NCBI GenBank assembly: GCA_000934665.2
Contig: JYFJ02000470.1
Location: forward strand, 1 to 64,000
Source: Catajapyx aquilonaris
Lineage: Eukaryota
Length of the DNA: 64,000 bases
Reading direction: 5' to 3'
Each line of letters opens with the position of its first letter. Within the stretch, counting starts at the first letter, position 1. Under the pieces are notes generated by a model, which searched no databases, was not told the DNA's origin, and saw only the letters and a list, made by a program, of their open reading frames with translations. A program made the position numbers and the translations under genes. Shown piece by piece: positions 1-64,000 of the stretch.

Positions 1-78
1 GGGGCTCAGTGTGAATGTGCGTGACATGGGGGTTGGGGGTAGAAATATTCATAATAATTAATTGTTTTCCGATATTAT

Positions 79-185
79 GGATGGAATTTTCGTCCCACTG
101 ATAGTTACTGATAACTTAGCAGTACCAGTGTTGGCAATGGTACTGCTAAGTTAGCAGTAACTATTAAGAGACGAAAATTCCACCC
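79..185. repeat. ~107-bp imperfect palindrome (MITE-like foldback)
   Basis: Left arm GGATGGAATTTTCGTC..ATAGTTACTGATAACTTAGCAGTACCA pairs with right arm TGGTACTGCTAAGTTAGCAGTAACTAT..GACGAAAATTCCACCC around a ~10-nt loop. Confidence 0.75.
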
Positions 186-1803
186 GATGAAAGTAGAAGT
201 GGAAAATAAATGAAGTATTGAGTTTGGGATTTTTTTTTTTTGCATGTTGGTCAACTTAATAAGGAAATAATTATTTAGCCCGTATTAAGTAACTATTAGT
301 GAGCAACTGTTAATCAGGTCAGTGCAAAATTTTTGTGAGGTAGATGAACCAGGCAAGTTGGAACAGGGCATTGTTTGGATGGGATGGAGTCATGTTGATG
401 CCTGTTGATATGTGCTGCATTGGCCTTGGGGTTGGAAGTAGTATTCAGCTTGGCCTCATATTTCTGCCTGTTCTGCAGCCAAATTCTGAATTCCTTTAGT
501 TCCATATATGAAGCTCTGCCACCCTGTTTTCCTTATCTTTGGGGACAGGCAGGGGAGGAAGGGTTCCTATCATGAACTATGTGAACTGTGCTTCATCCCT
601 TTCTGCTTCAGAGCCATTGCATCAGTGTTTTAAAATTCTCCAACATCGGGAGCCTGGACTGCATGTTTGGCAGTTATCAGATACTACCTATAAACCTGCC
701 CAATAAAATCGAGGTCAAACACTTATCTCATCCAATACAGCCCTTTCATTTAAAAATAACCCTTACATGATTGTTGTCTTGCATTGGGTGACTGTAGTGG
801 ATGCAAATCTTGTGAGTGCACTTCATCAAGGACTCGTAATTAAGTTGTCTTATTATGTAACCTTGGCGAGATTAATTAGTTAAGAATGTTCTTACATAGA
901 AAACTTGTGTAAAGGTATTATGGCTTGGTAGTTCTGAGTTGTGATACCTTTGAAATATAGGCTCAGTCAAATGATTAAGTCGCATTTTTCAAAGGGGGTT
1001 GTAGATTTGACACAAAACCCAATATATTTGCATATATATTTTTTGAGAATAGCTTTTTATTGACAGGTTGCAGGATTACCAATCATAAATTGCAACTTGA
1101 TTATAATCTGATTGTTTTCCCATCTTAGTTGAGAAATTACCGGTAGCAACAAGAGTGCCAGCACAATTCTTGCTTGTTGCTACTACATTATAGGGTGATA
1201 AGTTCGCATTATTATGGCGTTTATTCCTCCTGGCCTGCCAACCACTAGGTTTGCTCAGTGAAATGTAGATTTAAATTATTTATACCAAGACACATCATGA
1301 AAGTGGTCACTTATACATTATGGAACATAAATTAGCACAAAAGTGATAAACATACGTAACATTCTAATATACGTAACTCAAGGTTTTGGTAGCAGACGGT
1401 AGGACTTAGTGTCAGTGGTAGATGTTGCTGTCTGAGTTATTCAAAATGCAGTTATAGTTGCTAATATCTCATACGCGGTAAGGATTATGGATGCAGTGTA
1501 GCATTTCCAAGAGAGGAGTACGTAAACACTATAACAATTGTTTATTGTGTGCCTGCACCTCAACTTGAGAGATATCACTGAGCTATCTGACGGTGGCTGG
1601 CAAACATTGCTGGCATGAAAATTGTAGGTGCTCTTTGTTGACTTCAGTGTACAAACACAGTGAAATCAGATTTCGTAGACTTATGTAACATGGACAGAAG
1701 CACAATTTCATTTGCCTTTGTTTTACTCTGGTGCCAACTGTGGGTATAAGCTGCATTAAATGTTAACGTACCCCTGCAGTTTTGTTACCAGTTACTAACA
1801 GAA

Positions 1804-2853
1804 ATGTCTCGTTACAGCCCATCAAGCAAGATGGAAGTTGACAGCGTTAAACCTGAGGAGGAAATTCCAAACCCCAACACCAATGGGTCTGCAGACAGCA
1901 CCAACAGTGCCCCTCCAGGTGGAAAGAAGAGACGGAAACATCGGCGAGGAAAGAAGCGCAACAGATGTGGGCATTCGTCAGAACAAGTCGCTCCACCAGG
2001 TGGCGCTGCCAGCTCTGACTCCGGCAGTTGTTTAGCCGAGGATGAATCAGGCTCACCTCCACCAATGGCAACGAGGGTGGTCCACCGCTCCAGAAGATCT
2101 CGACGCCCAGTACTGCGCCCACTTAAAGTTGCTTGCGCTCCCAAGAACTCCACCCAGTTCATAATGGATGACCATGAGAACTCTTCCCTATTCCGCAGCT
2201 TTGATCAGCCTGTCCTCTCTACTGGTGAAGATGATGAGTGGGACTCGGCAGCTTATTCAGCAAGAGAGTTTGAGCAGGCGTACCGCAGCAGTCGAGAGGA
2301 GGCACTTCTGAGGTTGAGTGCAGAGGAAATGGTTGCGGAAATGCACCATATGGAGCGGAAAATGCAAGAGATGCAGCATCAGCTGAGCATGTCTGATCCA
2401 CATCGCCTGATGGCTCAACTTCAGGAGCAGTTGTTGCAGCTTCAAGAGGAGAACCGGATGTTGAGGGAGGGAAGGTGCTGTGAGAAGCACCGGAGGGAGG
2501 TATTGGAGGCTGAGGAGATGGAGAGGGAGGCAGAAGAAGAGGAGGAGGAGGAGGAGGAGGAAGATGAGCTGGAGAGGAGCATCTCGGCCAATGATGAGTT
2601 GGAGAGGAGCTATTCAACTAATGAAGAGATGGAGAGGAGTTACTCAATCAATGAGGAAGTCGAGAGGAGCTCACCCACTGAGGAAGTTGAGAGAAGTGAT
2701 GCAGCTGTTGAGGAGGATGAGAGCAGCTCACCCAAGAGGAAGATTGCGAGGATTGATTCACCCGACCAACATTTTGGGGGAAGGTGCTCCCCTGTTGAGG
2801 AACGGGAGAGGAATGGCATCGCCATAAGGGAGGTGGAGGGTGATTCAACTTAA
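1804..2853 (+). CDS. HEXIM: HEXIM-family P-TEFb inhibitor / 7SK-binding protein, single coding exon, 349 aa
   Basis: Basic KKRRKHRRGKKR segment (KHRR 7SK-binding motif), APKNSTQFIMDDHE (variant of the APYNTTQFLM motif), acidic region, FEQAY..EALLRLSAEEMV coiled-coil cyclin-T-binding region. Acceptor CCCCTGCAG just upstream of the ATG. Confidence 0.88.
   Translation: MSRYSPSSKMEVDSVKPEEEIPNPNTNGSADSTNSAPPGGKKRRKHRRGKKRNRCGHSSEQVAPPGGAASSDSGSCLAEDESGSPPPMATRVVHRSRRSRRPVLRPLKVACAPKNSTQFIMDDHENSSLFRSFDQPVLSTGEDDEWDSAAYSAREFEQAYRSSREEALLRLSAEEMVAEMHHMERKMQEMQHQLSMSDPHRLMAQLQEQLLQLQEENRMLREGRCCEKHRREVLEAEEMEREAEEEEEEEEEEDELERSISANDELERSYSTNEEMERSYSINEEVERSSPTEEVERSDAAVEEDESSSPKRKIARIDSPDQHFGGRCSPVEERERNGIAIREVEGDST
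2566..2697 (+). repeat. Coding tandem repeat, ~5 x 30 nt (E-[LMV]-ERS-x-S-x-N-[DE]) following a (GAG)n poly-Glu tract
   Basis: ELERSISAND ELERSYSTNE EMERSYSINE EVERSSPTE EVERS, visible in both DNA and protein. Confidence 0.85.
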
Positions 2854-5800
2854 GTGAGGGTTCAAAAAGGGGTCGTCCATTAATTTTGCAGGGCCACATC
2901 AGGTCTCATTGAATGCATAAGGTCTGGTACAAAAGAATGTGATATGAAAAGCTGAATTTGTTGATATAGAATTGCATATTCATGGCTTGATATGTGTCTT
3001 ATTTTCAAATTTACTAACACTGCTTAGTTGCCATGTAATGATCATTGCGCAAGGTTCACATGCCCATACTGGAGCAGATTCAAAGGTTGCAAATGCAGGC
3101 AGAAACATACTAGAACCAAAACCTCCATGTGAAGAATGTAAACTTGAAATTGGGGTGTTCCCATTTAATTAAGTAAAGATGTTTTCTGTCCAAGTTGACA
3201 ATACGAAGAGCGGGGACGGGAGAGAGTAGATGAGAATTTGTCATTCCTAGGCCATATTCGAACTCCAATCCAGACTTTGCACTAGGCTTAGGGGCTACCT
3301 TTACCTTATTTACATACATGTTTGCACCTGTATGACCCTGTGTGCTGAAAGTGGACTGTTTTCCCCTGTCGCTTGTCTGGATCGTCAACCTGGGCAGAGA
3401 AGCATCCTGCATTTAAAAAATAATATTTTTAGTCTGTTTCACAGAAGCGCAGCACTCATGTTTTGCGGTATGGTTTAAACTTGTTGTTTGTGATTCCATT
3501 TCAAGTCAAGCAGCTACATCAACAAGTTCAGTCAGATATTTTGAATCTTTACAAAATATGTACCACATGTGTATCTTCTCTGCATAGGAATGTAGACTAT
3601 AGTTTTATTTGGAGGGAAGTTAAATTGTATTTAAAATATGAAATTATATATTAATGTGTGCTTATTTTTTCTCAGAGGAACAGAAAACTCATTGATCATT
3701 ATATATACACATCAATGCAGGGATATAATTATATGGATATAATTATATGAATATAATTTTTACGTTGCAAAAGAAGTTATGGAAGTAATGAAATAGAGTG
3801 ATGTTGTTGCCTCTATTGTCTGTAGGGTTTTAAAGGCCGCGTGTTATATGAAGAGATCAAAACTCAAGTTGTTGTACACAATTGTGAGCTAGAGTAAGGC
3901 ATGTGACAGTAAACATCCTATGACCGTAAGTCCATTGCAGCAGAGAAGTGAAAAGTATACGATTTGTATTCACATTATTTTCTTTGCTGCATGGACTTTC
4001 TGAGGCTGCTTTACTCGCATGTGCCAAGCCTTTTCTGATAGTGGTACCAGATGAAGAGATGACAGGATGAAAATTATTTCCTTGATTTGACAAGGGAATC
4101 ATCCTGTTTCATTTCACTGCTACTAATTTTAATGCCTTTTGAGGGTGTATGGTTCAGGCAATGCTTGACAATGATCTCGACTCAGATAATCTGGCTCCAA
4201 CTTTAATATGACCATGATGTAGTTGGAATGGACCAGCCTGCTGATTTTTCAAGTATGTCAGCTTTCATTCGAAATGTTAAAGACACAGAGGAAAATAAGG
4301 TTTGATGCAAGGAAACTGAAGCAGGTGCTGAGAAACTGTATCAGGTGGTTAATGGACGGCCCCCAAAATATGCATTCTTTTAAACCGTGTTCAAATGGGA
4401 AGGACATCACGTCGCAACTGAGTAGGGCTTGGGGTCTTATAAAATTGCTTTGAATTTCAGGAGCTCGATGACATATTTTTGGTGACCTATGTGACCAAAT
4501 GTGATCTGATTGTAGTAGTTAATGATGACAGTATTTTTGATAAGAAATTGGTATAATTTAAGTCATTTTATACCCGATAAAAATGCTCGATGCTGACGCC
4601 CGGTTCAGGTTCAGGAACAAGCATTTTAACGAGAATTTGCAAGTCATCAAGCTCTGAATTCAAATAATGTAGTAGGTTATGAAAAAGTAGTGAGCATACT
4701 TGCTTGTAATGCAATTTACATGCACTCATCTCTTCTGTCTCATGCAAGAAAGAGTCAATAGTACTCAAGTGAAATTGCCCTGCCTATATTGAATTATGCA
4801 GCTAAACCACTGTTTGAATAGTAGCTGTATTATTAGATTTTTTTTTGCCTCTATCAAATATTTTTTTAGGTATGCAGTAGTTACATTGTTCCAAGCCCTA
4901 CAAATGGACCAAAGACTGCCACATTGTTCAAAAGTTGTCATCTTTTTTTAAAAAGTTTCGCTGACATTATAGCAGCACTTAAAGGATGCAGGGTACATGT
5001 GACAATAACCAAAAAAAAACAGTTGCAACGTGTCGATTTTCTCACATGTAGTTGCCACCAAATCTTGTTGTACATGTTGGATAAGAGTTTATCATAGTAA
5101 TAAGTTCGGAAGATACGGCAAAGAGCAATCCTCTTCCAGTGAATTCAGAGGCATTTGCTGCTTAATCTCCATAAAGTTTGATTCATTATTTTCGTTTTAT
5201 ATTTTTGTGAGAGAGAGAATACCAGGTTAACGGGATATCCCCCTAACATGAGATTACTTTTGATTTTATTCTTCGTTGAGAGTGTACATATGTGCAACTT
5301 GCTTGTTTTTTTTTTTCGTTACTTTCATTTTCCTCCCCACTTTTGTGCATCTGTTAGCTTTGTTTTCCCTGTCCTCCTTAGCCATATGCAATGTACTGTA
5401 TTATTGTGTACATACTAATGTGTACATATTGATGTACAAAATAAATACAGTGTTTCGTTCATTTGATTCATTTTTGTCTCCTTCTAACACATCCAGGCAC
5501 ATGCAGGATATGCCCATGAGCAATGTTTACATACCCTCCCTCAAGCAAGCAAAGGTGACCTTACGGGCCCACAAAAAAAAAACGGAAGGCAATGCCTCAG
5601 GTAATGTGAGAGTTGGTCCACTGGTGCGGCAACTATCCAGGTGAGGATGGAATTACCTGCGGGGGTTGGGTGGATGGGGGTGAGATTGGAGATGCATACC
5701 CAGCCCCCCCCTTACAAACTCCATCCCCCCAAAGAAACCCCACCTTCCTGGCCATCCCTTGCCTCCATTCCCTGAGGTGGGAACTGGGCGGGCGAGTAGC

Positions 5801-6662
5801 GGTATTTCTACCTCAGCTTGCTTGGCATCAGACCTGTTCTTTTTCTTCCTCTCGGTTGCATCTATCCGATCACACGTCCTATACACACTCTTCCAAAACG
5901 TGGAATTGCGACGTGGGTCTATCCACGAATAGGTAAGTTTCAAATTGTTTTTGGTGACAATTATTATTATTATTTTCCAGTGCCACAGATTATTATTATT
6001 GCGATGTAATAATTTATTGGAGTACCGTGGGAAAATGAGGATCTTTGGGTCACTTTGTAGATCGATTGTGTGTCATGGACTATATCGTGTTGAAATGCAC
6101 GCACATTTTGGGATGTTGCGTGCAGGTAATCTTGATTGTCTCCGCGTATTTTTGGAGTATGTACCGGTAATCCGATTTGTTGGCGGGGTGTACACACATT
6201 TCATTACGATTTCGTCAATATAATTCAGTCAGTATTATGTTGTTTATTTTTGTGACAGTGACTAAAATGTTACATGTATTTTTCTGCTACAGATTCAGTT
6301 TTGCAATTTGGTTGTCAACGTTGCATAACCGCGAATTTTTTTTGCAGCCTTAAGCCGTGCGAATTTACTGGAAATCCCGTATTATTCGCTCCATTGTCTA
6401 TGCTAATGACCAGATAAACCCAAATTTCTGAGAGAAAAAGAGGTGAACCAGCTTTTTGATACAATTGGCGAAAAGACTAGGATTATTGTGGTCGTAGACA
6501 AAGGAGAAAAGAAATTCCCGTTTGTAGCATGACGACCCCTCCCTGTCCTCTGTGTGTGTGTGTGTGTGTGTCTCTTTTTTTTTTTTTTAATCTTCTTCCC
6601 CTCCCATCTAACCCCCCGTGAGTGGAATCCATAATATGCTCGTCTTTTTTGCACACAGCACG

Positions 6663-8335
6663 ATGGCTGATCTCGGGATTATCCGGTCGTATCCCCCAGA
6701 CTCCGATTCCAATAATTCAAGAACCCCGTTGGCCTGGCAGCATCGACATTACAAATTCCACAAAGAAAACAGCAGCAACTCTTTCGGTAAGATGACCACA
6801 TGACGAATCGCAAGTGAATAAAAGAGGAAGGAATATAATGTTCCCATTTTTTTTTTCTTCTTCTTCTTCTTCTTCTCCAATGCAGGATATGATTCGACTG
6901 AGAAGAATATGTGCCATGGAAGTTTGAGGCAGATGCCCGTGACACCTGTACCAGATTATTACGGTCCTCTCATGCCCAAGAAGAAGGCGAACACGTGCTT
7001 CCGGTACCATCACGCTCGAAGGCCCTTGTCGCCCAACAGTATCGGAAGCAGCACGTATGAACCAGAATGTCCGGTCGAGCGACTCAAACAGCGCCTGTCG
7101 TAAGTGGAGTAACTGCAGACAGCAATATCAATTACTAGTAGTGAACCTGTTACTAAAATTTGGCAACACTGCCCGGCCCTCCCTCCACTTGGACGTAGTA
7201 CGATATGCCACTACCAGTTGGCGCAAACGCTCCCTCTATGCACACTACTGCCGCTCTCAGGGGGCACTAAGTGTCATACTACCTGCACGTTGGTGATGAG
7301 TTACCGCGAGGACAAAGCCCGCACCTAAACGCTACGTGTCTGGACTCCGTTGAAGTGTGTCCCAACTTCTGACCGCTATAGAGAGTGAACATGATAGTTG
7401 TGTCCTGTCATTATAGTTGGACGGGAAAAGTGATAACTATGGTAACTACATGCACTTAGGTCCTAGGTGATGAGCCATATACAGGGAAGGGACAGAGTCA
7501 CGCTTAGTGAATTCTGAACATGATTACTGATAAAATGGAAAGTTTGTTTCTTTGTCCAGGTTTTGTTCCCATGGCAACCTGTTGCCATTGATTATCAGTT
7601 TTGCCTAATTTTTGTCAAAATGGGTAATTCACTAGTTTGCTAAAAATTTAAATAATTCGATTTTTTTCTTTCTTTCTTATTTTCAGGAGGAATCGGAGGC
7701 GGCAAATGCCTCATCATTCACTGCGCTCGATCCAGTCTGTTCCGGTTATCCGGGACATCCCGACATGGGACGGGGAGCCATGTCCGGTGCACCATTCTCA
7801 CCCGGTTTATTACCCGGACCATCTTCCGGCGACAATGAGCAAGGCCAGTTCCACTTACGACATGTGTCTGGCTCGTCTCCAGCAAAATCAGCATCACCAT
7901 CAGCCCTTGCCATTGTCCCTGCCTCCGCCTCCGTTGAGGTCATCGTCTCCGAATCACCTGGAATCCAATCCGTACTACATCCAACCGCCGCCGAAGACAT
8001 TGCCCATGATTCTTCCGAGCCAGCAGAACAAGCAGATGTCGATGATGACACCTCATCATCCTTTGGTGATACCGGCCAAGGAGGACCTATTCGCAGCACA
8101 GATGATGCCACCGCCTCTTCTTCCTCTTCCGGTCCGTGACCCGAACAAGCGCAGCAAGAGCGTGACCTCTGGTGGGTCACTGCCCTCCAAGGAGTCCGAC
8201 TCATGCAATTCGGACGACAATAGGCAGAAACATTTGTTCGGGATTCGTGGAGGACTCACGGTCCTCTGGATCATTATTTGCGTCATTGTTTTGGGTGTCC
8301 TCCTCGCACTTGTACTGTGCTTTACCATTGTTTAA
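6663..8335 (+). CDS. Uncharacterised Pro/His-rich protein with a single C-terminal transmembrane helix (tail-anchored), ~328 aa
   Basis: Coding exons 6663-6786, 6886-7099 and 7687-8335 join in frame through canonical GT-AG introns. C-terminus GLTVLWIIICVIVLGVLLALVLCFTIV*. Probable 5' UTR exon ends at donor AG|GTAAGT near 5932. Confidence 0.75.
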
Positions 8336-10135
8336 CATTTGCTTTGAGGATTTATCATTGTTAATCTGGAGTACGGGTGGTCAGTTTCATACGGCCTGTT
8401 TGAGATACGCAAGTTATTCGTAACATACGCTGCTTACGGCTAGGGAAATTAACAGCTACACAATGCATGATTTGGGAATTCTGGTTTAATTATGTCACTG
8501 GGCTCAAAGGGTGATAATGCGATAGAACTCACAATGACTAGACTAATATGCACTTCAAGGCTAAATGTGAATGAACCTTGCTTAATACAATCCCATCAGC
8601 ACCGCCAAGGAACAGCTGAAACTGGTTTTTTCTGCGCACATTAATGCTTCAACCAGGGAATGGTACATAGGTCACTCGTCACTGCGCCAATAATGGAACT
8701 AAAAATGAAAGGCTTGCGCTATTTTCTGGTATAGAATCAATAATACATCGGATTATATGGCCTAAATCGTCAAAAATGGGAACGTCCTCTATACCACAGT
8801 CATCCAAATTCACAATAACAGTGTAGTCGTCTTTTTGACTGCATTTAGACACAAATTCATGGGACCAAGGAAATGTATTTATAACTTTAAAAAATATAGC
8901 ATACATAAAATATTAGCCAACAGGTTTAATAGGTTAATTCGCCAAAACTGCGACATGTTTGTAAATTAAATTATGAGTTTTTATACCTCCCTCCCCCCTT
9001 TTTCAAGTATCCCTGCCAATATTAATGTATCGAATATATTAACATAATGTATTAATATGTATAATTAATATACTATATCATTGTTATACAAGTAGTATTA
9101 TGTTTGAAGTTATTCCTAAGAATTATACCGCCAATCAACCTCACTCCTCTATTCTTGTCCTCTCTTTTTGTAGATCAGTAGATATGGTATCAGTCAAAAT
9201 CATAATTTCCTTGTTCTTGTAAAGCACCAGCATTAAATATGGAAACATTACATTACGTGATACACATACATACGTGATACATTACTCGTGGCCTTCCACG
9301 AAAGAGTGTTGTCGTAATTCTATCCCGTACTGTCTCTTGTATCCCCGGAAAGAATCATACTTCCGGCGTCTCGGGTTCGTTGTACATGTGCGGAATGTGG
9401 GTAAGGGAAAACAATCGTTTTTTCACGCACGGAAAATACTTTCATCACTTGAGGGGTCTCATATCAAATTTTTTGGGGGGTGTAACACAAATACTGCAGC
9501 TACGTCCAGAAATAATCGGATGTTAATTAGGTATTAATTGCATATTCGCGTATGTATAGATGAGCCGCGGCAACTTATGGACGCAAAAAGTTTCAAGCTT
9601 GTACCAATGAAAGTTAAGTTATCATCAGATTTTGCTCATTTTACGACATTTTTTTTTTTACTTATCCGCTTTTGAGATGAGACACCTCACTTGTGTGGTC
9701 AAAAGTAGTTATGTCGTATATCCTTGTATTGGTACACGGAATAATTACCATATGATCGATACTGGGGGAACCCACGCTCAAGTGACACACCACATTTTGC
9801 ATCAAAGGCATCCATTTTTTTTAAAATAGCGCGCTCCGCAGTAGTGCCAATAGGTACTTGCGCCTATATTTAATAACTGTTAAATAAAAATTATATGTTT
9901 GCTTCAAATCGTTTTGATTTTACGTTTGAATGCAAAACGGCACTTTATAATGCCAAATCATCATGTCGTTTGTCTCACTGGAAGGGGTTGGCATCCCGGT
10001 TGTGTGTCCACAATGGCGTCCTCGTGTCCAGCGGGAAAAGAGAGGCCGCCGGCTTGATCTGGGAATATTTCTGGATCGGCGTCTTCTGATCAGCTCCCTC
10101 AGGACGTCCCCGGACACGGGAAGAAAGGGAGAGAT

Positions 10136-13100
10136 ATGGGGTAACTACATACCTATGATGGGACTCATGATTTTGCCCAAAGAAAGGGCTTGAATATTAC
10201 CGCATTGTTTTCCGTTACTTTTTGAACCATTTGTGTACTGCTTTTCAGGTCTAACAAAACACTTTGGACCCTGATATCAGGGACGACAGTATTAGCGTCA
10301 GGAGATGTTGTTGGGATGCAACTGGAGGAAGCCCACGACAAGTTGATCAAGGGGATTAATTTTTACCTACCTCCTTCTGCCAATTCGCTGGCCAAGTTTA
10401 AGCAGAAGACACAAGTAGATGAAAATCACGTTAAATTTGTTACCAAACTTAGCAAGCTATTGGTAAGTTGTGGTTTATTACACAAGTGTATAGACTGCAT
10501 AGTGACGCAGTGACAGATCTCAGTCCAAGAGAAGTGATACGCTTTTTGATAGTAATTTTTCTTTACTTCCTTATTTTGAAACTCCTTAGGACCCTAGATT
10601 GTATAAGAACAAAAACATTCCCTTCAGTAAAAAAAAAAGACTTCCGTGACGGGATAAAAGTATTGTGAAAATACTGTGCTTCATGACAAATGGGATGATT
10701 ACATGGGATGTTTTTTTCAGCAATTGGATGAACTGCAAGCATGGGATCTCCTCTGTGTGTACTTGACGTATGAGTACAGAGGGACTACTGACACATTACG
10801 AAGCCAACTTGGACAGGACAGAGAGGTTCAAATCTTGCTAGTGGACATATGGTATTTTCATCACAGCGAACGCCTTTTCCTGCTCAAGTGCCTTAAGCAC
10901 ATTGTTGCTCTCTGGCAGGATGACAGTCATGAAAACCAGGTAATTGTTGTATTGTTAGAATATGTTTCAAAAAGAGTAATTTATATCCTCAATTATATCT
11001 TCAGGAATACTATGCCGGATTTCTTGAAACATACAATGCAGATGGAGTCCTGAAGACGAACCTTATAAGCCAGTTGACCAAAGTGATGGAGGAATATCCC
11101 CCTGGAACTGAGACACATGGACCTTACTTGACCGAAGCATGCATTAGCTCCTGGAAGTGGTTTAACCTTTGCGAACAAATTGACATCCTACAGATAATTC
11201 TTATCTACATGCAGAGTCATTCCTACACCAGTAATGATTTTTACACGTTACTGAAGCTCTTTCAGGCAAGTTAAAAATTTAGGCAGGGAATCTCATGTAG
11301 TTACACGCTCACTTAGTTTTTAATCGAAATATTACAAATTGACTTTACAGAAGCATGGATTTGGTGTGAGGAGTCACTACTGGCACGTGGTGGAAAAGAC
11401 TGAGCATCTCATAAAGACTGTTAATCATTGCCAGTCATTAGTCTTGGTGTTCATGATGGATATTACATCACTCGCTCAAGGGTAAGCAATACGTTTACTC
11501 TTCTTCTGTAGCATTGTAACTGAGATCCTTGAATTGCAGCATTGAGAACACTCTTTGGGCTGATGCTGATATCAAGGCCAAATCAGACGAGATTTTTCTG
11601 ACCATGATAATTCAGAAGGAGCATTCCCTGGTGGCACTAGCATGGATGCTGTTTCAATATTTGGGAAATGAGCAACCCAGCACGTTGAGGCAGTATAAGA
11701 AGCTTGGCGAGAAGGCCGTTCTCTACAAAGTACTTGCTTTCATGGATGACATCATGAAGAATCCAATGATCCAGGTAAATTTGCATTTTGGTGATTTGTT
11801 GAAACTCTCTGATTCCATCTTGGTCTTGTACATGTGAGTTTTCTTGGGATTCTGTTGTTTTCTCCCACTCAATATCTATTATTATTTGTGAAGCCATTCA
11901 TAATGCCAGGAATTTTAAGAGACTTGACTCGTATGGCTTGATGGACAGGAAGAGATCCGATTACTTTTTTACTTTTTTCTTTGCAGACAGGGACAGTTTC
12001 AAGCTTAGCGGCTGCCATAATCTACAGTGTGCTGGACCCCGTTTTGTCAGTCTTTGAACACATGAAACTAGGAACAGAGGATGACCTGAAGGTCTTAATT
12101 TGTGATCTGATGCAGCAGGAGCCTTTAGCCATGGAAACCTGGCGCCTAGGATCCGAGAGTGGAATTGGTGCCTACCACCTGTCAGCCATTGACAATTTTC
12201 CCCATGACTTCCTTACCCTTGTTGACTTGTCAGCAGCAATGGCTTCATCTGGAATTAGCCCATGTAGGAAAGTGATGGACCTGATGGAAAGCCTGCCTTT
12301 CTTCAAGGAGCCACTGGATAACGTGCCTGGCTCGAAACTGGAATCTACGAGGGGAAGTGTCTGGAGACTAGCCGTGGATCATTATCCTTTTCCAGGTAGT
12401 ATGGACGTGGTGATTCCTGCTGGGACACAGGGGCATGTATCGGAGTGGCCCCAGGTGACAGTGCAGTGGAGGTGTAACGTCAACGGGTGGGACGTCATCA
12501 ATGGAAAAGTGCAGGCATTGCTGCTGCAGGTTGGTTGGTTGGCTATTCTCAACTTGAATAACATTTCTAAATAAAGTTATTGGGACGATTGTGAACTCCA
12601 TTTGGAAACATGTCAGGAGTTGCTGGAGGAAGAATATATTAATAACTGCAATCCTTAATCATGGAAAATTCATAATTGATCATGTATTGTTTCTTTATGA
12701 GGTAATTTTTGGGTATGGTATACCTTGTTGTTTGTAACATTTCTATTTAAAGTCTATTCCATATCATTCCAGATGCAGAACTATGGGATGGGAGTTCTAC
12801 AAGGCGAGGCTATCCATGAGGTGACACGTGTGGCAAACTTGGTGCATCGTATTTTGGATATGCTGGGTGGCCCGTCCCTGATATCTTTGTGGCCCATAGT
12901 GGATTCGCTATTTATGATGTCTGAAAGGTTGTCCCAAGTGCCTAGCAGGGCCCCATTAGATGTGCTGTCTGGTTGCATGGAGGTGTTTGCCTGTGTGGCC
13001 AGGACACAGCCTGGTGACACCTGGAGGAGGCTGTCCCAAGCTGACATGTTCCCAACCTTATCTTCTTCATTCACATCCACATTGGACCCATCCCAGCTGT

Positions 13101-16100
13101 TCGGGGATGTGTACATGCGTCCTGGAGTGATAGGAAATATCAAGGTTGGAGACGAGGCTGCCCGCAGGACTTATCCTTTCACCAGAGCGTTTCTCAGATT
13201 TTTGCTCAGCACGGCACAGGTTGGTTGGTTGAATGACATAGTATGCTGATGTCAGAAAGTCAGTTCGAACATGCCAAGTGAATATTTTGCATGTTATAAT
13301 GGCATTGAACCTGTTCGAAGTGATGCAGAGGGCCACTGCCTCAAAAATTAAGACTTGAAGTTACATTTTTAAAACATCACATGACATTCAAAAAATTATA
13401 TTTTTTTATTACCAGGCTTTAGAAGCTGCAGAGAATCCAACATTAGGATGTGTCATGTATGTCCTCCGGGAAATATTTCCCCTGTATCGCAAGTGGCACT
13501 ATGTGGACCTGAAGGAGCAGGATGAGATTGGACAGCTCTGCTTGGACCTCTTCCACCAGCTTCTCAGTACTACTGGTGGGGACAAGAGTGGTGATCCCAG
13601 CAAGATGGGAATCCTTGTGAAGGTGTGCGTCTACAGTCTCTTGCATGCCGAGGCCAGCCAAACATTGCTTCATTTGGTGGAGACTGGGGATTCCTTGATT
13701 AGAAAACTTTTGGAGCAGCAGGCAGCACTGGACTTTGGACAAGGAGGAGAGCTTATGAGAGTCGTTCAGCTCTCCCTCTCAGTGCTGAACAGATTGTTGC
13801 TGCTCAGGGATAGTGTGCAGGTGAGCGAATGTTGGAGACCACAGAAAACGGGTATTAAAATATTTGTCTGAAAGTCGTTCTGTAACATTTATTGCAACAA
13901 GTGTTATAGTTTGAGTTTTGTTGGTACAGGCAGTCACTTCAAAATCACCATTGGAGACCATTCTGATCTCTCAGCCGCAAGGACCTGCGAGGCCACACTT
14001 TATCCTCACCATTGCATCGTACATCTTTCATAGATTCAATCCCAAGCTGCCCACTCTTGCAGTGAAATTACTCAAGAGGTTTGCAAAGGTAAAGTTTTCA
14101 TCATGTCTGATTTCTTCCTTTTGTGGAATGCATTGTTGAAGGATATGCTAATATGATCTCTGCTTTGCAGGAGTTTCCGATGTCGCTTTTGGCCTGCCTG
14201 GGAGCTGAGGCTGAAGCCATACGGGATGCTTTCCTATCTCGACTGGAGGCCCACACTGAAGATGTTTACCTGAAAGTGGCTCTTCTCGAGTTCCTGTCAG
14301 TCAGTGTAGAGATGCAGCCTGGACTCTTGCAAATGTTTATCAACATCCCTCAAGATGCAGGCAACAGAAAGATAGAGTGCAGGTGTTTGGATTCGGTCAC
14401 TGACATACTGCAGGAAGATAATGAGGTAGAAAGCATATCATTTGAAAGTCATTACTTAAGACATTGATTATTACATACAATTTTCCTGCAGATAAGTGAA
14501 AATAAGGCACTTTTGTGTGCAGCCTTACAATTCTTGCAAGCACTTTGGTTTGGAAAACGGATATTGCCGCTTGCCTACTTGAAGAGAGTACCTTCCTTTT
14601 GGACCAGTGTTTGCCGGCCACTCTTTGAAGATCCCAGGTAGGCCATATGAATTATTATTAACTCAAGACATACCAGTTGGCTTGGGTGAAGTTTATAGTA
14701 AGATACTTGCATATATGCAAGTATCATATATATATGATGCTCCCTGAGCCATACAGAGAGGTTAGGACAAGTGCATACATTTTAAGTAATTTTCTCTGTA
14801 ATGCAGCTTGTTTCCCAATTTCATTGTTCAGTAATTATACATGTAGCAATTATTAAGAGCTGAACCAGTTATAATTATTCCACAATTTTACTTACAAGTT
14901 GCTAGAATACAAAAATAGCAATGAACTAGTCTGTAGTGGCATTAAAACCCTTTATCACCTTTTCAGACAAAACTCACGGGCTTCTGCTTACATCTTTAAC
15001 ATTTTGACTCTTGAACTCTACACATATCGTCGAGAAGTTGACCCTGACATGGACAAGGCAGTGTCACGGTTCATGAGCGAGCCTGAAGGCCATCTCTCAA
15101 AATGGTGTGACCATGTTCTTTGCTCCTTGTCTGAGAGTGGAGACAAATCCGTAAATGACTCAGTACTTCAGCCAATGTCCACCTTTGATGCATACCCCCC
15201 TGAAATCCATCTCTTGACTGCCTGGAAGAACTTCTTAGTAGTGGTGGCCAAAACACAGGAGTCAAGATTGAGTACCTCACAGAGGGAGAAAGTTTTGAGG
15301 ACTGTAGTACAGGCTCTAGATCTGCAGCTGCAGAGAGGGGCGGATTCGCAAGGGGTGATCAGTGTCCGACTAGCTGAATTGTGCACTATACTGATGCAGG
15401 AGTGGAAGAGGTGGGTGTCATTTTTATCCTTTTAATAAAAGTAAGTTGCTTTAAGGTATCAATATACTGTGCAGTTATCTGGTAAACTTTTCATGTTGAT
15501 ACCTCCATCCTGATGGGAGAAAATCTAATTCGTCCCAGTGCATCATTCCGCAATATCTAATCAAACATTGTTTGCAGGGGTGATGCTGCTAACAGGTTGC
15601 AGCTTCCTAGCCTGAAGGATTTATTCTTGCAAGCTTCAGCTACATTTGATGTTCTGCATCCTAAGGCACAAGCAGCGATCCTTAGCATTGGCATATGCTC
15701 CCTAAAAGGCTTCAAATCAACGCTTGGTGAAGGTGCTACAGTGCAATGCTCATTTTCCCTAATTATATGGTTCTTGATTATCATAAAAGTGTGTAATTTT
15801 TCCAGAGCCATCATCCCTGGATTCATTTATATCCTCAACTGTGACCATGGTGAGGCAGAGCATGTTAGCCGCTCCAAAGCTGATGTTACCCACTCCAAAG
15901 AAGGTGGATTCTGATGGGAAATCCCTGACAACAAAGCTGACGGTTTCTGGTGGGGGATCCCTGCGGACACAGGTCCTCAGCGTCTGCTTCCTTCACCAGT
16001 TAGTGCTGATGGAGAAGTATGATCAACTTTGGCTTGGATTCTTCAAGGAGAATGACATTATTGGGATTCTTGTCAATGTTGCTTCTGTAGGGCTGCAGGT

Positions 16101-18277
16101 GAGACATAACGTTTTATCATGTGGTGTTTACTAATATTCAGATGACAACACTACTTTTTCATTTTTGACATTTAGCAATAACACAGTGGTTCCCAGTTTC
16201 AATCTCTGAAACCATGTTTCACAAACGTAGTCTGTAATGTTACATTTTGATGATTCATGTATTGTGGTGCATAATATTTTAATTCTAAATTGGTGAATAT
16301 TGTCCATCTGTTTTTATCAGCTACAAAAGGGAGTTGAACTGGTGCACAGCATCATGAGTCTGTTTGTAGCGCTGGCCACACTTCCACACACTGCTGAGAT
16401 GCTGGTTCAATCTAGGCCCAACCATTTCATATGCCTTCCCTTGGCTTCCATTAAAGAGGTGAATATTTCATTCATCACTTCTTTCATTAGTGCTTTGTGC
16501 AAAGCAACTCAAATTTACCTCTCCCACAGGAAACCGAGGGTTCGCCAAACTGGACAGACACATACGTCCTGTGTATAGTCCTGTACACCCAGCTGCTCAG
16601 GCAGAAGAAGCATTTTTTCCTGGAGGAATCCCTGATGTTTTCCGGTGTTCATGGAGAAAGGATGTATCGAGTTTTGATGCGAGTGAGGATGGATCTCCGA
16701 CTCCAAACCATACAGACAGCTGTGGTAGTGGCAAACTACTTGGACCAGATGGCTGTTTACCAGCAGGAATGGAGGTTGCAGCCTAACACAGTCATGCCCC
16801 AGCTCATGGTAAGTATCACTTTTTTTTAGAGGAGCATTTACACTGAGCATTGTCATAGGGCAAGTAGTCACAGTAACCTTTCAGCAAGTCTCTTCTCTAC
16901 TTTGATACTCCACAAAAAATGCAAAAGTAGGCACTTTTTTCCCAGTGTATATCCAGACAAGCAATATAATCAATGCGAGTTTAGTCTTATTATACTGACA
17001 GTTTTGTATGTTTTCATCTTGCAGCATGGAGTGGTCAATGCCCTGTACACATGCGTTTCCTACCTGTTGCGTCCCAACCTCCTGCAGGTTTTAGTAGAGA
17101 AGTCACTACTCCCAAAAGGAGCCCCAGTTCCTCCCCCACACCCAACCACTCCTGGTGTTGACCGCAACCAGAGAGTGCGCCGTTTGTCAAGCACAAGTGA
17201 CTTGGATGCTGAGGGAGTAACTCCTCAGCTGGCACAAACACAATCCCGCCTCATGGACCTGCTGGCCTGCTGCCTCTGCGTCCTGCAGAGATTCAGCCCT
17301 CCACTTCCTCAACTGCTAGGAGGTGACCCATGTGGAGGAACTGACCTGGCCCAGTTCCAGCCCCTTCTGGACATTGGGTTCCAAACCCCCACACTTGACA
17401 GGGTGGAAGTGCCGTGCCTAACCTTTGGGACCCTGCTGGCAGCTGTCACTGTGTGTCTCAGAATGCTCACCAAGGTAAGGAAGAAACTACTGGAAGGTAC
17501 TTGTCAGTATGATTAGAGAGAAACAAACCAGTGTCATCTCATATTTCTACGAATGCTGCATGCTTTCTTAAGTTGATTACTTGCACATGACATCACCAAA
17601 CTCAAACTGCAATTATTGATCGTAACAAATAATCAAACCAAAATGCGAGCGGGTATGTACTGTATCAACAGTTCAAAGAGAATTGCCCTGTCACGTCGAG
17701 CGGGCAGCCACGCGTCAGGATGAAAGGAACCAGTTAACGCGTTCCTTTCATCCTGACGCGTGGCTGCCCGCTCGACGCTACGGGACAATTCTTTTTGAAC
17801 TGTTGATGCATCTCCTAATATGTGTCTGGGAATCGCACTTCTTATTGAATAATTTGCTTCATAAATACTCTCTGCACGTATTTTCCAGGGTGAAAGCGCA
17901 TCTGCACCATCAGAATCTTCCCCTACATTGTCTCACAGCAGGATACTAACAGTAATGTCCCAGAGCCTAGTCCTGCTGCTATCCCAGGCCATGCTGTACC
18001 TGATGGATCCAAGGCTGTCGCCGCGGGACAAACAATTAGTGCGAAGGGAACTGGGAGCTGAACTTGTATGTTATTATTCACTTTTACTTGTTGCGACTAC
18101 AGTGCGCTCATTGTTTTGTACACTCTGTTTCAGAGCTCATTCTCTGACACTATGCGGCGCTACCTTCAACTTGGCACCAAGTCACCACAGCACGGCTCCG
18201 GAAGCTTCAAGCTGCCTGAGAATGAACATGCCTTTGTCAAATTGATGGGAAATATTGTTGAGCATGTCCTAAAGTAA
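10136..18277 (+). CDS. NUP188: Nucleoporin Nup188, ~20 coding exons
   Basis: First exons 10136-10140 and 10249-10462 give MGSNKTLWTLISG..LIKGINFYLPPS. LDELQAWDLLCVYLTYEYRGT, ERLFLLKCLKHI, THGPYLTE, HRFNPKLPTLAVKLLKRFA, PMSLLACLG and C-terminal RDKQLVRRELGAEL match remembered Nup188 motifs. Confidence 0.93.
17665..17806. mobile_element. ~142-bp hairpin MITE in a Nup188 intron (family shared with 38946-39086)
   Basis: Termini TCAACAGTTCAAAGAGAATTG / CAATTCTTTTTGAACTGTTGA with a near-perfect internal stem. Flanks TA and TG (degenerate TA duplication). Confidence 0.85.
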
Positions 18278-18426
18278 CATGACTGCAAATTGCTTTTTTG
18301 ATAATACACTGCCAAATGTTGGATTATAAAATACATATCGTGTGATGCAGTCAATTTCAGTCAATTTATTGCAGATTCCTGTTTTACACCAAACTGGTTT
18401 TAACACCACCATCCTCTTGGATTAGA

Positions 18427-19659
18427 TCAGATTAGCTTCAGAGCAGCTACCACAAGTTGATGTAGTTCATAATGGTGGTGGAGGAATGGCTTAATATCCA
18501 TGCCAGATGAATGCACATCACGGAAGTAATTTTTCCAAGTTAAATCTGATTCCGGTGGCATCGGCAAATCCTTGCACAAGTCCTTCTTTTCCCGGAGGTA
18601 TCCCAACATCTTCTGAAGTTCATCTGCAGTTATTTCATCTACGTTGTTTTCCTTCAGATTCTTTTTCTTTTCCTGTGGAATGGAATGAACTGTGAGAATT
18701 CCTTCTGACAACAATTGCTACTTGCTACGTCCATTTCTGACATCGATTTTCAGATGCTGGATTTTTTTTTAAATTAGTCAACATCATGCATTACTTTGAG
18801 CACATCACCACCGCCAGTGTGGGTGCTTTCAAATCACTTCTTTCTTATTTTTTAACGCTTATGCTAGTTGATTCTTGCTTAATAAGCGTCTAATTAATCT
18901 GAATAAAATGTACCAATGAGGAGGCACTACTATAAACCATACAACAGTGCCTGATAAAGCTTCATTGACCTACATCTTTCATGAAGCTTTTTCCCTTAAC
19001 ATACTGTATTGTAATGTTCTTGCAGGCGCACATTATCAATTAAAAGTAATTAACTACCTTCAGCATGTCCAATTCGCCCACGGGGATTGGGGTGCTCTTC
19101 ATGTACATCTGAACGTCATTGGGAATCAAGTTGAGAGAAGGTGCTTCAATGATCAGCGGCTAAAGGGAAAAGGTCGTCAGAGTTTCTTCACAACATGTAC
19201 GGATCACTTACCTCTAGTTGCTCATCTGGCGGTATGGCATCCTTTGAGTGTTTGGGAGCAATAAGGTGGTTGACCGACTCCTTGAGCAGCTCCCAGGTAC
19301 CCTTGCCTTCCACATGTTCCTTGTAAAAGCCCATTTTGGCCAGACACGCTACCACCTCTGTGGGTGTAGAGAGGCCAGTGTTTTGGATACCACAATGAAC
19401 CCTGTGTACCTACTATATCTGCATTACCTGCCGAGGTCATCTTGGCGGCCTCTTCCTCCGAGATGAAGTAGGCGAGGAACCACCTGAGCAGCACCTTCTG
19501 GTCATCGCTCCCGATGGCCAGAAGGGCGTCCAGGAGCCTCATGCTCTCATGCACCAGCGGGGGTGGGTTTTCGCAGCTCATGAAGAACTCCCTCATCTCC
19601 CTGAAGAAAGGGTCCATCTGGATCAGGTACTGCAGCCCGGTCTTCTCGCCTGCCTCCAT
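18427..19659 (-). CDS. Four-exon ~241-aa protein, probable HAUS augmin-like complex subunit 7 homologue
   Basis: Exons 19659-19428, 19357-19212, 19159-19058 and 18672-18427 splice in frame with GT-AG boundaries. Motifs LLAIGSDDQKVLLRWF, VEGKGTWE and NLIPNDVQ..PIPVGELD resemble HAUS7/AUG7 (from memory). The gene structure is solid; the identity is tentative. AATAAA on the minus strand at 18370-18365. Confidence 0.6.
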
Positions 19660-21064
19660 CGTACTTGGTGGTCCGGATTTGTACAGATTATCCGAGAAAA
19701 ATGGTCGTTCTGACCGGAGACGATGGTTCAACCGGTTTCTAACCACGATTCGAACATGATTCGAACTGTTAGAAATACGCGATGAGGATAGCTGAGTCGA
19801 TAGGAGCAAGGACAAGAATAAAGATTTCTGATAGCAGTCGTGATCGGTAGGATCGAATAGGGCGGGAATAGGGATGATCTATTTTGAAACCCGGCCTTTC
19901 AAGCTCTTCAGATTGAGTCTCGATAGATCGTTGGAATATAAATAGTTGTTGCGTAGAATTTCGCAACACCATATGCACCATGAAGAGCACATCTGAAATG
20001 TTACAAGTAAACGAGTTAGTGGAGTTACTGTATACCTAGCAGTTACCTCGTGTCCAGACCTGACCAAGCAACAATTCTTTTTTACTACGGGTACTAGTTA
20101 GTTGGTTTATATGGTTTCAGTTATCTGGTTTATTTATCTAGACATAATGATTTTCTGCTCATCGAACCTGACCAGATTGTACTGGTAGATATTCCGTACA
20201 TTTTAACGTATCTAATATTTTATAATTAAATCAGACTAACACTTGGCTGGTAGCATTCCAAGATTGTTGCCTTCCTGCAAAAAGAGCGGAGCTTCTCCAA
20301 CCTGAATGAGGCCTGCAACCCTCATCTCAAAAAAATTATGGTACGCCCACTGGTTCCCTCTGCATGCATAAGTTGAAGTCGTCTTAGGTTATGATTTTCT
20401 ACGTGAAGTTAGGTTAGGTTATTGATTGTTCATAAAGAAGAAGTCATTTCAGTAACAAGTTCTGCTACATTTTTGCATAGTCTTTTCGGGAGGAAAACCC
20501 CATTTAAAAATTGATGTTATAGTAAGAAAATTCAATTGTGGTAATAAGAATAATACCATGATGCACACTTTTGTTTCATATTTAGAGATATTAGCATAAG
20601 AGTCCACCTAAAGCGAAGGCGGTTGGGGAAATGCCAAATGTTCGCAGCTTGCCTTCATTCCATATGGACCCTAATGCCGACCCTGCCAGCATTAGGAAAA
20701 TTCATGACATCATACAACCGAAATATTAATATAGCACTGCCTTATTTTATTGCGCCGAAACATATGGAGGTCCCACTCTGGAAAAATCGGGGAAAAATGC
20801 TGCTCATTACTGACTAATAATCAGCTGCTCCATTACTGACTAATAAGTACTCAACATCAGCGTTTCATTTGCCATAAGCTCAATTAATATCATATCATAC
20901 TGGCAAGTTTTTATCAAACATGTCGATGAAATGCAATGCATAGAAAAAAACCATTAGGCAGAAAAATTTTAATTTCTTTACAGTAGGATAATCATATTGA
21001 CAAAAAACTTACTTCATTACCACTCAACATCATCGGGACAAAATTAAACTGTTTATATTTCCTT

Positions 21065-22923
21065 TCAACCTTTGTTAACATCGCTGATACATGTCCACTG
21101 TCCATCAAGTGTCTCCTTCCATAGGCTAACCTACAATGATTGGAAAATATGGTTATTAAAATATGATTAATGCCAAATGCTGTGAAGGCATACCTTGTTG
21201 TCTCCTCCGGAAACAGCAAGAATATTCCCCATCACGGACCAGCTAACATGCCACACAACGTCATCAAAAGTATGTAGAGTCTTGGCAGTCCAGGTGGATC
21301 CAGTTCCACCTTCGTTGGTCCAGATGATTACTCGGCAGTCTTGTGAGCAGCTGGCAATGATGCTCCGGGGTAGGCCAATTGATGGAGCCCATGCAACATC
21401 ACGGACCCAATCAGAGTGAGCCTCAAGCTTTGCCTCCTCCACCCAATGATCTTCCTCTTCCCTGTACAAATAAAGTATCAGTGAATTTATGTACAGCACT
21501 TCAAGTACGTTCACTAATTAAAAATCTTCCAAATTCATCAATCAAACACATTCTGAAGTTCCACTTGTCTTTCTCAGTATCACCAAAATCATCAATGACA
21601 AACAGAAGTTATGTGGAAATTAAATGCTGCGCTTACTTCCATATCTTAACCAGGTTGTCACATCCGCCAGTGACAAATCTCTTGGATGGCCCCTGGCGCT
21701 GGCTAGATGTACCCTCGAACGCTGAGCCAGGTGTCACGGAAGGAGCCCAACTAACAGCATTGCACCCAATCTGAATAAAATAATGCCATTAGGAGTGCAT
21801 AAAATAGCATATACTTGAACTTCATACCGTGTGGGCATTATTAATCTTCTTGGCCTCCCAGTTTTCATTCCCGATTTGGGTCAGGACAGAAACAGCACCA
21901 TCAGAACTGCCACAAGCCAGCATCAGTCCGAAGTCATGCGGTGCCCAACACACTGAGTTTACTGCAATGAAAATTAAGACTACATTACCAGTGCTCGACA
22001 TACAGTTTATGTAACACAGCAGTGTAATAGCTACAATCTCCAGATCATGGTAGAGTGAAACAACAAGTATTGGATACAGTACACAGCTGAGATCTGCTCA
22101 TTACAAAAGTTACGTTTCATCCCAGCATATGATTTTCAATGTATGAGCAGTGATTGTCATCTATTTGCATTATTAGTTTACATTTATGAGTTAACTTTCA
22201 TCAGCTGCTTCATTACTGACTAATAAGTACTCAACATCAGCATTTCATTTGCCATAAGCTCAATTAAGAGAGTTAATTCTACCTTTTACATCACACAGTG
22301 CAAGTGCAGAGGAAGTCATGTACAGTATGCTAAGTAATATAATGCAATAATTATTACCAGAAGAATCATGGTTGCTGTACTTATAAAGAGGACCCCACTG
22401 TCCATTCACCTCCTTCCAAATAATAACATGCCGATCATATGAACTTGACGCCAGGATGTTGCCAAATCTGGGATGAGCCCATGCCACTTGCCAAACCTGA
22501 AACAGAAACAAATCAGTCCTCCCCATTCAATTGCAACACATTCGATTACTTTAGAAATAACATTACCGGTCCCTCATGTCCCCTCAAATCCGCAGTGAGA
22601 GTCTGCATTCCATTCTTGACATCAAATATCTTGACCGAACGATCCGAGGAGCAGGTTGCCAGTCGGGATCCATAATAATCCATCTGGGCATCATGCTGCA
22701 AATAAAGTCAGGCCACTTTTACCCAAATTTGACTATTGCGAATAAAATTGCTTACGTAATAATAATTATTATGGTTGTCATTTTAAATGATGACATTCAG
22801 CGGCTGCACTTACGATCATATCCTCATGTCCCGTATCCACAGTGCTGATCACCGACACCTGAAAGATGCAAAGGTATGTATCGTACATGTACGGCTTTTT
22901 GAAGAGATGTTGAGTCTTACCAT
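21065..22923 (-). CDS. SEC13: Sec13 WD40 protein (COPII coat / Nup107-160 complex / GATOR2)
   Basis: ATG-only first exon (22923-22921), then [77 protein letters not shown], final exon [21 protein letters not shown]. Confidence 0.97.
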
Positions 22924-23039
22924 CCTGGCCAGCTGTAGTAGTTGGAATGGCAAAATTTCGCGAAAGAGAAAAAGATCTCAACGCATCTCTTTCGGCCACT
23001 TGGCACGCACTGTTGCCAACACACAATGCCGCTTCTACA

Positions 23040-23900
23040 CCTACTGAAATGTGCAATAGTCAATTACATTATATCCATTAAAATGTGTTGCCACTTAATT
23101 GAACACATTAAAGCGTACTTATTTGTTAAATGTAATAAATTTAGAACATTGCATTGGCTACACTTTTGCGCATATTGGCAATCGGCACACTGAATTTGTC
23201 ACTGGGCGGGGTTTAACTGGATTTATCGCTTCTGATTGGTCCGCCCTCAAGGTGACTGTGACGTCACCTCTCTTTATGGCGGGAACCAAAATGGCAGCAT
23301 CGAGCACCAACATGTCATCTTTAAATAACAATTAAAAAATCCCTCAACCACGTCCGCATCAGCAGCCAAAAATCCCTCCTCTGTATTCAACCCGGCCGCG
23401 CCTAACCCCTTTGTTTATTCGTAGGCGTTGCCGTCAAAAAAAAAAAAAAAAAGCCAGCAGCATCATCCCTCCATTTTGTGTAGTGTCGCCGCGCGCCGGG
23501 TGAGATCCGGCAACACCGCAGAGTCGCTCCCCGTCTCCGTCCCCCTCCCCTCCCAATCCCTCAAAAAATAATGGGGAAATGGCTCCCGGTCCCGGGCGGG
23601 ATCCCAGGTTGTGAGTGACAAGCTGCGCGCCGCCGCCCCCAGACGCAGCTCCGGGCCAGCGAGGGGATCTCCAAGCGTCGTAGGACGAAGACCCCGAGAC
23701 CTGGGAGTATCCGCCCGGGCCTTTGCATAGAGCAGTGCGGAAGGGCAGGAGGAAAAAAGCGGCTGGAATAATATTATTGGATCTGCATTTGACAGACAGG
23801 CGGAAAAGGGAACGACGCTTTTTGGTGCTACAGAACGCGGCAGGTGAGCACCGCTCTTTTGGGGGTGGATCCGCGTCGCAATGAAGTTGCGGGTCGTGCT
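23040..23900. promoter_or_regulatory. CpG-rich bidirectional promoter between Sec13 (-) and BRPF1 (+), including BRPF1 non-coding exon 1
   Basis: GC box GGGCGGGG 23204-23211, reverse CCAAT at ~23232-23240, palindromic CRE GTGACGTCAC 23258-23267, YY1-like AAAATGGC 23288-23295, donor CAG|GTGAGC near 23843. Confidence 0.7.
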
Positions 23901-25753
23901 AGGATTTACTCACTTTGTACGTAGTGTAACAGTAATCACTGGTCGTGCAGTACAACCGGATTGAAGTCACTGCCAGTTGCTTCGCATTAAACAGGTTGCT
24001 GGGGGTGAACAATCTGTTGTTGAGCTGAGGAAGTGTTGCGGCCTGGTAAATTATTGTGGCAGGGAGGTGAATCAGTTGATTGGAACACAGCAGATTGAGT
24101 CATGAACAGGTGGAAGTTGTTGCGAGTTGCACTGGACTATTTGGCACCCACTGACGTGCGAGGGTGTTCAAATTGGGAGGAAGGGTGTTAGTGATGGGAG
24201 GGGGGAAACCCATGTGTGGTGCCTGGACAGGTTGTCTCCTCAATCATAAGCGTAGCAAATCGGGGCATAAGAAGAAAAATGTATGGGTTTGTCATTGACC
24301 TGTTTCTCAGCCGTGACCAAACCATCAGCTCTGCAGATTTGAACTATGATTGGAACTTGTAGCTATTGTTTCGTGAACACGTGCGCATGGCCATCCTAAA
24401 AATAGCTGTGTTAAAGTTCAGTTCATCACACTGCACTGATGAGAAAAGTTAGACTGTTATGCACGTTTCACTACTGGCGCATTGTTATTATTATGACATG
24501 CTCTTAGAAATTTGCAATATTTTGCTAATTATTACTTATTAATATATTTAACTGTTTTAATATTGTAATTTTCTTTGTGGTAATGAGCTCATTTTTAAAG
24601 AACCTATCTGGACTGGAGAGAGTAAAACACTCAATACAAATTATTTTGGTAGTGTTCTTGGTGCAGTATATGATCAGGGCCAATGGTGTTATTTACTTGC
24701 ATGTCTGCTTGAGTTGTCAGGGCCACACTCAACTGTAGAGGGAAATCCTTATGTGAATCAATAGAGAGCCATTCTTGCTCTGGGTTTTCCTGCTTGCACT
24801 ATTCATTCTCAAGCCACATTAAATGAAAGGGGAGCCTTGATTGTGTACATAGAGATATGATCATAATTTATTTGTTACTGTTATATTGTGCTGATTCGTG
24901 TAGCCTTCAAAAATTTATTTTGAAACACTGATTTCATAACACAAATAATAAAATGCCAGTATTGGGGCATGAGGAAGGAGGCAGAAACATCAAGTGTGAA
25001 ATGACGTGTTTATAAATAATGTCAGACTTCGAATGAACTGAAATGCATCAAGTTACATTGTACCGCAAGTATAATAAACAATAACAAAAAAGGATGCTAA
25101 CCTTTTAACTAGGACTCCTGGCACCTGATTAACTTTGAGGCCAATTTCCACTGTCATCTTTAAGCTACGGTGTTCTCATTGTTTTTCCATTTCAAATATT
25201 AAGAGATTAGGAAGTTTTGGCACATGACAAATCCAATTGTAATTCAGGAAGCTCCTCCCACCTACATAACTCCACCTGTCATTCACGGTGCACCTGCACA
25301 TCGTATAATTATGTAGGTCTCCTGATGAATAACCACCACATGCTTAGGTTTAGCCCTAACTGGTGAGTCTGTTCCACTCTGGTACCGTGTAACTTTTTAA
25401 TTTGAATAAGCACAATCTGCATTCTAATTGGATGACCAAGTGCAAGGACTGAGGTAAAGGGGGGTAGTCATTTCGAAAAACTGGTGTACACTTTCATACA
25501 GAAACCATCTTTCGCTGACCCTAAACTTTCCAGATACCACCTGAAACTGGTATTGCTTCAGCAGAATCATGCAGAAACCAGTGGTTTCAGGATACCAGTG
25601 TCCACCTTCAGTGCATATGGCTATCCCCTTAGATGAGGTTCTCCAGGACAATACATCTGGAATCCATATCTGCAAAATGCATACTGTTTTTTTAAATGTG
25701 ACATTAATCAATCATTATGTGACATGGCATTGACACCATTTTTACAGACAAAA

Positions 25754-40800
<15,047 letters not shown>

Positions 40801-41832
40801 GATTAATGCCTTGGAATCCAAGTGTCTTTTGTTAATTATTATTTTTTGAAGACCTGTGCAGATAAAAGTTATTTCCTGTACTTTTTAGTGTTTTTATTTT
40901 AGGACCATGAATTTCATCCAAGTAGTGGCACCCTTTTTTTTGTGTGGTGTTACAAGGAGGTGAAAGTGGACACCTATTTATCACATGAATTTTTGTCCCT
41001 ACCGCTTTTTATTTTTATTTTTCTCGTGAAAAAAACAAGGACCAGTTCACGTTGATATCCCTTTTCCCCCCAAATATATGTGGAAATTTCCCGAACTTTT
41101 TCTCCCGTACCTGTAATATTGTACACAATAAATTTTACACTGCCATTTCTGTTACAGGTTGTACCACTTTTTTTGCACACCCCCATAAATATGATGCGTC
41201 AGTATTTTTTAAAATGGTAATTACCCTTTTGCGTCAGTAGCTGCCAACATTTGAAAGTTTGCTATATTTTTTTAAATAGATTATTAGCAGTTGGCAATGT
41301 TGTAATTGCATGTACAATACTTGCTGTTATTTATAGTATAATTTGCCGTATAATGTGAGCTTATTACATTGCAAGATAATTGCAACAGTTGGTACTCGGT
41401 ACGTGATGACGTCAAGGTTGCGAGTCATAAAAAGTAAAAAGGCGTAATATAAAAGCACCTGTTGCTGTTTTTAAGAGCGGGCAAGTGTACCAGTTGACTC
41501 CGCAGGTTTTGCAGAATTAATCTAATCAAATTCTGCTTATCTCTCAAAAATAAAAAGGTTGCGAAAAAGTGGGGCGCCATATTGGATTTGCCGAGGGAAG
41601 TTTAGTGCAGGTTCGTATCCACACTTTGGCACTTTAATTTATGCAGATTTTAGCAATTAAACATCGATGGATCTGTTAAATTGGACAGAACTTGTTTTTA
41701 ACTCTCGGAAATTGCAGAATCGAGAATAGTGATTGTGTGTCAGGCAGGACATGTGTAAAATGGTGGGAATGAAATCAGCTGATGTTGTTCAGCGCAGTCA
41801 AAATATGTTTTTGTTCATTTCCAGGCAGAATT

Positions 41833-44761
41833 ATGGCTGAGAGACTGCAGGTGGTTCGGCGTCATATGCAGCCTAGGAATGTGGCCATTGTATCCTTTTG
41901 ATATATGTGGAGTAATTTACATGATGGATTAGGGGAATTGGATTGTTGTTCATTATATGAGCTCCGCAGTTGGAGGCCAGCAAGAGAGTCATTCCCATCA
42001 TCACTTACCCGGAATGTTTTATCAGTTTCACATTATTTACCTATATCAAGGGATTGCTGCAGTACGACGACTGATAAAGTAACTGGCACCATTCATTGCC
42101 AGGAGTTTATGAGCAATTAAATTAATGAAGTCAGAGTGCATGTTGGATTGTTGGTGTGCATATTTAAGCGGGAGTGCGGAATTGTGGATCCAGTAATATC
42201 GTATGTAGCAGAAACCCATTAAATCCAAAAAAAACCATTTCGAGATGATCCAAAGGAAATATTTGACGATGCACTTCGTCGTCTTCTCTTTTTTGAGTGA
42301 TGTTACGAGAGAGAAATGTAAATGATCTTTTGCGAAATAGGGCTACACCTTATTTCGTAAGAAGTTTTTATCTCATATGCACTTATAATGATTACCGAAA
42401 GGAACTAGCAAATAACTCAAATTGTGCAAAACCTTATTTTATGACGTCAACAGCAATTAGATGGTATGAGAGGTAATTGTGGTTGCACAGTGCACCTTAA
42501 TTTATATAGTGACACCCTGTTGCAATAATAAGAAATGTGGTTATGATCTTGCATCATGGCCTGTTCTCTTATAAGCAGCATGCGAAGCAGTCCAATTGCT
42601 TCACCTTTGCTATGATAGTCAACATCATTTCATTGAGACATCCACAATGATGAGGATCAAGATATATCACCAGGGACTGACTTTCATGGTTTGACCTCCT
42701 GTGACTTCTTCGCAGATAAGGACTGATCTGGCCTGAATGTGGGGCACCAAGTAACATCCTTATCTAATGAAATGTTTGCGATCCAATGAGCTATATTTTC
42801 AATTCTCGAAGTAGTTTTTGTGTGTAATTTTCCAAATAACTATGGTGGGGGGAATTCGTCTTGAACTGTTATATATATGGATCACTATAAGGGAAAGGTT
42901 AGGGCAAGATAACCAAATAACGGGGAGGTGTGGTGGCCGTGATGGTAACATCACGGCTTGCTGATCGAGTGAAAGGCCCCAGGTTCGATCCCCGCCTGGG
43001 GAACTTTCCTTTCACCTGCGTCAGGAGGGTCTCTGACCTGCACTAAGGAGGTGTCTGGCAACCTAACCTCCTGGGGAACAGCACATGACCCCTTTACCGA
43101 CCTTGCACTTGCAGTCTTGCACCAACGTTCCCTCCCCAAAAATCCCTATCCCTACCCTACATCCTTGACTCCTTGCACCGGTGATGAAGTTAAAAGGAAA
43201 ATTGAAGAGTAATGGTGGTATTCCACCCCCCTAAAAAGGCTAAGTCTTATCACGGGGTAATGTTAAAAAAATAATAATAATAACCAAATAACTTCCCAAA
43301 ACACTGTATGAATGAAAAATATGACTTCATATGAAAGTGAAGACCAAATGTTTGACCCCATTACTTCAAGCAATATAATTTTAAAAAATTTATACCAACA
43401 ATTCCTGAAGGTGCTTCCAGAGAGGACATTGTCATTGCGCATTGTCATTGATATAATTATGGCATGAGTTCCAGTGATTAATACCAGTTTACTAATATGG
43501 TTAATTTGGCGTAATATACAAAGTGGCCACAAAGTTTTTTGTGCCATGCGTTATGTAGATGTTTCGGTCATTCTTTTCGTTTGATTGAGTTCTTAACTGA
43601 ATAATTCAGAACTTGCATCCCACATCCAGCGTGACATCTTTTCAGTTCTCTCCACGACAGTTTCAGTACACTGCAGACAACCCTCGCCTAACTGAAGAGC
43701 AGCGGATCCAATATGAAGAGAATGGATTTGTCGTGATTCCTAAGTTGGTTCCAGGACACCTTCTAGACAAGTACAGAGATCGGTTCTTGGATTTTTGTGA
43801 AGGGAGGGTTGACAAAGGGCATAGGATACTCATGAAGGACGTCTCCCTTGCAAAATTGGGTGCTAAGGGAGAACTGCTGTACAACAAGCTACAAGATTTT
43901 GTGTACGATGAGGTGTTGTGGGAGTATTGTAAGCTTCCAGAGGTAAAAAGTGTATAGTTTTTCATGTTATTTTATAAGTACAATTCTACTGGATACTTAT
44001 AAAAATTATTTCTGTTTGGCACAGATTGTGGATTACGTGGAGTGCTTCACAGGCCCAAATGTAGTTGCCGTCCACTCAATGCTGATCAATAAACCACCTG
44101 ATTCAGGCAGCAAAACATCCCGCCACCCACTTCACCAGGACCTGCACTATTTCCCATTCAGACCTGCAAACCGAATAGTATGTGCCTGGACAGCCATGGA
44201 AGATGTCACTGCGGAAAATGGATGCCTTGTGGTTCTTCCTGGATCCCACAAAGGCGAACTTCTCCAGCATGAATATCCAAACTGGGAGGTAAGCAGATCT
44301 GCTTTGGAGTTAATAAATTGTCTTTCCTTCTCACTTAAACATGTCAAACACACAGGGTGGAGTGAACAAAGGGTACCACGGTGTCAAAGTGAGCGACATT
44401 TCCTTGCGCCATCATGTCGTAATGGCCAAAGGAGACACGGTCTTCTTCCACCCAATCTTGATTCATGGATCTGGAACTAACAGAACTAAGGGATTTAGGA
44501 AGGCCATTTCCTGTCATTATGCTGCTGCTGAATGCCATTACATAGATGTGAGAGGAACCACTCAAGAAAATATTGCCAGGGAAGTTGAAGAGATTGCTAA
44601 GAAGAAGGGCTTCAGCTCTGTTGACTACAGGGTGAGTAACAGTAATGTCTGTTTGGATTACCGAATGCTATTGTTGTTGTTCTCATTAATAATTACAGGA
44701 TGTGTGGAAGTACCGGATGCGTCAGGTCAAAGGTGACACTGGTGACTTACTTGCTGATTAA
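41833..44761 (+). CDS. PHYH: Peroxisomal phytanoyl-CoA 2-hydroxylase (Fe(II)/2-oxoglutarate dioxygenase)
   Basis: Exon 41833-41889 encodes the PTS2-like RLQVVRRHM. Further exons 43610-43942, 44025-44288, 44357-44631 and 44699-44761 give [47 protein letters not shown] and [31 protein letters not shown]. Confidence 0.96.
41890..43609 (+). other. U12-type (minor spliceosome) GT-AG intron in PHYH
   Basis: 5' splice site GTATCCTTTT. Branch-like TTCTTAAC at 43590-43597, 12 nt before the CAG acceptor, with no polypyrimidine tract. Phase-0 join keeps the frame. Confidence 0.85.
42922..43279 (+). mobile_element. tRNA-derived SINE (copy A) inside PHYH intron 1
   Basis: A-box TGGCCGTGATGG, B-box GGTTCGATCCC, (ATA)n tail, 13-bp TSD ATAACCAAATAAC at 42909-42921 and 43280-43292. 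Confidence 0.88.
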
Positions 44762-46288
44762 GTTGAACAGGATTTCATTCAACTGTGGGAAATATGTTAT
44801 CATCAAGACAATATGAGTATAATTATGTTATCCAGCTGTGCTGATGGGTGACCTTCTGTGGCTATTGACCCAACAAATGTAATTCCAATATATTTGCTCA
44901 ATAACCAATTGTGTACCAAGTGAGATTGTGTGGTTGATGAGTCAAAAACACACCAGTAATCACATATTGTGAGTGTTTATTATCATTGAATTTTTGAGTA
45001 AGATTGAAATTTTGTAAATAAATACTGTGTCTACAAATCATTTGCCAATTTTTTACCCAATGTTTACAGGAACCTTCATTCTCAGCGTTGAGTCTTTCAG
45101 TTCTTCTGGGGTAACAATAATAATTCCTAAATCAAGTCCCTGCTGATGGTAATTTGGAGCCATGTTGTTATACTCTCCCACACATTTTTGGCTTCCCTCT
45201 GGCATGTAGTCAACTTGCCAATTTCTCTCACATCTGGCCTGCTTATTTATCTTGGCAAGTTTGTCCCACATCCCTTTTATCAGCTACAAACAGATGCCCA
45301 ATTCCATTTGTAACATGCAGGAACAGTTGCATTTGACAGGATCATATTCCAGACCAGCTCTGACCATACACTATGTATAATTCGCCTTCTTCATTTCATC
45401 AAAATAGGTATTGGATTATTTTATTAGCCTGCAGATTTTATGTCCTGTAACTGCATGTAATTTTTCTTCCAGCATGATCCGTCCAGCGCAGTACCTGCAC
45501 ACCTCATATGTAGGCTACAGGCAATCAATGCGTCAGTCCAAGTCAATGCCCGCCATGGGAACCCCTCCCTGGGCAACCCAGTTGCCGCTGCTGAATAAAC
45601 CATGGCTAATTGCGGTTCTGGAGAGATTAAATGGAGGCATGGCAGGCAGTGTAATCAATGCTGGGGCTGGCACAGCAGCCAGGAACAACATTGATTCAAC
45701 TATGGATCCATGGGGGTGGAAAATAGGACTCTTGTCTGTCCCCCCCTTCTCTCTGTGCTCCTACCCCCAAAAGACACGTAAAAATCACTCCCAAAATTCG
45801 TCGAAATGGACCTGCGCGGTCTGTGCACCCCTTTTCCCCCCCGTCGTCGTTTTATAGTCGGCGACGGCGCATTAGACCCCAAACAAAACGTCGGTACAGC
45901 TGCAGACCTCAGCCTCCATAATGCAGAGGAGGTGGCCCCGTTGCTAATCGAATCTGGAGCGGATGTTGACGGGTCCTTTTGCATTAGATAGAGTTGGCTA
46001 GCTAAGCAAAAAAAAAAAAGAAGGACAGAGCCAACATCTCACAAGTCTATGGATTGAAAATCGATGTGGAATAATCCGAGAGTGTCGCAGACATTTGTCC
46101 CCGATTGTCAGCTGGCAGAAGCAGGTGAGAGAGACGTCGATGCAGCAAAGAGCGCCCTATTTGATGTGTTAACCTTGACCCGTGAGATAATAACCAGGTG
46201 TCAATATAATGATTTCACAGATGCGTGTGAGTGGTCAGAGGTCAGCGTGACTGGGACGTCGATCGACCATCTGCTGCTCTGACAGGAC

Positions 46289-49017
46289 ATGATGATTTAC
46301 CACACCACAACCGATGCTCGTCCTGCCTCCCCCACTTTTCTGGCCGAATATTACTGGGTGAGTGGTGAGTGCCACTCAGAAATGTCATTTCATGAAATTA
46401 ATTGCACTTGATCGGACTTTGATAGTGACAAAGTGTTAACGATGTCATATTAGGTGATGGATAATCCGCAAGAGTGTAGCGATCAACATAAACACGAGTC
46501 ACTTTTTCGAGGAGAAATATTTAATATCCTCGTATGTGCGCAATGAAAGGCGACAAAACAGCACTCGTGAGAACGTGTGGCTAAAATGGTCGATAAAATT
46601 ATGAATTAATCCGTATAAATTGTAAATCCGGTGAATACCCAGGGTTTTTAAAAAAATCTTTTCTAATCAATACCCAAGAAACGTATCTCTTGATGTTTGG
46701 TTCCTCCTGGGAGTCATATAACCCGGAGTTCTCCCGTGTCGGAAGTATAATCTGCAGGATGATTCGGGTTTTTACCCGCAGAGACGCATGAAATCACAAG
46801 GCCATGAGCTTATTAAAATTCAATGAGTCAGTCACAATCAAGTCATTGAAAGTCAATAACTATACTGTTCCATTAATATATTCCTGGGAAGAAAAAAAAA
46901 AACCCAGGGTCAGAAGTATTGCTGTAACTATAGGAATAAATGGTAAACTCCAACAAGATCAGCAGCTTATAGATTACCAAGTTTTGTAATGCAATGGATA
47001 TACATGTCTTTGATGGCTCATTTTTCATGGAGAGATATAGATCTACTAAATCTGTAACTTAATATTAGGTGTAACACATTTTCTGAACATAACCAGGTGT
47101 ACTTATTACAGTAGCCTACTAACCTTCACTGGTGAAGGTATATCAAGACTTTCTTTCTGCCATATTAAATTAAAAAATACAGGTACACACTATCGTCTCT
47201 CGTACAAAACTGAACCATCAAGAAACACACTCTTTACTTAGACACATGTCATAACATAATCAATTGCCCCACAGTTGGTCCTGCTTGTGGCGCTGGTTCT
47301 TCTAGCTGTCCTGGCTTCCCGGCTATGGTGGACAGCCCGAGCCTGCAGGCCAGGCAGACGTTATGAGTACCGCGCTCTTCGAGAGGAAGGCTCTGAGAGT
47401 GTGGAGCTAGAGCATCGTGGTGTCCCACCTGAGACATCTCCTCTGTGCCAACGCCTTCTCCGAGACTCACCACGCTACGTCCTCCTAGCAACCCTCCCTG
47501 CAATTGGATCCAGAATTGAAAAGCAATGGTTCCTGGTCCAAGACACGGCAGTCAGGGCACAGAGACTAGTGTCCATCTTCCCACAAAATGCCCGCTGGGC
47601 TGCAGCGCAGAAGAGCCCTCCTGTGACACGACGAACCCTAGTAGACCTTTTCTTAGCTTTGCACCACCCCTATCTGCTGCCAGTGCTGGATGTTGAGTTT
47701 CAGGAGACTACAGAAAAGAGCTATGCAGTTATTGTACAGCCACCTGGGTCGGGTGGGAGTTTAAAGGATCTGATCTACGGAAGTTGCTGGCAGGACAGTT
47801 GGGATGACAAGTATGGCCGCAGAGGGACAGGTTTGGAAACAGGTCAGATGCAGCGACTTGGCAGGCAGATACTTGAGGCCATACTGTTTCTCTACTCAAG
47901 TGGGTTCCCAGTGTTTGGCCACCTGCACTCTGGGAATGTGATGATGCAGAATGGGGTGGCCAGGCTGGCTGGGTTTGAAAATGCAATGCTGGAGCATACA
48001 TCCAGGATATACCCACTGCTCAGGAGGAGGGTCAAGACAGAAGACAGACGGGCCATTGACACACTCTGTTTTGGTGAGTGAGGAAAATGTTGACGCCATT
48101 CATATAAATCATCAATGCAAAGGTTATCCTAACAGATTTTCTTAAAAATTAAACATTTCAGACTGAATGATCTAAACATGTATGGATTTCTGAACGACTT
48201 TGATATGCTATTTGTTTGCAGGTCACATGTTGTTTGAAATGTGCAGTGGTTATGAGCTGACCACTCCGCATCCTACGTGTACACAGCTCTTGGAGTTGCG
48301 TCATTCCCCTCAAGTGACACAAGTTCTGAGGTTCATATTTGAGCATCCCGAGCATCGGTATCCAACTCTTGAGGAACTGGTGGAGCTGCCTTTCTTCAGG
48401 AACCTTGACCTCAGGGAGCTCAGGTGCATGCCCAGAACAGTAAGTGCTTAAATTATTATAACTCTTGATGTTAACAGTTCATGGGAGAGATTATCATTAA
48501 TGCTCATTAAAATTCACCTGACTTGCAGCGAATCCACCCAACACTGCCAAACGTGCTCACTGTCTTGCGTCAACTCCAGAAGCATCAGTTTTCCAAACGG
48601 AGATCCAAATCAGCATCAGCTGTAGAAGCCAATGATAATGACGACAACAACAACAATGGAGATGCTGCTTTGTCATGGTCATCCTCTGAGCCATCAGTCA
48701 CACCTTCACCTCCATCCACATCCCCATCACCGACACCATCCACATTCAGCCGCAGTGAGGAGCGGCTGCCCCGCATTTCAAGCTGTGAGCACCGTCCCAT
48801 ACGCAGGCAGAACTCGGGAGGCAATGGTGCTATTGTCCCTGAAGAAGGATATTCAGTACCCACATCTCCTCTTCATTTCCGAGCCAGGGACTGCCTTGGA
48901 GCAGTCTCAGTGTCACCAATAGCATCATGCTGGAGGAACCTGCCAATGACGGAGATGAGTGGGAGGCGAACATCCGACTCAGATATCGCACCACTGCAGG
49001 AGACGGAGGCCACCTGA
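46289..49017 (+). CDS. Slob: Slowpoke-binding protein (Slob) / PXK-like pseudokinase lacking a PX domain, with an N-terminal hydrophobic helix
   Basis: Exons 46289-46357, 47275-48073, 48222-48439 and 48529-49017 join in frame. IGSRIEKQWFLV, LALHHPYLLPVLD, GSLKDLIY, GRQILEAILFL, GHLHSGNV and IDTLCFGHMLFEMCSG match Slob/PXK; HRD and DFG catalytic motifs are absent. Exon 1 assignment is less certain than the rest. Confidence 0.85.
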
Positions 49018-50821
49018 TTGTTGCGGAAACGGGGAGGGGCCCAGTGGCAAGCGCATTTAACAAGGGTCAAGGCTGGTTGGGTGGGGTTTTTCAAGTCCAT
49101 TTTCTCATGACTGGATTGACGAAGGAGAAGAAAAAAACTGGGAAGATCACTTTCTACACACTTTTAACAAAGGTCACGCAACTGATAGCAGCAGCTACAG
49201 TAGTTCAATTTCAATCAATTCCCCTGGAATTGAAACTTGACGCAATATTGATTGATACCTCAGATTGCAAATACTGCAAGTGGCAAATTGTGAGGATGGG
49301 AGAAAAAACTTTGCACATAAAAATCCTGTTATTCAGTAAAATTTAAAATTGCTTCAGTAATATGCCATCACAGAGAAGCAAGGTATTTTTTTCTCCTTGT
49401 AACTGATCACATCTACAACATTGCAGTTGCAGAATTTGCATTCTGTGGTATTTAATGTCCACTGCACATGACACGAAGCTCTGTGCAACATAAAAAAGCC
49501 GGAAGAAATACTTGGCGTCCACAACAAGTCCAGTTATAGAAGCAATCAACTGGCAAGTCCATTTTAATGTAGATAGACACGATTTTGGATGTTGCTACAT
49601 AACTTGCTTCCTTTCTGAGTGTGGCATCAAGCATTGAATACAAAAACTGTGTTGTCAATTCCCCCTACTTGGACCCTCATCTAGCCTGATGCAATCCACT
49701 GTCTGCTCTGCCAAGCTATGCTTTTGAAAATGGACATAAACAGGACGTAAGATTGTTCGCACATGGTTATCACGGCATGAATGGTGGGTCTTCCTGCCTT
49801 AATAAGTTGCTGCTGATGGTGCTTGCATAAATCACGTAATATGATGACACAGCAAAGTGAAGATACCAGATTAATACCAATAATAATAAATGATAGTGCT
49901 TCACTCTCAAAGGATTGCATTTAACTTCGACACATCCATTACTTGCAAATGATTTTTGTGTTTTTGGGCCATTTTTGTAGCTGTGCAGTAATAGGGTGAT
50001 AATGTTATAATTCCTGATAAAAATATGAAACAATGGTAATGGTATAAATTGCCAGTAGTGTTCAATATTGTCAGTATTGCAGTAATTGCGAAATGTTTTC
50101 ACTGGTTGCACATCTTCCTGCTAAGAGTTTTATGCCAACAATCCACCTTGCTGTTGCCATATCCTAATGCAGGGTGCTTATAAAATAATGACATTTTAAA
50201 ATCTTTCATCAGTTTTACTCAACACCTTAATAATGCCTGGACACGAAGGTGACCAAATCCTTTTTGTCTTTTCTTGTACACTGAAGAGCACTGAAAACAA
50301 GGCTTCACTGACAAATTCCTGTTGCACATGTTTCATCCAAAATAGAATAGCAATTACCTGAGAGACATGTATACTAAAAATGCATGAATTATTTTAGAAA
50401 CACCCTGTACTGTACATATTCTATTTTAAAAGAAATCTCTGAAATGTAGATACTGCGCTGGAGTTTTAATAGAAAATACAGTCATGAACCTATTTCAGTG
50501 TTTTTTCCCTGCTCCATTCGGCATTTCTCCAATGTATAAAACACAAAGGGGAACATGTAGAGGATTTCTCTTAATTCTTTTTGGCTAAGTAAGGACAACT
50601 TGCCCACATGTAAAAAGAAATGTGACCAAGAAAAACTTGCACGTGTATATTACTCTCAAAAAGCTTAGCAAACTGCTTCCAATATGGAAGCGTGCTCTCT
50701 TTTCCCCCAATACAGATCTGGCAATGCTGATGCCGCACTTGCTCCTGTGAGTCCTCGAGTCTCCAATTTGTCCGTGTTGAGACAGACATCTGTCTCCTTG
50801 AATTGTCAGTGACGGCCTGCA

Positions 50822-53800
50822 TCAGCTGGCATTGAGCACAGTGCGCAAGTCTTCCGGTAAGCTCCCTAAGATGCCATCGATGTGACCTTGCAACCTCTCC
50901 CTGGTTCCATGGGCCACCGGCAGCTCCTCCTGGGCACTCTGCTCCAACTTGTCCTTCAGGCGAAGAACCATATCAACCACTTCCACCTCCTGCTTCCCTC
51001 GGAGCCACACCAGCACATCCTGCAAGAGAGAGCTCACATATAAGATGTCATCTCTCTCATATCTTAGCCTCAATTATTTAAAATTTCTTTGCTGTAGCAT
51101 GAGAAATCTTTATCTTTGTGCCTACTAATTAACTGCAGTGTTTTTGCATCTAGGTGCAGGTGCAGGATGAACACAAGGGGCAGGTTTTCTTTTGGTGGCT
51201 GGGAGAGGGCTGCAAATTAAAGGTAGTTGTTTAGCCAGGATGGGAAATGGGAAACATCTCTGCTTACATATGCTACACCTTACGCAATTTACACTACCGA
51301 TGCCAAGTTAATTGTTGAATGATGCGCAAAATTGCCTAGATTTTAAAACCATTAGTGCAGAGTCCTCTCTTTCTCTTCCTCCCTCTCTCTGACACACTAA
51401 CTTCAGCTCCATTTTTAAATTGTCTTAAGGACAAGGTGCACCTACACATCTAATGCCACTGTTACGAACTCTACAGATACTCACCGCATCTGAAAGTGCT
51501 TCTAACTGCAGTGCCTGCAACTTCTGGCTAACTTCCCTGTACCGCATGTTGTACCATCCGCTGAAGTTAACAGATCGAAAGAACTTTCGGTATAGTCCCA
51601 CCCAGTCCCCTTTAATCCCAGATGTGAGCTGTGGTCCAGAAGTCTCCAGTGTAGCCAAGAAGTCATCAGGGTTAAATGGCTTGGGGGAAGGTGCTGACTT
51701 GTAGGGGGATATGTTCTTCTGTAGTGGCATCAGACTGGCCATGTACCTCTCCAGAGGAATCATGAAACTCTGAGTCAACTCCAGGAGATGTCGCCGAAGG
51801 AGAGCAGTCTGGACCTCCCTAGGTCGCTTTGTCTGAATGCCTTTGAGCATCTTCTTGAGTATTGCCTTATCCTTATGAAGGAAGGACTTGTAGTGCGTGT
51901 AGACACCTGGCTTGGAATCCAGCATCTTCACATTTCCACCCTTCTTGATTTTGTGCTTGAGACTGCCAGTTGTACCTGATGAGGATGGCTGCATGAAGTC
52001 ACCCACACGGACAATGTGTGGCCAATGTTGAAGGGTCTTGGCGAAAAATGGATTCGTGACACCCAGGATAACTGGTCAGAAATAAATAAGGTTACTCCAC
52101 TTCATAGTATAATACATACAAGGTGTTTCAATGTCCATCCTCAAATATTACAGATAAAGCTGTGCAGCTCTGAATTGCTTTAAGTGTAGCACAAGAATAA
52201 AACACCTTAATGTAATTACCTGGTGGTGGTGCATGTGACTTGGTGGTGTATTCTTTAAAATCGTTGTCATGGATGGTGAAGAAGGGCCTGAAATCTGCGC
52301 AGTATCTGAGTGGGTTGATCATTCCAACCAGGCCCTGGACTATTTGAGAGCAGGTCTGGGGAAGAGCAGACATGACCACCAGTGGCTCAGCAGTGAGGAC
52401 CAGCTCCCACAGCAACTGGATATGGAGGAGAACTGGAGACAGGCACTGGAACAGGTCAGACTCGTATACGGAGGAGACCACTATGGGAGAACCTGCCATG
52501 GGAGGCGGCATCAAGCGGGTTGGAGATGAGGTCACTGAGGTCACACCCAGACTGCGACTGCCATTTGATGGGAGTTGAACCTAGAATAATTCAAAGAAGT
52601 CAGATATTCAGCATAAAATTGATATGTTCTTGCAAAATTTTACTCCAAAGGTGGGTAAAGTCTCATTGCACTGTTGACAAGAAATAACTGACAATTTGTC
52701 AATCACAATTTACCATCTTATGTCCTAACACAAGTGCTGCAAGAAAAGTGGTAAATACTAAGGAAAGGAAGAGTAAAGGACATTTCAATTCACCTGTACA
52801 ATAGTCCCAAGCAATGGAAGGCTGAGACTGTCCCCTGGCATGGGTGGCGGCCAGTGATCAATGTCATGGCAGGCAGCCTCCACACTGGGCTCACCATTTT
52901 CAAAAAATTCAGGTGCAATTAAAGCAATGCTTTGATAGAAGAGATTCACCAGTGGCAGCCTCGATAAAATCACGAGAGACTGTAAAAATGAACATGAATT
53001 TTAAACATTTTCAAAGAGTGGGCTGTCTCAAAGATCTCACCTTCTGAAAGTACCCTCTCCGTACACTTCGATCCTTCACCTGTCTGAAGTATACATATCC
53101 ATAAAAGTAGCTGGGATCTATTTGTAAAGCCACAGGACACTTCTGGTTGTAGATCTTGTGCTCTGCACTCAGGCTTCCTCTGACTGGATAGTGGCGGACG
53201 CGGAAATGAAACTGAGTGTCTCCCATGCAGCCCGAGTTTGAGTCAGGGAATGCCAGGTAACATATATTGATCTTCTCCTGTTCAGAGAGCTTCACATGTG
53301 CTGGGTAGATCATCTGAAAACGCAACATGATAGGTGTTTACATTTCATGCTGCAGATTCTTATTAACTCTCACTAAGGATAAAATTTTGGTTTATGGATG
53401 TTCATTATGTAGACGTTGTCGTGTAATATGAGAGGACAAGTGAGGGATATACTGTACATTACTTGTGTGCGCCTCATTGTGAAGGGAATTGGCATGTGGC
53501 AGGCTGCTTAAATTGAATGTATGAACCCAAATGCAACATGTGTCATGGCAAAACCTGCACAATAGGCTGGAGGCAAACTAATCATCCTTATCATCAAGTT
53601 GGTAGAGCGTAGGACCATTGAACTCATTATATTTGTATAGAACATTACGCCTCAGAATAATTAATGCCTTAAGTATGGATTATCAGAAGCCCTATCTACA
53701 CAGCTGTCACCTTGACACACTTATTAATCTAGTACTATCCACTTAAGATATTAAATGTATCTTTTCAATAGTATATGTAATATCACAAAACTGCGATAAT

Positions 53801-55455
53801 TTGAAATTCTGTACTCCAATAACAAGCAACTGGCTTTAGCTATAAATTTACAAAACCATAACTACACACTGGTAATAGCATAATCAACACTTGCACCTTA
53901 CATAACACTGTAGAGTATAGACTGCAGACTATCAAAAGGACATATCCACACAATTTGGTCATGTTCATTCTGGTATGGTTAGTCGAGGTGAAAAATTTTC
54001 TCTATGATTCTAATGAATAATTTTGTTTAAATTCATAAAGATTGTTCCCATCAGCTATTTATGGAAAGACACATGCTCTCTAAGATGGAGAAGAATATAT
54101 TTGAACATATCAAGTAGCAATTCTGGGAGAGTCAGTAATAAAAAGTCAAAGTTACCTCGTTTTGGTGTAATTGATTTGTAGGGTAGAAATGACATACACT
54201 TGGAATAATAATTAATAGCTGTGACGTGTGTCAAACTGGGTTATAAAAATGCATGAGTACCTTTTCCAACTTTTACGAGTAGCAATTACTTTTGTTAATA
54301 TCGGTGCATGATCACATTATCACTCAATAATAATAATAATGTGACAGGCCTCCTTGGACCTTTTAGGGATCATCTTTTAATTCACCGACGTTAATCATTT
54401 GCCTGTCCTGTGATGGGTTTTGATAGTGGGAGAAACTGGGAGAACCCCGAGAAAACCCATGTTGTGAGCACAGAGAGAACCCATAGAAACTATCCACATA
54501 AGTATCCTTTGTCCGATCCGAGGATCAAACTAGACCAATCAGGATTCGATTTCATCTGAGGTGGGCGTTACGTCCTAAAATCTCAAGAATGAGATGAGTT
54601 TGTTTACACTAGCACAATATATTGGTAATCCAGCAGGGGGGAAATATTTCCCCACCAATCTTTCTAAATTCCATACAAAACACTCAGCAGGGGGAGGGGC
54701 TAATTATGGTTGCCAAGGTCACAAGCCACCTCCCCAAACGCATGAGTTATCTTGCCCCTAGTATAGGTGTAATCAATATTATATCCCACGTTATCTTTAA
54801 ACATTATATAATTTGAGGGGTGGTGGAAAAAAGTGATAACCCTCATTTTGACCTAAACACATAGCAACTATGTAAAAAATATGACATAAAGTTTGGTATA
54901 CTCGAAGTACACGCATCATGCACAAGGCGGCAACACGGACTAGATCAAAACCCGCATTCCCTGTGATTTGTGAACATAGTGCAAACTTCAATTAGCTCTC
55001 CTGAAAAATTAAACTTTTGTGGGTTATCACCTTTTTCCACCACACCCCTCATTTGTGAAGATGATCCTCACTAATGCGCTACGGTCCCCAAGCATTAACT
55101 GAATTCTTAGCATTTGTCATTGCAGACTTTTGTCATCACCAACGTCGTTTACTAGTCAAGAGAATATGACAATGCACCTACATAGGTAACGTAAATTAAT
55201 GAAAATCAATACGCGAATATTCAGTGGAGCAATGGCAATGTCCAATGAACTGATTGCAAATTGCAATGCAAATACCTCGAGAGCCTGCCCCAACTCCAGA
55301 TCAAACGTGACAACCGCAATGGAGTGGATCCAGTTGGAGAATCTGTCCCAGGGCAAAAAGACAGTGCTGCTGCTGCTGCTCCCGTTCTCACTAGTTCCGC
55401 TGAGGTGCCTGATCCCTCCGCTCCCTTCGTCCTTGTTGTTGGCCCCACTCGCCAT
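50822..55455 (-). CDS. DENND6: DENN domain protein 6 (FAM116), Rab GEF
   Basis: Six coding exons: [130 protein letters not shown]; ends [12 protein letters not shown]. Confidence 0.95.
54326..54532 (-). mobile_element. 5'-truncated SINE with a V-domain-like core
   Basis: Plus-strand TGGGAGAAACTGGGAGAACCCCGAGAAAACCCAT is the reverse of the TGGGTTTTCTCCGGG..CCGGTTTCCTCCCA conserved SINE core. B-box-like GTTTGATCCTC near 54530 and an (ATT)n tail at 54326-54340. Confidence 0.6.
54815..55050. mobile_element. ~236-bp MITE-like element with ~30-bp TIRs
   Basis: GAGGGGTGGTGGAAAAAAGTGATAACCC ... GGGTTATCACCTTTTTCCACCACACCCCTC, with ATTT on both flanks. Confidence 0.7.
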
Positions 55456-55559
55456 CACCTCCCCTGATTCTTCGCAGCCTCTCTTAGGTACTAAAATACT
55501 TTAAAAAAATAATCGACTAATTGTTGCGTTGTCTGTTTCAATGTTCAGGACATCTTCAC

Positions 55560-56367
55560 TGGTGGATTTGGTACGTGCTCGTCCGACTCCATGGCTGCTT
55601 GCGGACTCCTCCCTTGTCTAATGTCGAGGGGCGAGTATTCCGGGTGTGGAGCAGGTGAAACTACGACTCATCCGGACATTTCAACCGGAAAGCGCCGCCT
55701 GATTCCGCTGCTCCATTTTACTTTTTCCGGACAAGCACCTCGGCCGCCATCTTGGATCCAACCAGCTGGTTGCCAGAACCTGCCACCATTTCCATCACTC
55801 GAATTTGGAAATACACTCGAAATGTACGACCATGCTCAATGAAATTCGTGCATAATTCATTTTTAGATTATTAAATTAGTAAACAATCGTTGCACTCACA
55901 TTTTCTGAAGTTTACATGTTCCAGTCGGCTATGCGCTTGCTCGTTCCGTGCTGCTATTGGTCACTGTTGCCATAGCTCTATACGGTGATTGGCTACAAAT
56001 CCGCGTCATGCCAGAAAATAATCATGTCAACAATTAGGCCCTGGTTACCGAGCAGTTTAATGAGCCATTTCTATTGCGATAATTCACTGCCTGATTTTTA
56101 GACGCCATTTGAGGTGCAAAAAGGGCGTTAAATGAAGCGACAAGAGGTGTGCGCGAGTATCCCGGATGTGCGTCTCCTCCCCCCTCCCCCTCCTCCCCCT
56201 CCAGAGTTACCCCCTGCCCTGCGTGTGATGCGTGAAAAAAGTGTTTATTCTATTTCGGAGGAGGATCAATAGTGGAGTGGCCGTAGAGCAGGAAGATAGA
56301 AGCCGGGCCAAGCAAGATTGTTCCTCCACTTCCCCCACCCCGGTCCGTTCTCTTCTGATTTGCAGAA
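55560..56367. promoter_or_regulatory. CpG-rich bidirectional promoter between DENND6 (-) and RBM5/10 (+)
   Basis: Full YY1-type motif GCCGCCATCTTG at 55743-55754, second CGCCATTT near 56103, reverse CCAAT boxes near 55955 and 55986, ETS-like CCGGAA. The genes are head-to-head with start codons about 900 bp apart. Confidence 0.7.
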
Positions 56368-57023
56368 ATGGAGGCGATGGCAGCCGCGGCGGCTGCGGCT
56401 GCGGCGGCCACTGCTGCTGCCCTGGGCGAGTCGGAATCGTACGAGGGCTACCGGAACGCCAGCGGAGGATACGGGGGAGCCTACGAGGGAAGCGGAGAAA
56501 GGCAGGCAGACAGGGACTGGTGAGGATACACGTACCTCTTTTAGGTCGACCCTTTTAGCATGTTCGACCATGGAACGAGATTTATTGCACTTGCTCCTGT
56601 GAGAAAATAAATAATAGTTAAATAATACATCTGCATTACTGGCATCTATTAACAGAAATTTCTAGAATTAATATAATATAATAATCCTGGATAAGAGCTT
56701 TCACCCCCGGTGGGGGTATTTCACACTGAACCTTTATTGTACTATTATACATTGGAACCTACTAATTGAAACGCACAGGCCCACGGGCAGGATGACAGGA
56801 GGGGATGTGCAAAGTGCAAGTGCAATGTCTCATGCGGTACATTTTGTGATCTCCCCCGGGTGGCTTAGTCTTTCGGAAATGCCACCCGAGACGAAGCCAG
56901 AGACGACCCAACTCTGCACGAGATGAAGGGGGTGTCCCCGGGCTGGGATCGAACCCGGGACCTTAACGTCCGTGGGCGCATATGTTACTGCAGCACCACT
57001 CCGCCTCCCCTGAAATTTCTAGA

Positions 57024-57082
<59 letters not shown>

Positions 57083-60000
57083 TAATAACTAACATCAGAA
57101 ATACTACTGCAGCAGAAAAATTATTACAGTAGAACCTCGATTATCTGTCACCCACAGGACTGGTGCATTGTCGGATAATAGAATATGTTGGATAATCTGA
57201 GAGGCAAAGGAAAACACAACAAAAAGCATTAAAAATCATGAAATAATGTACAATATTATGCTTTTCTATGAAGTACCAGGTAGTTGAAGTGTTTTTCTTT
57301 TATGTACACACACTGCTGTTTAAAATTTAACTGGGGCAATACAAAGCAAATGATTGCAGTATTTGATGAGAAATGCTTATTGCTGGAGCGGGACTGTTGG
57401 ATAAATGGGTTCTACTGTACGTATAGTCGCAAGCAGAAGACCAGCCCATACGCAGTTTAAATTGACTACAAACATGCACTATAAAGTGTGAATAATTGCA
57501 TCTTAATTAATTTTACACCATATTGCCTCTTTACAATGCACTTTTCATTGGTGCACATATTTTGCTGCCTCCCTAGGTCTTTCTTAAAATGCTACCCCTT
57601 ATATGTACTGTGTAACAAAATTCCACTTGAAAGTGGATCCCATTGTCATTGGACGAACAGGCCGATATCAGCTTCTATTTCGAAGCTCAGCACACTTGAA
57701 TAGGGCGCAAACTGTTGATGTAGCATGAAACAGGAAGTTTCATTTCCTGTCGCTGAGAGATTGATTTTTGTCGCAGGAACTCCTGAATATTGGTTTCAGG
57801 GGTATGATGAAGCGTTTTATGGTGAGGCTTTTCTGTTTGCAAGGGATGTCGAAAGCACAGTGGCTGTTTTTTAAATTCTTGGCCTGTTAAGGGTAGGATT
57901 TCATCATTAAGCTGGAAAATCCAAACCTGCATCTCTAATCTGTCATCTAGTAAAACTTGATGCGTCTTTGTAACTTGAAGCACTGCCGATGTTTCCACAG
58001 AAAACCAGTCTTGACATAGATCTGGATTGTAGATTGGTTTAATATCATGCCTATGAATAAATGTGTGGTGTAAAGGTGTTCCCGAGAGAGGAATGTGGTG
58101 TTCTGATTATGCTAATACAGTGGGGCCACATCGGGGCCATGACAAAAAATTGTCTCATAACACCGGTCGGGTTCTTGTTTTTGACTCCTGTTAACAAAGT
58201 CCGCGCAGGTGTCGAGTGCAGTCACAGGACCGCCGTCATTCCCTACTTGCATAAAAAATCATCAGTAGTATAGCATTATAGCAACCAAACTGGTCCGACT
58301 AACCGTGGAAATCACCAGCTATGCAGGAAAAATTACATTTATGGTATTGATTTGATTCTGGTCCTGGCGATTCGGTCCAAAAATGGAGGGGACCCGATAA
58401 ACTGGGCCACCAATAAAGCGGGTCACACTGTATTTTGTTCATGAGGTCAATGTTCATGAGGTGAAAAAAATTATGTGATGGCATGCAGACAAAAGGAGAA
58501 GAATTTCTTCTTTTCATGTCAGGTTTCTATGTCAAGTGTGACATGGAACGTGAGGTTGCATTATTTTAACTTGAGTCAGGAGGAATAACATTCATAGACT
58601 TGAGAAGTGTTGGAACAAAAAAATCTTATTCATGATCCTCCCCATTCTGCATTGACTTGAAGTTATGAGGAAACGCCACAGATTCTTTGTTGTTGGGGTT
58701 ATCTTCAATACCACAGGTCAATTGGGCTCTAGACCTGGCCCAGTACTTTATTGTTAATGTTACAACTGCAGTCACAACTGCAAATGATTCCTCCAATTAT
58801 TGATGAAAATTGCTTTGAATTTGTTGGACGAAACAACTGCGTAAACAGTCATGAGGTGCCGTTAGATTCAGAGGGATGAGTGACCTTAACGCAGTATTGT
58901 AAATATAACTGCATTGAGGGAGACGGAGTGGCGCCGCGGTAACGCGCGCGCCCACGGAAGTTAAGGTCCCGGGTTCAATCCCCACCCGGGGTTCCCACCT
59001 TCTTTCGTGCAGAGTTGGGCCATCTCTGGCTTCGTTTCGGGTGGCAATTTCCGATAGACTAAGCCACCCGGGGGAGTTCACAAAATGACCAATTAACGAC
59101 AGCGCACATGCACTTTGCACATCCCCTCCTACAATCCCTTGGAACATATTAAGTAATGTTTCATTACATAGTTCCCAATGGTGGTATTTCCACCCCCCTA
59201 TAGACCCAACAGGTCATAACGGGGTACATTTAAAAATAAAAAAATATATATATATATATATATATATAACTGCATTGGAAGACACCTAAGAAATGATCTG
59301 TATTAGTGTAGCCTATTGCATGCCTCAGAGCCTAATTATGCATTGTTTTAATATCTCAAATTTTACAGAATGCTTAAGCATTTGTTTGTTTTCTTTTGAC
59401 AGGGACCGCAGAAGAGACCGGGAGTATGATCGAGACCGCTATGACCGCAACCGTGACCGCTATGATGCAGACCACGCATATGATAGTGATGGTGGGGAGC
59501 GATACCGGAGCAACCAGGATCACTATGATGAAGGTCGTGACCACTATGATGCATCTTCCTCAGGAGGTGGTGGTGGAAGTGGTGGTGGGGACCGGGACAG
59601 ACATGCTGAGTCGTCCTCTACAGAGACCAGGTCCCGTGGTTATGACCGTGAGCGAGGGGACCGTGACAGGGACCGTGATTATGAATCCAGCCGATCACGA
59701 TCCAGCAGAGATGATAAGTACAAGGAGGACCGCTATGACAGGGATCGCCGAGACAAGCGAGACCGCAGCCCAAGACGGGATCGAGACAGAGACAGGGAGC
59801 GGGATAGGGAGCGGGATCGTGAGAGGGATAGGGATCGAGATAGAGACCGTGATCGGAGGGAGGACCGTGGATATGATCGCAGTTGGAGCCATAGAGATGA
59901 TGACTATAGGGACAGGAGCCCTGATAGCTATGGATATGGGAGTGGAAGGTAAGAATGTGTGCCACAGGATCCAAAAATCTTTGTTGTTTTGGGCTCTGTT

Positions 60001-63000
60001 TATTGATATGCGAGTGCAATCGTATTGTTCACATTGCATTGCAGTGATTTTAATCATGAGTATGTACCACAATTCCTCATGCAAAGCTCTATAATTGTAA
60101 TGTACTGTGTTGGCCAGAAAGTTCAGGATGGCAGTTCTGATCTTTTAGGCCAGCACAGTATTTTCATCATAAATGTGATTTATGGAAAATGGAGGCATCC
60201 TGGCATGATGTGGCACACTTCACACATATGACAGATTTGACTCATGTGATTACTTCATAATTTTTATCAGCATAATGATGAGCAAATTGAGGTAGGATGA
60301 CAGCATGTGAAGGGATGCATATTTATTCAATTATTTATTCAATGTGCTAAAATGTTGCTAAAAGACAATGAAGCATTTTTTTTAGTGAAGGCTTTTCTCG
60401 TGATGTGAAGGTATGCTAGGCCAGGATATGCCCTAATATAAGTTAAACACTGCCTTTATGTTGTATAAATTATGACATTTGATTAATTAATTAATTAAAC
60501 CTCTGCATGGGACGCAATGTCTCTCCAGAACAATTCCAGGAGAGATTGAAAAAATACCTCATTTACTGTCGTCATCTGCTAGAATGTAACAAAACTTTGC
60601 TATTTTTCTCACGTCAGTGATTATGACAATAGAACAAGCCGGCGAGAAGGAAGGTCCAACTCGGCAATGGCTTCGGAGGATTCATACAAATCACTACCAC
60701 CCAATAACACCATCATGGTGAGGGGTTTGGCACAACACATTACAGAGAATGATGTAAGTGTACTCATTGACCACGGTAATCCTAAGGCAGCAGTGAGTTA
60801 AAATGTATTTTTCTCTGCAGATTCGACAGGAGATTCTACAGTGTGGATTGATGCCCAAGGACATCAGACTGATCCGTAAAAAAGACACAGGTAATGCGAA
60901 CTAATAGCCAGTTTTTTTCTTCCGTGATCCCCTGCCTTGAGATGTAAACAGGTTGACCACTGTAATATTTCATGAGATGACAAATAGTCAAAGAACTGCT
61001 CACTGGCGAGCTATTTAAGTGCCACCAGCGGTAAATTTTTTTTGATTTGTAGCACATGTGTTTTTGTGTAACTTCTTTTCCCTTGCAGGTGGTAAAAAAC
61101 TATGAACAGGTAGGTATGGAAGATTTTTTACATAACTACTTAACTGTGTCTTCTGGCAAGGGAAATATTGCCTGTGGAAATGCACACGGTTGAAGTTCAA
61201 TTTTGTATGACAAGTATAAATTTGTAAAAGTGGACGCTTTCCCATTGCATTTTCACTCGTAGCTTCACATGGTACCTAAATGTTTAACCTCAAAGTGTGG
61301 CAAGCTAGTGGGCAGTTTTGACCTTTTTTTGGGGGTTGCAGTCTTCGCGGGATGTAGTGTGCCTGACCTTCCTTTCTCCAACCAACCTACACCGCAATAT
61401 TACATGCACATCTGAACATTACCCACCATTGGGAGAGACAATACCCATACCAAAAAAAAAACATGTGCTGAGAGTTGTGCACCACCCCCAAATGGACCTA
61501 GATTGTATTAACGCTGGGTTGTGTTGATCCATCTGTGTAGGTGCGTCAAGAGGCTTTGCTTTCGTCGAGTTTAACACGCTCCAGGAAGCCACACGCTGGA
61601 TGGAGATGAAACAGGTATCCTGCTGGGCCCGCGCCCTCAACAACCTCCTTTGACCCCCTTACTCCCCCCAACACTCGGCTCCCCCAATTCCCGAGATTGG
61701 GAGAGAAGCTTAGGGGGAGCATTTGGGAGGAGCATAGTTCCACACAAGGATGCCGTGGAGTACAGTACCTGCAAGCGTAACAATAAGTTTGTCCAAAAAA
61801 AAAAAAAAAAAAAAGTGATAAAGGGAAAGAGAGGGGTTATGTTGTAAACAAGAGGAGTGATTTCTGCGACTCCAAGTGGACATTGTGTTTTCCTTAGGAT
61901 CTGCGCTTTTGGCTACACTTGGAGATTTGTACATGCGTAGTCTCTTTTTTTTCCATGTGGTTTCACATGCTGTTCGCTGCTGTTCAGGTTCCTCTAGTGC
62001 CTTTCTTTACATTGATTTTTAAGGCCCCCATGATACGCTCCAGTCTTGTTTGTGTCTTGATGCATGCCCAGATACAGCACTAATCAGTACCATCATACAC
62101 TAGATTGTCACCCGAGAAATTGTAACCTTATTAATCTTGTGCCAGCCTTATCATACATCACCTTATAATGAATACTAATTATTAGTGCACACAGTAATCA
62201 GTGTCTAATAGAAGCGACTAGTAGACTTTTGAACAAAAGCTCATTTTGGCCATTAAATTTTTGATGGTCAGGAATTTAGTCGGGTGTCATGCAGGCATAA
62301 TTTTAAAAAAATGACACTTGCGCATGAATTTATTTTTCAATGGGCACCACAAGCACTTTTGCCCTTCTCTGCCTCATTTTCATGCATGAAATTTGAGGGG
62401 CATTTTGGACATGTTGCTTATTGTTTGTGTCTCGTGTGTGTCTTTAGGTAACTGGTGATTGTCCTCTTTTTGTAATGAACTGAGGGACCTTTTTTTAAAT
62501 CCTGTTGTCAACCAACTACTACACCCAAAGACCCTTCCCTACCCCTTTTTTGCTCTTAGAACTTGTAGAGATAGTATTGATCCTCGCAAGCGAACGGTTG
62601 GAAGTGTTGGGAGCAAACCGACGTTTGTTCGGACAGTAAAAATCTATGCAGTTTTGTAGTTGCTAAAATAGAGAGAAATAAGTGCTGGGTCCCACCCCAT
62701 GGATGGGACTTGAAGAGACAGTCAAGTGGCCTAGTGAGAGGGAGAGAAACAGACTCGTTGTCACCAGTCGAGAAAAGGCCCCAGGGAATCTTCCCATAAC
62801 TCCACTTCATGGTATTGAATGCTTTTGTGTTGGGTCTTTCAGGGAGTTCTGATGCTCCAAGACCAGTATCGAGCCATAATGCAGTACAGCATCCCGAAGG
62901 ACGGTGTTGGGGACAGGGGAGCTGGCAAGATTGCACAAGACTGGTATTGCATCAAGGTATGCCAAGTGGATGATTAATCCATGTCTTGCAATTATAATAA

Positions 63001-64000
63001 GAGTGATATGCTTTCTGGGCTGATGACTCTTTTTTTTTTAGTGTGGTGCACATAACTTCAAGCGCCGTGACAGTTGCTTCAAGTGTAATGCTTCCAAGCA
63101 AGAGTCGGAGCAAGGAGGAGAGGGCAGCGATGAAGTTAGTCCTCATCCAACACACAGTAAGTAATGTGTCTCCTTCAAGTTTCAGGGAATGCACAGCACA
63201 CGCCCATCTCATCTGAATTTTATTTCAGCTGTCCTTCTGCGCAACCTGGACGTTCTGTCGACAGAGGACTCGATTCTGCAGGTGATCCAGAACCTTTGCA
63301 CGCTCCCAATTCGTAGTGTCCGGATAGGGCGTGATTCCCTAACCAACACCTCTCGAGGAGTGTGCTACCTGGAGATGAATAGTGTCGTGGATGCTATGTA
63401 CCTCCACAATGCCCTGGCAGGAGATCCTCCTACTATAGATGGGAAGAAGGCACATGTGTCTTACTGCAAACTTCCCCAGCTTGTGTCCAACGTCTCATCT
63501 GCAGTTGCATCTACAGCCCTTGCGGCTGCACAGTGGAGTAACAGTGGCAATGACTCTCAGACCTACACACCTGAGGAAGTGGCTAGGATGGCTGAGTACA
63601 GTGCCTCTCTCTATGCCACTACACCTGAAGAACATGCAAGCTACTTGCGTTATTATCAGCAATATTACCAGGCTGGAGGTGGTGCATCTTCTGTAGCATC
63701 TTCACAGGCTGACTCAGTCAATGCAGCAGCAGCTGTGGCACAGCAAGCTCTAAGACAGCTTCAGGCCAACAAAGAGTTCAAGAAGCAGGCACAGGTTGGT
63801 ATTTGCTTTGCATCATTGATGAAACAGAAAGATGAGACCCATTGTGTTTTTTAGGATGACTTGCACAGGAAGGATGATAAGTTGGCTGCTGCTGCAGAGG
63901 CTGCAGCCCTGGCTGTTGCAAGTGGGCCGGGCAGTAGGGGGAGCAAGTCGGAAGAGAGTACAGCTGGCACAGCATCTGTTGCAAATGCCGCACAAGTACT
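56368..64000 (+). CDS. RBM5/10: RBM5/RBM10-family splicing regulator (RD/RE-rich N-terminus, RRM1, RanBP2 zinc finger, RRM2); 3' end beyond the window
   Basis: Exons 56368-56519, 59403-59948, 60618-60753, 60821-60890, 61541-61614, 62841-62955, 63042-63157, 63229-63794 and 63855 onward. NTIMVRGL, GASRGFAFVEF..ATRWME, DWYCIK|CGAHNFKRRDSCFKC, VLLRNLD..RDSLTNTSRGVCYLE, ALAAAQWS. Confidence 0.93.
56674..57011 (-). mobile_element. tRNA-derived SINE (copy C) in RBM5/10 intron 1
   Basis: Minus strand reads GGGGAGGCGGAGTGGTGCTGCAGTAAC..GGTTCGATCCC. 19-bp TSD GAAATTTCTAGAATTAATA at 56655-56673 and 57012-57030. Confidence 0.9.
57026..57088. repeat. (ATA)n microsatellite
   Basis: About 20 ATA units directly following the SINE TSD. 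Confidence 0.9.
57127..57417. mobile_element. pogo/Tigger-like MITE with TA duplication
   Basis: TA|CAGTAGAACCTCGATTATC ... GGATAAATGGGTTCTACTG|TA, with internal GGATAA repeats. Confidence 0.8.
58917..59263 (+). mobile_element. tRNA-derived SINE (copy B) in RBM5/10 intron 1
   Basis: A-box-like TGGCGCCGCGG, B-box GGTTCAATCCC, A-rich/(TA)n tail, 14-bp TSD ATATAACTGCATTG at 58903-58916 and 59264-59277. Confidence 0.9.

Follow-up and report, generated by a model that had tools for sequence, protein, structure and literature searches.

The PHYH gene of the pancrustacean arthropod Catajapyx aquilonaris very probably retains an ancestral U12-type intron of the animal PHYH gene, in a genome that has all the minor snRNAs. 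The intron, the second of five, separates an exon that encodes a PTS2-like leader from the exons of the enzyme. It lies in a stretch of 64,000 nt, which is referred to below as the window. Judged by its sequence signals, intron 2 is of the U12 type, and the splice that removes it is present in a public contig. The coordinates of the gene and of the related loci are collected in Table 1.

Table 1. Features of the PHYH gene in the window and of related loci elsewhere in the genome
Feature	Location	Strand	Remarks
PHYH exon 1, non-coding	41467..41610	+	From X1 contig; 41467 is the contig start, not a mapped start site
Intron 1, GT-AG, 5' UTR	41611..41824	+	214 nt; major-type donor; U11 pairing -8.5 kcal/mol
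Exon 2	41825..41889	+	8 nt of UTR and 19 codons, ATG at 41833
PTS2-like nonapeptide RLQVVRRHM	41842..41868	+	Residues 4-12
Intron 2, GT-AG, U12-type by its signals	41890..43609	+	1720 nt, phase 0
U12 donor GTATCCTTT	41890..41901	+	In-frame TGA next at 41899-41901 ends the retained-intron reading
SINE, high-copy	42922..43279	+	A box 42934-42945, B box 42982-42992, TAA-repeat tail
U12-branch-like motif TCCTTGAC in SINE	43162..43189	+	Next AG ends at 43189; possible decoy acceptor
U12 branch site TTCTTAAC	43590..43597	+	Motif match
Exon 3	43610..43942	+	Gene model, X1 contig
Exon 4, H-x-D motif (presumed iron-binding)	44025..44288	+	Gene model, X1 contig
Exon 5	44356..44631	+	Gene model, X1 contig
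Exon 6	44699..44911	+	Final 20 codons with the stop ending at 44761; the rest, up to the X1 contig end, is 3' UTR
PEX7, compact multi-exon	L013, G000:C485, about 80900-82550	minus	WD40 frames, yeast Pex7 match
AGPS, PTS2-like leader RLLVIRGHL	L125 (G000:C226, about 89580) and L117	minus	Pfam PF02913, motifs
Second PHYH, leader RLEVLLGHV	L011, G000:C800:5165-3711	minus	Genome search

Signals and splicing of intron 2

The original prediction had described a U12 donor, a branch site 12 nt from the terminal AG, and an in-frame join between the flanking exons, and all three are in the sequence as described. The donor begins at 41890 with GTATCCTTTT, directly behind the 19 codons of the preceding exon, which end in ATT, and 12 nt separate the end of the motif TTCTTAAC from the end of the intron, where the AG ends at 43609. 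Joining 41889 to 43610 is a phase 0, in-frame step that yields an open reading frame of 330 amino acids. This very junction was matched exactly in one spliced contig (1295 nt) of the public run X1, which omits the intron with no positional ambiguity and likewise skips the other introns of PHYH, five in all. X1 is the one public run with the region; it is available as contigs only and is not on record as RNA.

We then determined how far the two motifs exceed what chance would provide. Taken alone, both were at chance level in 128 kb, with 2 donor motifs found versus 1.8 in shuffled sequence and 10 branch motifs versus 9.9 (100 shuffles). The joint chance of having the donor and the branch motif at the two ends of one given GT-AG intron is about 8e-8. 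The missing pyrimidine tract cited earlier for this intron is uninformative here, since the last 20 nt of intron 2 are 0.55 pyrimidine and the four other introns of the gene score 0.50-0.75. Pairing with the snRNAs of the genome itself distinguished the donor: with U11 it reached -13.7 kcal/mol, the strongest value among the five donors of the gene (-3.1 to -8.5 kcal/mol for the four others), and with U6atac -10.3 kcal/mol. The branch site TTCTTAAC pairs with U12 at only -5.3 kcal/mol, and duplex energy does not discriminate in this case, because a stretch of the major intron 4 pairs better (-12.1 kcal/mol). A pyrimidine run at 43569-43583 is followed by an AG at 43588-43589, 20 nt before the true acceptor, and this pair has the look of a major-type acceptor.

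It is extremely unlikely that the major spliceosome now splices intron 2 and that its U12 signals are relics. The GT-AG ends are compatible with both spliceosomes, the branch site TTCTTAAC deviates from TCCTTAAC at one position, and the pyrimidine run just mentioned could serve such a reading. Against it, however, the donor matches the U12 consensus perfectly and has T at -1, splicing uses the AG that follows the branch motif by 12 nt rather than the one directly after the pyrimidine run, and all four minor snRNAs are in the genome. The last point came from a search with Rfam cut-offs, which 4/4 minor families passed: U12 at 98.2 bits, U11 at 95.2 bits (two matches), U6atac at 85 bits, and U4atac at 66.1 bits. 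The claim that this animal retains the minor spliceosome is thus borne out at the level of its U11, U12, U4atac, and U6atac genes, and we infer that intron 2 is spliced by the minor spliceosome in this animal. In this preferred reading, U11 and then U6atac would read the donor, U12 would read the branch site, and removal of the 1720-nt intron would join the PTS2 leader to the enzyme.

Structure and product of the gene

The five coding exons join into a single frame of 330 residues, with phase 0 introns throughout. The PTS2 exon had been taken for exon 1; its coding of the PTS2-like peptide stood, while its rank did not, as the X1 contig places a non-coding exon and an intron of 214 nt upstream, making it exon 2. 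The spliced leader of 152 nt contains no ATG and has in-frame stops upstream. With A at -3 and G at +4, the first AUG (41833) stands in a strong start context. The same X1 data contain one unusual joint, in which 41658 is followed by 36 letters of other sequence and then by 41029; it may reflect a repeat or an artefact. The transcript contig of the upstream gene extends to 41144, about 320 nt short of PHYH exon 1.

The H-x-D motif in exon 4 is presumably the iron-binding one, and the H-x-D, H, and R residues that are invariant in the homolog alignment (A1), which we take to be catalytic, are also present in the model. Exon 4 matched human PHYH (PDB 2a1x) with an E value of 3.7e-47, against 1.2e-9 for PHYHD1. 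The transcript is unlikely to stem from a processed copy, because a search of the genome with exon 4 found no second identical copy. Three tandem weak matches to exon 4 (47% identity) lie on another contig (G000:C223:11018-16800) and are probably more distant PhyH-domain genes. In a tree built by a quick method only, the PHYH of the window groups among pancrustaceans (a group of 27 rows, SH-aLRT 86), and the place of the paralog described below is not fixed by this tree. The neighboring genes in the window (1750-63854) resemble, by our assumption, HEXIM, NUP188, SEC13, BRPF1, Slob/PXK, DENND6, and RBM5/10.

PTS2-like leader

The nonapeptide RLQVVRRHM lies near the N terminus and matches a loose pattern with an R-[LIVQ]-x-x-hydrophobic core and H at position 8. 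It fails the strict consensus R-[LIVQ]-x-x-[LIVQH]-[LSGA]-x-[HQ]-[LA], as worded in excerpts of PMC4726662 and PMC4585086, at position 6 (R) and position 9 (M). To place these deviations, we used homologs collected by exon 4 alone, 120 listed and 89 full length. The loose pattern was matched by 64/89 full-length homologs, a few of them spurious, and missed decapod leaders beginning R-M; the strict pattern was matched by 25/89. R at position 6 recurs in 4 of the 64 pattern-matching homologs, and M at position 9 in none of the 64, though in 1 of 80 metagenome loci (L014). The nonapeptide aligns with the leaders of PHYH homologs, and the leader ending in H-M may, by inference from its sequence, work as a PTS2. 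Met12 (41866-41868) is an in-frame AUG that ends the motif in what looks like a weak start context; a start there would give a near full-length PHYH without the signal.

Leaders of this kind are found on PHYH in Rhodnius, Panstrongylus, Cloeon, Petrolisthes, and Varroa, with none in the Daphnia entry. Because they occur in bugs, a mayfly, decapods, a mite, and horseshoe crabs, a kept PTS2 on PHYH looks, on these comparisons, like the ordinary arthropod state outside flies.

PEX7 and other candidates for PTS2 import

We asked whether the genome also holds the receptor. A short pattern, which we take to be that of PEX7, matched once, in contig C485 (G000:C485; the control also matched once), where the reading frames look like those of a WD40 gene with several exons. 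For one stretch of this gene the best natural match was yeast Pex7 (PDB 3w15), with an E value of 1e-12 and the next natural protein at 1.9e-7. For the other stretch yeast Pex7 (2e-14) came second among natural proteins after LIS1 (1.3e-14), and it was the only listed chain to have a stretch that passed on its own. A first, degenerate PEX7 pattern had given a single match, which was discarded as chance, with no WD40 frame at the site.

The gene on contig C226 is taken to be AGPS by its motifs and its Pfam PF02913 match. Its leader RLLVIRGHL follows a Met about 2 kb upstream of the next recognizable AGPS exon, and the join between them is putative. R-L-x5-H leaders near the N terminus are thus present on three proteins, the two PHYHs and AGPS, and a PTS1 consensus ending is absent from both PHYH genes (in the window gene, at the stop ending at 44761). 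A search for thiolases had 16 candidates and yielded 14 matches, spread over five contigs; no PTS2-like leader was seen in the C658 and C454 stretches, and read by eye, the thiolases on the five contigs appear to be of non-peroxisomal types.

The original prediction had this animal retaining PEX7/PTS2 import, and a PEX7 gene together with PTS2-like leaders on three proteins agrees with that expectation. According to the parts of PMC4726662, PMC3837297, and PMC4585086 that deal with it, the PTS2 route was lost in C. elegans, Drosophila, and diatoms. Unlike Drosophila and C. elegans, then, this arthropod has PEX7 and PTS2-like leaders, and PEX7 would probably import the 330-aa PHYH precursor into peroxisomes.

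SINE in intron 2

The insertion of a SINE in the intron, also predicted, was confirmed. The element has an A and a B box, a simple TAA-repeat tail, a target-site duplication of 13 bp (42909-42921 and 43280-43292), and many copies, that is, all the traits of a tRNA-derived SINE. The genome search gave 1497 candidate copies, and 40/40 scored matches were at least 95% identical. ARAGORN called no tRNA gene on the element. Elsewhere in the window, at 59177-59246, lies a piece of the 3' end of this SINE that has diverged to 74% identity. We propose that the SINE is a passenger in intron 2.

The SINE contains a U12-branch-like motif, TCCTTGAC, shared by 2/3 other aligned copies. It might act as a decoy by diverting, with the AG at 43189, a share of the transcripts to a non-productive form whose product would end after 34 residues, a reading that we regard as highly improbable. 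The motif pairs with U12 at -9.9 versus -5.3 kcal/mol for the true branch site and has 11 nt in common with the listed minor branch site of human PEX16. However, about 4% of 1720-nt sequences would contain such a motif with an AG by chance, and this one was noticed after the fact. Moreover, the distance from the branch A to its AG is 21 nt, versus 13 nt at the true site, and the joint 41889-43190 is not seen in X1.

Effect of splicing on PHYH output and targeting

The original prediction had also held that the efficiency of U12 splicing could gate the production of peroxisome-targeted PHYH. This was not supported. A transcript retaining intron 2 reads V-S-F-stop, with the stop at intron codon 4 and a product of 22 residues. 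In exon 3, the first Met in frame is residue 94. Because the retained intron stops at codon 4, poor splicing would lower the amount of enzyme without re-routing it. Minor splicing would thereby affect only the amount of this PHYH, as in any minor-intron gene, and a reduced output by inefficient minor splicing fits the general model set out in PMC4066798.

The genome moreover contains a second PHYH gene, which has a PTS2-like leader of its own and no intron at the U12 site. Two major introns of the window gene are likewise missing from it, and one of its introns has no counterpart in the window gene. Reads matching this paralog are present in X1. About 1 kb upstream of it (L011 about 6170-7250) is an inverted repeat, near-perfect by eye with arms of about 500 bp, which is perhaps a MITE.

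The paralog bears on the reading in which intron 2 is a regulated valve, that is, slow or regulated U12 splicing controls peroxisomal PHYH while the copy without the intron provides a constitutive supply. We consider this unlikely. It would draw on the fact that the two paralogs differ in exactly the U12 intron and on mouse Phyh, a minor-intron gene that, according to bioRxiv 10.1101/2022.11.10.516037, is one of two genes down in 4/4 regions of the U11-null limb. The paralogs differ, however, also by the two major introns absent from the second gene and by its extra one, so the U12 intron is not singled out, and no X1 contig covers the unique sequence of intron 2, although contigs cannot show absence. 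In addition, AGPS, PEX7, and ACAA1 are missing from the human/mouse minor-intron table, which argues, as far as that table goes, that there U12 does not control the PTS2 route as a whole.

A switch of localization would instead produce a cytosolic PHYH lacking the PTS2, either by skipping of exon 2 (from the donor at 41611 to the AG at 43588-43589) or by a start at Met12; such a switch is very unlikely. The AG in question lies 20 nt before the true acceptor and behind a pyrimidine run, the AUG of the atypical Met that closes the nonapeptide is in frame, and several vertebrate homologs are annotated as forms of 238-240 aa without the leader. Nevertheless, the exon 2-skipping joint is not seen in X1, and after skipping the first in-frame Met would be residue 94, with loss of part of the conserved domain. 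The context of the first AUG is strong by the general rules for A at -3 and G at +4, and a Met12 start would in any case be independent of U12 splicing. We are just as skeptical of a division of roles following duplication, in which the paralog, having lost the U12 intron, is the constitutive peroxisomal enzyme and the window copy is tunable, with the decoy branch site of the SINE as a throttle and a weakened PTS2 with a cytosolic start at Met12. No tie is seen between U12 splicing and targeting, and the preferred reading remains that of an inherited U12-type intron, the removal of which would be needed for PHYH as such.

Vertebrate counterparts and ancestry of the intron

The idea that the intron is unusual was not supported: mammals and fish have a counterpart already on record, and a PTS2-like leader is a common feature of PHYH in arthropods. 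In the tables of PMC6717393, the minor intron of human PHYH (chr10:13298246-13299967, 1722 nt) has the donor GTC followed by GTATCCTTT, and that of mouse Phyh (3683 nt) has ATT followed by GTATCCTTT. The mouse donor is thereby identical to the donor in the window from -3 to +9 (12 nt). The branch sites read TTCTTAAC in the window, TTTTCCTTAATT in mouse, and TTTGCCTTAATT in human, as tabulated there. In zebrafish, Table S6 of PMC11347168 lists the phyh intron as minor and as responsive in two rnpc3 mutant datasets. The near-equal length of the human intron (1722 nt) and the one in the window (1720 nt) is a coincidence, since 358 nt of the latter are a recent SINE.

The tables of PMC6717393 and PMC11347168 give no intron rank or phase, and the match in position is therefore that of protein annotations with an indel of one residue. 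A mammalian annotation (P0075) reads V-S-F, which equals the translation of the donor, 8 residues past the PTS2, and the distance from the PTS2 to the donor is 7 codons in the window gene versus 8 in P0075. In P0075, P0058, and P0110, two further residues precede H/Q-P-x-S, as in exon 3 of the window gene. On this basis, the intron in the window would be the same ancestral intron as the vertebrate one, shifted by a one-residue indel. The window gene differs from vertebrate PHYH in its arthropod host, its upstream non-coding exon, and the lineage-specific SINE in the intron.

A metagenome scan gave 80 PHYH loci, nearly all without introns, and none of the 80 has a U12 donor behind the PTS2. Three of them (L085-L087) have a phase 0 intron six codons past the PTS2 with a major-type GTATGT donor. 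Comparison of L085:3160-3420 with L040 shows this intron to be short. The L085 intron is possibly the outcome of a U12-to-U2 conversion.

We found no papers on a PHYH U12 intron in arthropods, and the MIDB and IAOD databases may already hold such introns. PHYH is not named in the supplements of the insect U12 survey PMC3291851 and of PMC7367187. Being already catalogued in human, mouse, and zebrafish, the PHYH minor intron is not new in kind, and the present results are useful data points rather than a new mechanism. They would gain weight if competition between the transposon-borne U12 branch site and the real one were demonstrated. They provide one genome with a pair of PHYH paralogs, with and without the U12 intron, and, with PEX7 and three PTS2-like leaders, indicate that the loss of PTS2 import in Drosophila does not hold for this arthropod. 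They probably extend the vertebrate PHYH minor intron to an arthropod, in which case the intron would date to the bilaterian ancestor.
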